Source: Polyangiales bacterium
Lineage (GTDB): Bacteria; Myxococcota_A; Polyangia; Polyangiales; Polyangiaceae
Length of the DNA: 64,000 nucleotides
Assembly (NCBI GenBank): GCA_038231275.1
Contig: JBBRLQ010000037.1
Location: 1-64,000 of the forward strand
Direction of reading: 5' to 3'
The position numbers and the translations under genes were made by a program. The stretch's first letter is position 1. Each line of letters begins with the position of its first letter. A model generated the notes under the pieces. The model saw only the letters and a program-made list of their open reading frames with translations. It was not told the DNA's origin and did not search any database. Shown here piece after piece: positions 1 through 64,000 of this stretch.

Positions 1-162
1 TCGGTCGCCATGCCGCTTTTTAGGCGGTGTGGGCGCGAGACCCCGGGAGCGCGTCACCTCAGGGGGTGATCGCGATGCGCCGTTTTGTGCGATCGGCATC
101 CGCCGTTTTGTGTGATCGCGATGCGCCGTTTTGTCCGATCGCCATCCGGCGACGCGCGCACA
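1..162 (-). mobile_element. Left end of an IS21-family insertion sequence (element continues off the left edge)
   Basis: Minus strand begins 5'-TGTGCGCG at 162, followed by four 23-bp internal repeats and an ATG at 11 (M-A-T...), consistent with the MATERLSM-type IstA N-terminus; TG ends with repeated subterminal motifs are typical of IS21. Confidence 0.7.
66..150. repeat. 23-bp tandem subterminal repeats (transposase-binding sites)
   Basis: GATCGnnATnCGCCGTTTTGT units with GATCG at 68, 91, 114 and 137; the fourth unit is degenerate. Confidence 0.85.
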
Positions 163-175
163 CCCTTCTCAACTT

Positions 176-382
176 TTAGCTGATGCCGTCCTTCGCGAGC
201 AGTGCGAGGACGTAGTCACGCACGAGCACCCCGCGCTCCAGACAGCGCACCCGCACCTGCCGGTGAATGTGCTCCGGCACATCCGCCACGATGCGCTTCT
301 CCCCCCGCGCGAGCTTCTCCGCCGCGCGCTGCGCATCCTGCTCCGAACGCTCCCGACTCGGCTTCTTCAGACTAAGCGTCAT
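176..382 (-). CDS. ParG-like ribbon-helix-helix partition protein (type Ib)
   Basis: 68 aa, KRIVADVPEHIHRQVRVRC RHH pattern, GGAGGAG RBS, overlaps the 3' end of parA. Confidence 0.7.
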   Translation of the reverse strand: MTLSLKKPSRERSEQDAQRAAEKLARGEKRIVADVPEHIHRQVRVRCLERGVLVRDYVLALLAKDGIS

Positions 383-1088
383 GGTCTCCTCCTTTCAGTC
401 CGCGCCAGATGCGCCACACATCGTCCGCAGCGGGCGTTGTCGCTCCCGTGAGGACGGACTCTCCGCGTGTCGCCGTCTCCGGGAACGCGACGCGTTGCCG
501 CACGACGCCGAGGAGCTCGCCGCCGGCGGCGACGAGCTCGGCCTCCGCTTCGCGCGCGAGGCGCGTATTGGCGCTCGCGCGGTTGATCACGAACCTTCGG
601 CGCACCGGCGGCCGCCCGAGCTGCGCGCGGATGCTGTCGGCGACGTCGAGGGACTCGAGCGTCTCGGCGACCGCCCAGAAGTCGAATGGGCCGGGCTGGA
701 TCGGCAGCACCGCCACGTCGGCGGCGACCGCGGCGCTCTACGTGACGTCGCCAAGGCGCGGCGGGCCGTCGAGGAACACGGCGTCGTAGCCGCGCGTGAT
801 CTCGGCGAGGCGGGGGAGGGGCAGGGGCCTGTCCGCCCGGACGACGGTGAGGCCCTCGAGCGGCGAGCCGTCGCGACGCGCGGCGCTCCAGTCGAACGCG
901 CTGCCCTGGCGGTCCATGTCGACGACGAGCGCGCGGCAGCCGTCGAGGTGGGCCGCCGCCGCGAGGTTGATCGCGAGCGTCGTCTTTCCGCTGCCGCCCT
1001 TTTGCTGGAGGACGGCGACGGTGATGCGGAACGTTCGCGCGTCCGCAGTGCCGTGGGTACGTGGGTACGTGGGTTCCGGCTGACTCAT
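372..1088 (-). pseudogene. parA: ParA/ParF-family partition ATPase interrupted by an in-frame TAG at 738-740
   Basis: Deviant Walker A QKGGSGKTT, VDMDRQGS, FLDGPP; ORFs 738-1088 and 372-716 are in the same frame and read DVT*SAAVAADVAVLP. Confidence 0.85.
1052..1075. repeat. Three tandem 8-bp repeats CGTGGGTA/T at the parA 5' end, possible ParG operator or centromere
   Basis: CGTGGGTA-CGTGGGTA-CGTGGGTT seen directly. Confidence 0.5.
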
Positions 1089-2128
1089 GCTGCACCTCCG
1101 AAGACGCGTTCGAGATCCGCGCGCATTTCGTCCGACGTGACCGCCGGCCCTTCGGGTGCGGCGCGCGCCGACGCCAGCCCCGGGTCTCGACGAGCGGCCT
1201 CGGCCCGTCGACGTTCGCGTTCGCGGCTCCGTCGCGCGGCGGCGCCGAGCTCGGCGTAGTGCAGGACCTTGTCACCCAGGACGAGCCCCAGTGGGCAGCC
1301 GGCAGCACGGACGTAGGTGTCGCGCGTGGCGCCCAGGATGGCGTCTCCCAGCAGCTCCGGGGGGAAGCCACGCTCGAGCAGCCCGACGACGCGCGCGACG
1401 CGCTTGGCGCCCTCCGGCCCCGCGGCGACGTCGATGCTCGCCGGCGCGTCGGGGAACGCGGTCTGCGCCCAGTGCGCGAGGAGCATCCGCGCGATCTCCA
1501 TCGTGGAGGTTACGGCTCGCTCCTCGGGCGCATCGCGCTGTGGATCTGTGTGTTGATCTAGATCTTGATCAGGATCTCCGACGCGCTCCGGAGCTATTTC
1601 CTCGGCGATTTTCGCCGTGGCGGTCGGGACGGCGTCCATCCTAGGCACGCCATCCTGTCCGTCCTGCTTCGCTGGCTCGCCGCCGAGGACGCGCACCAGG
1701 TTAGGCCGGTAGACGTTGCGCTCGCCGCCGACGACGGCGCGCCCGTTTGGAAGCCGCTGTGCGGCGTGTGTGGTCTCGATCATCAGCCATCCTTTGTCTC
1801 GCAAGGACGCGACGACGCGCGTGAGGTGCCTCACGGAGATGCCCCCGTGGAGGTCCTGCACGAGTTGCTCGTGCGTCGGCCAGCAGCGCCCCTCGTACTC
1901 GGCGCGCGCGCGCCGAAGGAGTGTCGCAAGAACGCTCGTTTCGGCGGGTGAGAGTCCGCGGAAGCGCTCCTCGCCCTTGAACAGCGCGGGGATCGCGTTC
2001 CTGTACGCGTAGTAGTCGCGAAGCTTTGAAATGCGCCCGGCGGGCGCGTGCGTTGGTGTTCTTCTCTCGCGTGGGTCGACGTCTCGTCCCCCCGGTCCCG
2101 CCGGGAAGACGCGCGCAGCAGTCAGCAT
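1085..2128 (-). CDS. Helix-turn-helix replication-initiator-like protein
   Basis: LSPAETSVLATL...CWPTHEQLVQDL..GISVRHLTRVVASLRDKGWL is an HTH_36-like motif found in phage/plasmid Rep proteins; ATGA overlap with parA; start uncertain (frame open to 2329). Confidence 0.65.
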   Translation of the reverse strand: MLTAARVFPAGPGGRDVDPRERRTPTHAPAGRISKLRDYYAYRNAIPALFKGEERFRGLSPAETSVLATLLRRARAEYEGRCWPTHEQLVQDLHGGISVRHLTRVVASLRDKGWLMIETTHAAQRLPNGRAVVGGERNVYRPNLVRVLGGEPAKQDGQDGVPRMDAVPTATAKIAEEIAPERVGDPDQDLDQHTDPQRDAPEERAVTSTMEIARMLLAHWAQTAFPDAPASIDVAAGPEGAKRVARVVGLLERGFPPELLGDAILGATRDTYVRAAGCPLGLVLGDKVLHYAELGAAARRSRERERRRAEAARRDPGLASARAAPEGPAVTSDEMRADLERVFGGAA

Positions 2129-2382
2129 GGAGCATGCCCCTTCCGCGCCGATGGGCGCGGGGAGGCCCGAGGCGAAGCCCCACGTGTCGCGTCCTGCGCG
2201 ACGCGGAGAGCCGCGTCCTCGGGGCGTTCGAAGCGAGGACGCGAAACGCGTCCATGCTCGCGCGACGGTGGTGACGTCGCGGAGCCTTCGGAGTCCTCGT
2301 GCGCGATGGAAGATGTTGCTCGAGGACAAACGAACCCCTATGCTTGGTCTCGCTTCGGCCGTTCAGAACCGAGAGACCAAAC

Positions 2383-2434
2383 ATCGGCCTTGCTAGCCGC
2401 GGGTGGTGCCGCGATAGCGAGGCCGGTTTCTTTT
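2383..2434 (+). terminator. Intrinsic terminator antisense to the rep leader
   Basis: ATCGGCCTTGCTA (2383-2395) pairs with TAGCGAGGCCGGT (2415-2427) including G-U pairs, followed by TTCTTTT. Confidence 0.5.
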
Positions 2435-2752
2435 GTGCGTCGCGCGCTGGTGGGCCACGGGCCACGGGCAGCGGCAGCGTCGTTCCCACCGTCGGCGTAG
2501 CCCGCAACGGTGGGACTCGTCCGCGCCTCGGCTCTACCGATAGCGGCGACCGCCGAGCTGGAGGCGGCTGCCTTGCGGGCGCGCGCGCTCGTCGGCTAGA
2601 TCGATCGGCGAGGGTGGGACCAGGGCCGCGGGCCCGATCGCTCGGCGAAAGCAGCGGGTCGGCCCCCTGCCTTGCCACCATTTGTCCCACCACTTGGGGG
2701 GCAACGCAGGGCAAGCCAGGGCAAACCCCTGGCTCGGAACCCCCGAGAAACA

Positions 2753-2795
2753 GAGCGGGACACCGGGTTCGAACCGGCGACATCCAGCTTGGGAA
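2753..2795 (-). repeat. att site: 43-bp exact copy of the tRNA-Gly 3' half
   Basis: Identical to 7145-7187; starts exactly at the anticodon loop TTCCCAA. Confidence 0.95.
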
Positions 2796-2890
2796 TGCGG
2801 CTAGGCCCGTGTCCCCCCGTTACGAGTAGGTCAGTTTCTCGATGTTCTTGAAGAGAGGCGTTACTGGAGCGTCCGCCCTGTTTCGCCTGA

Positions 2891-2911
2891 GTGGTATGCA
2901 AAGTGGTATGC
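2891..2911 (+). promoter_or_regulatory. Integrase arm-type site pair (left)
   Basis: GTGGTATGC twice with a 12-bp period; same motif at 7057-7078. Confidence 0.75.
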
Positions 2912-3003
2912 GCCCGGCGGCTCTTGGTCGAACGCGGGTGTCCCTCGTCATGAGGGGCGCGTGAGGTTCGATCCGAGCAGCTCGCGGCGGGAGCGCGACG
3001 ACG

Positions 3004-4026
3004 CTAACTTAGCAGCCCTGTGAGCCAGTGCAGGACGTTGAGCGCGAACTGGCGATCGTCGTTGCCCGGGGCGTTCATCCCGAACTTCTCCTCCTCGCCG
3101 CCGGTAGGACGCCACACCTGGGCGGTCAGGAGCGCGGCTTCGCCAAGCACGACCACGCGTCCCTTGCCGAAGCGCAGGGCGACTCCCTGGGCGGAGCCGG
3201 CGGGCGGGAGAGGGCGTGCGGTGCCGTCTCGTTCCCGTTGCAGCGCCCCGCGGTTGGGAGCCTCGCGCGCTTCCGGAGAGAGCTTCATCAGAGCGGTGGC
3301 GCCGGGCGGCACGCTCAACGACTGGCCGGCGAAGGCGACGATCCGGTTCACGCGTTCGGCATCGCTGCGCCCGAGCTGGATCGGGTGGTCGCCAAGCTGT
3401 CCGTTTTCGCGCGAGAAGACCAGGTCTGAAGGGTGGCCTGCCGCAGCGTACTTTGCGTCGCGCGAGTAGACGAAGCCCTTGCCCATCTGGACGTCGAACG
3501 CGCGGCCCATGATCTCGGCGGCGCTGCCGAACGGGGTGTGATCGGCAACCAGCAGCAGCGAGCCTCCGTCGCGCACCCAGTCGCGGACAGCGTCGCACTC
3601 GGCTTGGGTGAAGGCGGGCGGGGAAGCGTCGAATCCGCCGCCTTCGCCCAGCGCGTTGGCGATGACCAGCACCCGCAACGGCTGGAGAGCGCCGGCGGCG
3701 AAAGGTACGGTGTTGCGGCCGACCTCGTAGCCGTCGGCGCGCAGAAGGTCGGCGAGAGGCTTGTAGCGGCCTTCCGCGGTGTGGAAATTGCGGTGTGCCT
3801 CGTCGATTGCGACCTTGGGATGCTCGGTGACGTAAGTCGGACGGGGAACTGAAGGGTCGAAGTGCGGGTCTGCGCTCTGCTGTTCGGCGGGCGTTTCTCC
3901 CGAGTCGAGCTGCGCCTCTGCGCGATCCGCGCCCCCTCCACGCGCCAAAATCGCGAGCCACACGGCGCCGCCGAAGATGCCGGTCAGCGACGCGATAGCG
4001 AGTCCCACGGTTTGCGCGCGGCCCAT
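3004..4026 (-). CDS. Membrane-anchored DUF4350/class I GATase-like protein (island cargo)
   Basis: N-terminal TM segment; VAIDEAHRNFHT...LADLLRADGY, WVRDGGSLLLVADH, GKGRVVVLGE, NDDRQFALNVLHWL. Confidence 0.7.
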   Translation of the reverse strand: MGRAQTVGLAIASLTGIFGGAVWLAILARGGGADRAEAQLDSGETPAEQQSADPHFDPSVPRPTYVTEHPKVAIDEAHRNFHTAEGRYKPLADLLRADGYEVGRNTVPFAAGALQPLRVLVIANALGEGGGFDASPPAFTQAECDAVRDWVRDGGSLLLVADHTPFGSAAEIMGRAFDVQMGKGFVYSRDAKYAAAGHPSDLVFSRENGQLGDHPIQLGRSDAERVNRIVAFAGQSLSVPPGATALMKLSPEAREAPNRGALQRERDGTARPLPPAGSAQGVALRFGKGRVVVLGEAALLTAQVWRPTGGEEEKFGMNAPGNDDRQFALNVLHWLTGLLS

Positions 4027-4789
4027 GCTGCTCCGATGAAGATCCTACCCCGTCCGATCCCGGTGCGGGGGAGGTTGCTCGGCGGCCGCTTCGTTGGCGT
4101 TGCTGGCCCTTGCGACCTCGATTCGAGGTCGCTCGTGGTAGTTGTGGTGTCAGCTTCGAGTGCCGGTGACCCTCAACTCTGGTCTCCGCGAGGTACGATC
4201 GAAGTTCAGACCTGGTCCCCACCTGGTGCCGAAGAGGTCGGGTTCTGCGGTCAGGATCTCGGTGACTGCGCGGAGGAACGTTACAAATTTGTGAGCATTT
4301 CCACGCGCCGCCGGTTCGGTTCGAGGTTGGTTAGCGCTTCGCCGAAGGCCCTTCGACGTGCCGCGACCCAGCGGGACGTCCCCCCACTTGCCGCCCACAA
4401 CGGGTGGAAGCGTGGGCATCTCGAACCGTTCGCCGTCGAGAGCGATTCTCTGGATTACGCTCGCGACTGGGCCGGTGACCGGCGTTCGGTTCTTCACGGG
4501 CGGGCAGTCTATTCGAGGCTGCCCGACCGCGCTGGACGGCTTGGGAGCCCGTTCCACGATCGCCGGGTCGCGCGAGCGTGCAGGGGCTTCTGCTGGCGGT
4601 CCGGTTCATCGGCATGCAGCTGCACGACTTCCCGTCCAAGGGCGGGCGCGCGCTCGACGACGACGATGCCGAGCCGACAACGAGATGCCATTGGAGTCGT
4701 TCTTCGGCCCGCTACTTCGCGGCGGCGTCACAAGCGGGCGCGGTTCTCGCGCCCTGCCGCAGGGCAGTCACCGACGCGTCGCGGCCGCG

Positions 4790-4993
4790 ATGCCACACTC
4801 GAGCGCAGCACCTTCGTCGGGCGCGCTTCACACCATCCGCACGGCGGCGGCGCACATGGGCATCGACCCCAACACGCTCCGCGCGCAATGCCGCAACGGC
4901 ACGCGAGGCGGCGGCGTCGCTGACCTTGGCGGCGGAATCATCGCGTTCAAGATGGGCAGACATTGGCGCATTCGCTTTCCTTGGTGGCAGTGA
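4790..4993 (+). CDS. Excisionase-like winged-HTH protein 1
   Basis: TIRTAAAHMGIDPNTLRAQCR...GGGIIAFKMGRHWRIRF; alternative start at 4685. Confidence 0.6.
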   Translation: MPHSSAAPSSGALHTIRTAAAHMGIDPNTLRAQCRNGTRGGGVADLGGGIIAFKMGRHWRIRFPWWQ

Positions 4994-5096
4994 CCGTCGG
5001 CATGGGGCGACGGGAGGATCAACGCTTCGAGCAGGAATCAGGGGAGAGGCAAATGGAGACCCGACGCACCAACCACACCACCGCGCGAGTCGTCCG

Positions 5097-5540
5097 ATGA
5101 CGGACGATTCAAGCTCCCGAAACCCGCGCGTCGTCCGAGACGCGATCGTGCTCTCCGCCGGACCCTCGTCGAGCACGCGGATCGCGATCAGGGTGCACGA
5201 CGACATCGACGACGGCGCCCCTACGGAACGCATGGCTCCGCCGCCCGTCACTCAAAAAGCTCCGGCCGCAAGGCGGCCGGGGAGCGAGCGCCCTACACTG
5301 CGATCGGCGACGAACCGACCCCAGCACAGCGCCGGTGTGCCGGACGGACCGCCCCCGTCTCGAAGCTATTACCCGCTGAAGAAGGCGGCGCCGCGCCTCC
5401 ACACGAACGCCAACGCGCTGCGCACCCGGTGTCAGCGCGCGGCAAAGGTCCTCGACGGCCGCATCATCGCGGAGCTCGGCGGTGGCGTCGTGGGCTTCAA
5501 GTTCGGTACGCAGTGGCGCATTCGCCTGCCGGATCTCTGA
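5097..5540 (+). CDS. Excisionase-like winged-HTH protein 2 (paralogue of protein 1)
   Basis: YPLKKAAPRLHTNANALRTRCQR...GGGVVGFKFGTQWRIRL; TGATG overlap with the next gene; start uncertain. Confidence 0.6.
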   Translation: MTDDSSSRNPRVVRDAIVLSAGPSSSTRIAIRVHDDIDDGAPTERMAPPPVTQKAPAARRPGSERPTLRSATNRPQHSAGVPDGPPPSRSYYPLKKAAPRLHTNANALRTRCQRAAKVLDGRIIAELGGGVVGFKFGTQWRIRLPDL

Positions 5541-6181
5541 TGCCGACGAGAATTCCCGACTCATCTGCCGAGCGACCGACCGGTGCACGCGTGGACGCGC
5601 CGAGTTCGCGGTATCCGCTGCTCACGACACGCGCTGCCGCGAAATACTGCGGCTTCGCAACCACCAGCGCGCTTCGAAAGGCGCGGCTTGAAGGAAGGCT
5701 CAATCCCGCTGGCCGCCGCGGCGGGACCGGCACCTGGATGTGGCGGCGTAAGGATCTCGACGCCTTCCTCTGCGGCCGCCGCGGCGCTAGCCTCTTGGAC
5801 GGACGCTCCAGTGCGCCTCCGAGTGGAGGCAAACATGGACGACAAGAAGTGGATCAAGAAGTGGAACTCATGGATCGCACCGAAGCCCTCGAAGCCGGGC
5901 GTCTGGCGCAAGAAGGAAGGAGGATTTCTCGTTCGGGGAAGAGCCGTCGATCGCCGCACGGGAAGGATGAAAGAGCTCCGGTTCGTCGCCAACGTGGACG
6001 ATCCCATCAAGGCCCTCCTGGCGTTGCAGGACGCCCTGCAACGCATCCGATCGGGAGAGGTTCAGACTCCGTCCGGACGTGTGCGATTCTGCGACTACGC
6101 AGTGTCGTTGCTGGCAGCGAAGATCAGAGCCCGCGAGATCAAGTCGGCGAAGGGCAGGGAAACGTGGGGCGTCGTTCTTGA
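5540..6181 (+). CDS. HTH_17/excisionase-like protein overlapping the integrase 5' end
   Basis: LLTTRAAAKYCGFATTSALRKARLEGRL...WMWRRKDLDAFL; no stop until 6181. Confidence 0.6.
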   Translation: MPTRIPDSSAERPTGARVDAPSSRYPLLTTRAAAKYCGFATTSALRKARLEGRLNPAGRRGGTGTWMWRRKDLDAFLCGRRGASLLDGRSSAPPSGGKHGRQEVDQEVELMDRTEALEAGRLAQEGRRISRSGKSRRSPHGKDERAPVRRQRGRSHQGPPGVAGRPATHPIGRGSDSVRTCAILRLRSVVAGSEDQSPRDQVGEGQGNVGRRS

Positions 6182-7136
6182 GCACCACCTCATCCCAGCC
6201 TTCGGCGGGTTTTTCGTCGATCAGCTCCGCTACGCCGACATCCTCCATTGGAGAGACGAGGTCGCGGGGATGATCAACGCGAGCAAATACTCCCCGGTCA
6301 CCGCCAACGGATGGTTCCGGATCCTCCGGGTCATCACGAAGGCGGCGGTCGCCGAGTACGAGCTCCCTCGCGATCCCGCCGTCGGGATCAAGGACTTCGA
6401 TACCAGCCTCCATCCCACGTACACGGAAGAGGAGCCCAACTCGCTCCTCGTCGAAGAGACCCCGCGCTTTCTCGCGAAGATGAAGGAGCTGTACCCCCAG
6501 TTCTTCGCGATGACTGCGCTCGGTTTCGCGCTCGGCCTTCGGCCCTCCTCACTCCGCCCGCTTCGGCGCGGCGGTGACACGCCGGACCTCTTGCTCGAGC
6601 AGGGGGTCCTCTACGTGCGCCGCTCGCACTCGATGGGGGACGAGGTGATGGAGACGACGAAGACCAAGCGCCGGCAGCGGATCGAGCTCCCGGAAGGTCT
6701 CCTCGAGATCCTCCGGTGGCACAGCGATCGGCTGCCGGATGGACCGCAGCGAGAGTCGGAGCTGCTCTTCCCCTCACGGGAGGGAAGCTTCCACACCCGC
6801 TCGCTCCTCGACAAGCCGTTCCGCGTCGTGGCCAAGGCGGCCGGGATCAAGAAGCACATCACCCCGAAGGCGATGCGTCGCACCTTCCAAGACCTCGCCC
6901 GCGCGGCCGAGGTGAAGGACGTTGTGACGCGCGCGATCTCGGGGCACGCGACGGAGCAGATGCAGCAACACTACTCGACGGTGAACGCCGACGAGATGCG
7001 GAGCAGCATCGCGAAGGTCGTCTCGCTCGCAGGCTTCCGCGAGGCGATGGCCTCGGGTGGTATGCATGGTGGTATGCAGCCCGAGCCCACGAAAAAGGCC
7101 GGCGGAGACGCTTCTCCAACCGGCCGTGGTGACTGA
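5835..7136 (+). CDS. int: Tyrosine recombinase/integrase
   Basis: GGAGG RBS; catalytic motifs GLRP, TKT, KAMRRT (HxxR variant), SGH, HYS; ends 8 bp before att. Confidence 0.93.
   Translation: MDDKKWIKKWNSWIAPKPSKPGVWRKKEGGFLVRGRAVDRRTGRMKELRFVANVDDPIKALLALQDALQRIRSGEVQTPSGRVRFCDYAVSLLAAKIRAREIKSAKGRETWGVVLEHHLIPAFGGFFVDQLRYADILHWRDEVAGMINASKYSPVTANGWFRILRVITKAAVAEYELPRDPAVGIKDFDTSLHPTYTEEEPNSLLVEETPRFLAKMKELYPQFFAMTALGFALGLRPSSLRPLRRGGDTPDLLLEQGVLYVRRSHSMGDEVMETTKTKRRQRIELPEGLLEILRWHSDRLPDGPQRESELLFPSREGSFHTRSLLDKPFRVVAKAAGIKKHITPKAMRRTFQDLARAAEVKDVVTRAISGHATEQMQQHYSTVNADEMRSSIAKVVSLAGFREAMASGGMHGGMQPEPTKKAGGDASPTGRGD
7057..7078 (+). promoter_or_regulatory. Integrase arm-type site pair (right, inside the int 3' end)
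   Basis: GTGGTATGCA twice with a 12-bp period. Confidence 0.75.
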
Positions 7137-7145
7137 GTTTTTCGG

Positions 7146-7218
7146 AGCGGGACACCGGGTTCGAACCGGCGACATCCAGCTTGGGAAGCTGGCACTCTAC
7201 CAACTGAGTTAGTCCCGC
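7146..7218 (-). tRNA. tRNA-Gly (CCC)
   Basis: GCGGGAC/GTCCCGC acceptor stem, CCAGC-TTCCCAA-GCTGG anticodon arm, GGTTCGAACC T arm; full CCA not encoded. Confidence 0.98.
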
Positions 7219-7230
7219 GAGAGCCCGTGA

Positions 7231-7259
7231 TTCGTAACCCTGCGCACGGCCTCCGTCAA
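7231..7259 (-). promoter_or_regulatory. Probable housekeeping-sigma promoter of tRNA-Gly
   Basis: TTGACG-N17-TACGAA. Confidence 0.55.
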
Positions 7260-7295
7260 TCGCCAAGGTCGGCGGCGATCGCGAGCGTCGCCCCG

Positions 7296-7337
7296 AAAAA
7301 ACAACGGCCCGGGTGCCCCTATGGTGCACCCGGGCCG
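7296..7337 (-). terminator. Rho-independent terminator
   Basis: Perfect 12-bp stem CGGCCCGGGTGC/GCACCCGGGCCG followed by TTGTTTTTT. Confidence 0.85.
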
Positions 7338-7812
7338 CCGGTACTGGCCCGGTCCCGGAATGTGCGGGGCCCTTTCGAGCCTCGCCCAGAACTGGGGCTT
7401 CATTCATGCGAGCAGAGACGTTGCTTCGTGCAGCGTGCCGAGCCGAAGCTCGGATAGGGAGACGCTTGCGAGTGGCCTCCCGTTACGTTGCACGCTCTCT
7501 ACCCGCCCGATTCGCCGCGTGTGACGGTCCCGCGTGGGGGAAGGTCATCGCGGCGCTTCGAGCGCTACGGCATAAGCCCCTTGGGACTCGAGCCACTGGT
7601 ACTCTGCATGATGAGAATCCTCCTCCGGCCACGCCGGCACTCGGGGGGTCGGCGGACGCTCGTCTAGAACGAGTCGCTCGTCGCCACGGCGAGTGTTTCC
7701 GCAAGGGGAGCGCGGGCCCAAGAGGGAACGCGGTCCCGGTTGTTGCCATGCTTACGCGGGTGGCCCGCGCCGGAGTAGTCCGGGATCTGAATCGAACCGA
7801 GCACGGCGACCT
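7296..7812 (-). ncRNA. Candidate large structured RNA of unknown family (contains a 14-codon ORF)
   Basis: Extended -10 upstream, terminator downstream, long 5'/3' closing helix, UUCG and GAAA tetraloop hairpins, no credible long ORF. Confidence 0.6.
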
Positions 7813-7818
7813 CTCCAC

Positions 7819-7827
7819 ATAGTAACA
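7819..7827 (-). promoter_or_regulatory. Extended -10 promoter element
   Basis: TG-T-TACTAT about 7 nt upstream of the first base of the closing helix. Confidence 0.55.
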
Positions 7828-7883
7828 CGCTCTTTCGAGCTGTCTTCCCAAGGGGGGAACGAAAAAAAGCTCGTCCGTGCGCT

Positions 7884-8474
7884 TCAGTAGGTGAGCGTCG
7901 TCTTGTCCGACTTTTTCGCGGTGAGCGTGTAGGCCATGTTGCACGGCAGGCTGGCCCACCCGCCGCCGGCGACCGCCAGCTGGTCGGAGCAATCGGAGTC
8001 TGGCGTCGGGTTGTACGCGTAGTCGAGCGAGCCGGTAAACGTCGTCGGCGCATCGCCGGCGCCGAGGGTCGCGTTGAGGCTGTCGGTGCGCGTGAGGGCG
8101 CAGCCGCTCACCTTGTTTTTGGCGTCGGCAGCGCGCAGCTCGGTCGTGCCGCTCGACTGAAGGAGCGCGTGCTGGCTGGCGTCGAGCGTGCCCTTTACCG
8201 GCAGGCCGCCCTGGAGCCAGTAGAGCGTCGAGCCGTCACGATTGAGCTTCACGTCGAACTCCCACGGATCGGGCGCGCCTCCCGCGCCGACGCACGCGTT
8301 GCTCGTGAGCTTGCCGGTCACATGAAAGACGCCGAGCGGCTGACCTGGGTTGTACGGATCTTTTCCGGAACAGCCGGGCGCGAGGGTGACGACGGACGTG
8401 AGGAAGAGGAGAGAGAGCGGCGAGAGGGGAGAGACGAAGGCAGCCAGGGCCGAGGCGAGGGGTGGACGGCGCAT
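7884..8474 (-). CDS. Hypothetical lipoprotein
   Basis: Hydrophobic signal ending LAPGC, good codon bias. Confidence 0.75.
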   Translation of the reverse strand: MRRPPLASALAAFVSPLSPLSLLFLTSVVTLAPGCSGKDPYNPGQPLGVFHVTGKLTSNACVGAGGAPDPWEFDVKLNRDGSTLYWLQGGLPVKGTLDASQHALLQSSGTTELRAADAKNKVSGCALTRTDSLNATLGAGDAPTTFTGSLDYAYNPTPDSDCSDQLAVAGGGWASLPCNMAYTLTAKKSDKTTLTY

Positions 8475-8522
8475 GCAGAAGGACCTATCAAAGTGTCCCC
8501 AAACCGGGCAATTTTGCGGCGG

Positions 8523-9269
8523 ATGTTGGCGAGCTGGTCACAGTGGGACGGTCGGGCGCTCCGTCGCGCGCTCTTCGTCGGCACGCTGATGGTCGGCCTC
8601 GCATGGCTCGTGACCGCGGCGACCGACGAAGGGAACGTCGCGTGGGCGGCGCGGCTCGGTCGCGCGCTGCCGACGACGCCCATCTGCGCAGCGATCGGCG
8701 CCTGGATCGCGATCGCGCCGGCGCGCGGACGCGGAGAGCTTCGCGCACTGGCGGCGCTCGGACGGAGCCCGTGGCAAAACGCGCGCGCGGCGGCGCTCGG
8801 TGGAGCGATGGTCGCCGCGATCGCGGGCCTCGCGATCGCGATCTCTTCGCGCGTCGACGTCGAGGGCTTCTATCCGGCGATCGGCGGCAGCGCCGACGTG
8901 CGTTTCGAGGACGATGCGTTCGTCGATCACGACAGCGGATGGAAGATCGGCCAGGACGGCACGCTCGCGCCTGCGATCACACCGACACCGCCGCGTGACG
9001 CGCGAATCCCTCCTCACGGTCGCGCGTCCGCGGGCCTCGCGACGTTCCTCGCGGGCCTCGCGCTCGCGCTGATCACCGCGCACCCTGCGCCCCCGAGGCG
9101 GCGCGCGATGTGGCTAGGAATTGGCGCGCTCTCCGGTGCAGCGACGCTGTTCCTCTTCCAGGCGGCCGCGGCGCATCGCGTGATGCCGGCGTGGGCCGCG
9201 CTTCCGCCCGCCCTCCTCCTCGCGGCGGCGGCGGCGCGCTATCGTGAGGCGCGATGGCGAACGAAGTGA
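8523..9269 (+). CDS. Integral membrane protein, LptF/LptG-like motif
   Basis: About 6 TM segments; GELRALAALGRSPW resembles the LptF/G coupling helix. Confidence 0.6.
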   Translation: MLASWSQWDGRALRRALFVGTLMVGLAWLVTAATDEGNVAWAARLGRALPTTPICAAIGAWIAIAPARGRGELRALAALGRSPWQNARAAALGGAMVAAIAGLAIAISSRVDVEGFYPAIGGSADVRFEDDAFVDHDSGWKIGQDGTLAPAITPTPPRDARIPPHGRASAGLATFLAGLALALITAHPAPPRRRAMWLGIGALSGAATLFLFQAAAAHRVMPAWAALPPALLLAAAAARYREARWRTK

Positions 9270-10219
9270 CGGGCAGCTGGGGCTCGAACGGCGGCGAGTG
9301 GAGCATCGTCGTCCATGGCGGGGCAGGGGACGTCGCCGCGAGCACCCTCGAAGCCCGCGTCGCCGCGTGCTCTCGCGCGGCGGCCGAAGGCGGCAAGATC
9401 CTCGCGGACGGAGGCACTTCCCTCAACGCCGTGCAGCGCGCCGTCGAGCTGCTCGAAGACGATCCGCTCTTCAACGCCGGCACCGGCGCGTCGCTGACGA
9501 GTGACGGCACAATCGAGCTCGACGCGTCGCTCATGGAGGGCACGCGCCTCGCCGCTGGCGCCGTCTGCGCGATGCCGGCGTTCAAGAACCCGATCGCGAT
9601 CGCGCGCGCGGTGCTCGACGCGGGCGGGCACGTTCTCTACGCCGCCGAAGGTGCTGCGCGCTTCGCCGTCGCGTGCGGCTTCGCGCGCGGGAAGGACGAG
9701 GACATGATCACGCCGGCCGCGCGCGCCTTCTTCGAGCGCGTCCGCGCAGAGGATCCCGAGGGCGGCGCCGCCCACGCGCAGAACTGGGCGGGCGGCGGAC
9801 ACGAGGGCTGCAGCCACGGCACGGTCGGCGCCGTCGCGCGCGATGGGCGCGGCGCCGTCGCGTCGGCGACAAGCACCGGCGGCCGGATGTACAAGAGGCC
9901 CGGCCGCGTCGGCGACACGCCGATCCTCGGCGCAGGCACCTACGCGGACGACGGCGCGGGCGCGGCCTCGAACACCGGCGACGGCGAGGCGGTGCTCCGT
10001 CTTTGCCTCGCGAAGACCGCGTGCGAGTGGATGCGGCAAGGCATGCACCCCGAGGACGCGGCGCGCGCGTCCGTGCAGCTGCTCGTCGATCGCACCGAGG
10101 GCCTCGGCGGAATCATCCTCGTCGATCGCGACGGACGCGTGGGCCTGGCGCGCACGACCACGTCAATGCTGTGGGGAGCGATGGCGGCCGAATGGGACGC
10201 CCCGCTCGGCGGCAGCTGA
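9254..10219 (+). CDS. iaaA: Isoaspartyl peptidase/L-asparaginase (Ntn hydrolase)
   Basis: HGGAG, LEDDPLFNAG, GTVGAVA, STGG, GRVGDTP. Confidence 0.92.
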   Translation: MANEVTGSWGSNGGEWSIVVHGGAGDVAASTLEARVAACSRAAAEGGKILADGGTSLNAVQRAVELLEDDPLFNAGTGASLTSDGTIELDASLMEGTRLAAGAVCAMPAFKNPIAIARAVLDAGGHVLYAAEGAARFAVACGFARGKDEDMITPAARAFFERVRAEDPEGGAAHAQNWAGGGHEGCSHGTVGAVARDGRGAVASATSTGGRMYKRPGRVGDTPILGAGTYADDGAGAASNTGDGEAVLRLCLAKTACEWMRQGMHPEDAARASVQLLVDRTEGLGGIILVDRDGRVGLARTTTSMLWGAMAAEWDAPLGGS

Positions 10220-10225
10220 CGACGC

Positions 10226-10390
10226 TTACTTGTCGGTCGCGGGAGTCGCGGACGACCCGATGCCTTTGCGATCCATCGCGTCCTGCAGGCCGCAACGGAC
10301 GCGGGTGGCGCGCTTGACGCGCTTGGCCTTCAGCGGCGTGGCGAGCCACTCGTGACGCTTACGAACGTTCCAAATCGCACGGTTTGACAT
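10226..10390 (-). CDS. Small basic protein, 54 aa (below the ORF-track cutoff)
   Basis: MSNRAIWNVRKRHEWLATPLKAKRVKRATRVRCGLQDAMDRKGIGSSATPATDK; fills the intergenic gap with host-like codon bias. Confidence 0.6.
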   Translation of the reverse strand: MSNRAIWNVRKRHEWLATPLKAKRVKRATRVRCGLQDAMDRKGIGSSATPATDK

Positions 10391-10456
10391 AGGGCCGCGC
10401 AATTTGCCTGTTTTTCCGCGCAGGTCAAGCGAAACCCGACCCGCGGGGGGCGGCCT

Positions 10457-10768
10457 TCAGTCGGGGAGGGGCTCGAGGGTGACGTCGAGGAGAACCGGGG
10501 CTTGGGTCGCGACGATCTCGCGATCCCAGGGGACGAAGCCGGGGGCTTCGACGCTGATCCGGTGGGTGCCGGGGGCGAGGGCGACGCCACGCGCGGCGAC
10601 GAGGTCGAGGGAGCCGACCATTCGATCGTCGATGGTGACGGTTGCCCGGGCTGGCCCGCCGCGTACGCGCAAAGAAACGGAATGAACGTTCATTCCGTTT
10701 CCGCCGCACGCCGCGAGTAACACCAGGAAACCCGTGGCGACGAACGCCGTTGCGGAACGAACGTTCAT
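10457..10768 (-). CDS. PEGA-domain lipoprotein
   Basis: LAAC lipobox; ATVTIDDR..G...[19 protein letters not shown] overlap with guaA. Confidence 0.8.
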
Positions 10769-12321
10769 TCCCATTCGATGGTCGCGGGGGGCTTGCTCGA
10801 GATGTCGTAGACGACCCGGTTGATCCCCCGGACCTCGTTGATGATCCTCGTCGAGATCTTCGCAAGCACGTCGTACGGGATCTTCGCCCAGTCCGCCGTC
10901 ATCCCATCCACCGACACCACCGCGCGGACCGCGCACGCCTCTTCGTACGTCCGCTCGTCCCCCATCACCCCGACGCTGCGCACAGGCAACAGCACACAAA
11001 AGCTCTGCCAGATCGCCTCGTACAAACCTGCCGCCCGGATCTCGTCCGTCACAATCCGGTCCGCCGCCCGCAGCACCTTCAAGCGTGACTCGTTCACCTC
11101 GCCGAGGCACCGGATCGCGAGCCCCGGCCCCGGGAACGGCTGTCGCATCAGCATCTCGCGCGGCATCCCCAGAGACTCGCCGGCCGACCGGACCTCGTCC
11201 TTGAACAGCTCTCGCAGAGGCTCGATGAGCTTCAGCTTCATCCGCTCGGGCAAGCCGCCGACGTTGTGGTGGCTCTTGATGACCGCGCTCGGCCCCTTGA
11301 ACGACACGCTCTCGATAACGTCGGGGTAGAGGGTGCCCTGCACGAGGTATTTCGCGTTCTTCACCTTGGCGGCCTCTTCCTCGAAGACCTCGATGAAGAC
11401 GCGGCCGATGATCTTCCGCTTCTGCTCGGGATCGGTCACTCCCTTCATCGCGGAGAGGAAACGCTCGCGGGCGTCGATGGCGATGAGATTGAGCTGGAAG
11501 TGCTCGCGGAACGTCGCGACGACCTGCTCGAACTCGCCCGAGCGGAGGACGCCGTTGTCGACGAAGATGCACGTGAGCCGGTCGCCGAGCGCCTTGTGGC
11601 AGATCATCGCAGCGACCGACGAGTCGACGCCGCCCGACAGACCGCACACCGCGTGCTCGTCGGCGCCGACGCGCTCTTTGACGATCGCGATCGCTTCTTC
11701 CGTGAAAGAGCCTGCCGTCCACGTCGGCGTGAGGCCGGCGACGTCGAAGAGGAACGCCGCCAGGATCTCCCCACCGCGCGGCGTATGCACGACCTCCGGG
11801 TGGAACTGCAGGCCGTAGATCTTGCGCGCCACATTTTCGACGGCGCAAAAAGGAGTGTTGCCGGAGTTGCCGATCGTCTGGAAGCCCGGCGGCATCGCGG
11901 TGATGCTGTCGCCGTGGCTCATCCACACGTCGATTTGCTCGCCCTTCGCGAAGCGGTGGAGGATGCCCTCGTTCTTGTCGACGGTGACCTTTGCGGCGCC
12001 GAACTCGCGGGCGTCGGCGCGCTCCACCTTGCCGCCGAGCTGGTACGCGATCAGCTGGAGGCCGTAGCAGATGCCGAGGATCGGGACGCCGAGCTCGTAC
12101 ACCCTCTTGTCCACCGACGGGGCCCCCTCGCCGTAGACGCTCGCGGGGCCGCCCGACAGGACGATCGCACGCGGGTTCATTGCGCGGAGCTTCTCGAAGT
12201 CGAGCGTGCACGGGTGGATCTCGCAGTAGACGCGCTGCTCGCGGATGCGGCGCGCGATGAGCTGCGTGTACTGCGAGCCGAAGTCGACGACGACGACCAG
12301 ATCGCGCGGAGCGTGGGTCAT
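10765..12321 (-). CDS. guaA: GMP synthase (glutamine-hydrolysing)
   Basis: [41 protein letters not shown]. Confidence 0.99.
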
Positions 12322-12371
12322 GGCACGAGGTTGCTAGCACGCCGTTCGGCGGCGCAAAAGCGTGGCGGCCG

Positions 12372-13229
12372 TCAGAAGCGCGCAGCGATCTCGGCCACGC
12401 CGCCGCCAGCGACGGCGCGCACGTCGACGCCCGTGATCCCGGTCCGGGCAGGCGGCGGCGAGGCGGCGCTCGTCAGGACCATCCACGTGGCCACGCCGAG
12501 CGCGACGACGCCGACGCCGAGCGAGATGTCGGCGATGATGAGCTTGCCGCGCGCCGTGTCGACCTTCGACGGATCGCAGTTGGGGGCGCACGAGCTGCGT
12601 AGGTCCGAAACGTCGGACCTTCCCGTCAAGCCGAAGAAGGCGAACGAGCCGATCGCGACGACCCCGACGGCGCCGAGTGCAGCGATGGCCGCGCCGGGGA
12701 CGCCGCCGCCGCGTGTTGGGGCAGGCTCCGGAGGCGTGGGCGTCGCAGCGACGGGCGCTGGACCAAGCCGCACGGTGAGCGCGCGGTTCTTCTCGCCCGC
12801 GTGCATGACGAGACGATCGTCGACCGGCGCGGCCCCGGGCGCCTCGAAGCGGAGCGCATGCTCGCCCGGATCGAGCGCGAGCGGCTTTCCGTCGAGCTTG
12901 TCGGCGAACGGTTGGCCGTCCACGGTGACCTTCACGTTCGTGAGATCGCGGCCCGCGCCGTCCTTCGCGCTGATGACGACCGACGGCATGCTCTGGTCGA
13001 GCGCGGCGAGCCACTCGGTGCAGTCCTTCTTGACGATGCCGGGGCACGCGTCGCGCGTGCACGCCACGAACAGCTCGCGTGCGCGCTTGTATTTCCCGTC
13101 GTCGCGCAGGAGCTGGGCCTCCTCGGAGGCCTTCACGCACTTCGCAATGTCGTCGGCTGCGGCCGTGCGCGGCGTGAGCCATGCCGCCGTAGAGAGAGCG
13201 ACGGCGAGGGCGAAGGTGGCCGCGCGCAT
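12372..13229 (-). CDS. Exported TPR-like/PEGA-like protein with C-terminal hydrophobic segments
   Basis: Signal peptide, VTVDG...LDPGEH motif; typical kinase-adjacent myxobacterial gene. Confidence 0.75.
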   Translation of the reverse strand: MRAATFALAVALSTAAWLTPRTAAADDIAKCVKASEEAQLLRDDGKYKRARELFVACTRDACPGIVKKDCTEWLAALDQSMPSVVISAKDGAGRDLTNVKVTVDGQPFADKLDGKPLALDPGEHALRFEAPGAAPVDDRLVMHAGEKNRALTVRLGPAPVAATPTPPEPAPTRGGGVPGAAIAALGAVGVVAIGSFAFFGLTGRSDVSDLRSSCAPNCDPSKVDTARGKLIIADISLGVGVVALGVATWMVLTSAASPPPARTGITGVDVRAVAGGGVAEIAARF

Positions 13230-13239
13230 GATCTCGAGG

Positions 13240-14742
13240 CTACTTGGTCATGCACTCCATTTTGTATTTTTTGTGCCCGGCCGCGTCGATGGTGAACGGC
13301 GGATCGCAGCTCGGCTTCGGCGTCACGGGCGGCGGCGGCGGGCGCGGGGCGGGACGCGCGACGATCGGCTTCGCGGTGGCCGGAGGCGGCGTGCTCGTGC
13401 CCGATTTCGGGGGCGTCGGATCGGGCGAGGGGGCCGGATCGAGGACACTCGGCGGGACGTCGGCGACGGGCGGAGGTGGAGCCGCGACGGCGACGGGCGG
13501 CGCAGCGGTGGGTCGTCGTCCGCGCTGCACGAGGACGATCGCGCCGACGGCGCCCGCCAAGACGACGCCGCCGAGAAGTGCGGCGAGAACGCTGCGGCTG
13601 CGTCCGCGGCCCTTCGCGCTCGGAATGCCCGAATGGGAAACCGAGATGCTCGACAGCTGCGAGTCGAGCTCGGCGGGCGGCGCGGGCTTCTCGTCGATGC
13701 GCGCCGGTGTCGCGCCGCGGGTCGCCTCTTCGAGGAGCGCCGCGCTCTGCTTTCCGCCGTGCTGCGACGAGACGCTCTCGATCTCCGCGACGCGTGCGGC
13801 GCGCTTGCCGAGCTCTTCGGCGGCGATGCGTTCCACCCACTCGCCGACCTCGCTCGGCGATGCCATTCGACCGCACCGCTCGAGCGCGATCGCCATCTCG
13901 CGCGCGGTCGCCCACCGATCCTCCGGGCGCTTCGCGATGCCACGCGCCACCACCTCGTCGAACGCAGGTGGGAGGCCCGGCGTGACGGAGCTCGGCGGCG
14001 GCACGTTCCCCTGGAGTGCCTTCAAGAGGACCATCGCCTCGTTGTCGCCTTCGAAGAGGCGCTTGCCGGTGAGCGTCTCCCACAGGACGATCGCGGCCGC
14101 ATAGACGTCGGTCTGGCGCGTGACGTGACCGGTGTGGAGCTGCTCCGGAGCCATGTAGGCGATCTTGCCTTTGAGCTGGCCTTCGCGCGTGGTCTGGAGT
14201 CGCCCCGCGGCCTTCGCGACGCCGAAGTCGAGCACGCGCGCGACGCCGTCGGTGCCGATGAGCACGTTCTGCGGCGACACATCGCGATGGACGATGTCGA
14301 GCGGCTGACCGTGCTCGTCCTTGGCCTCGTGCGCGGCGTGGAGGCCGTGGAGCATGCCGGCGAGAATCGTCACCGCCACGTCCGCGGGAACGGCGGCCTG
14401 TCGCGCGCGCAGCGCTCGACACAAGCGCGCGAGCGACTCGCCCTGCACGTACTCCATGACGAGGAAGATCTCTCCGTCTGTCGCGACCACGTCGAGCGTC
14501 GGCACGACGTTGGGATGACGGATGCGTCCCGCGAGGCGCGCCTCGTCGAGGAACATCGTCACGAACTCCGGATCCTTCGCGAACTGCGGGTGTAGGCGCT
14601 TGATCGCGACGGTGCGCGAGAAGCCGACCGGGCCGTTGAGGCGCCCGAAGTGCACGGTGGCCATTCCGCCCGCGGCGATCTCGCCGAAGAGGATGTACCT
14701 CCCAACGACGCGGGCGCCGTGGGCTTCGGCAGGACCGGCCAT
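13240..14742 (-). CDS. Membrane Ser/Thr protein kinase
   Basis: AGGMATV, VAIKR, HRDVSPQN, DFG, APE; TM segment and Pro-rich tail. Confidence 0.95.
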   Translation of the reverse strand: MAGPAEAHGARVVGRYILFGEIAAGGMATVHFGRLNGPVGFSRTVAIKRLHPQFAKDPEFVTMFLDEARLAGRIRHPNVVPTLDVVATDGEIFLVMEYVQGESLARLCRALRARQAAVPADVAVTILAGMLHGLHAAHEAKDEHGQPLDIVHRDVSPQNVLIGTDGVARVLDFGVAKAAGRLQTTREGQLKGKIAYMAPEQLHTGHVTRQTDVYAAAIVLWETLTGKRLFEGDNEAMVLLKALQGNVPPPSSVTPGLPPAFDEVVARGIAKRPEDRWATAREMAIALERCGRMASPSEVGEWVERIAAEELGKRAARVAEIESVSSQHGGKQSAALLEEATRGATPARIDEKPAPPAELDSQLSSISVSHSGIPSAKGRGRSRSVLAALLGGVVLAGAVGAIVLVQRGRRPTAAPPVAVAAPPPPVADVPPSVLDPAPSPDPTPPKSGTSTPPPATAKPIVARPAPRPPPPPVTPKPSCDPPFTIDAAGHKKYKMECMTK

Positions 14743-14890
14743 GCTCCCGACACGGTACCGCAGGGCCCGGCGGAAAAGGCGCGTGCCCGACGCGACGCGT
14801 GGCGATGCGAGTATGCCCGTGTGGGCGAACGCGGTGGATTGCGGGCGCGCCCTCACGAATTCCTACCCGTGCTCGACGACCTGAGGCACC

Positions 14891-15349
14891 GTGTTCCTCA
14901 TGATTCCGGACGTGACGATCTCCGTAGTGCGGGTCGGGCCGATCGTCGTGCCGTTGCCCTCGTACCAGTCCGAGGGCGCGGCGGGGATGGATCTGCACGC
15001 CGCGCTCGCCGCGCCGGTGGTGCTGGCGCCGCTCGCGCGTGCGAAGATCCCGACGGGCCTGCAGCTCGCCATCCCCGAGCAGTTCGAGGGGCAGATCCGC
15101 CCGCGGTCGGGGCTCGCGGCCAAGCGCGGCATCACCGTGCTGAACACGCCAGGCACCGTGGACTCCGACTACCGCGGCGAGGTGATGGTGCTCCTCGTGA
15201 ACTTGAGCGACCAGAGTGCGACCATCGAGCCCCTCGAGCGAATCGCCCAGATCGTCTTCGCGCCGGTGGGCAGGGCCGAGCTCCGGCTGGTGGAAGACCT
15301 CGGCGGTACGGCGCGCGGCTCGGGCGGCTATGGATCGACCGGGACGTGA
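14891..15349 (+). CDS. dut: dUTP diphosphatase
   Basis: [33 protein letters not shown]. Confidence 0.97.
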
Positions 15350-15380
15350 GAAGTCGCCTATAAGAGGATCTGGGGAATCC

Positions 15381-16820
15381 ATGAGCGAGGACGCGTCCAG
15401 CGAAACGAAGCGGCGGGACGAGGCGGGCGTCAGCGAGCCCCCTCCCGCGACCCCGCGTAGCCCGGGCTCCGAGCCCCGAACGGCGTCGCCGGCCGAGGCC
15501 GCGAAGGCAGCAAAGGCGAAGGAGTCCGAGAAGGACGGCGACGCCGACGCCGGAGCGGCGGCGCCCGTGTCGATCCGGAGCTTGGCGACCGCGCGCGCCG
15601 AGCCTGCACCGCCGTCGATGGCGCCGAAGGAGCGCGAGGCCCTCGCCAAGAAGCGTGTCGGATCGACGCTCAAGGGCTGGCGCCTCGCGCGTCTCCTCGG
15701 GGTTGGTCCTGTGTGCGCGGCGTACGAGACCTTCCGCGGCGCCGACGACAGCGGCGAGCACGTGGTCCTGCGCATCATGGTCGGCAACATCGGCGCGCAC
15801 CAGCGCGCCCGCGCGATGCTCCTCCGCGGCGCGTACGCGTCGAACCGCTTCAACCACCCGCGGGTCGTCCCCGTCGTCGCGGACGGCACGGACGGCGATG
15901 GGACGCCCTTCGTCGTTCGCCCGTGGATCGACGCCGAGACGCTCGACCACACCATCGCCAAGAGCGACGACCCGATGACCGAGGCGCAGGTCCTCCGCGT
16001 CGCCGAGCAGATCCTCGACGCCCTGGAGATCGCGCACTCCCACGGGATCGTGCATGGCGCGATCACCGCCAAGAACATCCTCGTCACGCCGCGGGGCTCG
16101 GTGCGCCTGTGCGATTTTTCGGTGCCGCCAGGGATGGGACCTCGGACGAGCGACGACGTCGACGTGCTCGCGCAGCGCCGAATCGGGCCTTTCTCGGCGC
16201 CCGAGCGCTGCGGCGACGAGCCGGGCCCGGCGAGCGAGCAGTCGGACATCTACATGCTTGCAGCATGCATGTATTACGCGATCTCCCGCGAGCACCCGCG
16301 CGGCGAGGCGGCCCCCGACGACCTCGCGCGCACGGCGGCGAAGCCGGTGCGTCAGGTTGCTCCCAAGGTGACCGAGTATTTCGCGATGGTCGTGGACCAC
16401 GCCCTCTCGCTCGAGCCCGCGGCGCGCTTCGAGAGCGCGTACGCGATGCTCGGCGACGTGCGTCGCGTCATGGCCGGCCGCAAGCCCAAGCTCGGTGACG
16501 CGCGCAAGCCGGTGCCGAGCGGCAGCTTCTCGGCGATCCCGCTGTCCAGCCGGGACGGCTCGCCGTCGAGCCAGCGCCTGCAGATGTCGCGCGGCGATTT
16601 CCCGCCGTCGTCGTCGACCTCGCAGAGCCGCCGCGCGGGCCGCGTGCAGTGGCGCGGCAACTTCGCGCTCATCCTCGCGATCGCCCTCCTCGTCGGCGTC
16701 GCCACCTTCGTCATGGTCCGCGAGAAGGTGGAGGAGACCCGCGCGCAGGAGCAAGAGGAGCTCCTCAAGAAGCAGCAGAAGAACGTGGTCGCCCCCGCGG
16801 CGAGCGTGCCGTCGCAATGA
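15381..16820 (+). CDS. Ser/Thr kinase-like pseudokinase with C-terminal TM segment
   Basis: Kinase fold, but VVLR for VAIK, HGA for HRD and DFS for DFG; APE retained. Confidence 0.85.
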   Translation: MSEDASSETKRRDEAGVSEPPPATPRSPGSEPRTASPAEAAKAAKAKESEKDGDADAGAAAPVSIRSLATARAEPAPPSMAPKEREALAKKRVGSTLKGWRLARLLGVGPVCAAYETFRGADDSGEHVVLRIMVGNIGAHQRARAMLLRGAYASNRFNHPRVVPVVADGTDGDGTPFVVRPWIDAETLDHTIAKSDDPMTEAQVLRVAEQILDALEIAHSHGIVHGAITAKNILVTPRGSVRLCDFSVPPGMGPRTSDDVDVLAQRRIGPFSAPERCGDEPGPASEQSDIYMLAACMYYAISREHPRGEAAPDDLARTAAKPVRQVAPKVTEYFAMVVDHALSLEPAARFESAYAMLGDVRRVMAGRKPKLGDARKPVPSGSFSAIPLSSRDGSPSSQRLQMSRGDFPPSSSTSQSRRAGRVQWRGNFALILAIALLVGVATFVMVREKVEETRAQEQEELLKKQQKNVVAPAASVPSQ

Positions 16821-17819
16821 CCGGCCGCCGCGTCGTCGCCATGGGAGATCCGCAGGCGCCGTTCGCGCGCGTGATGGACGTGCTCCGCGCGCACGGGATC
16901 GTCACCGGAGAGAAGCTCGCGGACGACGTTCACCTCGTCGTCATGGGCGACTACTTCGACTACGGCGCTCGCGAGGCCCGCGCGGAGTCCGCGGAAGGGA
17001 GCGCGCGCCTCCTCGCGTGGCTGGTGACGCACGCCGAGGAGCAAGTGACGCTGCTCGCCGGCAACCACGATCTGGCGCGCGTCGGAGAGCTCGCGAAGCT
17101 GGACGACGCGACGTTCCAGCGCGCACAACAAGAAGCGGACAAGGCCTACTACGACAAGGCGCCGGCGCGCCCGGAGCAGGCGTTCAAGGACGAGTTCGAC
17201 CTTCCGTCGTGGGAGGTCGTCGCGCGGGATTTCGGAGCGTTCAAGGAGCGCCAGCGCGCGCTCGTCGGTGATCTGCTCTCGGCGCGTCGCATGCGCGCGG
17301 CCTTCGCGCCGTCCGCGCGCGTCCTCATGCTGCACGCAGGTGTCACGAAAGCGCAGCTCGAGACCGCCGGCGCCGGCGCGGCGAAGGACGCGCGCGTCAT
17401 GGCGAACGCGCTCAACCGCGCGCTCTTCGCCGGCTACGACGCCTACCGCGGCGGCACGTCTCCGAGGCTCACGGTTCCCGGCCTCCATGCGCCGGGCAGC
17501 GCAGCGGGGGAGGGCACCGGCCTCTTCTACCAGCGCCCCGCGAAGGATCCCTCCGCCGCCCCGGGACGTCGCTTCCACCCGCGCGAGCTCCCCATCGGCC
17601 TCACGCAGGTCGTCGGCCACGTGGGCGACGAGAAATGCCGCGAGCTTCTCGGCCTCGACGTCGCGGCGGCGAAGCACGGCCCTCTCCGTCACCTCGTCGC
17701 GCGCGGCGAATCCGTGCACTATGCACACGGCACTCCCGACGGGGAGCCCGACGACGCGGCGGTCATGATCTTCACCGACGGCGGCATGCTCCACGCGGAC
17801 CCCGCCGCATACGAGCTGT

Positions 17820-17839
<20 letters not shown>
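16817..17839 (+). CDS. Calcineurin-like metallophosphoesterase
   Basis: GDPQ, GDYFD, GNHD, HAG, VGH motifs. Confidence 0.85.
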
Positions 17840-19310
<1,471 letters not shown>

Positions 19311-19336
19311 GCGGCGGAGCGTAGCAAGGTTCCTCC

Positions 19337-19690
19337 TCAGCTGCCGAGCGCGCGATAGAGGAGGAGGCCGAGGACGAAGGACGCGGCGTTCGCGACGGCG
19401 GACACCGCGGCGGCGCGCGGCCACGAGAGGCGTGGGAGCGTCGCAGCGTAGATGGCGGCCTCGGCGCCGAACGCCCACGCCTCGCTCGCGGCGTAGCGCA
19501 TCGGCTCGCCGAGCCCGAGCTCCGGCACCACGAACCACACGATCGGGTGGGTCGCGAGCGTCGCCACGAACGCGATCGCCGCGCGCCGCCACGCCGCGGC
19601 CGGCACCGCGCGCGTCATCGCCACCACCACCGGAACCTCCACGACCTGAGTCAGCCCGAACGCGAGCGCCCACTCCGTGAGGTAGGTCAC
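19337..19690 (-). CDS. Small membrane protein
   Basis: Four hydrophobic segments, THPIVWF motif. Confidence 0.65.
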   Translation of the reverse strand: MTYLTEWALAFGLTQVVEVPVVVAMTRAVPAAAWRRAAIAFVATLATHPIVWFVVPELGLGEPMRYAASEAWAFGAEAAIYAATLPRLSWPRAAAVSAVANAASFVLGLLLYRALGS

Positions 19691-19695
19691 CGCGC

Positions 19696-20529
19696 CTACA
19701 CCCCGCGGTCCTTCATGTAGTCGAGGTAGCCCTGCGCTTGGATCGTGAGCGCGCTCTTGCCGTAGCGCGTGAGGATGGCGGAGAACGACTCGCGCGCGTC
19801 GCCCCACTTGTGCATCTTCAGGTACGTCTCGCCGAGCAGGAGCAGCGCCTCGGGCTCGAGACCGCTGTCGGGGACGCCCTCGCCCTTCTGCGCGGAGACG
19901 CCCGCCGAAAAATTCCGGAGCGCGTACTGGATGCGTGAGACGGCGGCCTCGTAGTTGTCGCGCTGGAGGTAGAAGCGCGCGACGTAGAGCTCGTGGCGGA
20001 CGAGGCGCGCGGTGACGTCGGCGAGCAGCTCGCGCACATGCGCCGTCTCGGGGCCGGTCGGGTAGTCGTGGACGAAGCCGCGGAGCTCCTTGTAGGCGTC
20101 CATGATGACGGCCTGGTCGCGCTCCTCGCCGGCCGGCAAGAGGAACGACTCGCCGATCTCCTTGTACTGCGACTCGGCGATGCGCGAGCGCGCGTAGGCG
20201 ACCTCCTCCTCGTCGGAGCGGTGGTCGTGCACGAACTGGCGATAGCCGCGGATCGCGTCGGCGAATTTGTCCTGCGCGAAGTCGGCGTCGGCGATGCGGA
20301 GCTCGGCGAGGCGCGCGTACTTCGAGTAGCTGTACTTGCGCTTCACCTCGCGCATGAGGTTCTGCGCCTCGAGCCAGTTGTGCGCGGTGAACTCGACGAG
20401 CGCGGCCTCGTAGGCGCGCTTGGCGTCGGCGGTGTAGCCGAGGGCAGTCTTGCTGGCCTGGTTCGGGCAGCCCACGACGGCTGGCGTCGCGGCGAGGACC
20501 ATGATCGCGAAGAGTCGGGCGCGAAGCAT
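19696..20529 (-). CDS. bamD: Outer membrane protein assembly factor BamD
   Basis: Lipoprotein signal, TPRs, ERDQ, HELYVARFY. Confidence 0.9.
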   Translation of the reverse strand: MLRARLFAIMVLAATPAVVGCPNQASKTALGYTADAKRAYEAALVEFTAHNWLEAQNLMREVKRKYSYSKYARLAELRIADADFAQDKFADAIRGYRQFVHDHRSDEEEVAYARSRIAESQYKEIGESFLLPAGEERDQAVIMDAYKELRGFVHDYPTGPETAHVRELLADVTARLVRHELYVARFYLQRDNYEAAVSRIQYALRNFSAGVSAQKGEGVPDSGLEPEALLLLGETYLKMHKWGDARESFSAILTRYGKSALTIQAQGYLDYMKDRGV

Positions 20530-20614
20530 CGCGGAAGCTCGTATCACTTTTTCCGCTGCGCGTCGCGCCAGGCGCTGGGCGGCACGTGCGCGGCCTTCCC
20601 GCCTTCGCGCGGAG

Positions 20615-20911
20615 TCAGCGGGCCCCCTCCGCGCGCCAGCGCTGGATGCGACGGGCCGGCGGCTGCCCGTCGTCCGCGGCGTGCTTGTGGACGGCGCGCA
20701 AGATGAGGCGGACTTTTTCGGCGAGCTCGCCAGGGGCGGCCGACGCGAGCTCGACCTGCACGTCGCCCTCCTCCGTGATCGTCGCGCCGACCGGGAACTC
20801 GGCGGTCGCCGTCGTGGCGGTCCCGCGGTAGCGCCACGGCGGACCGCCGGCGTGGGGCCTCTCCATGTCGATGCGAATCCCCGTCTCTGGCTTGTGCCCG
20901 ATGATGCCCAT
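20615..20911 (-). CDS. Hypothetical protein
   Basis: 98-aa ORF with good codon bias between bamD and greA. Confidence 0.6.
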   Translation of the reverse strand: MGIIGHKPETGIRIDMERPHAGGPPWRYRGTATTATAEFPVGATITEEGDVQVELASAAPGELAEKVRLILRAVHKHAADDGQPPARRIQRWRAEGAR

Positions 20912-20942
20912 CCTGGTGCGCCTATGGTAGAACGCGGGGGCC

Positions 20943-21416
20943 ATGGAGAAGAACCCGATCACGCCCGAGGGGGCGCAAAAACTCCGTGATGAGCTCCAGC
21001 ACCTCCGGGCGGTGGAGCGTCCGGCGGTCATCCAGGCCATCGCGACGGCGCGCGAGCACGGGGACCTGAAGGAGAACGCCGAGTACCACGCCGCGCGCGA
21101 CAAGCAGTCGTTCATCGAGGGTCGCGTCAAGGACATCGAGAACAAGCTCGCCCTGGCCGAGGTGATCGACGTCAGCAAGCTCGACGGGAGCCGCGTGTCG
21201 TTCGGCGCGCGCGTGAAGCTGTCGAACACGCACACCGAAGAAGAGGTCACCTACCGCATCGTGGGCGCCGACGAGTCGGACCTCAACGCCGGCCTCATCA
21301 GCGTCACGAGCCCGCTCGCGCGCTCGCTCCTCGGAAAAGAGCCGGGCGACGAGGTGAAGGTGCGCATGCCCGGCGGCGAGCGCGTGTACGAGGTCCTCGA
21401 GGTCTCGTTCCGGTAG
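20943..21416 (+). CDS. greA: Transcription elongation factor GreA
   Basis: [27 protein letters not shown]. Confidence 0.98.
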
Positions 21417-21432
21417 ACGCCCGAGCGCTGTG

Positions 21433-23805
21433 ATGGATCCGTTCGCCGCGCTCCTCGCCGACGCGCGCGCGTGGTTGTCCGGCCCCGACGACGTGACGCT
21501 GGGCGAGCTTTCGGCGCGAGCGGCGGTAGCGGCGGCCGACGTTCCTGCCGAGCGGCGCAGCGATTGGGACAAGCTCGTCCTCGGCTTCGCGAAGGAGGAG
21601 CCGCCGGCGCGTCGTCGCGCGCGCGTCGAAGGTCTCGTGCGCGCGTGCGGGCTCTTCAAAGAGACGCGGGCCAGGCCGCTCGGCGGGCCAGGTGGGCTTG
21701 GCCCCGACGCGCTCCCGAGCGCGCTCACGGGAATCGGCGGCAAGGGCGTCGAGGCGCTCGGCGCCGCGGGAATCTCGAGCGTCGGCGATCTGGTGTGGAT
21801 GCTGCCGCTCTCGTGGGACGATCTGCGAGCCCCGCTGTCGGTGACAGAGGCGCTGGCGCGGGTCGCCGAAGGGGGAGACGGGCCTCCTCCGCGGCTGTGC
21901 GTGCGCGGTGTGATCAAGGCGAGCGGGTTCGTGCCGATCCGCGGCAAAAGAAGCGTCCGCGTCGTCGTCGCCGATCCCGAGGACGCGAGCGCGACCATCC
22001 ACGCGTGGTGGTTCTTCGCCGCGCACGGCGTCCTCGCGATGGCGACCGTGGGGACGGCGTGCTTGCTCGTCGCGCGCGTTCGCAAGGACGCCGGTAAGCC
22101 TGCGCGCGCGGCGCATCCGGATCTCTTCCGCGACGAGCCGTCGACACGAGGAGTACGTCCGCGCTACGCGCGCGTCGGCGTCCCCGAGGTGACGCTGCGA
22201 AAGACAATCCGCGAAGGCCTCGCGCGCCTTACCGAGGTCCCCGATCCGGTCCCCGCGGAGATCGTCGCGCGCGAAGGGATGCCGCCGGTCGCCGTCGCGC
22301 TGGCGGCCGCGCACGCCACGCATGCAGCCGGCGGACCTCCCGACACAGCCTCGATCCGCGCGGCCTTCGAGCGCCTCGCGTGGGCCGAGGCGTTCACGCG
22401 TGTCTGGGCGCGCGTGCGTCTGGCCGAGGGTCGCGGCGCGGCGCCCATCCTTCGCGAGCGCCCGGATTTGCTGGCGCGCCTTCGCGCGGAGCTCGGCTTC
22501 GCCCTGACGCGTGGACAAGTCGACGCGATCGCGGTGGTGACGCGTGAGCTCGCGCGCGAAGAGCCGATGCGGCGCCTCCTCCTCGGCGACGTCGGGACGG
22601 GAAAGACGGCGGTCGCGCTCGCCGCCGCGGCGCAGTGCGTGGGCGCCGGCGCGCAGGTCGCCATCCTCGCGCCCACGAGCGTCCTCGCCGAGCAATACAT
22701 GGACGCCGTGGCGCCGCTCGCGCGCGCGACGAAGGCGTCGATCGCACTGATCGCGGCAGGGCAGGGGGCGGCCGCGGTGAAGCGCGCGACGGAGGGTCTC
22801 GCGCGCGGCACGATCGACGTGGCGATCGGCACGCACGCGCTCCTCGACGAAGGTGTCCAGTTCGCGCGCCTCGGGCTCGTGATCGTCGACGAGCAGCACC
22901 GCCTCGGTGTGGCCCAACGGCTGGCGCTCGTGCGAAAGGGCTCGCGGCCGCACCTGCTCACGCTCAGCGCGACGCCCATCCCGCGCACGCTGGCCCTCGC
23001 GCTGCGCGGCGAGCTCGACACGTCGGTGCTCGATGAGCGTCCGCGCGGGAGGCCTCCCGTCGCGACGGAGACGCGATGGCGCGGGCGCATGGACGAGGTC
23101 CTTCGCGACATTCGCGAGGCGTGCGCGCGGGGCGAGCGCGTCTTCTTCGTCTCGCCGCGCATCGAGGTGACGGCCGACGACGACGATCTCGACGAGTCGT
23201 CCGGTGCCGTCGCCCGCGCCGCCGAGCTCGCCCGCGCGCTCTCGCCCGTGAAGGTCGCCCTGGTGCACGGCGCCCTCTCGCCGGACGACAAGCGCGCGGC
23301 GATGAGGGCGTTCCGCTCGGGCGAGGCGCAGGTCCTCGTCGGGACCACGGTGGTCGAGGTCGGCGTCGACGTCCCCGAGGCGACGCTCATGCTCATCGAT
23401 GGTGCCGAGCGCTTCGGCCTCGCGCAGCTCCACCAGATGCGGGGGCGCGTCGGTCGCGGCGACGTCCCCGGCCGCTGCGTCCTCCTCCACGAGGAGCCCG
23501 TCGCCGAGCTTGCCCGCCGTCGCCTACATGTACTCTGCACGCTCTCGGACGGCGCCGCGATCGCGCGGGCCGATCTCGAGCTTCGCGGGGCAGGGGACCT
23601 GTCGGGCACGCGCCAGCACGGCGCCGCGGAAGAGCTCGCCTTCCTGGACCCTGCCGAAGCCCCCGCGTGGCTCGCCCGCCTCGACGGCGACGCCCGCGCG
23701 ATCCTCGCGGCGGACCCCTCCCTCGCGCGCCCGGAGCACCGTTTTTTGGGGGCGGTCGTCCGCCGTTTTGGTCACGCAATCGCCGTCCGCGAAGAGGCAG
23801 GGTAA
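21433..23805 (+). CDS. recG: ATP-dependent DNA helicase RecG
   Basis: GDVGTGKT, DEQHR, SATPIPRTL, QLHQMRGRVGR, DLELRGAG. Confidence 0.96.
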   Translation: MDPFAALLADARAWLSGPDDVTLGELSARAAVAAADVPAERRSDWDKLVLGFAKEEPPARRRARVEGLVRACGLFKETRARPLGGPGGLGPDALPSALTGIGGKGVEALGAAGISSVGDLVWMLPLSWDDLRAPLSVTEALARVAEGGDGPPPRLCVRGVIKASGFVPIRGKRSVRVVVADPEDASATIHAWWFFAAHGVLAMATVGTACLLVARVRKDAGKPARAAHPDLFRDEPSTRGVRPRYARVGVPEVTLRKTIREGLARLTEVPDPVPAEIVAREGMPPVAVALAAAHATHAAGGPPDTASIRAAFERLAWAEAFTRVWARVRLAEGRGAAPILRERPDLLARLRAELGFALTRGQVDAIAVVTRELAREEPMRRLLLGDVGTGKTAVALAAAAQCVGAGAQVAILAPTSVLAEQYMDAVAPLARATKASIALIAAGQGAAAVKRATEGLARGTIDVAIGTHALLDEGVQFARLGLVIVDEQHRLGVAQRLALVRKGSRPHLLTLSATPIPRTLALALRGELDTSVLDERPRGRPPVATETRWRGRMDEVLRDIREACARGERVFFVSPRIEVTADDDDLDESSGAVARAAELARALSPVKVALVHGALSPDDKRAAMRAFRSGEAQVLVGTTVVEVGVDVPEATLMLIDGAERFGLAQLHQMRGRVGRGDVPGRCVLLHEEPVAELARRRLHVLCTLSDGAAIARADLELRGAGDLSGTRQHGAAEELAFLDPAEAPAWLARLDGDARAILAADPSLARPEHRFLGAVVRRFGHAIAVREEAG

Positions 23806-23820
23806 GATCAGGCTCGCACG

Positions 23821-24801
23821 ATGGAGCGCCCCCTTCGAACCGAACGCGTCCGCGCGCTCCTCCTCTCCGCCGTTGTCGCCATGACCGGCGTGACGTCGAC
23901 CACCGCCGCCCGCGCCGGCTCGGACGACGCCGCCCCCGGGCCCGAGGATCGCCAGGCCGCCGCCCGCGAGTTCGCCGAGGCCCAGCGCGCGTTCGGCGCC
24001 GGCGACTACAAGCTCGCGGCCGAGCAGTTCGAGGCCGCCTACAAGCACAAGCCTCACCACGCCTCCCTCTGGAATGCCGCCCGCGCCCGCCAGCGAATGG
24101 GCGACACGACGCGCGCCGCCAACCTCTACGCGCGCTACCTACGAGAGGCGCCCCCCGCCGCGCGCGATCGAAACACCGCGATCACGGCGCTCCAGAAGCT
24201 CACCCCCAAGCTCGGGCAGCTCGAAATCACGAGCGTCGGCCTCGACCACGTGAAGGTCGACCGCGAGCCCATCATGGACCGCACCGTCTTCGTGAACCCC
24301 GGCGCCCACGTCGTCGAGGCGAAGGTCGCCGGTCAGGACCGCGTCGTGAACCAGCCGGCCAATGTCGACGCTGGACAGACGCAGAGCGTCGCGCTCGTCG
24401 CCCCGAGCGAGCCGAAGATCGCGCCGACTCCGACGCCCACCACGCCGTCCCCCACGCCGACAAAGCCGCGTGAGCGCGAAGAAGACAGGAGCGGCGGCGG
24501 TTGGTCACCGGCGGTCGTCGCCGTTGGCGGCGGGCTCACGGCGGTGGCGGGCGGTCTCGCCATCATTTCCGGACTCGACGTCGTCAACCAGAAGTCGTCC
24601 TTCGACAAGGACCCGTCGCAGTCGAACCTCGACACCGGCAAGAGCAAGCAACTACGCACGAATATTCTGCTGGGGGTGACCGCCGGCCTGGGAGTTCTCA
24701 CGGGCGTCGCGGCCATCTGGCTGGTAGATTGGCACTCAGGAGACCGGAGCGTCCAAATGGGGACCGGCTTCGGCGACGTGAGGGTTCGAGGGACGTTTTG
24801 A
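23821..24801 (+). CDS. Exported TPR/PEGA-like protein
   Basis: Signal peptide, TPR helices, NPGAHVVEA, C-terminal TM segments. Confidence 0.8.
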   Translation: MERPLRTERVRALLLSAVVAMTGVTSTTAARAGSDDAAPGPEDRQAAAREFAEAQRAFGAGDYKLAAEQFEAAYKHKPHHASLWNAARARQRMGDTTRAANLYARYLREAPPAARDRNTAITALQKLTPKLGQLEITSVGLDHVKVDREPIMDRTVFVNPGAHVVEAKVAGQDRVVNQPANVDAGQTQSVALVAPSEPKIAPTPTPTTPSPTPTKPREREEDRSGGGWSPAVVAVGGGLTAVAGGLAIISGLDVVNQKSSFDKDPSQSNLDTGKSKQLRTNILLGVTAGLGVLTGVAAIWLVDWHSGDRSVQMGTGFGDVRVRGTF

Positions 24802-26474
24802 ACGCGGCTGCGCGACAGAGACCACGCCTAGGCAACTACGAGCCGCTCCTCGAGCTGGCCTCGGGCGGGATGGCTACGGTCTACGTCGCGCGTCAGGTCG
24901 GCGCGGCGGGGTTCGAGCGCCTCGTCGTCATCAAGCGCGTCCACCGCCACCACCTTGGGAACCGCGAATTTTACCGGATGTTCCTCGACGAGGCGCGCGT
25001 CGCCTCGCTCGTTCGTCACCCCAACGTCGTGTCGGTCATCGACACCGTCGAGGAGGGCGGCGAGCTCTTCCTCGTGATGGAATACGTCGAGTCGTGCGCG
25101 CTCTCCTCGCTCCTCAAGACGGTGGCGCACGAGCACGATCGCGTCCCGCCCAGCATCGCGTGTCGCATCATGGCCGACACGCTCGCCGGCCTCCACGCGG
25201 CGCACGAAGCGAGTGACATGCGCGGCGAGAAGCTCGAGCTCGTGCATCGCGACGTCAGCCCGCAGAACATCATCGTCGGCGTCGACGGCGGGAGCCGCCT
25301 GATCGATTTCGGCGTCGCGAAGGCGGCCCATCGCCTCACCGAGACGCGCAGCGGCAGCCTCAAGGGGAAGCTCGCGTACATGTCGCCGGAGCAGGCGATG
25401 GGGAAGGCCGTCGACAGGCGCGTCGATCTCTTCGCCGCCGGCGTCGCGCTCCACGAGTCGCTCACCGGGCGGCGTCTGTTCCAGGGCGAGAACGATCTCG
25501 ACACCATGCGGCGCATCACCGAGATGCCGGTCCGCGATCCATCGTCGATCGCGCCCGGCGTCCCGCGCAGCCTCGACCCCGTCGTGCAGCGCGCGCTCGT
25601 GCGCGATCCGAACGGCCGATTCCAGACCGCCGCAGAGTTCCTGGAGGCGCTCGAAGGAGCGATCCCGATGGCGCCGGCCCGCGAGGTCGCCGCGTACATG
25701 CTCAGCAAGTGCGGCGAGCGCATCGAAGAGCGCCGCATTCGCCTGAAGGAGATCGCCGAAGGGCGCGTCCAGCCTCTCAGCCTGAGCCTCGTGGCGGTCG
25801 CCGACGCGTCGAACGAGAGCACCGTCGCGCCGGGTCGCCTCGCGGTGGAAGAGACGGTCACGCGCAGCGAGTCGTCGTACAGCCAGATCAGCCACATCGC
25901 GGCGTCGACGCGCGACGCGAGCATGCCGCCGGCGAAGCGCCGCCCCGAGGTGCTCTGGTACGTGCTGGGCGGCGCGGCAACGCTGCTGGCGTGCCTCGCG
26001 CTGCTCGTCGGCGGCCAGTGGTACGTGCGGCAGCGCGCGCGCCTTCGGGCGGAGGCGGCCGCCGCGGCAGCTGCGACGGCGAGCGGCGCTGGCCTGAGCA
26101 CCAACGAAGTGCTCCTCACGATCCGCGCCGACGCGCCGATCACCGGCCTCCGCGCGGCAGGCACGAAGCGCACGGAGATCGCCAACGATCAGGGCGGCGA
26201 GCGGAACAAGGGCGTCCTCACCGTGGCCCCGTGGACGGGCACGTTGGCGGTCGACGTCATCTTCGACGGCGGCGCGACGCTTCGACTCAACATCGAGGCG
26301 AACGGCTCTCATGAGATGCGCGTGACCGCGGCGTCCGCGGCGGCGACCGCGCAGACCGCCGACAAGCCTGAAAAGGCCGATCGGCCCGGCAAGGGCACGG
26401 GACCTGGCAGGAAGCCGCAGCCGCCGGATCCGTCGGGAGTGAAACGACCCGAGCTTCAAGACAACCCGTACTGA
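24798..26474 (+). CDS. Membrane Ser/Thr protein kinase
   Basis: SGGMATV, VVIKR, HRDVSPQN, DFG, SPE; TM segment. Confidence 0.95.
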   Translation: MNAAARQRPRLGNYEPLLELASGGMATVYVARQVGAAGFERLVVIKRVHRHHLGNREFYRMFLDEARVASLVRHPNVVSVIDTVEEGGELFLVMEYVESCALSSLLKTVAHEHDRVPPSIACRIMADTLAGLHAAHEASDMRGEKLELVHRDVSPQNIIVGVDGGSRLIDFGVAKAAHRLTETRSGSLKGKLAYMSPEQAMGKAVDRRVDLFAAGVALHESLTGRRLFQGENDLDTMRRITEMPVRDPSSIAPGVPRSLDPVVQRALVRDPNGRFQTAAEFLEALEGAIPMAPAREVAAYMLSKCGERIEERRIRLKEIAEGRVQPLSLSLVAVADASNESTVAPGRLAVEETVTRSESSYSQISHIAASTRDASMPPAKRRPEVLWYVLGGAATLLACLALLVGGQWYVRQRARLRAEAAAAAAATASGAGLSTNEVLLTIRADAPITGLRAAGTKRTEIANDQGGERNKGVLTVAPWTGTLAVDVIFDGGATLRLNIEANGSHEMRVTAASAAATAQTADKPEKADRPGKGTGPGRKPQPPDPSGVKRPELQDNPY

Positions 26475-26491
26475 TCTGGTATCGTTTCCAC

Positions 26492-27616
26492 ATGAGGAGC
26501 ACTCGCGCGGCCGGGCTCGCGCTGACCGTGGGCCTCTTGGGGTTCGCGGCCTGCACGACGTTCAGCGGCCTTACCGTGCCCGTCGACGGCGGCACCACGA
26601 CCGGGGACAGCAGCCTGCCCCCCGTCGACGCGAAGCCTCCGCCCAACGACGCGCCTCCGCCCAACGAGGCGGGTGACGCGGGCCCGGTGCTGCCGACGTT
26701 CCTCTCCCTCGACGACGCGGCGCGTGTCTGCGCGCGCCTCGACAAGTGCCCGGTGCTCGGCAAATCGATCACGTACTCGGTCGCCGTCGCCCTCGATCCG
26801 GTCAACTACTCGCTGTGCATGGACACGCTGGCGGGTCCCATCCCCAGCACCCACGTCGGCACGGCGCTCCAGTCGGCGACGCTCGGGTGCGTCGCGAAGG
26901 GCACGACCTGCATCACCGCCGCCGCGTGTCTGTCGCAAGAGTTTCTCGACACCACCGACACGCGCTGCAACAAGATCCCGAAAGACGCGGGCGCCGACGC
27001 CAACCCCGGCGCGTACCAGTACTGCGACACCGATGCGCAGGCGCTCGTTCGCTGCGACCCGCAGTACACGTTCGACATCCTGCACTGCGCGACCGGCTTC
27101 TTCGGCCCCGCGGCCACCTGCCAGCTGACGCCCGACGGCACGCGTACCTGCGTGTCCGGCGTCGATTGCCCGACGACCGCGTGCGCCGGCAACAACCTGA
27201 ACTACTGCTCCGCGAGCGGCGTCCACGTCGTCACCAACTGCGCGAGCCTGGGGCAGGTCTGCGGCAAGGACGTCACCATCGACGGCGGCGACTTCGAGTG
27301 CTTGACCAGCGATCGGCTGAAGACCTGCACCGCCGCCGGCTCCGACTGCGACAACCGCATCGTGTCGATCTGCGACGGGTTCGATCGCGCCGAGTTCGAC
27401 TGCCAGAGCCTCGGCGGCACGTGCACCAAATCGGCCGGCACCGCGCGCTGCCAGCGTCCGAGCGACGAGTGCGTGCCGGAGGATCCGAAGATCAACGTGT
27501 GCACGGGCACCAAGATCTCCCTCTGCGTCGGCGGGAAATCCACGACGTACGACTGCGCCTCGGTCGGCCTCGGCTGCATCGCCGGAACGTCTTCGTTGAG
27601 CGGGCGGTGCGGCTAA
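26492..27616 (+). CDS. Cys-rich lipoprotein
   Basis: FAAC lipobox, many short Cys repeats. Confidence 0.8.
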   Translation: MRSTRAAGLALTVGLLGFAACTTFSGLTVPVDGGTTTGDSSLPPVDAKPPPNDAPPPNEAGDAGPVLPTFLSLDDAARVCARLDKCPVLGKSITYSVAVALDPVNYSLCMDTLAGPIPSTHVGTALQSATLGCVAKGTTCITAAACLSQEFLDTTDTRCNKIPKDAGADANPGAYQYCDTDAQALVRCDPQYTFDILHCATGFFGPAATCQLTPDGTRTCVSGVDCPTTACAGNNLNYCSASGVHVVTNCASLGQVCGKDVTIDGGDFECLTSDRLKTCTAAGSDCDNRIVSICDGFDRAEFDCQSLGGTCTKSAGTARCQRPSDECVPEDPKINVCTGTKISLCVGGKSTTYDCASVGLGCIAGTSSLSGRCG

Positions 27617-30570
27617 CCGGTCTCCTCGTCGAGGCGGGCGGGATCCTCGTCGCGTGGGTGGCGCTCCTCGTCGCCGAGAACCTCCTCGTGGGCATCGCCT
27701 ACCGGGACATGTTCGCGGGCAGCTGGGAGATGGGCCTCGCGCGGACGCACCTGTCGCCAATCCTCTTCGCGGCGCTGGTGCCGGCGTCGCTGGTCCTCGC
27801 GGCGTGCGCGCGCGTCGTAAGGAAGAGCGAGACCGACGCGGTCGCGCGACGCGTCACCGTCATCGTCGCGGTCGGGCTTGGTGGCATGCTGGGATACGGC
27901 GTGACATTCGGCCGTCACTTCGCGTCGTGGGGCGTGCGCGCGCCGTTCGTGGCGGGCGTCGCGATCGCCTTCGGGGTGATCGCCGCGTGGGCGGCTCCGC
28001 GTGCCGGTCGCCTCGCGAGGCAGTCACCGCGTCTGGCGATCGGCGCGGGCGTCGTGACCTGCGCTGCGTGCTGGTGGTCGGACGCACACGTGCTGCCGCG
28101 CCTGTATCCGGCGTTCCATGCCGCGCTCTTCGCGGGCGTGCTGGCCTCTGGCGCCACGGTCGCCCTCGCGTTTCGAGCGGCCCCGCGCGGCAAGATGATG
28201 GCGTGGGTCGGGCTCGGCGTCGGCGTGGTGTCGCTCCTCTGGGCGCGCCGCGCGGCGGCCTCGGTTCGTAGCGCGGACAATCTGCGGTTGATCCTCCTCG
28301 AGCACGCCCCGCTCCTCGGTCGCGCGGTGCGCATCGCGACGTGGCTCGCGCCGCCGCCCCTCGACGACGTGGAGGACGCGCCCGCAGGCGACGGGCATGC
28401 GGCGGCGGCGCGCGTGCTCGACTGGACCGGTCGCGACGTCCTGCTCGTGTCGGTCGACGCGCTGCGAGCCGATCACGTCGGCGCGTACGGGTACGCGCGC
28501 CCGACGACGCCCCACCTCGACGCGCTCGCCCGCGAAGGCGCGACGTTCGACGCCGCGTATTGCCCGACGCCGCACACGTCGTACTCGATCACGTCGATGA
28601 TGACGGGAAAGTACATGCATCCGCTCCTCGCGCTCGGCGTCGGCGAGGACTCGGAGACCTGGGCGTCGTATGCGCGGCGCTACGGGTACCGCACGGCGGC
28701 GTTCTATCCGCCGGCCGTCTTCTTCATCGACGCGCCCCAGTTCGCGCGCTTCGAGGAGCGAGGGCTCGATTTCGAGTACCGCAAAGTGGAGTTCGCGACG
28801 CCGGCGTTGCGCGCCGAGCAGCTCGCCGAGTACCTCGCGACCGCGAAGGCAGGCACTCCGCTCTTCGTGTGGGTCCACCTCTTCGAGCCGCACGAGCCGT
28901 ACGTCGCGCACCCCGAGCACCCGTTCGGTATCGCAGGCAGCCCGTCCGACGTCGACGCGTACGACAGCGAGATCGCCGCCGCAGACGACGGCCTCGGCAA
29001 GCTCGTCGCGACGTTCCGTGCCCAAAGGCCGGGCGGCGTGATCGTCGTGACCGCAGATCATGGCGAGGAGTTCGGCGAGCACGGCGGCCACTACCACGGC
29101 ACGACGGTGTACGAAGAGCAGGTGCGCGTGCCGCTCGTCGTCGTCGGCCCCGGCGTCGCGCCGCGCAGGATCGCGGCGCCCGTGCAAACCATCGATCTCC
29201 TCCCCACAGTGCTGTCGGCCCTCGGCGTCCCGCGTCCACCACGCCTCCGCGGGCGCGATCTCGGCGCGCGCCTCGCCGGGAACGCCGTGGCCGAGCCGGG
29301 CGTCGCCTTCGCGGAGACCGACGACTACACGCTCTACGCGCGCGACGCCGAACGCCTCGTATGCGCGCGCAAGGTCGGCGCGTGCGCGCTCTACGATGTC
29401 GCCACGGATCCCCACGAGACGCGGGATCTCTCGCGCGAGCGCGAGGCCGACGCGCGCGAGATGCGAAAGGCCACGCGCGCGCTCGAGTCGGGCGCGGCGC
29501 GGTACGAGTCGGGCGCGGGCGCCGAGCTGCCGGACGCCATCCGTCGTGGGCTCATGGGTGACGTCGAGGCAGCGCCCGATGTCGCCGCGCTGCTCGACGA
29601 CGTGAAGCCGGACCTGCGCAGGCGCGCGGCGGAGGTGCTGTTTCGCCTCCACGCGAAAGAGACCGCGCCAGCGCTCGCGCGCGCTCTCGCGCGTGACGAG
29701 GACGACGTCGTGCAGCGCTTCGCCGCAGTCGGGCTCTTGCGGGTGGGCGGAGGAGGCGGAGGAGGCGACTCGCGCGCCACGTCGCTCCTCGCCGACGCCG
29801 ACGTCCAGTGGCGTCGCCGCGCGGCGCTCGCGTTCGCCGAGCAAGGGGACGCGCGCGGGGAAGGGGAGCTCGTTCGGTGGTGGACCACGGAAGGACCCCC
29901 CGCGCGGGGCCTCGGCTTCGAGGAGGCGCGCGAGGTCCTCGCGGCGATCGCGAAGGTGCGCGCGAAGGATGCGGCGCCGGCGCTCGTCGGTTCGCTCTCC
30001 GACGTGCGCTTGCGACCCGACGTGGCCGACGCGCTCGGCGCCCTCGGCGACCCTCGCGCGAAGGCGCCGCTCCTCGCGGCCTTCACGGAAGAGCGATTCG
30101 TCTCGGCGCGCCCCCACGAGGCGCGCGCGCTCATGAAGCTGGGAGCGCGCACGGAGCTCGCGGCGCCGCTCGCGCGGTTCGCGGGAGTGCCCGAGCCGAT
30201 GCTCGCCGCGATCGCGATCGCGGCGAGCGCGGGTCTCCTCGTCCCGGAGCGCGGCGGATGGTCATCGCCCACGCCGACTCCCTCGATCGACGTGACGCTC
30301 GCGGCGCCGCGTGGACCGGCGCGTCTCCTCGTCCTCGGCGCCCCCGGAAATGCCCCGCGCGGGACGTACGGCGACGCGCCTCTCGTCTTCACGACCGACG
30401 GCGACACGAGCGTCGCCGCGGTCCCGGAGCGCACCGGAAAGATCGCGGTTCACATCGACGCGGCGGGCGGCCTCAGGGCGCTCTGGCTGGTCCCGCTCGA
30501 CAAAGAAATCCCCCCTCCCGCGCCGCGTCCGTGGGATGGGGAAGCCGGGGCCGTCGACGACCCACGTTGA
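27607..30570 (+). CDS. Membrane-anchored sulfatase-like hydrolase/transferase with HEAT repeats
   Basis: TM region; VDALRADH, PTTPHLD, EPHEPY, TADHGEEF, HG; HEAT-like C-terminus; start approximate. Confidence 0.85.
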   Translation: MRLTGLLVEAGGILVAWVALLVAENLLVGIAYRDMFAGSWEMGLARTHLSPILFAALVPASLVLAACARVVRKSETDAVARRVTVIVAVGLGGMLGYGVTFGRHFASWGVRAPFVAGVAIAFGVIAAWAAPRAGRLARQSPRLAIGAGVVTCAACWWSDAHVLPRLYPAFHAALFAGVLASGATVALAFRAAPRGKMMAWVGLGVGVVSLLWARRAAASVRSADNLRLILLEHAPLLGRAVRIATWLAPPPLDDVEDAPAGDGHAAAARVLDWTGRDVLLVSVDALRADHVGAYGYARPTTPHLDALAREGATFDAAYCPTPHTSYSITSMMTGKYMHPLLALGVGEDSETWASYARRYGYRTAAFYPPAVFFIDAPQFARFEERGLDFEYRKVEFATPALRAEQLAEYLATAKAGTPLFVWVHLFEPHEPYVAHPEHPFGIAGSPSDVDAYDSEIAAADDGLGKLVATFRAQRPGGVIVVTADHGEEFGEHGGHYHGTTVYEEQVRVPLVVVGPGVAPRRIAAPVQTIDLLPTVLSALGVPRPPRLRGRDLGARLAGNAVAEPGVAFAETDDYTLYARDAERLVCARKVGACALYDVATDPHETRDLSREREADAREMRKATRALESGAARYESGAGAELPDAIRRGLMGDVEAAPDVAALLDDVKPDLRRRAAEVLFRLHAKETAPALARALARDEDDVVQRFAAVGLLRVGGGGGGGDSRATSLLADADVQWRRRAALAFAEQGDARGEGELVRWWTTEGPPARGLGFEEAREVLAAIAKVRAKDAAPALVGSLSDVRLRPDVADALGALGDPRAKAPLLAAFTEERFVSARPHEARALMKLGARTELAAPLARFAGVPEPMLAAIAIAASAGLLVPERGGWSSPTPTPSIDVTLAAPRGPARLLVLGAPGNAPRGTYGDAPLVFTTDGDTSVAAVPERTGKIAVHIDAAGGLRALWLVPLDKEIPPPAPRPWDGEAGAVDDPR

Positions 30571-30616
30571 CGGAAAAGGCCCACGAGATAGAGTGCCGAC
30601 CCAGCAGGTGAGCGCC

Positions 30617-31864
30617 GTGTCCGATACCCCCGAAAAGACCGAGAAAAAAGACGAGAAGCCCCTCGAGGGCGCCGGGCTGCCGAAGGACGACGAGCTCGTC
30701 GTCGCCGCGGATGCGAAGGCCGACGCCGACGAGGCAGCTGACAGGGAGGCGGACGAACCCGCTGCGGAGGAGGTCGACGACGCGTCCCCCGAGGCCATCG
30801 CGCGACGCGTCGCGGCCCTGGGCGATGAGGACGAGAGCGAGAAGATCTCCCGTGCCGAGGAGGAGAAGCTCGCCGAGCGCCGCGCCAAAATGAAGCGCGG
30901 CAAGAAGGGTGGCCTCGAGGCCGCCGCGAGCAAGCGCCTCGCGAGGATCGCCGAGAAGGCGCAGCCCAAGAAGATGATCGCCTCCGCGGTCGACGGCGCC
31001 GATCCGCTCCTCAACCAGACCGCCAAGCTCTCGTCGTGGGCGAAGAAGAACCAGAAGTCGGTGAGCACCGTCGTGATGGTCGCCGCGGTCGCCGTCGCCG
31101 CGGTCGGCGGGTACAACTACTGGCAGCAGAAGAAGGAGGGCGACGCGTCGGCGGAGCTCTCCAAGGCCGTCGCCGACGAGCGCGGCCGCATCGGCGATCC
31201 CGACAAGGAGAAGGAAGAGGAGGGGAACGGTCCGAAGGACACGCGCCCGCTCTTCAAGACCGCCGACGAGCGTCGCGAGAGCGCGCTCAAGAAGTTCCGC
31301 GACGTCGAGTCGCGCTTCCCCAACACCGGCGCCGCCATCCTCGCGCGCCTCTCCGAGGGCTCGCTCCTCCTCGACGCGCGCCAGCCCGATCCGGCCATCG
31401 TCGCCTTCACCGACGTGAAGAGCAGCGCGCTCGGCATGGCCGACGCCGAGGTCCGCGGCCGCGCGCTCGAGGGGCTCGGTTTCGCGTACGAGCAGAAGGG
31501 CAACCTCGACGAGGCCGCCAAGACGTTCAAGGATCTCGAGGCCACCGTCGACGTCCTCGGCTTCAAAGAGCTCGCCATGTACCACCAGGCGCGCGTGCTC
31601 GAAGCGCGCAACGGCGGCGGCGACAAGGAGAAGGCGAAGGAGCTCCTGAAGACCGTCCACGAGCGCATCAACAAGCCCGGCGAGAACTACCCGTTTCCGT
31701 ACCTGAAGGAGGTCGCCGACGACCGCCTCCGCGCGCTCGATCCCTCGGCGCTTCCGCCGAAGCAGAACAACCAGATGGGCGGCCCCGGCGGCAACAAGAT
31801 GAGCGAGGAGCAGATCAAGCGCCTCATCGAGCAGATGAAGAAGCAGGGCGGCGGAGCTCCGTGA
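30617..31864 (+). CDS. YfgM-like TPR membrane protein
   Basis: Acidic N-terminus, single TM, TPRs; directly upstream of the BamB-like gene. Confidence 0.7.
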   Translation: MSDTPEKTEKKDEKPLEGAGLPKDDELVVAADAKADADEAADREADEPAAEEVDDASPEAIARRVAALGDEDESEKISRAEEEKLAERRAKMKRGKKGGLEAAASKRLARIAEKAQPKKMIASAVDGADPLLNQTAKLSSWAKKNQKSVSTVVMVAAVAVAAVGGYNYWQQKKEGDASAELSKAVADERGRIGDPDKEKEEEGNGPKDTRPLFKTADERRESALKKFRDVESRFPNTGAAILARLSEGSLLLDARQPDPAIVAFTDVKSSALGMADAEVRGRALEGLGFAYEQKGNLDEAAKTFKDLEATVDVLGFKELAMYHQARVLEARNGGGDKEKAKELLKTVHERINKPGENYPFPYLKEVADDRLRALDPSALPPKQNNQMGGPGGNKMSEEQIKRLIEQMKKQGGGAP

Positions 31865-33165
31865 TGCGCCTCGGCCTCGTCGCGACCTCGTCGCTCTCGA
31901 CGCTCGTCGCTCTCGTCCTGCTCGGCGCCGGCTGCGCCACGGCGGAGACCGCGAACGATCGCGTGAACCCCGAGAACCCGACGTGGTACTCGCGGCCCAG
32001 CGGCGCGATGCACGTCATCGCGCACCGCACGCTCACGGCGAACTCGCGCACCGTCGGCGAGGACTACGAGCGCGGCCGCGCCGAGATCGACGCGATGCGC
32101 GGTCGTGTGTTCGTGGGCTCCGCAGACCACGGCCTCTACGCCCTCCGCGCCGGCAACGGCTCGACCATCTGGCGTTACGAGACTCTCGGCGTCGTGCAGT
32201 GCGAGCCGCTCTACGACGGCGAGCTCGACGTCGTCTACTTCGGCTCCCACGACGGCGCGCTCTACGCCGTGCGCGCGGCCGACGGCGTCCTCTTGTGGAG
32301 GTTCACGAGCGGCGCCGAGGTCGCCAAGAAGCCGGCCCTCGCCGGCGAAATCCTCCTCTTCGCGAACGCGTCCGATCAGCTCTTCGCTGTGGACCGTCGC
32401 ACCGGCAAGCCGAAGTGGAACGTCCACCGCACGCCCGCCCTCGGCATGGAGGTCGCGGGGTACGCCGGACCGACGTACGACGCGGGGCTCGGCCTCGTCT
32501 TCATGGCGTACTCCGACGGCCACGTCATCGCGTACAACGCCGTCGACGGCGCGGAGAAATGGACGCCGGTGGATCTCTCCGCCGAGGCCGAGCAGTCCGC
32601 CGGCGGAGACGCGCCGCGCTACCTCGACGTCGACACGACGCCGGTGCTCGACGACGGTCCCAATGGCCGCGTCGTCTACGTCGCCGGCTACTCGGGCGGC
32701 GTCTACGCGCTCGACGCGCAGACCGGCGCGCGCCTCTGGGCCAACGACAAGGCGACCGGCGTGAATGATCTCCTTCTGTGGGACGAGCCGGCGCACGCGC
32801 CCACGCCGGGCGGCCCACTCTCCGGCGGACCGATAGTTCCTGCCAAGAAGATCCTCCTCGCGGCGAGCGCCATCACGGGACTTTGGGGAATGGAGCCGTC
32901 GACCGGACGGATGCTGTGGCGAATTCCGGTCCCGGAAGGCGGAATCACGGCCCCCGTGCCCGTCGCCGGCGCCATCGTCGTCGGCACGACCCGCTACGGG
33001 CTCTTCCTCATTTCCCCGCGAAATGGCCGCGTCATCGATGGCCTAGACCTCGGCACCGGTGTCGCGCAGACCCCTGCCGCGTACGGCGATCGCGCCTACG
33101 CGATGACGAACCAGGGCATTTTCCTGGGCATTCAGGTCGAGCAGCCGGTCCGCCGCCGTCGCTGA
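31864..33165 (+). CDS. PQQ-type beta-propeller lipoprotein, BamB-like
   Basis: GAGC lipobox; repeated LYAL..x.G...W motifs; LDVDTTPV. Confidence 0.8.
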   Translation: MRLGLVATSSLSTLVALVLLGAGCATAETANDRVNPENPTWYSRPSGAMHVIAHRTLTANSRTVGEDYERGRAEIDAMRGRVFVGSADHGLYALRAGNGSTIWRYETLGVVQCEPLYDGELDVVYFGSHDGALYAVRAADGVLLWRFTSGAEVAKKPALAGEILLFANASDQLFAVDRRTGKPKWNVHRTPALGMEVAGYAGPTYDAGLGLVFMAYSDGHVIAYNAVDGAEKWTPVDLSAEAEQSAGGDAPRYLDVDTTPVLDDGPNGRVVYVAGYSGGVYALDAQTGARLWANDKATGVNDLLLWDEPAHAPTPGGPLSGGPIVPAKKILLAASAITGLWGMEPSTGRMLWRIPVPEGGITAPVPVAGAIVVGTTRYGLFLISPRNGRVIDGLDLGTGVAQTPAAYGDRAYAMTNQGIFLGIQVEQPVRRRR

Positions 33166-33216
33166 AAGACTGAACGGGTGGGGGGATTTCCGACCGGCGG
33201 CGCGTAGGACGTGCCG

Positions 33217-33891
33217 ATGCGAACGCTTCTCTTCTTCGTGACCGCCTCGTTCTTCGGCGTCTCGCTCGCGGCCGGCTGCAGCGGCGCCGCCGACTCCGGG
33301 CTCTTCACCGGCGACGGCTCGCAAGCTCAAGGGGCCAGCAGCGGCACCAGCGGAACGAGCGGGGGGACCAGTGGTGGCACCAGCGGTGGAACGAGCGGCG
33401 GCACCAGCGGTGGAACGAGCGGCGGCACCAGCAGCAGTGGAACGAGCGGTGGCACCAGCAGCAGTGGAACGAGCGGCGGCACCAGTGGGTCGTCCGGCAA
33501 GGACGGGGGCAGCGGCGTCCCGTTCGCGTGCGGCAACGGCCCGACGTGCAGCGGCGGCACCACGTGCTGCGCCGAAGAGATCGACCAGCTGATCTCCGTG
33601 ACGACGAGCTACTACTGCGTCGGAAACGCCGGCCAGTGCAAATTCGACGGCGGCGCAGGCGCGGTCATCCTCTGCCACAACGAGAACGACTGCGGCGGCC
33701 GCTTCTGCTGCGGCAACTTCGACGGGCGCATCTACCAGAGCGTCACGTGCGCGTCCTCGTGCGACCCCTCTGACTCCGGCACCAACGACCACGTCCGCTT
33801 CTGCGACCCGGCCAAGAACGGAACGGACTGCCCGAGCGGCCAGGGCTGCGCGCAAAGCAACGTCCTCCAGGGGTTCTACCGCTGCGGGTGA
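33217..33891 (+). CDS. Lipoprotein with SGGT-repeat linker and Cys-rich C-terminus
   Basis: AAGC lipobox; tandem TSGG repeats at about 33340-33490. Confidence 0.8.
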   Translation: MRTLLFFVTASFFGVSLAAGCSGAADSGLFTGDGSQAQGASSGTSGTSGGTSGGTSGGTSGGTSGGTSGGTSSSGTSGGTSSSGTSGGTSGSSGKDGGSGVPFACGNGPTCSGGTTCCAEEIDQLISVTTSYYCVGNAGQCKFDGGAGAVILCHNENDCGGRFCCGNFDGRIYQSVTCASSCDPSDSGTNDHVRFCDPAKNGTDCPSGQGCAQSNVLQGFYRCG

Positions 33892-33913
33892 GGAGTCAGG
33901 TACTCTCCCGGGG

Positions 33914-34549
33914 GTGAAGCGAGCCATCCTTGCGGCGTGTTGGGTGTTCGGTGTCTACGGCTGGGCGGCGTGCTCGAGCGACACGCCGTCCGATGGATCC
34001 GGGAACGACGGCGGCGCCGACGCGACGTCCGATACGGGCCGTGACGCGCCGGCCGACACGAGCGCGAACGACGCGGTCGCCGATCAGGGCGACGTCCCGG
34101 ACGCGAGCGCCGACGCGAACGATGCGGCCACGAAGGATGCGAACGCGTCCGATGCCGCCGACGCCAGCGACGCCGCCGACGCGAACGACGCCGCCGACGC
34201 GAACGACGCGGCGGCCGACGGGCCCGAGACGTTCACGGATCTGTACGCCAGCGTCCTCACGGCGAACGGCTGCGCGCCGCACCACGGGGGTGCGACTCCG
34301 CCCGGCGGCCTCGACATGAGCACGCAGGCGAAGGCCTACGCGAACCTCGTCGGCGTCGCGGCCGGCGACGCAGGGTGTGGAACGCGCGTGGTCGCCGGCG
34401 ACGCGTCGGCGAGCTTCCTTTACCAGAAAGTGAAGGGGACCCAGCCGGTCGGCTGCGGCGTTCAGATGCCGTTTGGCGCCGCGCCGATTCCGCAGTCGGA
34501 CATCGACAAGATCGGCAACTGGATCGGTCGCGGCGCGCCCAACGATTGA
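33914..34549 (+). CDS. Lipoprotein with Asp/Ala linker and cytochrome-c-like domain
   Basis: AAC lipobox; GCAPHH...GLD...S.LYQK...QMP...NWIGRGA. Confidence 0.7.
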   Translation: MKRAILAACWVFGVYGWAACSSDTPSDGSGNDGGADATSDTGRDAPADTSANDAVADQGDVPDASADANDAATKDANASDAADASDAADANDAADANDAAADGPETFTDLYASVLTANGCAPHHGGATPPGGLDMSTQAKAYANLVGVAAGDAGCGTRVVAGDASASFLYQKVKGTQPVGCGVQMPFGAAPIPQSDIDKIGNWIGRGAPND

Positions 34550-34573
34550 CCGCGGCGCATCGGGCACGCGTGG

Positions 34574-35347
34574 CTAAGTCCGCGCGCGCGCGAGCTGCGC
34601 GATGAGGATGCCGGCCGCGACGCCGACGTTGAGCGACTCGACGGCGCCGTTGCCGCGAACCGCCACCGTGGCGTCGCACTCTTCGCGGATTCGGGGCGCG
34701 AGGCCCTCGCGCTCGTTGCCCATGACGAGGACGCAGGGCCGTGGAAACAGGTAGTCGCGTGCGTCGACGGTCGCGGCCTGGTCGGCGGCGATGACCCGCA
34801 CGCCTGCTCTTCGTAGGCGCGCGAGCGTGTCCTTGAGGTCGGTCGTGCGCGCGAGCTCGAGCTCTTCGGCGCCACCTTCGGCGACGCGAACCGCGTTGGT
34901 GTCGAGGCCCGGGTGCGGAGCCGGCGCCCCCATGATCGCGGCGTCCAGGCCGAAGAACGCCGCCGTCCGGAGGATCGCACCGATGTTGTACGGATTGCGG
35001 ACGCGATCGAGCGCCACGGCGGTCCCTTGCACGCGCGCGAGCCGGTCGGCGATCTCTTGCGGTGACTTCCAGACGCGCGGCCACGCTGCGATGCAGAGTC
35101 CCTCGTGCTGTGACGTCCCGCCGATTCGTTCAAGCTCGCGATCGGCGACGGCCGTGCACGGAACGTCGCGGGCGCGGAGGCGCCGGAGCGATGCCTCGAC
35201 CTCACGCTCGACACGATGAGAGAACGCGACGCGCTGAACGGCGTCTGGTCTTCGCGCGACGAGGGCTAGCCCCGCGCGCAGTCCAACTACGATCTCGCTG
35301 CTAGCCGCCGCATCTCGACGAGGCGGCGCACCGTCCTTGGTGGGCAA
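34574..35347 (-). CDS. TrmH/SpoU-family RNA methyltransferase
   Basis: NPYNIGAILRTA, MGNEREG, ESLNVGVA; start uncertain. Confidence 0.9.
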   Translation of the reverse strand: MPTKDGAPPRRDAAASSEIVVGLRAGLALVARRPDAVQRVAFSHRVEREVEASLRRLRARDVPCTAVADRELERIGGTSQHEGLCIAAWPRVWKSPQEIADRLARVQGTAVALDRVRNPYNIGAILRTAAFFGLDAAIMGAPAPHPGLDTNAVRVAEGGAEELELARTTDLKDTLARLRRAGVRVIAADQAATVDARDYLFPRPCVLVMGNEREGLAPRIREECDATVAVRGNGAVESLNVGVAAGILIAQLARART

Positions 35348-35363
35348 GTCGCGTCGAGCCGAA

Positions 35364-35678
35364 TCAGAATCCGTATTCGGCCGCGGACGTCGCACCCCAG
35401 GTGCGCGCGGTCGGCGCCGTCGGCGTCGCTGCGGCCCACGGATCCTCCGCCGGGAGCGGCTCGTTACGCAGGCGGACCGACGGGCCCCACGGGTCCTCGG
35501 CCCACCACGGCGGCAACGCGTCATGCGTGTACGGGGAGGGGGCGAGCTCGCTCCTTGCCAGCTCCGCGCTGGTCAGCTCCGTCACCCCGACCGGTTCGAC
35601 GGGCTGCGGAACGGCTCCCGCGCACCCCGACAGAATCATCGCGCCCACAACCGACAACAGACCGATGTAGTTCTTCAT
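35364..35678 (-). CDS. Small lipoprotein with AEDPW repeats
   Basis: MKNYIGLLSVVGAMILSGC signal and lipobox. Confidence 0.65.
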   Translation of the reverse strand: MKNYIGLLSVVGAMILSGCAGAVPQPVEPVGVTELTSAELARSELAPSPYTHDALPPWWAEDPWGPSVRLRNEPLPAEDPWAAATPTAPTARTWGATSAAEYGF

Positions 35679-35993
35679 ACGACATGTCAGGTAGCATCCT
35701 TCGAATGTCGCGCAAGCCCGGGCTGCGGGAGACGTCAACCTCATTGTCCGAAACGGCCGCAAGGGTGGCGAACGAAAGCTCGGAAATGACGACGCAAACG
35801 CCGGGCGCAAAATAAAACGGTCGCGCGCGAACGAGAACGGCGAGGGCGGGGCCATCAACCGCCAAACGAGGACGTCTCACGCCTGTCCCAACCGCGCGTG
35901 GCTGTGCGCTCCCGGCGACGTCGTCGCGCCCAGCTTCGCGGCCGTCGGGGACGGGCCAGCCGGCCGAGAGGGCCCCTCTCCGGGCCTCCGTAA

Positions 35994-36021
35994 AACGCGC
36001 ATAAGATGTATTATGTAAACT
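35994..36021 (+). other. dif: dif site (XerCD chromosome dimer resolution)
   Basis: AACGCGCATAA-GATGTA-TTATGTAAACT, an 11-6-11 match to the dif consensus, intergenic. Confidence 0.92.
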
Positions 36022-36112
36022 AACCGAGTGGGAACGGCTTGGATTCCGCGGGATCGCGGAAAACCGACTCGACGCGCGATCCGTGCTCTTTGGCGGCAGC
36101 GAAGCCAGATCG

Positions 36113-37078
36113 TCAGCGCTTGGCGAACGTCATGTCGAGTGTGAGCGTGTTGTTGTCGCCGGTCGTGACGCGCGCCTTTTTGTAGTCGGCGGCGGCGGGC
36201 CCCTCGGCCTTCTTGATCGCGTCGCGGATGGCCTTCGCCATCTTGTCCTGATCGCCGAGCGCGGACGTCAGCACCAAGTGCATGGCAAGGTCCCCGCCCC
36301 CGATCTCGTCGAGGCGCAGGTCCGCGAACGCGACGCCGTAGCCATCCAGCGTGCCGGCGGCCGTCGGGACGACCCAGGCCTCCGCGACGAGCGCCGGGGT
36401 CAGCTGCGGCTCGGTGCCCTTGAGCGCGAGCGGCTGGCCGGTCTTGCGACCCGTCACGGCGAGCGCGAACGGCTCGACGCGATCGCGCGGCACCATGGCG
36501 ACGTGCGTGTCGTCCAGGGCCACCTCGGTCCAGCTCTCCATGTTCATGATGGTGTTGTCTTTGGTCGCGAGGCCCGAGATCTTCTTGCCGGTCTTTGTGA
36601 GCTGCTTGGTTCCCTTCGGAACGAAGAAGACGCCGCTCTTCTTGGCCTGCGCGTCGGTCCCCTCGGTGCGGACGACCACGAGCCCGTCCTCCGCGCCGTC
36701 CCCGGCGATGCCGCGAAACGACGACGGCAGCGTGTGCACGCCCGACGCGAGCGCGAACAGCTCGGCCGGAAGCACGTCACGAAGCGGCGTGAGGAGCGTG
36801 TCCATCGGCGCGGTCGTCTTCTTGGCGCACACCATCACGGCGTTCGAGTCGTTCGGCACCCACGCCATCAGCGCGGCGAGGCTCCCCTTGTCCGCGATCT
36901 CGCGGCGCGGATCGGCCGCGGCGGCGGACGCCTTCGCGAGCTCGGGCATCGTGATCTTCATCTCCGGCGCGTCGATCTGGGTCGACGTGGTCGTCGTCTT
37001 GGGCGCCGGAGTCGCCGCGCACGCGGCCAGGATCGACGAAATCGCGGCGAAAGAAGCGAAAGATCCGATGCGTTTCAT
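36113..37078 (-). CDS. Hypothetical lipoprotein
   Basis: LAAC lipobox, strong codon bias. Confidence 0.75.
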   Translation of the reverse strand: MKRIGSFASFAAISSILAACAATPAPKTTTTSTQIDAPEMKITMPELAKASAAAADPRREIADKGSLAALMAWVPNDSNAVMVCAKKTTAPMDTLLTPLRDVLPAELFALASGVHTLPSSFRGIAGDGAEDGLVVVRTEGTDAQAKKSGVFFVPKGTKQLTKTGKKISGLATKDNTIMNMESWTEVALDDTHVAMVPRDRVEPFALAVTGRKTGQPLALKGTEPQLTPALVAEAWVVPTAAGTLDGYGVAFADLRLDEIGGGDLAMHLVLTSALGDQDKMAKAIRDAIKKAEGPAAADYKKARVTTGDNNTLTLDMTFAKR

Positions 37079-37211
37079 TGAGATGCGACCCCCGAAGGAT
37101 GCGAACGGTGACGATGGAAAGTTACCGCCTCCTCATACGACGAATTTTCGATTTGTCTCCCCTGAGAGACGACAAAGGCGCGCTTGGGACGGCCGATGCT
37201 AGAAACAGCGC

Positions 37212-37529
37212 ATGCGAAGCGTCATCGTGGGGTTCGTAGCGGTCGTCCTCGGCGTCTTGGGTGCGGCGTCGTGCTCGTCGAGCAGCTCTACGACGTCGAG
37301 CGGTGGAACCAGCGGGACGAGCAGCGGCACCAGCGGCACCAGCGGGACGACGAGCAGCGGCGGAACCGACGGCGGCACAGTGGTGCCCGAGGGCGGTCAC
37401 GCGTGCAACGTCCCCTCCGATTGCCCGGTGAACCCCGGCGCGGCCTGCATCAAGAATTGCCCGAACGGGAGCAACCCCTGCGCGACCGTCTGCGTGAATC
37501 ACCTCTGCGCGCTGGCGGGGTGCCCGTAA
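37212..37529 (+). CDS. Small Cys-rich lipoprotein with S/G/T linker
   Basis: AASC lipobox; eight Cys in the C-terminal domain. Confidence 0.7.
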   Translation: MRSVIVGFVAVVLGVLGAASCSSSSSTTSSGGTSGTSSGTSGTSGTTSSGGTDGGTVVPEGGHACNVPSDCPVNPGAACIKNCPNGSNPCATVCVNHLCALAGCP

Positions 37530-37595
37530 ACCGAACGGGAAGCGCTAACGCGCTCGAGGAACCGGGTGCGGTTCTCGTGAGCACCGCGCCGCTCG

Positions 37596-39794
37596 TCAAC
37601 AGCAGCCGCTGCAGACGCCTGGGAAGTTGAGCGTGAGGTTCAGCACCGGTAGCGGAATACAGATTCCGACTGTTGAGCCGGCAGCGTTGAGCACCGTGAA
37701 CTTCGCGGTGCCGGTGAGCGAGCACGGTGACGTCTGATTTTGGCAGACCGCGCCGTAGCCAACGCCGTCCTGCACCGACGTGCCCGCGTTCAGGACGACG
37801 CTCTGGCTGAATGCGAGGTTGCCGAAGTAAAAGTTGTTGCTGGCGTCGCTCGGGTACGGCGGGTCGCCGGTGACGTTCGCGGGCATGTTCCCCGTGTTCG
37901 TGACGGTGTAGGGGGTCAGCGCGCACGACGTCACCGCGACCTGGTTACCACCGACGAACGACAGGTTTGCGCCGCTCACCGCGACGCTCACGGGCACCGT
38001 GCGGGTTGGGTTTCCGACCTCGTTGGTCGTGAAGGCGAGCGAGTCGGCTCTCGAGGAGCCCCCCGCGATGCCGGTGCCGATCGCGGCGGCCTGGACCACG
38101 ATCGAGCCCTGCGATTGCGCAGGAATCGACGCGGGCGCCGACGTGACCGTGAAGGTGCCGTTCACGCTTTTGACGCCGACGAGCGTCAGCGGCGCGTTGC
38201 CGGTGTTCTGAACGAGCAGCGTCGCCTGCGACGTCGCGCCGTTCCCGCAGGTGGCGGCGAGGGCGATCGTGCCTGTCGGAAAGGTGGCGACGGGAACCGC
38301 GCCGGTTGCCGTGAGCGAGACGACGCCGGGCGGCGCGGCGCACATCGCCTGCGTGGTCGACACCTTGACCGAGCCACCGACCGTCGCGTTCGACGTGGAA
38401 GTAAACGATGCGGTCCCGATCGCCTGTCCGCCGCCGCTCGCTGCGGTCGACGTCCCGGTGAACGTCGCGCCGTAGCCGGTCCCGGTGGTGCTCAGCGTGA
38501 GCGGCGCGCTGACGTTGCCGTTGTTCGTCACCGTGAAGGGCAAGGTCGCCGTCGTGTTTTGCACGGTCCCGAACGCGGAGGTCGGCATGGCAAAAACCAG
38601 GATGGCGCCTTGCGCCGACTCCTTCAGCGTGAGGGTGGTCGGGCCGACGCCGGACGACGCGGCGGGCGTGACGACGAGCGTATCGTCGTAGGCGCCGACT
38701 GCGATGTTGCCGGGGACTGGGATGGCCTTCGGCGTCACGGTGATCACGGTCTGTCCGTTGCCTGGGACGGTGCCGCTCGCCACGTCCACCTGGAACGGTG
38801 ACGCAGCGCCGCGGCCGAGCGCGTCCGTGAACGTCACGCCGCCCGCCGAGGTGTTCTTGATCGTGACCTGGAGCGCGGCACCCTTCGCGCCGCACGAGAC
38901 CGTCCCGAACTGCAGCGGGTCGGGCCCTACGGTGATCTGCGCAGCCGTCCCGGTGCCGCTGAGCGACACCGCGCTGGCCGCCGAGGCGCAAAGGGGGTCG
39001 GTCGTCTGGATCGCGGCCGTCGCCGTCTTCAGCGCGCCGCCGCTGGTCGGATGAAACGTCGCGCTCGCGCCCGAAAGGACGCCGCCGCCCGGCGCGATCG
39101 CCCCCGGCGCAGGAGCCCCGGTGTACGTAACGCCGAACTCCGCGTCGGTCGCCGTCGCCAGTGTGACGTTGACGGCCAGGTTGCCGACGTTCGTGATGGT
39201 GAGCGGAATGGGCGTCCCGTCCAGGCCAATCTGGACCTGGCCGAAGCCAGCAAGCGCCGGCGAAACGGCGAGCGAGCCGCCTTGTGGCGTCACGCTGAGC
39301 GGCACGCGCACCTGCGTGAATCCTGGCACGTCGGTCGTGACCGTGAGGGCGCCGGCGACAGCGGTGCCGGCCTTCGAGGTCGTAGGCACGTTGGCGACGG
39401 CGACCGCCAGTGACGCGCTGGCGCCCGGCGCGACCGTGCCGGAGCTCGTCCCCTGCACGGCGAAGACGGCGCCGTTCTCGATCGCCGCCGAGTAGGTGAT
39501 GGGCACGGGGCCGGTGTTCGTGAACGTGTACGTCTTTGGCGCGCCACCAGCGCCACAATTGACCAGCCCGAAATCGATCGGTGTGGTGTCGAAGCTTCCG
39601 CTGGCAGATGCGTCGCTCCCGGGCGGCGGAGCGCTCGTGTCCGAGCCGTGCGCATCGAAACCCGGTAACGATGCGGCGTCGAAGCTCGCGTCGACACCGT
39701 TCGGGGACGACGCGCTGTCGACGCAGCCCGACGCCAAGGCGCTTCCGGTCAAGAGGGCCACGGTCAGGGAGAGGAGGAGCTTGGCACTTCGCAT
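37596..39794 (-). CDS. Lipoprotein with tandem Ig-like (ASH/choice-of-anchor D-like) domains
   Basis: ASGC lipobox; repeated FG.V...T.TN.G..P...L.G.G units. Confidence 0.8.
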   Translation of the reverse strand: MRSAKLLLSLTVALLTGSALASGCVDSASSPNGVDASFDAASLPGFDAHGSDTSAPPPGSDASASGSFDTTPIDFGLVNCGAGGAPKTYTFTNTGPVPITYSAAIENGAVFAVQGTSSGTVAPGASASLAVAVANVPTTSKAGTAVAGALTVTTDVPGFTQVRVPLSVTPQGGSLAVSPALAGFGQVQIGLDGTPIPLTITNVGNLAVNVTLATATDAEFGVTYTGAPAPGAIAPGGGVLSGASATFHPTSGGALKTATAAIQTTDPLCASAASAVSLSGTGTAAQITVGPDPLQFGTVSCGAKGAALQVTIKNTSAGGVTFTDALGRGAASPFQVDVASGTVPGNGQTVITVTPKAIPVPGNIAVGAYDDTLVVTPAASSGVGPTTLTLKESAQGAILVFAMPTSAFGTVQNTTATLPFTVTNNGNVSAPLTLSTTGTGYGATFTGTSTAASGGGQAIGTASFTSTSNATVGGSVKVSTTQAMCAAPPGVVSLTATGAVPVATFPTGTIALAATCGNGATSQATLLVQNTGNAPLTLVGVKSVNGTFTVTSAPASIPAQSQGSIVVQAAAIGTGIAGGSSRADSLAFTTNEVGNPTRTVPVSVAVSGANLSFVGGNQVAVTSCALTPYTVTNTGNMPANVTGDPPYPSDASNNFYFGNLAFSQSVVLNAGTSVQDGVGYGAVCQNQTSPCSLTGTAKFTVLNAAGSTVGICIPLPVLNLTLNFPGVCSGCC

Positions 39795-39924
39795 CGTCGA
39801 CGACCTTACCACCACGAACCCGGCGTGCCCTGCCCTGCGCACATTCGGACGAGTCACCCAAACGGACGACGCTTGGGACCTCCAGTATGTCGCAAAGGTA
39901 CGCGGTTTTGCGGCGTCTCCGAGC

Positions 39925-40599
39925 TCACGCCCCGCGCGGCAAGCCGAGGGCGTCGAGGGCGGCGCCGAGATCGTCGGGCATCGGGGCGGTGACGTCGATG
40001 CGGGCGCCCGTGAGCGGATGGTCGAAAGCGATCGTGCTCGCATGGAGCGCGAGGCGATGAAGGCCGTAGGTCGCGCGGTAGTGGCGGTTGATCGCGCCGG
40101 AGCCGTGCTTCATGTCGCCGATGAGCGGATGGTCGATGTGGCGGAGGTGGCGGCGGATCTGGTGGAGGCGGCCCGTCTCCGGCATCGCGAGAACGAGCGA
40201 GCAGCGATCGATCTCCGACCGCGCGACGCGGCGAAAGCGGGTTCGAGCCGGGACGCGCGGACCGTCCTCGGCCTTCTGGATGGGGTAGTCGATCACCCCT
40301 TCGTCCGGCGGCGTGCCGCGGACGAGCGCGAGGTAGCGCTTGTCGACCCTTCCCTCCTCGAACATCTTCGCGAGCGCGGCGGCGGCCTCTTTCGTGCGGG
40401 CGAAGACGAGCGCGCCGCTGGTGCCGCGATCGAGGCGGTGCACGGGAAAGACGTGGGCGCCGCCGAGCGCATCGCGGACGCGGAACATCGCGACGTCGTC
40501 GTCGTCGTCCCAGCCGCGGTGCACGAGGAGGCCCGATGGCTTGTTCGCGACGACGATTTCGGGATCGACGTGCAGCAGCTCGATGGGCGGAGAACCCAC
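39925..40599 (-). CDS. RluA/TruC-family pseudouridine synthase
   Basis: NKPSGLLVH, HRLDRGTSG, TGRLHQIR, HPLIGD. Confidence 0.93.
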   Translation of the reverse strand: MGSPPIELLHVDPEIVVANKPSGLLVHRGWDDDDDVAMFRVRDALGGAHVFPVHRLDRGTSGALVFARTKEAAAALAKMFEEGRVDKRYLALVRGTPPDEGVIDYPIQKAEDGPRVPARTRFRRVARSEIDRCSLVLAMPETGRLHQIRRHLRHIDHPLIGDMKHGSGAINRHYRATYGLHRLALHASTIAFDHPLTGARIDVTAPMPDDLGAALDALGLPRGA

Positions 40600-40609
40600 G
40601 GGGACCGCC

Positions 40610-42982
40610 TCAGGTCGATACGGGCGTCGATACGGGCGCCGATGCAGGCGGCGACGCGAGCGCGGCGGTGACGACCTTGGACGGCGCCTCGCTGCTCGTG
40701 CACCAGAGCTGGTGCGCCGCGCGGGTGGAGGCGACGTACATCGCGTGGCGCGCCGGCGCGTTGTCGGGGTAGCTCGTGGCGGTGGTCTCGAGGAGGACCA
40801 CCTCGTCGAACTCGAGGCCTTTGGTCTGCATGACGTCGGTGACGTCGACGCCGGGCTCCCACGTGAAGTCCTGCCTCGACACGCGGCGGACGTTCACGAC
40901 CTCCGCGCGCACGAGCCCCTCGTAGTACATCTCTGCCTGCGGGCCGAAGCGCGCGATGAGCGCGACGTTTGCCTTTGGCTCCTCGCGCGCGAGCTCGCGC
41001 AGCGCGTCGGCCAGGAACGCGACGCCTTCGCCCGCCGACGCGAACGTGAAGAGCTCGACGGGCGGCCCGTGGCGCGTCGCGATCGGCTCGGCCTCGTGCG
41101 CGTACGGTCCGAGGACGCCGCGCGCGAAGGTCGTGATCTCCGACGTCGAGCGGTAGCTCACGCGGAGCGGCTCGACGAGCGTGTGCGGGACGCCGAGCTG
41201 ATCCAGGAGCTTCTCCCAATCGAGCTCGCCGCGATCGTCTCCACCTTGGTACATGCGCTGCGCGGCGTCGCCGGCGAGCGTGACGCTGCGCTCCTTGCCG
41301 GTCAGCTCGAGGAGCACGCGCAGCTCGATCGGGCTCGCGTCCTGCACCTCGTCGAGGAACATGTGCGCGACGCGGAGCGGCTTGCCCTCGTCGTCGATGA
41401 GCGGACCGCGCACGACCTGCCAGGTTCGGAGGAGGAGCGCGTGGTCCTCGGCGTCGAGCGTCGGCTCGTCCCCGTCCCGCTCGCCGTCGTGGCGGATGCG
41501 CGCGCGCTGAATGCACCACTCGTGGACTTGATCGAGCTGCCCCGGTCCGAGATCGGCCACGCCCTCGAACGTCTCGGCGAGGCGCTCGCGGTTGGTCGTG
41601 AGCTCGTCCCACACCTGCACGAGCGCGCGCGTCTCCTGGCGCAGCTCGTGGCCCAAACGCTCGAGCGCGCCGCGTGTTACCTCGGGCAACGACTGCGCGC
41701 TCGGCACGCCCTCGATCACGCGCTTGCCGGCGAGCCACATCGCCAGCGCAGTGACGCGCGAGTCCGGCGGCATCCCGGCGGTCCCCTTCCACGCGGTGAC
41801 GACGCGCGACCCCTCGGGCCAGCTCGCCATCGCCTCCGGCACGCGCGCGTCGACCTCGCGATCGACCCGCGCCCCGATCCGCTCGATCGCCGCGAGCATC
41901 GCGGGGTGGCTCTTCGCGCGCGAGACGACCGGCGGCGTGTCGTCGTTGATGCGCATCGGCAGCTTCGGGAAGAGATCCGGCAAGAGGCGCCGCGCCCACC
42001 TCCCGAACGTCGTCACCGCCACGCCCTCGACCCCGAGCGACGGCAGCACGCGCGCCGTGTAGTGGAGCAGCGCCTCGTTCGGGACGACGACCATCATGCG
42101 ATCGGGCCGAAAACGCTGGGGATCGGCGAACGCGAGGTACGCCACGCGGTGCAGGCCCACGGTGGTCTTGCCGCTGCCGGCGCTTCCCTGGATGACGATG
42201 AGCCCGGCGCTCGGCTTGGTGATGATCTGGTACTGCGACTCGTCGAGCATCGACGCGATCGCCGGGAGCAGCTTGTCCTCGCGGATGCGGCCCTCGGCGT
42301 CGATGCCGAGCTTCTTCTTCTCCGTCTGGAGCTTCGCGGAGACGACGCCGACGCGCGACCACACTCCCCCCTCGCCCTTGCGGAACGTCCCCTCCGGGCA
42401 CGCGACGCGGCGCAGCTCGCCGCCGACGATCGCGACCGTGCGACGCAGCTGGACCTCGCCCTCGACGATGCGGCTGCCGAGCTCCTCTTCGTAGTCGTCG
42501 CCCTCTTGGTAGCGGTAGAAGATCTTGCTCACCGGCGCGTGTCGCCAGTCGACGATGCGGACGCCGGCGCCTTCGATCCAGGATTTCTGGCCGATGAGCA
42601 CGTCGCGCCGTCGGCCATTTTCGACGAGTCGGAGGTGCGCAAAATAAGGGCTGCCGCGATCGACGGTGCCGGTTTGCCCGCGCCCTCGCTGCGCGCGCAA
42701 GGCGCCGATGTGGTGCATCTGCTCGAAGAGCGCCGGCAGATCCTCGGGCTTCGCGCTGGCGACCTCCTCGCGCAGCTCCAGCATCAGGTTGTCGTCGATC
42801 TGGCGGCCCAGGACCGCGGTGCGATCGGACGCCGCCGCCCCATCCAGCGTCGCGAGGACGGTCTGGAGCAGGCGCAGCTCTTCCCGCACGACGCGCGCGC
42901 CGGCCTCGTCATCCTCCAGCCCGGGGACGGCGGAGAGGTCTTGCGGCGCGGTGGATTGGGAAATCACGGGGTTTGGGGTCAT
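40610..42982 (-). CDS. HelD-like SF1 ATPase (RNA polymerase recycling/UvrD-like)
   Basis: SPYFAHL, IVDWR.AP, GSAGSGKTTVGLHR.AYL, DEVQD, GD.AQ, YRST, KGLEFD, YVASTRA. Confidence 0.85.
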   Translation of the reverse strand: MTPNPVISQSTAPQDLSAVPGLEDDEAGARVVREELRLLQTVLATLDGAAASDRTAVLGRQIDDNLMLELREEVASAKPEDLPALFEQMHHIGALRAQRGRGQTGTVDRGSPYFAHLRLVENGRRRDVLIGQKSWIEGAGVRIVDWRHAPVSKIFYRYQEGDDYEEELGSRIVEGEVQLRRTVAIVGGELRRVACPEGTFRKGEGGVWSRVGVVSAKLQTEKKKLGIDAEGRIREDKLLPAIASMLDESQYQIITKPSAGLIVIQGSAGSGKTTVGLHRVAYLAFADPQRFRPDRMMVVVPNEALLHYTARVLPSLGVEGVAVTTFGRWARRLLPDLFPKLPMRINDDTPPVVSRAKSHPAMLAAIERIGARVDREVDARVPEAMASWPEGSRVVTAWKGTAGMPPDSRVTALAMWLAGKRVIEGVPSAQSLPEVTRGALERLGHELRQETRALVQVWDELTTNRERLAETFEGVADLGPGQLDQVHEWCIQRARIRHDGERDGDEPTLDAEDHALLLRTWQVVRGPLIDDEGKPLRVAHMFLDEVQDASPIELRVLLELTGKERSVTLAGDAAQRMYQGGDDRGELDWEKLLDQLGVPHTLVEPLRVSYRSTSEITTFARGVLGPYAHEAEPIATRHGPPVELFTFASAGEGVAFLADALRELAREEPKANVALIARFGPQAEMYYEGLVRAEVVNVRRVSRQDFTWEPGVDVTDVMQTKGLEFDEVVLLETTATSYPDNAPARHAMYVASTRAAHQLWCTSSEAPSKVVTAALASPPASAPVSTPVST

Positions 42983-43051
42983 GCGTCCGCTTTTGGGCGG
43001 GCGCAAGGGGGGAACTTTCTTACCCGCAATCTCACGAAACGGAAGCGGAAT

Positions 43052-43732
43052 TCACGGCATCCCTACGATGACCGTCACCGGCGGCGATCGCCAGAGCGCG
43101 TCGGTCGTCGAAAAGCCCGCGTCGCGCAGCAGCCCGAGCTCCACCGCCATCGGGAGGTACGTGTCCTCGCCGCGCCACTCCGCGAAGCGTGCGTGCGCCT
43201 GCGCGCGCGTATCGCCATGCCCCTCGAGGTGGTCGGCCCAAAGCTCGTGCGTCAGCGATCGTAGCCCTTCGCCCTCGTGCATCGTTGCGTCGGCGTTGAC
43301 GAACACGCCGCCCGGACGAAGCGCGGCGCGGATCCTCCGGTACACCTCGCGCTTCGCGTCGACATTCGGGATGTGGTGCAGCGAAAGCGACGCGATAAAG
43401 GCGTCCGCCTCGGGGAGCGCGCCGTCGAACGACGCCTCCTGGAACGTCACACGTTCGCCAAACGACGCGAGCCGCTCTCTAGCTCGCGCGAGCATCGCCG
43501 CGTCGACGTCAATGAGGTGCACGCGCGCCTCGGGCAAGGCCATCGCGACCCGATGCGCGAACGCCCCCGTCCCTGCCCCGAGATCCACGACACGCCCGCC
43601 CGCCGGCACCGTACGCCGGAGCACCTCGACCCCGACCCGCAGCATCTCCACGTAGCCGGGAATGAACGCACCGATCGCCCGATCGTACTCAGCGGGATCG
43701 AGGCTCAAGTGGCTCTGGACGCTATGACTCAT
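43052..43732 (-). CDS. Class I SAM-dependent methyltransferase
   Basis: VDLGAGTG, SLHH, LRPGG. Confidence 0.9.
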   Translation of the reverse strand: MSHSVQSHLSLDPAEYDRAIGAFIPGYVEMLRVGVEVLRRTVPAGGRVVDLGAGTGAFAHRVAMALPEARVHLIDVDAAMLARARERLASFGERVTFQEASFDGALPEADAFIASLSLHHIPNVDAKREVYRRIRAALRPGGVFVNADATMHEGEGLRSLTHELWADHLEGHGDTRAQAHARFAEWRGEDTYLPMAVELGLLRDAGFSTTDALWRSPPVTVIVGMP

Positions 43733-43794
43733 CGTGGCGGAGAAACCTCGCCATCATCCCCCTCGCGTCAACCCCCTGCCCACCGCGCCGCGCT

Positions 43795-44562
43795 TCAGAG
43801 AATGAAGTGATCCCCGAGATTCAGGACGGTGAGGTTAACGCCCTTCAAGCGCCCCACCTCGCGCTCCACCTTGGCCTGGAAAACAGGTTTGATGTGGTAG
43901 AGCAGCGTCGGGAGATCCTTCGGGCTTTTGTACTTGAGGAGCTCGGGCCCGAGCGTGCGCGGCGTGTGGTGGCCGGAGACGGTCGCGACCTTCTGCTCTT
44001 CGTCTGGAAAGCTCACTTCCATCAGCAGCGCGCGGAGGTTCGGGGTCTCGTTGAGGACCTCCCAGAGGCGCTTGGTCGGCCCGGTGTCGCCGCTGTAACC
44101 GATCGAGCCGTCCTTGCCGGTCACGATGAACGCGCACGTCTCGATCGTGTGGCTGACGAGGATCGCGCGCACCGTGTAGCCCGCGACCTGGGTCGGCACC
44201 TCGGGCTTCAGCGGCATGTACTCGATGGTCGGCTTCCTCGCGCTCGGGATCTTGGTGAAGTCCGGCCAGAGGAGGCCGTTGAAGAAGTGCTTCCGCAAGA
44301 TGCCGATCGTCTGCTTGGTGCCGGCGATGACGAGCGGCGGACACCCGTTCTGCGCGCGGTTGTCGGCGATGGTCGCCAGATCGCGGATGTGGTCGAGGTG
44401 CGCGTGGCTAACGAGGCACGCCGTGAGCGCGCACTGGGCCTTCAGGTCCATGCCGCTCGTGAGCGAGCCGGCGTCGATGGCGAGGATGTCGTCCACCACG
44501 AACGCGCTCGTGCGGTGCTTCGGCGTCTCTCCCCCGTGGCAGCCGATGACGCGGAGATCCAT
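43795..44562 (-). CDS. Class II (MBL-fold) 3',5'-cyclic-nucleotide phosphodiesterase
   Basis: SHAHLDH, FFNGLLWPDF, SGDTGPT, EVSFP, HHTP. Confidence 0.88.
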   Translation of the reverse strand: MDLRVIGCHGGETPKHRTSAFVVDDILAIDAGSLTSGMDLKAQCALTACLVSHAHLDHIRDLATIADNRAQNGCPPLVIAGTKQTIGILRKHFFNGLLWPDFTKIPSARKPTIEYMPLKPEVPTQVAGYTVRAILVSHTIETCAFIVTGKDGSIGYSGDTGPTKRLWEVLNETPNLRALLMEVSFPDEEQKVATVSGHHTPRTLGPELLKYKSPKDLPTLLYHIKPVFQAKVEREVGRLKGVNLTVLNLGDHFIL

Positions 44563-45206
44563 CAGCCCCCCTCGAACTTCTTGGGCATCTCGAGGAACTC
44601 CAAGAACTCCAGTAGGCGTCCCACGTCCTCGATCACGATCCCCGTCTCGTCGACGTCGGCGATGTGGAGGCGCTTGAGGCGGCCGAGGACCTCTTCGACG
44701 TCGGCCTTGGCGGTGCCGACCTCCGCCGCGAGATCAGCGGCGCTCATGTGCAAGGCCACGCCGGCCTCGGTGGTCTGCCCGAACGCGCCGGCGTGCCGCT
44801 TCAGCCCGAGCATCACGCGCGCGCGCGGATCGCGGGTCATCAGGATCTGGATCATCTCGTCGGCGGCGTCGAGGCGGCGCGCGAGCTTCTTGATGAGGCG
44901 CATCGCGATCTCGGTATTTTTCGCGATCATCGTCTCGAGCGTCTTGGCGTCGATGACGAGGACGCGCGCGTCTTGCAGGACCGTCGCGGTCGCCGTCCGC
45001 GGCTTGCCGTTCAGGATCGCCATCTCGCCGAGGAACTCGCCGCGGCCTAGCACCGCGAGCGGCCGCTCGTCGCCGCCGACCTTCTTGCTGATCTGCACGG
45101 TGCCGCTTTGCAGGACGAACATCTCCTCGCCGCCCTCTCCTTCGTGGAAGAGCACGTCCCCCGCCGGGTACTCCCGGCCAAAACGCGCGAAGAGCGGGTC
45201 CGACAT
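44562..45206 (-). CDS. Crp/Fnr-family cNMP-binding regulator
   Basis: GEFLGEMA..PRTATA cNMP-binding motif, C-terminal HTH. Confidence 0.9.
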   Translation of the reverse strand: MSDPLFARFGREYPAGDVLFHEGEGGEEMFVLQSGTVQISKKVGGDERPLAVLGRGEFLGEMAILNGKPRTATATVLQDARVLVIDAKTLETMIAKNTEIAMRLIKKLARRLDAADEMIQILMTRDPRARVMLGLKRHAGAFGQTTEAGVALHMSAADLAAEVGTAKADVEEVLGRLKRLHIADVDETGIVIEDVGRLLEFLEFLEMPKKFEGG

Positions 45207-45267
45207 CGTCGCCACGTGAACGATACCGTGGCCGTTTGGAACAAGTCAAAATGCACAAAAAACGCCG

Positions 45268-46416
45268 TCAGCGCGGGGCCGGGCCTTTGCAGCCGAGCAG
45301 GACCTCGACGCTCCCTGTCTGATCCGCCCCCACGGTCGTGCACGTGGATGGGCAGAGCAAGATCTTCGTCGGGCTCACGTTGTCATCGAAGTACCAGGCG
45401 TTGGCGACCGCGCCGCACTTCGACGGGTCGGTCACCTGCGTCAGCGTCTGGGGCGTCCCGCCGGACGGCGTGAACTGCACCACGACCTTCGTGGGATCGA
45501 ACGTGCCGGCCTCGGGCTTGGGCAGCGCGAACTCGCAGCCGAGCTTCGTCGTGAGCCCCTTGGCCAGGTTGTCGAGGACCGCGGAGTAGTCGGTCAGGCA
45601 CACCGAGTCGATGATCCCGCCAGTGAGCTGGCTCAGCTGCTGGTACTCGGACCCGTTGTTGACGGCGCTGTTGCACTTGGGGCCGGTGATGAATGCGGTC
45701 CCGGTGCTCCACCCGACGATGCTGTCCACGATGTACTTCCTGCTCGCCTTGGTCCCGAACATCCCCGCTGGCGCCTTGGCCAGGAGCTGCGGATCGAACT
45801 GCGCTGCCTTGACGGGATCGCCGTAGTTGCCGGCGTTGTCGTCGCTCACGATCACGAAGACCTTGTAGGCGTCGAACCGGACGTAGTTCTTCCACGCGCT
45901 GTCATAGGTCGCGAGCGCCCTGCTGAGCGCGTCGTCGCTCTGCACGTCCTGGTTCACGTGATAGAAGGTCGGCGGGTTGTCGGCGCAGCCAGCCCCGCCG
46001 AGGGGCGGCGGAACGCAGATCGTGTTTCCGCTCGTCCCCTTCCGGACGACGAAGATGACCTTGTAGTCGAGCCCGCTCTGGCCAATCTTGGTGGCGAACG
46101 TGTTCACGTTCGTTTTGATCTGCGTCATCTCGGAGGTCATGCTTCCCGAGTCGTCGATGACGAAGATGATGTCGACCGCCGCCTTGTGGGCCGTCGCCGT
46201 CGTCGCCGCGCATGTCAGGTTGGAGTCGCCGTTCGACGCGTCGCCGAAAAGGTCGCCGCTGTCCTCCTGCGGGTTGCTCGAGCCGTCGCCGCCACCCGAG
46301 CCGCCGGCATCCGCGCCGTTCTCGAATCCGCTGTGGGCGACCGTGCCGCTGCACGCCGCAAAGGCGCCGAGCGCCATGACCGATGCAACGAGGCCGAACA
46401 GTGAGAGACGTCGCAT
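45268..46416 (-). CDS. vWA-domain Cys-rich lipoprotein
   Basis: FAAC lipobox, DIIFVIDDSGSM MIDAS motif. Confidence 0.85.
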   Translation of the reverse strand: MRRLSLFGLVASVMALGAFAACSGTVAHSGFENGADAGGSGGGDGSSNPQEDSGDLFGDASNGDSNLTCAATTATAHKAAVDIIFVIDDSGSMTSEMTQIKTNVNTFATKIGQSGLDYKVIFVVRKGTSGNTICVPPPLGGAGCADNPPTFYHVNQDVQSDDALSRALATYDSAWKNYVRFDAYKVFVIVSDDNAGNYGDPVKAAQFDPQLLAKAPAGMFGTKASRKYIVDSIVGWSTGTAFITGPKCNSAVNNGSEYQQLSQLTGGIIDSVCLTDYSAVLDNLAKGLTTKLGCEFALPKPEAGTFDPTKVVVQFTPSGGTPQTLTQVTDPSKCGAVANAWYFDDNVSPTKILLCPSTCTTVGADQTGSVEVLLGCKGPAPR

Positions 46417-46596
46417 CGGTGCTCCTTTTCGAAGTTGCCTGGCGCACTGTGGCATGAAAACGGCGCGTGGGGCAGCGGGTCACACGACGAGTTGGAGGAA
46501 CAAGGCCACGGAGCACTCGCGTGGGGTGGCCGAAATGGGCGAAGGCCGACGGGAACGAACCCGCCGGCCCTCGCCGCGACGATGCGCGAACTCGCC

Positions 46597-48593
<1,997 letters not shown>

Positions 48594-48630
48594 GATTGTG
48601 ATTCCCCAACGATGGCGAGAGTTTGCGGTT

Positions 48631-48657
48631 TTAGCACTCGTGATGATTGAGTGCCAA
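48631..48657. promoter_or_regulatory. CIRCE operator (HrcA)
   Basis: TTAGCACTC-N9-GAGTGCCAA upstream of groES; candidate promoter TGGACT-N16-TACGTT at 48693-48666 on the minus strand. Confidence 0.93.
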
Positions 48658-48725
48658 TCCGCGCCAACGTAAGCGCCCGGGGGAAAAAGTCCAGGGGGTT
48701 TCGCGCCCTTTAGCGTAACTCCGCG

Positions 48726-49742
48726 TTAAAGGCGCGACGGGAAGGTGTCGTCGACGCGGAAGAGCTGGCCGCCCTGAGGATCGCACACCCAGGCGTGGCC
48801 GCGATCGTCGGCGGTGGCGCAGTGGGTGGTGGCGGGGGCGTCGAGCTGTCCGAGGACGTCGATCTGGCCGGTGGAGGAGAGGCCGAGAACGACGAGGCAA
48901 CTGCAGGCGCTGCCTGCTTGGTAGACGTGGCCGCGCGTGGGGTCGTAGCCAATGACGTCGACGCCGTCGCCCTTCGAGAGGCTCGAGAGCATCTTGCCGT
49001 CGTGTGCGATGTCGAGGACCGACAGCGTGCCGTCGAGGCAACCGGCGAGGAAGAAGCCGCGCGCGACGTCGAGCGCGAGCCCGCGCGAGGCGGCGCAGCC
49101 GTTGGGCCACTCGGCGACGATCGCGCGCGTGTGGACGTCGACGACGACGGACGCGCTTTGCCAGCGGTGCGTATACGCGCGGCCGGAGGCCTGATCGACG
49201 ACGAGCGACTCGGGACCGTTCGCGATCGGAATGGCGCCGCTCACCTTCAGCGTGGGTCCATCGGCGAGGGTGAAGATCTCGATCTGGCTCGACGCGGGCT
49301 CGGTGATCCAGAGCTCGCGCGTGGCTTGGACGTACCGCACGTAGTCGGGCGTGCTGGCGACGCGGACGGACGCGACGATTTTTCCGGCGACGGGATCGAT
49401 CGCGGAGAGCGTGCCGGCGGTTCGATCGGTCACGAAGAGAAGGCCCTCGCCTTCGTCGACCGAGGTGGGGCCGTCCTCGTGCCCGCCCGCAAAGGTGGGC
49501 GAGGCCTGGAAGCCGCCGATGGTGGTGACGGCGAGCGTGTCGGGATCGACGAGGGCGAGCCGGCCCGTTCGCCCGCCGGGCGCGAGGACGCGATGAAGCA
49601 GCGGCGAATAGCGGAGATCGTCGAAGCCGACGCCACCGCCGCCGTCGGGGACCGGGACGCTCGTGCCTTGCGGCGTCGTGACGGCGCACGCCATGAGCGC
49701 GGCGGTCGCGAAGAGGTGGAACGGACCAGGTGCTCGGACCAT
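48726..49742 (-). CDS. YncE-like beta-propeller exported protein
   Basis: GFDDLRY, repeated propeller blades, LMAC possible lipobox. Confidence 0.8.
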   Translation of the reverse strand: MVRAPGPFHLFATAALMACAVTTPQGTSVPVPDGGGGVGFDDLRYSPLLHRVLAPGGRTGRLALVDPDTLAVTTIGGFQASPTFAGGHEDGPTSVDEGEGLLFVTDRTAGTLSAIDPVAGKIVASVRVASTPDYVRYVQATRELWITEPASSQIEIFTLADGPTLKVSGAIPIANGPESLVVDQASGRAYTHRWQSASVVVDVHTRAIVAEWPNGCAASRGLALDVARGFFLAGCLDGTLSVLDIAHDGKMLSSLSKGDGVDVIGYDPTRGHVYQAGSACSCLVVLGLSSTGQIDVLGQLDAPATTHCATADDRGHAWVCDPQGGQLFRVDDTFPSRL

Positions 49743-49830
49743 CGCGCGCCATGCGAAGCGTAGCGGTTTGTCACGTTCGGTGCTGGATTTCCCCGGAACG
49801 GTGTCGGGTTCGCCCGGCGAGGGGCAGCGC

Positions 49831-51285
49831 ATGCGACAATCGCAGGGCGTGCAGGATCCGAAGACCATCTCGATCGCGGGCGAGCTCCTCGCGCGTCACG
49901 CGCACGCTCCGGCGGAGTCGATGGGGCTCGTGGTCGCGTGGTGCGCCGCCGAGCCGCGGCGCATCGGCGAGATCGCGCTCTTCGCGGAGCGCGGCGCGCT
50001 GCAGACGCTGGGCCGCGGCGAGGGGGACGGCGAGGCGCGCGTTCGGTTCTTCCGACAGCGGCCTGGACGACTGGCACCGACCGAACCACTCGCCGGTGCG
50101 ACGCTCTCGCGGAGCGTGCTGACGATCCAAGGTCGCGCGGGAACGCTCGACGTCACGCGATCGGGGAAGGCGGCGCTTGTCGTCAACGGCGCGGAGACCG
50201 AGCAGGCGACGCTGGGGCCCGGCGACACGGTGCTCGTCCGCGGGCAGCTCCTGCTCTTCTGCACGCGCCGCGTCGCGCAAATGCCGAAGACGGCGCTCTT
50301 GGAGGAGGACGCGTTCGGCGCGTTCGGCGAGCCCGACGCGACCGGGATCCTGGGGGAGTCGCCGGCGATCTGGAAGACGCGGGAGCGCGTCGCGTTCGCG
50401 GCGGCCGCGGGCAAGCACGTGCTCGTGCACGGGGAGAGCGGCAGCGGAAAGGAGCTGGTCGCGCGCGCCGTGCACGCGCTCTCGTCGCGTACGCGCGGCC
50501 CCTTCGTCTCGCGCAACGCGGCGACGCTGCCGCCTGCGCTCATCGACGCGGAGCTCTTCGGCAACGCGAAGAACTACCCGAATCCGGGGATGGCAGAGCG
50601 GCGCGGGCTCATCGGCGAGGCCGACGGAGGCGTGCTCTTCCTCGACGAGATCGCCGAGCTCCCGCTGGAGCAGCAGAGCCACCTCCTGCGCGCGCTCGAC
50701 GGCGGCGGCGAGCACCAGCGGCTCGGCGACGCGACGATCCGCCGCTCGGATCTCGTCCTCGTCGGCGCCACGAACCGCGATATCGGGGCGCTGCGCGAAG
50801 ATCTTGCGGCGCGGTTCCCGCTTCGCATTCCCCTCCCCTCGCTCGACGCGCGGCGCGAGGACATCCCGCTCCTCGTACGTCACGTGCTCCTGCGCGCCGC
50901 GCGCGAGAGCCCCAAGGTCGCCGGCCGCTTCGTTCGCGCTGCGCCCGACGGCGTGCTGGAGCCGAGCGTCGACCCCGCCCTCGTCGAGGAGCTCCTCGTG
51001 CGGGCGTACACGACGAACGTGCGTGAGCTCGAGGCGCTCTTGTGGCGCGCGATGGCGGCCAGCCCCGGCGATACGGTCGTGCTCGCCGACGATCTTCGGA
51101 GCGAGAACGTGGGGCGTGGCGCGGAGCCCAGCGCTGCGCAGATCCGTGCCGCGCTCCATGGAGCCGCCGGAAGCGTGAAGCGCGCCGCCCAAGCGCTCGC
51201 GCTGCCGAGCCGCTACGCGCTCTACCGCCTCATGAAGAAGCACGCGATCGAAGCGGACGCCTCGGCGGGCCGCGAGGAAGAGTAG
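49831..51285 (+). CDS. FHA-like sigma54-interaction (bEBP) Fis-family regulator lacking GAFTGA
   Basis: GESGSGKE, ELFGNAKNYPNPG, FLDEI, NVREL, C-terminal HTH. Confidence 0.88.
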   Translation: MRQSQGVQDPKTISIAGELLARHAHAPAESMGLVVAWCAAEPRRIGEIALFAERGALQTLGRGEGDGEARVRFFRQRPGRLAPTEPLAGATLSRSVLTIQGRAGTLDVTRSGKAALVVNGAETEQATLGPGDTVLVRGQLLLFCTRRVAQMPKTALLEEDAFGAFGEPDATGILGESPAIWKTRERVAFAAAAGKHVLVHGESGSGKELVARAVHALSSRTRGPFVSRNAATLPPALIDAELFGNAKNYPNPGMAERRGLIGEADGGVLFLDEIAELPLEQQSHLLRALDGGGEHQRLGDATIRRSDLVLVGATNRDIGALREDLAARFPLRIPLPSLDARREDIPLLVRHVLLRAARESPKVAGRFVRAAPDGVLEPSVDPALVEELLVRAYTTNVRELEALLWRAMAASPGDTVVLADDLRSENVGRGAEPSAAQIRAALHGAAGSVKRAAQALALPSRYALYRLMKKHAIEADASAGREEE

Positions 51286-51295
51286 TCTCTTATCG

Positions 51296-53944
51296 ATGGC
51301 CAGACCCGGCGTTGGCCAGACCCTCGGCCGCTATCGCATCGTCCGGGTGCTCGGCGAAGGCGGCATGGGCATCGTCTTCGAGGCGGTCGACGAGAAGCTC
51401 GATCGCTCGGTCGCGCTTAAGGTGCTCGGCGAGTCCGTCGCGGGCGATCCCGCGCGTCGTCAGCGATTTCTCCGCGAGGCGCGGATGACCGCGGCGCTGT
51501 CGCACCCGAACATCGCGTCGGTGTACGACATCGGTGAGACGGACGGCGGCGACGTCTACATCGCGATGGAACTCGCGCCTGGCGTCACGCTGAGGCGACG
51601 GACCGACCGAGAGCGGCTCGACGTCGGGGCTGCGCTCCGCGTCGCCGATCAGATCGCGCGCGCCTTGGCCAAGGCGCACGCCCACGGCATCGTGCACCGC
51701 GATCTGAAGCCCGAGAACGTGATGGTGAGCGACGACCTAAGCGTAAAAGTGCTCGATTTTGGGCTCGCCAAGGCGATCGCGATCGACGTCGTCGCGCCGC
51801 CCCCGGAGGCCGGCCCGCCCCCGTCGCTGCTCACGGCGAGCGAGCGGCTGCTCGGGACACCTGGCTACATGTCCCCCGAGCAGGCGAGCGGAGCGCCGCT
51901 CGACGCGCGCACCGATCTCTTCGCGTTCGGCGTCGTGCTCTTCGAGCTCACCACCGGCGCGCGTCCATTCACGGGCGCGTCGATCATGGACGTTCTGGTC
52001 GCGACGAGCCGCGACGAGCCACCTCGTCCGTCGAAGATCGCGCCCGCGATGGCTCCGGGCCTCGAGCGGCTCATCCTGCGCTGCCTCGAGAAGAACCCCG
52101 ACGCGCGCTACGCGAACGCACGAGAGCTCCTGGACGCACTGGCCGAGCTCGACGCGGCGCCGTTGGCCGTGGCCTCTCGCGGCGGGGAGAGCGCGACGCC
52201 GACCGTGGACGCGTCCCACGACGAAGTCGGCGCGCGTGCCAACGCCGCGCGACCGGCGTGGCGACCCTCGAGGCGTGCCGGTGCTGGACTCGTGGTCGCG
52301 CTCCTCGTTCTCGTGGTGGGAGTCCTCGTTGCGCGGGGGAAGCGCGTCGCGCACCGCGACCCGACGACGCTCCCCTCCCCGGCGCCGACCGCCACTGCGG
52401 TCACTGATCTGGCGCCGCCGGCGTCCAGCAATCCGCTCGTCCTCTCCGAATACGTCGCCGGCGTGCAGGCGCTCCGCGACGACGACTGGGGCGTCGCGCT
52501 CTCGCACTTCAAGCGCGTCGTCGAGCTCGACCCGATGCTCGCCCTCGGGCACCTGCGCCTCGCGATGGCCGCCGAAGGAACGCTCGACGAGACGATCCGT
52601 CGCGAGCACTACGCCAAAGCAGTGACCCTGCGCGCGCAGCTGGGCCCTCGTGACGCCGCGATGATGGTGGCGATCGAGCCCGTGCTCCAGCGCGTGCGCG
52701 AGGATCGCGGCGAGGCGGTGCGGCGCCTGCGCGAGGTCGCCAACCGGTACCCGAACGACACGGAGATCCAGGTGTGGCTGGCGTTCCTCCTCCAAGCAGA
52801 CGCCGCGGGGCTATCGTTCGCCGACCGCGCGATCGCCCTTGATCCGCGCGACGGGCAGGCCTGGCAGTCGCGCGGCGACATCCTCGCGACGCTCGGCAGG
52901 AGCGACGAATCGCGCGTGTCGTATGAGCGGTGCGGCGCGATCTCGCCGGGCTCGGCGGAGTGCTTCCTTGGCCTCGTGTGGCTCGAATCGATGGAGGGGC
53001 GCTGCACCGACGCTGAGCACGCCGCGCGGCGCGCGGTCGATCGCGATCCAAAGCTCGGCAGCAACCTGGCGTGCGCGATGTTCGGCGCGGGGCGTCCGAT
53101 CGAGGCCGTGCGCGAGGTGATCGAGCAGTCCGCCGCGGCGTACGGCACCACGAGCACCTGGCAGAGGAACGTCGACGAGACGCGCGCGGCGGTGGTCACC
53201 GGCGACTTCGTCCTCGGGCGCGTCCTCGCCGAGCACTACCGCGCGCTCGCCGAGGCCGATCCGACCGCTCCGTTCCGCGACCACCTCCTGTCGACGGTGC
53301 TGCTCGTTGGCATCGCGCGCGAGACCGGCGATCTGGATCTTGCTTCCCGCGTTGCGTGGAGCTTCGTCAGCCGGAGCGAGGCCTGGAGTCAGACCGCGCA
53401 GGGCGACGCGGGGCTCGACGCGTCGCTCGCCCTGGCGCGTCAGACGGTGCGCGCGGGCGGCCTGTCGCAGGCGGACTTCGAGGCGCGACGGGCGGCGTGG
53501 ATCGTCGCGCACCGGCGCACCCTCGCGCAGCGCGGCCTCGTATGGACCTACGCGTTCGCGGCCACCGCCGAAACGCGGGACGAGGCCGTCGCCGCGCTCG
53601 CCGCCCTCCCCGCGTACGCGCCGCTCACGTCGTTCGTGTATTATGCAGGTATCCCCGACGCGGAGATCGGTAGCACCTACCTCCGCGCGGGCAGGGTCGA
53701 CGAGGCCCTCCCCTACCTGACGCGCGCCGCGGCGAGCTGCGTTGCGTTCCGGCACCCGTTTGTCCACGCGCGCGCGACGATGGAGCTCGGGCAAGCGCTC
53801 GAAGAGAAGGGCGAGACCGCCGGCGCGTGCGACGCGTACGCGAAGGTCGTCGCGCGCTGGGGAAACGCGAAGCCTCGCTCGGTGAGCGCGGAGAAGGCCC
53901 GCGCGCGACGCACCGCGCTTGCCTGCAAGCCGCTCCCACGCTGA
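51296..53944 (+). CDS. Ser/Thr protein kinase with TM segment and TPRs
   Basis: GEGGMG, VALK, HRDLKPEN, DFG, GTPGYMSPE. Confidence 0.95.
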   Translation: MARPGVGQTLGRYRIVRVLGEGGMGIVFEAVDEKLDRSVALKVLGESVAGDPARRQRFLREARMTAALSHPNIASVYDIGETDGGDVYIAMELAPGVTLRRRTDRERLDVGAALRVADQIARALAKAHAHGIVHRDLKPENVMVSDDLSVKVLDFGLAKAIAIDVVAPPPEAGPPPSLLTASERLLGTPGYMSPEQASGAPLDARTDLFAFGVVLFELTTGARPFTGASIMDVLVATSRDEPPRPSKIAPAMAPGLERLILRCLEKNPDARYANARELLDALAELDAAPLAVASRGGESATPTVDASHDEVGARANAARPAWRPSRRAGAGLVVALLVLVVGVLVARGKRVAHRDPTTLPSPAPTATAVTDLAPPASSNPLVLSEYVAGVQALRDDDWGVALSHFKRVVELDPMLALGHLRLAMAAEGTLDETIRREHYAKAVTLRAQLGPRDAAMMVAIEPVLQRVREDRGEAVRRLREVANRYPNDTEIQVWLAFLLQADAAGLSFADRAIALDPRDGQAWQSRGDILATLGRSDESRVSYERCGAISPGSAECFLGLVWLESMEGRCTDAEHAARRAVDRDPKLGSNLACAMFGAGRPIEAVREVIEQSAAAYGTTSTWQRNVDETRAAVVTGDFVLGRVLAEHYRALAEADPTAPFRDHLLSTVLLVGIARETGDLDLASRVAWSFVSRSEAWSQTAQGDAGLDASLALARQTVRAGGLSQADFEARRAAWIVAHRRTLAQRGLVWTYAFAATAETRDEAVAALAALPAYAPLTSFVYYAGIPDAEIGSTYLRAGRVDEALPYLTRAAASCVAFRHPFVHARATMELGQALEEKGETAGACDAYAKVVARWGNAKPRSVSAEKARARRTALACKPLPR

Positions 53945-54039
53945 GCGATCGGGCGTTCGGGCGTTCGCGCGAACACGACACCGTGTGCGCGCACAGCGGC
54001 GACGACCAGAAAGCGCAAGGGTTACGCGCCCGACGTCTC

Positions 54040-54055
54040 TGGCGCAGAGCTTGAA
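54040..54055 (+). promoter_or_regulatory. Possible sigma54 -24/-12 promoter
   Basis: TGGCGCA-GAGC-TTGAA; correct spacing, non-consensus -12. Confidence 0.4.
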
Positions 54056-54084
54056 AAGAGCTCTGCCCGGAGGATGAAAAATAC

Positions 54085-55362
54085 ATGACGCGAAAGCTTA
54101 GTCTCGGGCTCGTTCGTGGATCGCTCGTCAACGCGGGGGTGCTCGGCAGCGCGGCGCTTCTTGTCGGCGCGTTCGGCACGGGCGCGTGCACGGTGACATC
54201 GACCAACGCGGGACCGGACGCAGGCCCGCTCGCCGATGGCGGTCCGACTTCGGACGCGCAGGCCGACGGCGCGCCGAAGCCGGACTCCGGCGACGGAGCG
54301 GCGACGACCGTGCTCGGCTTCACGCCGTCCAACATCGATCTGACGGGCATGGACCTGTCCATCGCGGGCGACTTCGTGGCGAACACCAACAAATGCACGA
54401 TCAGCTCCGAGCAGCTCCAGGCGACCGACTGCCAGAACGGCGTCGACGTCCTCGCCTTCAAGGTCATGACCCAGAGCGACGGCAGCAAGGTCGGCGTCTA
54501 CGTCGCGAAGTCGATCCGCGTCGAGGTCGGCGCGCAGCTCGTGGTCATCGGAATCCTCCCCGTGGTCCTCGTCGCGCTCGACAAGATCGAGATCTTCGGC
54601 GGCGTCATCGCGGCGGGCAAAGGCGAGGTCGCGGTGTGCGGCGGCGGCACGCAGAACACCGCGAACACCAAGGGCGGTGGTCCGGGCGGCGGCGGCGCGG
54701 GCTCGCCGACCGGCGCGGGCGGCGGCGGCTCGTACTGCGGCATCGGCGGCGCGGGCGCGTTCGAGAGCGGCACCGGCGGCGGCGGCGGCGCGGCGTTCGG
54801 ATCGCCGGCGCTCTCTCCGCTCCTCGGCGGCGCGTCGGGCGGCGCGGGAAGCGGCGGCGCCGCGGGCGCGGGCGGCGGCGCGGTGCAGCTCGTCGCGGCG
54901 AACAGCGTGACGGTCGCGGCCGGCGCGTTCGTGCACGTCGGCGGCGGCGGCGGCGGGTTCGGCGGCGCCTCCGGTGGCCAAGAGGCGAACGGCGGCGGAA
55001 GCGGCGGCGCGATCCTCCTCGAGTCGCTCTCCGTGACCGTCGCCGGCATCCTCGCCGCGAACGGCGCGGGCGGCGGCGAAGGCGCGCTCGGCAACTCCGG
55101 CAACGACGCGACGGGCGACGACAAGGTCGCGCTCGGCGGCAACGACGTCGCGAAGGGCTCGAACGGCGGCAACGGCAGCGCTGCGGCGGTCCTGAACGGC
55201 ACCGATGGCGTCGCGGCGGTCGGCGCGACGGCCGGCGGCGGCGGCGGCGGCGCAGGGCGAATCCGCATCAACACGAAGAGCGGCGCGGCGACGCTGACCG
55301 GCGCGAAGCTTTCGCCGGCGGCGACGACGGCCTGCGCCACGCAGGGCACGGTGAAGCCGTGA
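54085..55362 (+). CDS. Gly-rich lipoprotein
   Basis: TGAC lipobox; GGGSGGAI.L motifs. Confidence 0.8.
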   Translation: MTRKLSLGLVRGSLVNAGVLGSAALLVGAFGTGACTVTSTNAGPDAGPLADGGPTSDAQADGAPKPDSGDGAATTVLGFTPSNIDLTGMDLSIAGDFVANTNKCTISSEQLQATDCQNGVDVLAFKVMTQSDGSKVGVYVAKSIRVEVGAQLVVIGILPVVLVALDKIEIFGGVIAAGKGEVAVCGGGTQNTANTKGGGPGGGGAGSPTGAGGGGSYCGIGGAGAFESGTGGGGGAAFGSPALSPLLGGASGGAGSGGAAGAGGGAVQLVAANSVTVAAGAFVHVGGGGGGFGGASGGQEANGGGSGGAILLESLSVTVAGILAANGAGGGEGALGNSGNDATGDDKVALGGNDVAKGSNGGNGSAAAVLNGTDGVAAVGATAGGGGGGAGRIRINTKSGAATLTGAKLSPAATTACATQGTVKP

Positions 55363-56135
55363 AGCGTCTCGCTGTCCTCACCGTCGGCACGCTCGTCGCG
55401 ATCGTCACGGGGCTCGCCACGAGCCCCGCGGCGGTCGCCGATCCGACGCGTGCACCTGCCCCGCCATCGAGCCCGACCTCGGTCCCCAACCCCGATCGCG
55501 ATCCGGTCCCGCCCGCGCCGCTCTGCCTCTACATGGATGACGTCACGTCGTGGGGAGTGTGCTCGGCGAAGTGCGACGGCATCAGCACCGACTACAAGAT
55601 CGTGTCGACGATTCCGCAAGCGTGCGACGAGCTCGGGCGCGTCTACCGAACCGGGCTTCGTTTCCGCGGCAACCCGCAGTCGCCGCCGAATTTCGCGGAG
55701 GCCTTCCGGTTCTTCGGGCTCGCGTGCTCGCCGATCAAGACCGTGCCCGGTGTCATTCCCGCGCAGCCGTTCTGGGCAGGCTGCTTCGATCAGGGCACGG
55801 CGTTCCTCACCGGCGAGGGCACGGCGAAGGACGAGGTCGCGGCGCGCCGGCTGTACGTACAGGCATGCGGCCTCGCGGCGGCGAGCGTGACGTACGAGGC
55901 GTGCTACGCGCTCGGCGAGCTCTACGAAGCGGGGACCGGCGGTCCGAAAGACCTCGGCGCCGCACACGAGGCCTACAAGAAGGCGTGCAGCGCGAGCTAC
56001 CCGCGCGCCTGCCGCGCGGCGCTCCGCGTCCAGCCCGCGACGAGGGGCCCCGCGCATCCGCCGCCCGGGACGACGCCGACGAGCATCCCGACGCCGCCCC
56101 ACGTGCCTGGGCCGAGGGGCGCTCCCGTTCGATAG
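55359..56135 (+). CDS. Sel1-like repeat exported protein
   Basis: Signal peptide; ACYALGELYEAG..GPKD...A...YKKAC. Confidence 0.8.
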   Translation: MKRLAVLTVGTLVAIVTGLATSPAAVADPTRAPAPPSSPTSVPNPDRDPVPPAPLCLYMDDVTSWGVCSAKCDGISTDYKIVSTIPQACDELGRVYRTGLRFRGNPQSPPNFAEAFRFFGLACSPIKTVPGVIPAQPFWAGCFDQGTAFLTGEGTAKDEVAARRLYVQACGLAAASVTYEACYALGELYEAGTGGPKDLGAAHEAYKKACSASYPRACRAALRVQPATRGPAHPPPGTTPTSIPTPPHVPGPRGAPVR

Positions 56136-56141
56136 TCCACG

Positions 56142-57410
56142 CTACGTTTCTGCGCGGCCGTCGCGACGAGCACCCATCGTCGCGACGAGCCCGCAGATCG
56201 CGGCGAAGGACACCCAGGCGCCGGGCATCGCGCGGTTGTGCGTCACGTGGATGAGCCAGGTGACGATCGCCGGCGTGAAGCCTCCGAAGAGGGCCGCGGC
56301 GAGGCTATAGGCGAGTGAGAATCCGACGGTCCGCACCTCCATCGGCATGATCTCGGTGAGGTGCACGATCATCGCGGCGTTGTAGCTCGCGTAAAGAAAT
56401 GAGAGCCAAAGCTCCACGACGAGCAGGCGCGGGAACGACGGCGCCATGACGAGCCACGCCATCGCGGGGTACGCGGTGAGGAGCATCACGAGGGTACAGG
56501 CGACGAGGAGCGGCCGTCGTCCGATGCGATCGGAGAGGCTCCCCATGATCGGCAGCCAGAACAGGTTCGAGAGGCCGACGCACAGCGTGACCCCGAGGCT
56601 GTCGTCGTTCGAGAGGTGCAGTACCTCGCGCCCGAACGTCGGGGTGTACGCGGTGATCGTGTAGAACGACACCGTCGACATCGTGACGAGCAAGACGCCG
56701 CGGAGGACGATCCGGTAGTGCCCGAAGAGCGAGCGAAGGATCTCGCGCTGCGACGGACGTCTCTTGCGGGCGAGGAACTCTTCGGTCTCCGCGAGCGAGC
56801 GGCGGATCATGAAGAGGAGCGGCACGATCGTGCAGCCGATCAGGAGCGGCACGCGCCAGCCCCACGCGGTCATCTGATCGGTCCCGAGCGTGCGGCTCAA
56901 GAGGACGCCGAGGAGCGCCGCAAAGGCGACCGCGAGCTGCTGGCTCGCCGACTGCCAACTCACGTAAAAGCCCTTGTTTCCCGGCGTCGCGATTTCCGAC
57001 AGGTACACCGAAACGCCGCCGAGCTCCGCGCCCGCGGACAGGCCTTGGAGGAGTCGCCCGAGGACGACGAGGATCGGCGCGAAGAGGCCGAGCGTCTCGT
57101 AACCGGGCACCGCCGCGATCGAGAGCGTGCCGATCGACATGAGTCCGAGCGTGAGGAGGAGCCCGCGACGCCGACCGTGGTGATCGATGTACGCGCCGAG
57201 GACGATCGCGCCCAGCGGCCGCATCAGGAAGCCGACGCCGAACGTCATCAGCGAGAGCATCAGCGACGCGAACTCGCTCTGGCCCGGGAAGAACGCGCGC
57301 GCGATCGACGACGCGTAGTACCCGAAGACCATGAAGTCGTACATCTCCAGGAAGTTGCCGCTGGCAACCCGGAGAACCCCCCAGACCTTCTGTCGTCGCG
57401 CGTCGATCAC
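56142..57410 (-). CDS. MFS metabolite:H+ symporter, citrate/tricarballylate (CitA/TcuC-like)
   Basis: [33 protein letters not shown]. Confidence 0.92.
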
Positions 57411-57455
57411 GCGGCGAGCGTAGACCACCGCCCCGGCGCGCGGAACGCGGCGTCA

Positions 57456-57483
57456 AGGCCTGACCGAAAAGCCGGTCAGGCCT
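57456..57483. terminator. Hairpin downstream of the PARG-like gene
   Basis: AGGCCTGACCG-aaaagc-CGGTCAGGCCT; no clear U tract. Confidence 0.4.
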
Positions 57484-57525
57484 CTCCGTCAGGAGTCGTT
57501 TCGCTCCGCTGCGCTTCGCTCCACT

Positions 57526-58545
57526 TCAGTTGCCGTCGGAGACGCCCCACGCGAAGCCGAGCTTCTCGAGGTGGAGGACGACGTCGCCCACCGGGCGATT
57601 CGGCGTCTCGAGGAGACGCGTCGTGAAGAGGCGCGAGGCCTCCGCGAAATCCCCCTCCCCTTCGTCGTCGAACGTGAAGAAGACCAGCTCGTCGATCTGC
57701 GCGAGGCGCGCCGCATAGATCTGGACGATCGCCATGAGCGTGCGATTGCCTCCATACGCGCCGGTGCCCCAGTGGCCCGAGTGGATGATGGTGCGCGCAT
57801 TCGGGCGGACGCGACGCGACTCGCGCTTCGCCGCGGCGAAGCCGGTGAACGCGGTGCGGAGGGCGCGCGTGATCGTCTCCGCCGTGTACTTCCCGCGCCC
57901 GCCCCACGGCGCTTCGATCGCGAGGACGTTCGTGATCGTCGGCGGCTCGAGTCGCTTCACGGCGCGAGCGAGAAGCGCATCGCTCGCCTGCTGGAGGGCA
58001 TTGCCATAAATCGAGCGACCGTCGAGGCGCGTCGTGATCGCGCACCGGCGCTCTACGCCCATGACGAGGACTGGCGTGGGCAGCTCGTCTTCGGTCGTGA
58101 GCGCAGGGAAGCCGTCCGGCTTGGTCGCGAGGATCCGTTCGCGCAGTGACGCGAGCGCGGGGTGCTCCGCGACCTGCATCTCATCCTGCGCGAATGCCGC
58201 GCCGCCGTACGCGAAGAAGAGGTGCGCGTCGGCGAAGTTGACGTGCCAGGGCACGACGTCCGCCTCATACGTCGCGTCGTAGGTGGTGAGGCCGGCGCGG
58301 GCGGTCGCTCGGACGGGCGGGGTCGGCGTCGTCTCCGGCAGATCCGCAGCGGCCCATCGTGACGCGTCGATCGTTCCGCCATGCGTGCTGCCATGGGCGC
58401 TGCCCGGCGGGCACGCGATGGCGTGGATGCGCTGCTTGTTCAGGTTTGTGATGCGCGGCGGGTGTGCCCGCACCAGCGACTCGGCGTCGCTGCGGAGTCG
58501 TCCCAACGTCGTCAGCTCCACGTTCACGGCGGCAGAAAGAGTCAT
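57526..58545 (-). CDS. Poly(ADP-ribose) glycohydrolase-like macrodomain protein
   Basis: VNFAD...YGG..FAQDE and SGHWGTGAYGGN...VQIYAA...LVFFTFD parallel the PARG motifs VDFAN, GGG-QEE, TGNWGCGAFGG and YFTF. Confidence 0.75.
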   Translation of the reverse strand: MTLSAAVNVELTTLGRLRSDAESLVRAHPPRITNLNKQRIHAIACPPGSAHGSTHGGTIDASRWAAADLPETTPTPPVRATARAGLTTYDATYEADVVPWHVNFADAHLFFAYGGAAFAQDEMQVAEHPALASLRERILATKPDGFPALTTEDELPTPVLVMGVERRCAITTRLDGRSIYGNALQQASDALLARAVKRLEPPTITNVLAIEAPWGGRGKYTAETITRALRTAFTGFAAAKRESRRVRPNARTIIHSGHWGTGAYGGNRTLMAIVQIYAARLAQIDELVFFTFDDEGEGDFAEASRLFTTRLLETPNRPVGDVVLHLEKLGFAWGVSDGN

Positions 58546-58638
58546 ATATACTTTATATGACCCCCTCGCCCAAAGCGCAAGGGGGCGATGCCGGCCAAAT
58601 GGGAAGGAGTCACCTCCGCCGGCGTATCAAGACGGGCC

Positions 58639-59337
58639 ATGGACCTTGCTCCGCACGTCCCGGCGATGGTGGCGACCGGCCTCCTCCTCGGGGTATGGGC
58701 CGTCCTCGGCGCGGCGATGGGGTGGCTGGCGCACGCGCGGATGACGCGCATCGAGGCTGCGACCGGTCGCCGCGCGGTGCCTGCGCTCGAGCGCGAGCTC
58801 CTCTGGTACGCGCTGGCCTCGTTGGTCTGGCTGTCGGCGGGGATCGTCGCCGTCATCTGCGTCGCCAAGCGCGAATGGGCGCGTGTAGGCCGAAACGCGA
58901 CGGTGCTGTTCGTGCTGCAGGTGGCGCTCGCCGTCCTCGCGGCAGGGGCGTGCGCCGCGGTGAACGCCGAGGCCGAGCACGAGAGCGTGCTGCCTTCGGC
59001 GAAGGAGCTCTTCGCGCTCGCGGTGGCGGCGTGCGTGCTGGCGTCGATCAACTTCCTGGTCACGTGCGGCTTCGCATGGGTGTGGGCGAGCGCGAGGCGT
59101 GATCGGCTCGTGCGCGGCGCGCGACCGGGCGCGGGGCCGGGAGCGTGGCGCTTCGCGGCCTACGTGGGCAGCCTCTTCTTTTGGCCGGTCGGCTTCGTGT
59201 GCGTGGGCGTCTTGTCATCGCCGGCCGACGCGACGGTCGGTGCGCGCGCCTTTCGCCTCTCGCTCGTCAACGTCGCTGTGACGGCCCTCGCGGTCTGTGT
59301 CGCCCTGCCTTTGTTGCTCCGCGCCTGGATGCGCTGA
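58639..59337 (+). CDS. Membrane protein
   Basis: About 6 hydrophobic segments. Confidence 0.65.
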   Translation: MDLAPHVPAMVATGLLLGVWAVLGAAMGWLAHARMTRIEAATGRRAVPALERELLWYALASLVWLSAGIVAVICVAKREWARVGRNATVLFVLQVALAVLAAGACAAVNAEAEHESVLPSAKELFALAVAACVLASINFLVTCGFAWVWASARRDRLVRGARPGAGPGAWRFAAYVGSLFFWPVGFVCVGVLSSPADATVGARAFRLSLVNVAVTALAVCVALPLLLRAWMR

Positions 59338-59343
59338 CCGGCG

Positions 59344-59931
59344 CTACTTCTTGCCGAGGAGGATCGTGACCTCGGCGGTCGCGCCGGCGGGGCCTCCCAC
59401 GACGGGCTTGATCACGCGGAGGTCGGCGGACTTCTCGTCTTTGACGTACTGCGAGGGCACGACGACCTCTTCGCAGCTCGTCGGCGACTCCTTGCAGTTG
59501 CTCTCCGCCATGTTGCGCGTGCGCCCTGCGCCGGGCATCGCGAATGGCGGCGTCCGGAGCGCGGCGAGCCCGCTACCGCACGACTCGCCGGTTTTTCCGG
59601 CGTTCGGCGCGTAGCAGAAGACCTGGACGTCGAGGACCATCGGGTTCCCCTCGAGCGGCGTGCCCTTCGCGGGGCTCGGGATCGTGGGGACGAGATCTTC
59701 CCCGGGCAGCTTGTTCACGCCGCACCCGGTCGCGGTGACGGTGAACCGGCCGCTCGTGTATTGCGCGGCGCATACCCTCGCCGCCGCGTCCGCGACAGTG
59801 CGCGCATCGGCGCGGATCGCGTCGAGCGTCGGCTTCACCTCGTCGGGCACCTTTCTTCCGCAGCCGGAGACGAGGAGGAGAACGATCGCCGCCGAAGCGA
59901 CGGAACCAACGCGCGCGCGGGAAGAGATCAT
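59344..59931 (-). CDS. Hypothetical lipoprotein
   Basis: VSGC lipobox. Confidence 0.75.
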   Translation of the reverse strand: MISSRARVGSVASAAIVLLLVSGCGRKVPDEVKPTLDAIRADARTVADAAARVCAAQYTSGRFTVTATGCGVNKLPGEDLVPTIPSPAKGTPLEGNPMVLDVQVFCYAPNAGKTGESCGSGLAALRTPPFAMPGAGRTRNMAESNCKESPTSCEEVVVPSQYVKDEKSADLRVIKPVVGGPAGATAEVTILLGKK

Positions 59932-60040
59932 GCTGCGTTTCTACGCCCAGCTCGAGCGTGCACGCAAGACCGCCCGGCCCACCAGAGCACAGCAACAAGA
60001 AAGTGCGCCGCGCTCGAGCGCTTCTTGTAGTCCTCCCACG

Positions 60041-61072
60041 ATGAACCCGCGACGAGTCTTTGGGACGTGGTTGGGCACTGCCTCCGCCGCCAGCGTTTGG
60101 CTCGTCGTCGCGACCGCGCGCGCCCAAGACGCACCGGCAGCGCCGACAGGAGCGCCGCCTCCCGACCCAAAGGCTATCGTCGAGGCTCCAAAAGCCGCCG
60201 ACGCGCCCGTCCTCGCCGAGAAGCTCGACGGGACGTCGGTCGCGCTCTCGGCCGGTGGCGTCCTCACGAGCGGCAATTCACGGCTCCTCGCGATCTCCGG
60301 CAGCGGCGCGTACGAGACACGCTTCGACAACAACGGCTTCGGCGCGTCGCTCCTCGGCAACTACGGCCAGGGCGCGGCGACCGGCAAGCCCGTCCAGGTG
60401 ACCGCGGAGAACCTCCAGGGTCGCCTTCGCTACGATCGGTACCTCACCGACGCGTTCGCGGTCTTCCTACTGAACACGGGCCGGCACGATCGCTTTCAAG
60501 GCCTCGCGTTTCGCTACAACCTCGATCCCGGCGTCAAATACCTCTTCTTGAAGAAGCCTTCGAACACGCTCTGGGGCGAGGCCGGTTACGATTTGCAGTA
60601 CGACGTCCGCCGCGACGAAGATCGCGCGGTGCTCGACGCGAACAAGAACCCGGTGGTCGACGCCGCCGGCAACCCGGTCCTGATCGACAAGACGAAGATC
60701 GACCACTCGACGCGCCTCTTCGCGGGCTTCAAGCACGGCTTCAACAAGGAGGTCACGCTCACGACCGGCGTCGAATACCTCCAAAGCGTCGTGGACTCCA
60801 CGCGCTACCGCTTGAACTTCGATGCGCTCATCGCCGCGAAGGTCGGCGCCGGGCTCGCGCTCGGCGTGGGGTTCTCGGCGCGGTACGATCATGATCCCCT
60901 TCCCGGAAAAGAGGACATCGATACGTCGACGACGGTCAGCCTCATCTACGCGTTCAGCGACGTGCCGGAGCCCGCAAAGAAGAAGACCTGCCCGTGCCCC
61001 GAGCCGGCTCCTCCGGCCCTGACGCCGGTGGACACGGCGCCGGCCGATCCTCCTCCGCCCCCGGGACCGTAG
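60041..61072 (+). CDS. DUF481-like outer membrane beta-barrel
   Basis: Signal peptide; SGNS, RYDRY, HDRFQGL, D.STTVSLIY. Confidence 0.8.
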   Translation: MNPRRVFGTWLGTASAASVWLVVATARAQDAPAAPTGAPPPDPKAIVEAPKAADAPVLAEKLDGTSVALSAGGVLTSGNSRLLAISGSGAYETRFDNNGFGASLLGNYGQGAATGKPVQVTAENLQGRLRYDRYLTDAFAVFLLNTGRHDRFQGLAFRYNLDPGVKYLFLKKPSNTLWGEAGYDLQYDVRRDEDRAVLDANKNPVVDAAGNPVLIDKTKIDHSTRLFAGFKHGFNKEVTLTTGVEYLQSVVDSTRYRLNFDALIAAKVGAGLALGVGFSARYDHDPLPGKEDIDTSTTVSLIYAFSDVPEPAKKKTCPCPEPAPPALTPVDTAPADPPPPPGP

Positions 61073-61137
61073 TCGAGCCCCGGACGCGACCATCGGGTTG
61101 CGGAGACGCGCCGCCGACGATGCGGTAGATCGGCGGC

Positions 61138-61665
61138 ATGTCCTCTTCCTCGAGCCGCCCTCCCTTCATCATCTCGACCGCCGACGTCCCCGAAACGACG
61201 CACCGCTACCCGAACAGCGACGAAGCGATGGCCTCCTCGCGCGCGATCGGACGGGCCGCGGGTCTCCTCAAGATCGGCCTGCACGCTCAGCGCCTTCTGC
61301 CGGGCCAGCGCATCTCGTGGCCGCACGCCGAATCGAAGGAAGAGGAGTTCGTCTACGTCCTCGAAGGCGAGGTCGACGCGTGGATCGACGGCGCGCTCCA
61401 TCGCATGAAGGCCGGCGACCTCGCGGCGTTCCCGTCCGGCACCGGCATCTGCCACACGTTCCTGAACGACGGCACGCGCGAGGCGACGCTCCTCGTGGGC
61501 GGCGAGGCGAACAAGCCCGACAACCGCATCGTCTACCCGCACCATGCGCACCGCCGCGGCGACATGCCGTGGAGCCACTGGTGGGACGACGCCCCCGCGC
61601 GGCCGCAAGGCCCGCACGACGGCGCCCCGAGCGCGCTTCGCGCGAAGAACGAGGCATCCAGGTAG
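61138..61665 (+). CDS. Cupin-domain protein
   Basis: HAESKEEEFVYVLEGE...GD..AFP.GTGICH. Confidence 0.9.
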   Translation: MSSSSSRPPFIISTADVPETTHRYPNSDEAMASSRAIGRAAGLLKIGLHAQRLLPGQRISWPHAESKEEEFVYVLEGEVDAWIDGALHRMKAGDLAAFPSGTGICHTFLNDGTREATLLVGGEANKPDNRIVYPHHAHRRGDMPWSHWWDDAPARPQGPHDGAPSALRAKNEASR

Positions 61666-61684
61666 TCTCGGATCGCCGAGGTTC

Positions 61685-62470
61685 ATGAATCATCGTCTCG
61701 TACGCGGCGCGGCCTTGCTCGGCGCCATCGGTGCCATGGCGTCGTTCGCGCCCTCGGCGCGCGCGGAGGATCTCTTCGAGGTCCAGGTGTTCCATGCGCG
61801 TGTGGTCCCGCGGGGCCATGTCGACGTCGAGCTTCACACCAACTACGCGGCGGTCGGACCGCGGCGCATCGCACGCGGCGAGGTGTCGTCGAACGGGACC
61901 CTCTACGAGCTCCTCGAGCCGAGCTACGGCATCGCGCCCGGTTGGGAGATCGCCGCGCACGTCCAGCAAGCGTTCCGCCCCGACGGCACGCTGCTGTGGG
62001 GCGGCGAGAAGCTACGCGTGATGAAGCTGTTCAACCCCGAGGACGAGGGCGGAGAGTGGCACTTCGCGCTGAACGCCGAGGGCGGCTATCAACCGGAGCG
62101 ATTCGATCCCGCGCGATGGGGAGTGGAGGTTCGTCCGATCCTCGAGTGGACGCCCGGTGTCGTGGACATCGACCTCAACCCGATCGTCGCGGTGCCCCTC
62201 GCAGGCGAGGACGCCGGCATCCCTCAGCTGATGCCGGCGATCTCGCTGCGCCTCGCGCTCGGCGCGATCGTGCAGCCATCGATCGAGTACTACGCGGAGC
62301 TTGGCCCCCTCACGCACATGACGCGCGCCGACATTCAACGTCACTACGTCTACGAGACCCTCGACGTCGTGCGATGGCGCGCCTGGATCCTCCACGCGGG
62401 CATCGGCCAAGGGCTGACGCGCTCGAGCACCACGTTCGTCGCGACGACGATCCTCGGGCACATCTTCTGA
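61685..62470 (+). CDS. Putative outer membrane beta-barrel protein
   Basis: Signal peptide, FEVQV, ELHTNY, EYYAELGP, terminal Phe. Confidence 0.7.
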   Translation: MNHRLVRGAALLGAIGAMASFAPSARAEDLFEVQVFHARVVPRGHVDVELHTNYAAVGPRRIARGEVSSNGTLYELLEPSYGIAPGWEIAAHVQQAFRPDGTLLWGGEKLRVMKLFNPEDEGGEWHFALNAEGGYQPERFDPARWGVEVRPILEWTPGVVDIDLNPIVAVPLAGEDAGIPQLMPAISLRLALGAIVQPSIEYYAELGPLTHMTRADIQRHYVYETLDVVRWRAWILHAGIGQGLTRSSTTFVATTILGHIF

Positions 62471-62576
62471 GAGCGTGGACGGAGGGCGACGGCGCGCTCT
62501 AAACCGCATTGAGACGGGGAATTTCTCGACTTCACGGGGGCGGACTGGGTCGAGTGCGAGCGTACGTCGGAGGGTC

Positions 62577-63971
62577 ATGCTTCGACCGCTCGCCGCCGCC
62601 GCTGCCGCCGTCGTCGCGTCGTGGACCGGCTGCCGGGCATCTTCACAGGACGCCGACGGCGCGGCCGCGTTCGATTCGTCCACGCCCTCGGCGGACGCGT
62701 CCCCGCCAGGCGATCCCTTTGATGCGGGAGGCGCGGCCGACACAGGCGGTAAGGCCGAAGACGCGCCCGTCGACGCGAGCAAGATTCGGTACGTCATCGT
62801 CCTCGTGAAAGAGAATCGGACCTTCGACAACCTGTTCGGCGCGTTTCCGGGCGCGGAGGGCACCCTCACCGCGAAGCTCTCTGACGGCGGAACCCTCGCG
62901 CGCCCCGTCGCCCCCATGCACGGCCTCGGGCGGGACATCTCGCATTCCCACGGCGCCGCGCGCATCGCCTACGCCGGCGGCGCCATGAACGGGTTCGATC
63001 TCCTCTACGGCGCGAATCCTCCCGACGGGGGACCGACCGACTACCTGCCGTTCGTCTACTACCCGCGCGAGCGCATCCCGAACTACTACGCGCTCGCCGA
63101 GAATAACGTGCTCTGCGACCACTTCTTCACGACGACGCTCGCCGACACCTTCGCCGGTCACCTCGCCACGATCGCCGCGCAGTCGCCGGCCTATGGCGAC
63201 CCCTCGTGTCCGACGTGCCCGACCCTCCCCGAGTGGGGATGCTTCGCGCCCGCCGCGACCTCCGTAGCGACGTACGATCCCCAGACCTGCGCGGTGTCGA
63301 CGTCCTTTCCGTGCTTCGACATCCCGAGCATCGTCAGCGTCTTGCCGCCTAGCGTGACGTGGCGCGCGTATGGACCGAGCTACGGCGGCGTCGTCAACAC
63401 GCCGTTCAACGCGATCCGCGCCGTCGGTGGCGTTCAAGCGATCCGCGACGCGCACTTCCGAGACGAGGACAACGCCGCGGCCGATCTCGCGAAGGGCGAT
63501 CAGGCGAACGTCACGTACATCAACGTCTCCTCGGGCGTCGCGAGCGAGCACCCGCCGGAAGACCCGTGCCCCGGCGAGAACTTCACGGTCGACATCGTGA
63601 ACGCCGTCATGAACGGCCCGCACTGGAACGAATCGGCGATCGTGATCACGTGGGACGACTGGGGTGGCCTCTACGATCACGTGCCGCCGCTGGTGAACCA
63701 GAAGACGTGCGCCAACGGCGAGTTCTTCAACACTGGGTTTCGCGTCCCCGCGATCGTCGTGTCGCCGTACGCGAAGAAGGGCTACGTGAAGCGCGGCGGC
63801 GCGGAGCAGGCGTCGATCCCTCGGCTCATCGAAGAGCTCTTCGGGCTCCCTTCCCTTCACACGCAGGACCCCCACGCGCGCGACACCTTCGCGGGCACGC
63901 TGCTCGACGCGTTCGACTTCACGACCCCGCCGCGGGCTCCTGCGCCGCTGACGCCTCGGTCGTGTTTGTGA
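62577..63971 (+). CDS. Phosphoesterase/phospholipase C (AcpA-like) family exported protein
   Basis: KENRTFDNLFG, DHFF, SEHP, TWDDWGGLYDHV, GFRVP..VVSPY. Confidence 0.9.
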   Translation: MLRPLAAAAAAVVASWTGCRASSQDADGAAAFDSSTPSADASPPGDPFDAGGAADTGGKAEDAPVDASKIRYVIVLVKENRTFDNLFGAFPGAEGTLTAKLSDGGTLARPVAPMHGLGRDISHSHGAARIAYAGGAMNGFDLLYGANPPDGGPTDYLPFVYYPRERIPNYYALAENNVLCDHFFTTTLADTFAGHLATIAAQSPAYGDPSCPTCPTLPEWGCFAPAATSVATYDPQTCAVSTSFPCFDIPSIVSVLPPSVTWRAYGPSYGGVVNTPFNAIRAVGGVQAIRDAHFRDEDNAAADLAKGDQANVTYINVSSGVASEHPPEDPCPGENFTVDIVNAVMNGPHWNESAIVITWDDWGGLYDHVPPLVNQKTCANGEFFNTGFRVPAIVVSPYAKKGYVKRGGAEQASIPRLIEELFGLPSLHTQDPHARDTFAGTLLDAFDFTTPPRAPAPLTPRSCL

Positions 63972-64000
63972 GCATGGACAACGTGTTCGTCGGTCAGTTC

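Follow-up and report, generated by a model that had tools for sequence, protein, structure and literature searches.

A predicted structured RNA with a candidate mini-ORF from an uncatalogued family in Labilithrix-like myxobacteria

Introduction

Few large bacterial RNAs have several junctions that covariation supports, and RNase P, tmRNA, OLE, ROOL/GOLLD and raiA each opened new biology. The tmRNA gene is often located near integration sites and tRNA-like genes; its frame has neither a Shine-Dalgarno (SD) sequence nor an AUG, and entry occurs via the tRNA-like domain. Upstream of the trp genes, rnTrpL forms a short attenuator that contains Trp control codons. According to one account, rnTrpL of Sinorhizobium meliloti gives both a regulatory RNA and the 14-amino-acid peptide peTrpL from one small transcript, while RNAIII of Staphylococcus aureus is 514 nt long, has 14 stem-loops, specifies a 26-amino-acid peptide and carries a highly conserved 3' region that is the site of target pairing (PMC12612679). 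GOLLD and ROOL are frequently located near tRNA genes (PMC5737381).

Here we describe a locus in a 64-kb stretch of DNA from a Polyangiales bacterium (the whole stretch is called the window). Comparison with related sequences indicates that positions 7813-7296 of the minus strand are very likely a stand-alone gene for a conserved structured RNA. This predicted RNA founds a previously uncatalogued family that is so far known from Labilithrix-like (Polyangia) myxobacteria, a poorly studied lineage. The available portions of the full-text literature on Labilithrix and myxobacterial RNAs, ROOL/GOLLD and dual-function sRNAs contained no description of the RNA.

Results

Relatives of the locus were collected by way of the lipoprotein gene next to it, which served as the anchor. 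Because genome contigs were scanned with one lipoprotein peptide pattern, the family counts are lower bounds. Among the 21 anchored loci, 15 carry the RNA element downstream of the lipoprotein gene, as does the window, giving 16 sequences from roughly 9-12 distinct lineages, all reached through one anchor gene. nhmmer matched the window and these 15 loci with E <= 8e-30, and a covariance model scored them at 74-133 bits, with the next best match at 12.5 bits; conservation in syntenic relatives, on which a preliminary description of this DNA had made its RNA proposal depend, was thus found. The covariance model detected no diverged copies in the other six loci (L010, L016 and L018-L021) or in the rest of the window, where the element is single copy. 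Next to the RNA lies an integrated element of about 4.4 kb with a 43-bp repeat at either end (2753-2795 and 7145-7187). A repeat or mobile element reading was ruled out by the single copy in the window and by the position of the RNA outside this integrated element.

The predicted transcript is framed by a promoter and an intrinsic terminator:

7819..7846, minus strand: predicted sigma-70-type promoter, with an extended -10 element (TGTTACTAT; TG-T-TACTAT) at 7827-7819, a weak -35-like AAGACA at 7846-7841 and a 16-nt spacer
7296..7813, minus strand: predicted transcript of about 518 nt, with a start at about 7811-7813 inferred from the -10 element and an end in the terminator U-run
7296..7339, minus strand: intrinsic terminator, a GC-rich hairpin (17 bp) plus U-run, ending at about 7296

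The extended -10 element was found where the preliminary description had placed it, and the pattern (TGnTAnnnT, as TG[TC]TA...T) is at the same alignment position in all 16 homologues. The terminator is also present in 16 of 16, with compensatory changes in 5 of its 14 pairs and 93.7% of cells paired. A strict two-hexamer consensus scan called 0 promoter sites for the RNA, and a simple consensus scan did not call the terminator, probably because of loop size. We regard these simple scans as uninformative, and the predicted promoter and terminator rest on sequence reading and on the 16/16 conservation. The homologous transcripts are predicted to span 352-518 nt in the 16 sequences (443 nt in L003).

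The preliminary description had found no signature of RNase P, tmRNA, SRP or 6S, and Rfam agreed in the window and the homologues. Searched with Rfam 15 (4227 models), the window gave the tRNA alone above the gathering threshold, and the 13 matches in the 15 homologous loci were all tRNA. At E <= 10 over positions 7000-8000, the best non-tRNA matches reached 14-19 bits against cut-offs of 45-108, and at E <= 5 nothing overlapped the RNA element in 7 homologues. There was no covariance-model match to RNase P RNA, 6S or SRP RNA even at permissive E-values, no Rfam riboswitch model matched the window or homologues, and ARAGORN identified no tmRNA in the window (tRNA only) or in the 21 loci. It is highly improbable that the element belongs, in diverged form that Rfam models left unscored, to a known family such as RNase P RNA, tmRNA, 6S, SRP, ROOL/GOLLD or one of the riboswitch classes: its size, fold complexity and neighbouring tRNA are reminiscent of such families, and we take AGGAAAC-GUCCG to resemble loosely the P4 strand of RNase P, but the searches were negative above and below threshold and the canonical SD and AUG described below are foreign to all of them. 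tmRNA was specifically rejected, as there was no ARAGORN or Rfam match and no tRNA-like end, the 5'-3' end pairing is unconserved, and the frame has an invariant SD and AUG.

We then considered whether the RNA is structured. Its minimum free energy (MFE) is -260.4 kcal/mol (z = -4.21), whereas 100 dinucleotide shuffles averaged -228.6 +/- 7.6 and none of them folded as well. The plus strand folds equally strongly (z = -4.38), so folding energy alone cannot pick the strand; G-U pairs in the covarying helices fit the minus strand alone, for example U-G in 12 of 16 sequences at one P3 pair. Comparison with relatives is the real test of the fold, and it was positive. The alignment predicts a covariation-supported 5' domain of about 190 nt, composed of a four-way junction (P1), hairpin P2, a GGAAAC junction, P3/P3a and hairpin P4:

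7745..7807, minus strand: P1 domain, in which helix P1 (GCCGUGCU at 7807-7800 with AGCAUGGC at 7752-7745) closes P1a, P1b and P1c
7798-7783, minus strand: P1a hairpin, inside helix P1
7783-7770, minus strand: P1b hairpin CCGGA-CUAC-UCCGG, inside helix P1
7769-7755, minus strand: P1c hairpin CGCGGG-CCA-CCCGCG, inside helix P1
7706..7737, minus strand: P2, a hairpin of variable length whose flanks are G-rich and C-rich, predicted in single-sequence folds
7700-7695, minus strand: near-invariant GGAAAC junction, with AAC invariant in 16 of 16
7638..7700, minus strand: P3 and P3a, with CACUCG (7695-7690) pairing with CGAGUG (7643-7638) and enclosing P3a (7685-7651)
7637-7625, minus strand: P4 hairpin CCGG-loop-CCGG, abutting the SD GGAGGAGGA (7626-7618)

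Across the 16 sequences, 93.8% of cells in the 5' domain and terminator pair, compared with 38-47% when the partners are slid. Compensatory changes affect 21 of 57 pairs, compared with 5-10 in slid controls and 11.5 +/- 2.0 in shuffled ones (0 of 500 shuffles as high, in a control that treats the 16 sequences without regard to relatedness). Covariation, which the preliminary description had considered decisive, is thus present. In P1, 5 of the 8 pairs show compensatory changes and 93.7% of cells pair, and in P1c 3 of the 7 pairs show them. P3 has 2 such pairs out of 8 (GC becomes AU in 4 sequences, and CG becomes UA in 5) with 95.2% of cells paired, and P3a has 4 out of 8 with 86.6% paired. 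P2 varies in length and sequence and is poorly aligned, and it was left out of the count. The P4 stem and CCGGAGGAGG do not vary among the 16 sequences, so covariation is uninformative on this hairpin. The hairpin loops of the 5' domain are not conserved in sequence, a weak argument against an aptamer.

Most relatives have CGGAGG/CCUCCG in P1c where the window has CGCGGG/CCCGCG. An anti-SD mimic was considered for this hairpin, which reads GGAGG-loop-ACCUCC in 10 of 16 sequences, and was rejected because the window, L001 and L014 have CGCGGG/CCCGCG; as judged from the alignment, the hairpin is conserved and the anti-SD sequence is not. By eye, the C-rich tract before GGAAAC is complementary in several members to a G-rich tract of the mini-ORF described below (CCCCUUG/CAAGGGG), a possible pseudoknot that competes with P2.

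The preliminary description had closed the whole RNA with a long 5'-3' helix. Its arms, GGUCGCCG (7811-7804) and CGGCGGCC (7340-7333), were located as given and are complementary in the window, but the helix is missing from the window MFE structure. In the 16 homologues 53.2% of its cells pair; shuffles average 54.9%, slid partners give 26-48%, and 1 pair is compensatory. The helix was rejected on this comparison. It overlaps and competes with the covariation-supported P1 and the terminator stem, and the 5' end instead closes the local four-way junction.

The 3' half was less uniform:

7340..7564, minus strand: lineage-variable 3' multi-hairpin domain, with stems at 7453-7438, 7381-7368, 7481/7463 and 7496/7438 plus a distal strand
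7356-7345, minus strand: distal strand GGGACCGGGCCA, with a predicted partner in the mini-ORF middle (7595-7584)

In 11 homologues, 95.1% of cells in the 3' half pair compared with 37-60% when slid, and 8 pairs are compensatory compared with 0-4. The window and L001 are 88% identical, and between them, on the window MFE structure, 14 changed pairs were kept (2 compensatory) and 8 broken. The 3' domain is the least conserved part of the RNA, with hairpin loops that differ between lineages. Two hairpins named in the preliminary description, CCGAGC-UUCG-GCUCGG at 7453-7438 and GGCUC-GAAA-GGGCC at 7381-7368, are both present. All other stem arms that it named were each located once or a few times. 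As the 3' half differs from lineage to lineage, several of the named internal stems occur only in the window and L001.

It is scarcely credible that the locus is only chance folding of GC-rich intergenic DNA or a non-functional, decayed gene remnant. GC-rich DNA folds readily (z of about -4.3 on both strands here), and the promoter and terminator scans were negative. However, the flanking lipoprotein is merely 43-52% identical across the loci, yet the position of the RNA, promoter motif, terminator, SD/AUG and helices are kept, and the compensatory changes are well above both the slid and the shuffled controls. A conventional protein-coding gene or pseudogene was also rejected: GC by codon position in the RNA region is 0.65/0.61/0.72, without the third-position bias of neighbouring genes (0.80-0.89), Pfam gave no match for the 4 of 4 ORFs overlapping the region, and there is no conserved long frame.

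A very short frame, in contrast, is kept throughout the family:

7565..7609, minus strand: mini-ORF of 14 codons plus UAG (MQSTSGSSPKGLMP); SD, AUG and ORF together span 7626-7565

The preliminary description did not include this SD, AUG and 14-codon ORF. All 16 sequences have the SD sequence GGAGGAGG, a spacer of 8-10 nt, an AUG and an ORF of 13-14 codons, whereas the other two frames run for 1-78 codons or are open throughout (P = 0.039 per sequence for the ORF length, from dinucleotide shuffles). UAA, UAG and UGA are all in use as stop codons, and in L009 and L012 the ORF length is kept after indels via a different stop. The pattern GGAGGAGG-N6-11-ATG occurs once in the window, compared with 0.19 expected, and is the strongest SD-AUG pattern there. 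The A/U-rich spacer, the AUG and codons 2-5 are predicted to be more open (0.55-0.61) than the RNA on average (0.33). Judged on these features, the mini-ORF is more likely than not to be translated, and the RNA is probably not purely non-coding. The invariant SD and length-conserved ORF favour a folded regulated small mRNA or a dual-function RNA over a plain non-coding RNA. The preliminary description had proposed an unannotated RNA of about 515 nt, either non-coding or a fold-back regulated mRNA; the conserved structured RNA stands, and plain non-coding RNA is the less favoured of its two options.

The peptide sequence itself has mixed features. The N-terminal nine residues are alike in all sequences (M-[HQ]-x-[RTP]-[SNCH]-[GS]-S-x-[PL]), and some changes are synonymous (CAG/CAA, CAU/CAC, UCU/UCG, CCG/CCC). 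With the invariant SD and AUG, the conserved ORF length and a 3' half that varies by lineage as a UTR might, this would fit an ordinary small mRNA for a functional cytosolic micropeptide of 13-14 residues, the folded 5' and 3' regions being UTRs that stabilise it or tune its translation without RNA activity of their own. We consider this explanation unlikely, because the predicted peptide is short, hydrophilic and low in complexity with an unconserved C-terminal third, the mini-ORF has no clear three-base periodicity and a GC3 of 0.33-0.69 against the higher values of its neighbours, and about 470 of 518 nt are untranslated yet keep their structure with compensatory changes, far beyond typical UTRs.

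Several third positions of the mini-ORF are invariant while first and second positions vary, so its conservation could be at the RNA level. The same observation would suit a purely non-coding RNA (an RNP scaffold, protein sponge or 30S-binding decoy) in which the SD-like sequence, AUG and apparent ORF are RNA-level recognition or structural elements; the large covarying fold, the predicted helices that engage the ORF middle, and the housekeeping-like promoter conservation and site beside a tRNA gene point the same way. The SD-spacer-AUG geometry is nevertheless exactly that of an initiation site in a region predicted to be open, and no RNA-only model predicts a 13-14 codon length held through indels with differing stops. 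A purely non-coding RNA is thus rather improbable.

The middle of the mini-ORF is also one strand of a predicted long-range helix. In the alignment, its GGCUCUC pairs with the distal GAGGGCC in 11 of 11 other homologues with little variation. Covariation in this helix is almost nil: 7 pairs are near-invariant, and double changes occur in 2 further pairs, in one sequence each. The distal strand is the dominant ensemble partner of the ORF middle in 7 of 16 single-sequence folds, and a local hairpin or the SD region is favoured in the other 9. An SD-sequestering helix between CCGGAGGAG and CUCUCAUCCGG in the ORF middle has 85% of cells paired and is absent in the window, L001, L009, L011 and L013; as covariation is uninformative here (0 compensatory changes), we did not adopt it.

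A tRNA-Gly(CCC) gene lies 42-91 nt past the terminator in 12 of 16 members, and mini-ORF, hairpins and terminator have an attenuator-like layout. The RNA could accordingly be imagined as a cis-acting leader that controls this tRNA through leader-peptide translation and the terminator, but several features make this very unlikely. A conserved promoter-like motif (TTGAC-N17-TACGAA) between terminator and tRNA predicts that the tRNA has its own start. The tRNA is 648 nt away in L004 and 1086 nt away in L015, where an opposite-strand gene intervenes, and there is none in the following 1.05 kb in L012 or 3.6 kb in L014. Some 190-230 nt separate the mini-ORF stop from the terminator, and none of the 16 mini-ORFs contains a codon run. 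We therefore did not class the RNA with leader-peptide attenuators. Sensing of GGG, the codon read by tRNA-Gly(CCC), was rejected as well: GGG occurs in only 4 of 16 mini-ORFs (window, L001, L005 and L009), and no GGG codon is conserved.

Discussion

Our best explanation, to which as a whole we give about an even chance, is a new family of stand-alone, mini-ORF-bearing structured RNAs that are dual-function or translation-gated. Ribosomes would enter at the open initiation region and read through the mini-ORF. Its middle would also form one strand of the long-range helix with the 3' domain; we propose that translation and RNA folding are mutually exclusive for this reason. In this model the RNA would have a dual function or be gated by translation, much as hld translation is tied to the 3' structure of RNAIII, and the conserved ORF length may set the position at which the ribosome stops relative to the next hairpin. 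That translation-gated remodelling is the mode of action is a tentative suggestion drawn from predicted folds.

A bolder and more speculative possibility is that the RNA represents a large bacterial riboregulator of a new class, in which translation of the RNA itself is central. It would be a constitutive, housekeeping-type RNA, about 0.5 kb long, that has a super-strong ribosome-binding site and, within a long-range helix, a frame of fixed length, and its fold would be switched by ribosome traffic. The switch might respond to translational capacity or to ribosomes that stall on the conserved G-S-H-P stretch, and the output might be the peptide, an RNA conformer or both. If true, such a riboregulator would be a translational counterpart of the role of 6S RNA in transcription, and an RNAIII-like bifunctional RNA in myxobacteria.

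The complex fold, invariant strong ribosome-binding site and fixed-length mini-ORF make this RNA, which lies outside the catalogued families, a clean candidate for mutual control of tiny-frame translation and folding, and a candidate to extend dual-function RNAs past Firmicutes and Proteobacteria. It is a missing annotation in every carrier genome, and the 16 sequences are a ready seed alignment for a new family. Even if it were only a micropeptide mRNA with long UTRs, it would still be a conserved gene of 13-14 residues that is invisible to gene callers.

Among known systems, the RNA is like RNAIII (hld) in its stand-alone transcript of roughly 0.5 kb, numerous stem-loops and short ORF in the 5' part, all of them predicted here. 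Translation of hld is thought to be restrained by an intramolecular 3'-end interaction, and the predicted counterpart here is pairing between the ORF middle and a distal strand on the 3' side. The two differ in that this RNA is 352-518 nt long with an ORF of 13-14 codons, whose hydrophilic, half-length peptide is not a membrane-active helix. There is no sequence or Rfam relationship, the phylum is different, and the 3' domain is here the least conserved part.

The likeness to rnTrpL/peTrpL lies in a mini-ORF of equal size followed by hairpins and a terminator. However, this RNA exceeds rnTrpL 3-5 times in length, begins with a large structured domain, has no repeated regulatory codons, and is followed not by a protein gene but by an adjacent tRNA with its own promoter-like motif. 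Similarly, tmRNA (ssrA) is highly structured, measures a few hundred nucleotides and has in mid-RNA a short frame that is partly inside a hairpin, whereas the frame described here has a canonical, invariant SD and AUG and its peptide does not have a hydrophobic degradation-tag ending. Finally, ROOL, GOLLD, raiA and OLE are, like this RNA, unusually large multi-junction bacterial RNAs from comparative genomics, and the GOLLD and ROOL association with tRNA genes is paralleled by the tRNA-Gly(CCC) that it abuts in 12 of 16 members. It differs from this group in having no Rfam match, in lying outside the neighbouring integrated element and not in a prophage, and in combining a ribosome-binding site and ORF with a narrow known distribution.

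Genomic setting and distribution

The element, a predicted structured RNA gene on the minus strand at about 7813-7296, lies between a lipoprotein gene and a tRNA gene.

Features at and around the element
7884-8474, minus strand: predicted lipoprotein gene (196 aa), the upstream flank
7827-7819, minus strand: promoter-like -10, TGTTACTAT (direct reading and conservation)
16 nt upstream of TGTTACTAT, minus strand: weak -35-like AAGACA (direct reading)
7144-7218, minus strand: tRNA-Gly(CCC), the other flank (Rfam and ARAGORN)
5583-7136, plus strand: tyrosine integrase (PF00589), beyond tRNA-Gly(CCC)

The lipoprotein represents a conserved, functionally unassigned family, and its gene is found with the RNA in 16 of the 22 loci examined. 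No Pfam domain was found in it, and an alignment of 27 sequences (A1) contained four invariant cysteines. At least 100 proteins among 924 candidates were homologous at E ≤ 1e-3, almost all of them metagenome proteins; they come from Labilithrix and from metagenome-assembled genomes of related myxobacteria, which places the source organism among the GC-rich, Labilithrix-like Polyangia. After its stop codon, at about 7862-7872 in the window and the equivalent place in the other loci, we observed a short conserved motif, CGG-N-CGAGCT(CG), often as the palindrome CGAGCTCG. In the window it precedes the predicted start of the RNA by ~50-60 nt; it may serve as a regulator site or belong to the 3' end of the lipoprotein gene.

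The 3' part of tRNA-Gly(CCC) is perfectly repeated over 43 bp in direct orientation (2753-2795 and 7145-7187, 4.4 kb apart). Together with the tRNA-adjacent integrase, these repeats mark out a small integrated element of ~4.4 kb that does not include the RNA, which is located 5' of the tRNA. One related locus, L015, also has an integrase-like open reading frame directly after tRNA-Gly(CCC) (6266-7360, minus strand, within 6121-7360), with a translation similar by eye to that of the window's integrase. In this lineage, integration may repeatedly target tRNA-Gly(CCC).

To collect relatives, we reduced A1 to one peptide pattern for a genome scan, which matched 23 stretches and yielded 21 confirmed loci; in 13 of these, tRNA-Gly(CCC) follows the lipoprotein gene across a gap. 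With the window's intergenic region as a blastn query, one locus (L001) matched over its full length (88%), and six more matched only over a 30-58-nt core, namely an invariant CCGGAGGAGG with ATG after it. Searches with a profile HMM built from the 5' half found the element once each in the window and 15 of the 21 loci (E 7.5e-57 to 8.4e-30). The same 16 sequences scored 74-133 bits with a core covariance model (R1), and no other match in the 221 kb exceeded 12.5 bits. The six loci without the element also lacked the tRNA. As a single anchor gene and a single peptide pattern led to all 16 sequences, this distribution is a lower bound.

The element is conserved and matches no known family

Rfam searches agreed with the preliminary description, which had proposed a novel RNA. 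At gathering thresholds only tRNA matched, both in the window and in the 15 homologous loci (13 matches). At permissive thresholds, the non-tRNA matches over 7000-8000 (E ≤ 10) scored at noise level (14-19 bits; cut-offs 45-108), and nothing overlapped the element in seven homologues (E ≤ 5). ARAGORN found no tmRNA in the window or the 21 loci.

The element is single copy in the window, and none of the four open reading frames overlapping it had a Pfam match. Its GC content by codon position (0.65/0.61/0.72) shows no bias, while third positions reach 0.80-0.89 in neighboring genes. The predicted minimum free energy (MFE) was −260.4 kcal/mol for 520 nt versus −228.6 ± 7.6 for shuffled sequences (z = −4.21; 0/100 as good). 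Since the opposite strand folds equally well (z = −4.38), energy alone neither proves an RNA nor picks the strand. The element is conserved, noncoding-like and structurally constrained, with conserved promoter-like and terminator signals.

Covariation supports a 5' domain without the long closing helix

RNAalifold on the 16-sequence alignment (A2, 608 columns) gave 46 pairs, 16 with compensatory changes. We curated a structure of 57 pairs with P1 enclosing the three hairpins P1a-c, followed by P3 with P3a, P4 and the terminator. It pairs in 93.8% of cells; sliding the 3' partners by 1-3 columns lowers this to 38-47%. Its 21 compensatory pairs exceed the 5-10 of the slid controls and the 11.5 ± 2.0 of column shuffles, none of 500 of which reached 21; on 16 related sequences the shuffle count is indicative rather than a formal probability, and the slid control, which keeps relatedness, agrees in direction. 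Covariation, which the preliminary description had considered decisive, was thus found. Double changes occur in 5/8 pairs of P1, P1c changes from CGGAGG/CCUCCG to CGCGGG/CCCGCG, and P3 from CGUCCG/CGGGCG to CACUCG/CGAGUG. P4, which abuts the Shine-Dalgarno (SD) sequence, is invariant, so covariation is no test of it. G-U pairs in the covarying helices (U-G in 12/16 at one P3 pair) fit the minus strand only.

The sequence elements quoted in the preliminary description were all present. However, its long 5'-3' closing helix (GGUCGCCG/CGGCGGCC, GUGCU/AGUAC, GGUUCG/CGGGCC, UCCCGGA/UCCGGGA) gained no support from the 16 sequences. It pairs in 53.2% of cells, versus a shuffle mean of 54.9% and 26-48% in slid controls, with one compensatory pair. 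It uses nucleotides of P1 and the terminator stem and does not appear in the MFE structure of the window itself; L001 changes on its 5' strand are uncompensated there but fit P1. We concluded on these grounds that this helix does not form.

In 10 of the 16 homologues, P1c (window 7755-7769; A2 columns 45-64) reads GGAGG-loop-ACCUCC, a copy of the anti-SD core paired to an SD-like arm. Two members read GGAUCACCUCC, which would match the 16S rRNA 3' terminus. By contrast, the arms are CGCGGG/CCCGCG in the window, L001 and L014.

Transcription signals and a conserved initiation site

The proposed promoter and terminator were conserved in all 16 sequences, though strict consensus scans called neither, so both calls rest on direct reading and conservation. 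TG[TC]TA...T occurs at the same place in each sequence, and each ends in a GC-rich hairpin with a U-run (14 pairs, 5 with compensatory changes). From these signals we infer transcription from ~7812; predicted transcripts are 352-518 nt.

All 16 sequences carry GGAGGAGG, 8-10 nt, AUG and then a mini-ORF of 13 or 14 codons; initiation site and frame length are both conserved. The two alternative frames extend over 1 to 78 codons or are open throughout, and a first stop at the mini-ORF position has P = 0.039 per sequence in dinucleotide shuffles. UAA, UAG and UGA are all in use. Compared with its sisters L007 and L008, L012 has 4 nt inserted and uses a new in-frame UAG, the ancestral one being out of frame, while L009 ends at UGA with the conserved CGUAAC motif further on, out of frame; mini-ORF length was therefore restored at least twice. 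The 64-kb window has one match to GGAGGAGG-N6-11-ATG, against 0.19 expected (at least one match in 16/100 shuffles). Predicted unpaired fractions are higher in the spacer, AUG and codons 2-5 (0.55-0.61) than on average over the RNA (0.33), and lower in codons 6-10 (0.27). These features suggest that the mini-ORF is translated.

A plain micropeptide mRNA is a live alternative. The peptides (MQSTSGSSPKGLMP in the window; several others have MHERSGSHPGEQT) are of low complexity and hydrophilic, vary in their last third, lack three-base periodicity across the 16 sequences and have a GC3 of 0.33-0.69 versus 0.80-0.89 in neighboring genes, all of which is evidence against a functional peptide.

An attenuator controlling the tRNA would suit the order of the genes but is unlikely. 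A conserved TTGAC-N17-TACGAA motif between terminator and tRNA (TTGACG-N17-TACGAA in the window, 7259-7231, minus strand; ATTGAC...GTTACGAAC in most homologues) is likely a separate promoter for tRNA-Gly(CCC). The tRNA is 648 nt away in L004 and 1086 nt in L015, where an opposite-strand gene (~5040-5975) is inserted between RNA and tRNA, and it is missing from the sequence examined in L012 and L014. The mini-ORF has neither a conserved GGG codon nor a codon run.

A long-range helix may compete with translation

The window and L001 are not reliably alignable with the other homologues downstream of the mini-ORF. Between these two (64 differences), changed pairs of the window MFE structure comprised 14 kept (2 compensatory, 12 one-sided), 8 broken and 3 in gaps, versus 1-5 kept and 3-9 broken in slid controls. 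The previously proposed stems GGGAGGC/GUCUCCC and CCGCG..UGAC/GUCA..CGCGG each gained one compensatory change. For the other 11 homologues, a 3'-half consensus (A3) of 35 pairs, including a well-supported hairpin, P8, pairs in 95.1% of cells versus 37-60% slid, with 8 compensatory pairs versus 0-4.

A3 also contains a long-range helix joining the mini-ORF middle (GGCUCUC.UC.GGG) to a distal conserved strand (CCC.GG...GAGGGCC). It pairs in 11/11 and hardly varies, with a double change at only two pairs, in one sequence each. In single-sequence ensembles the mini-ORF middle prefers the distal strand in 7/16, including the window (UGGCUCG.. with ..CGGGCCA, 7595-7584 with 7356-7345), the SD/P4 region in 4/16 and a local hairpin in 4/16; L017 is split between partners. 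Translation of the mini-ORF and this helix would be mutually exclusive. We favor a dual-function or translation-gated RNA, with a pure noncoding RNA as a further live alternative.

The proposed CCCCUUG/CAAGGGG (7583-7577 with 7708-7702) would join a C-rich tract before GGAAAC to a G-rich tract in the mini-ORF. By eye, several homologues have short complementary C-rich and G-rich tracts at the same two places (e.g., GCUCC/GGAGC in L015, ACCUC/GAGGU in L011). This pairing competes with hairpin P2 and is a possible pseudoknot or alternative fold.

Comparison with known systems

A full-text literature search found no description of this RNA, and none of RNAIII, rnTrpL/peTrpL, GOLLD and ROOL is related to it by sequence or model. 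GOLLD and ROOL resemble it in being large and in lying near tRNA genes (excerpt of PMC5737381). By peptide size the mini-ORF is nearest to rnTrpL/peTrpL, whose peptide has 14 aa (excerpt of PMC12612679). In architecture the closest analogue is RNAIII, which is 514 nt long, folds into 14 stem-loops and carries the 26-aa hld frame, whose translation is delayed, possibly through interaction with the RNAIII 3' end (same excerpt).
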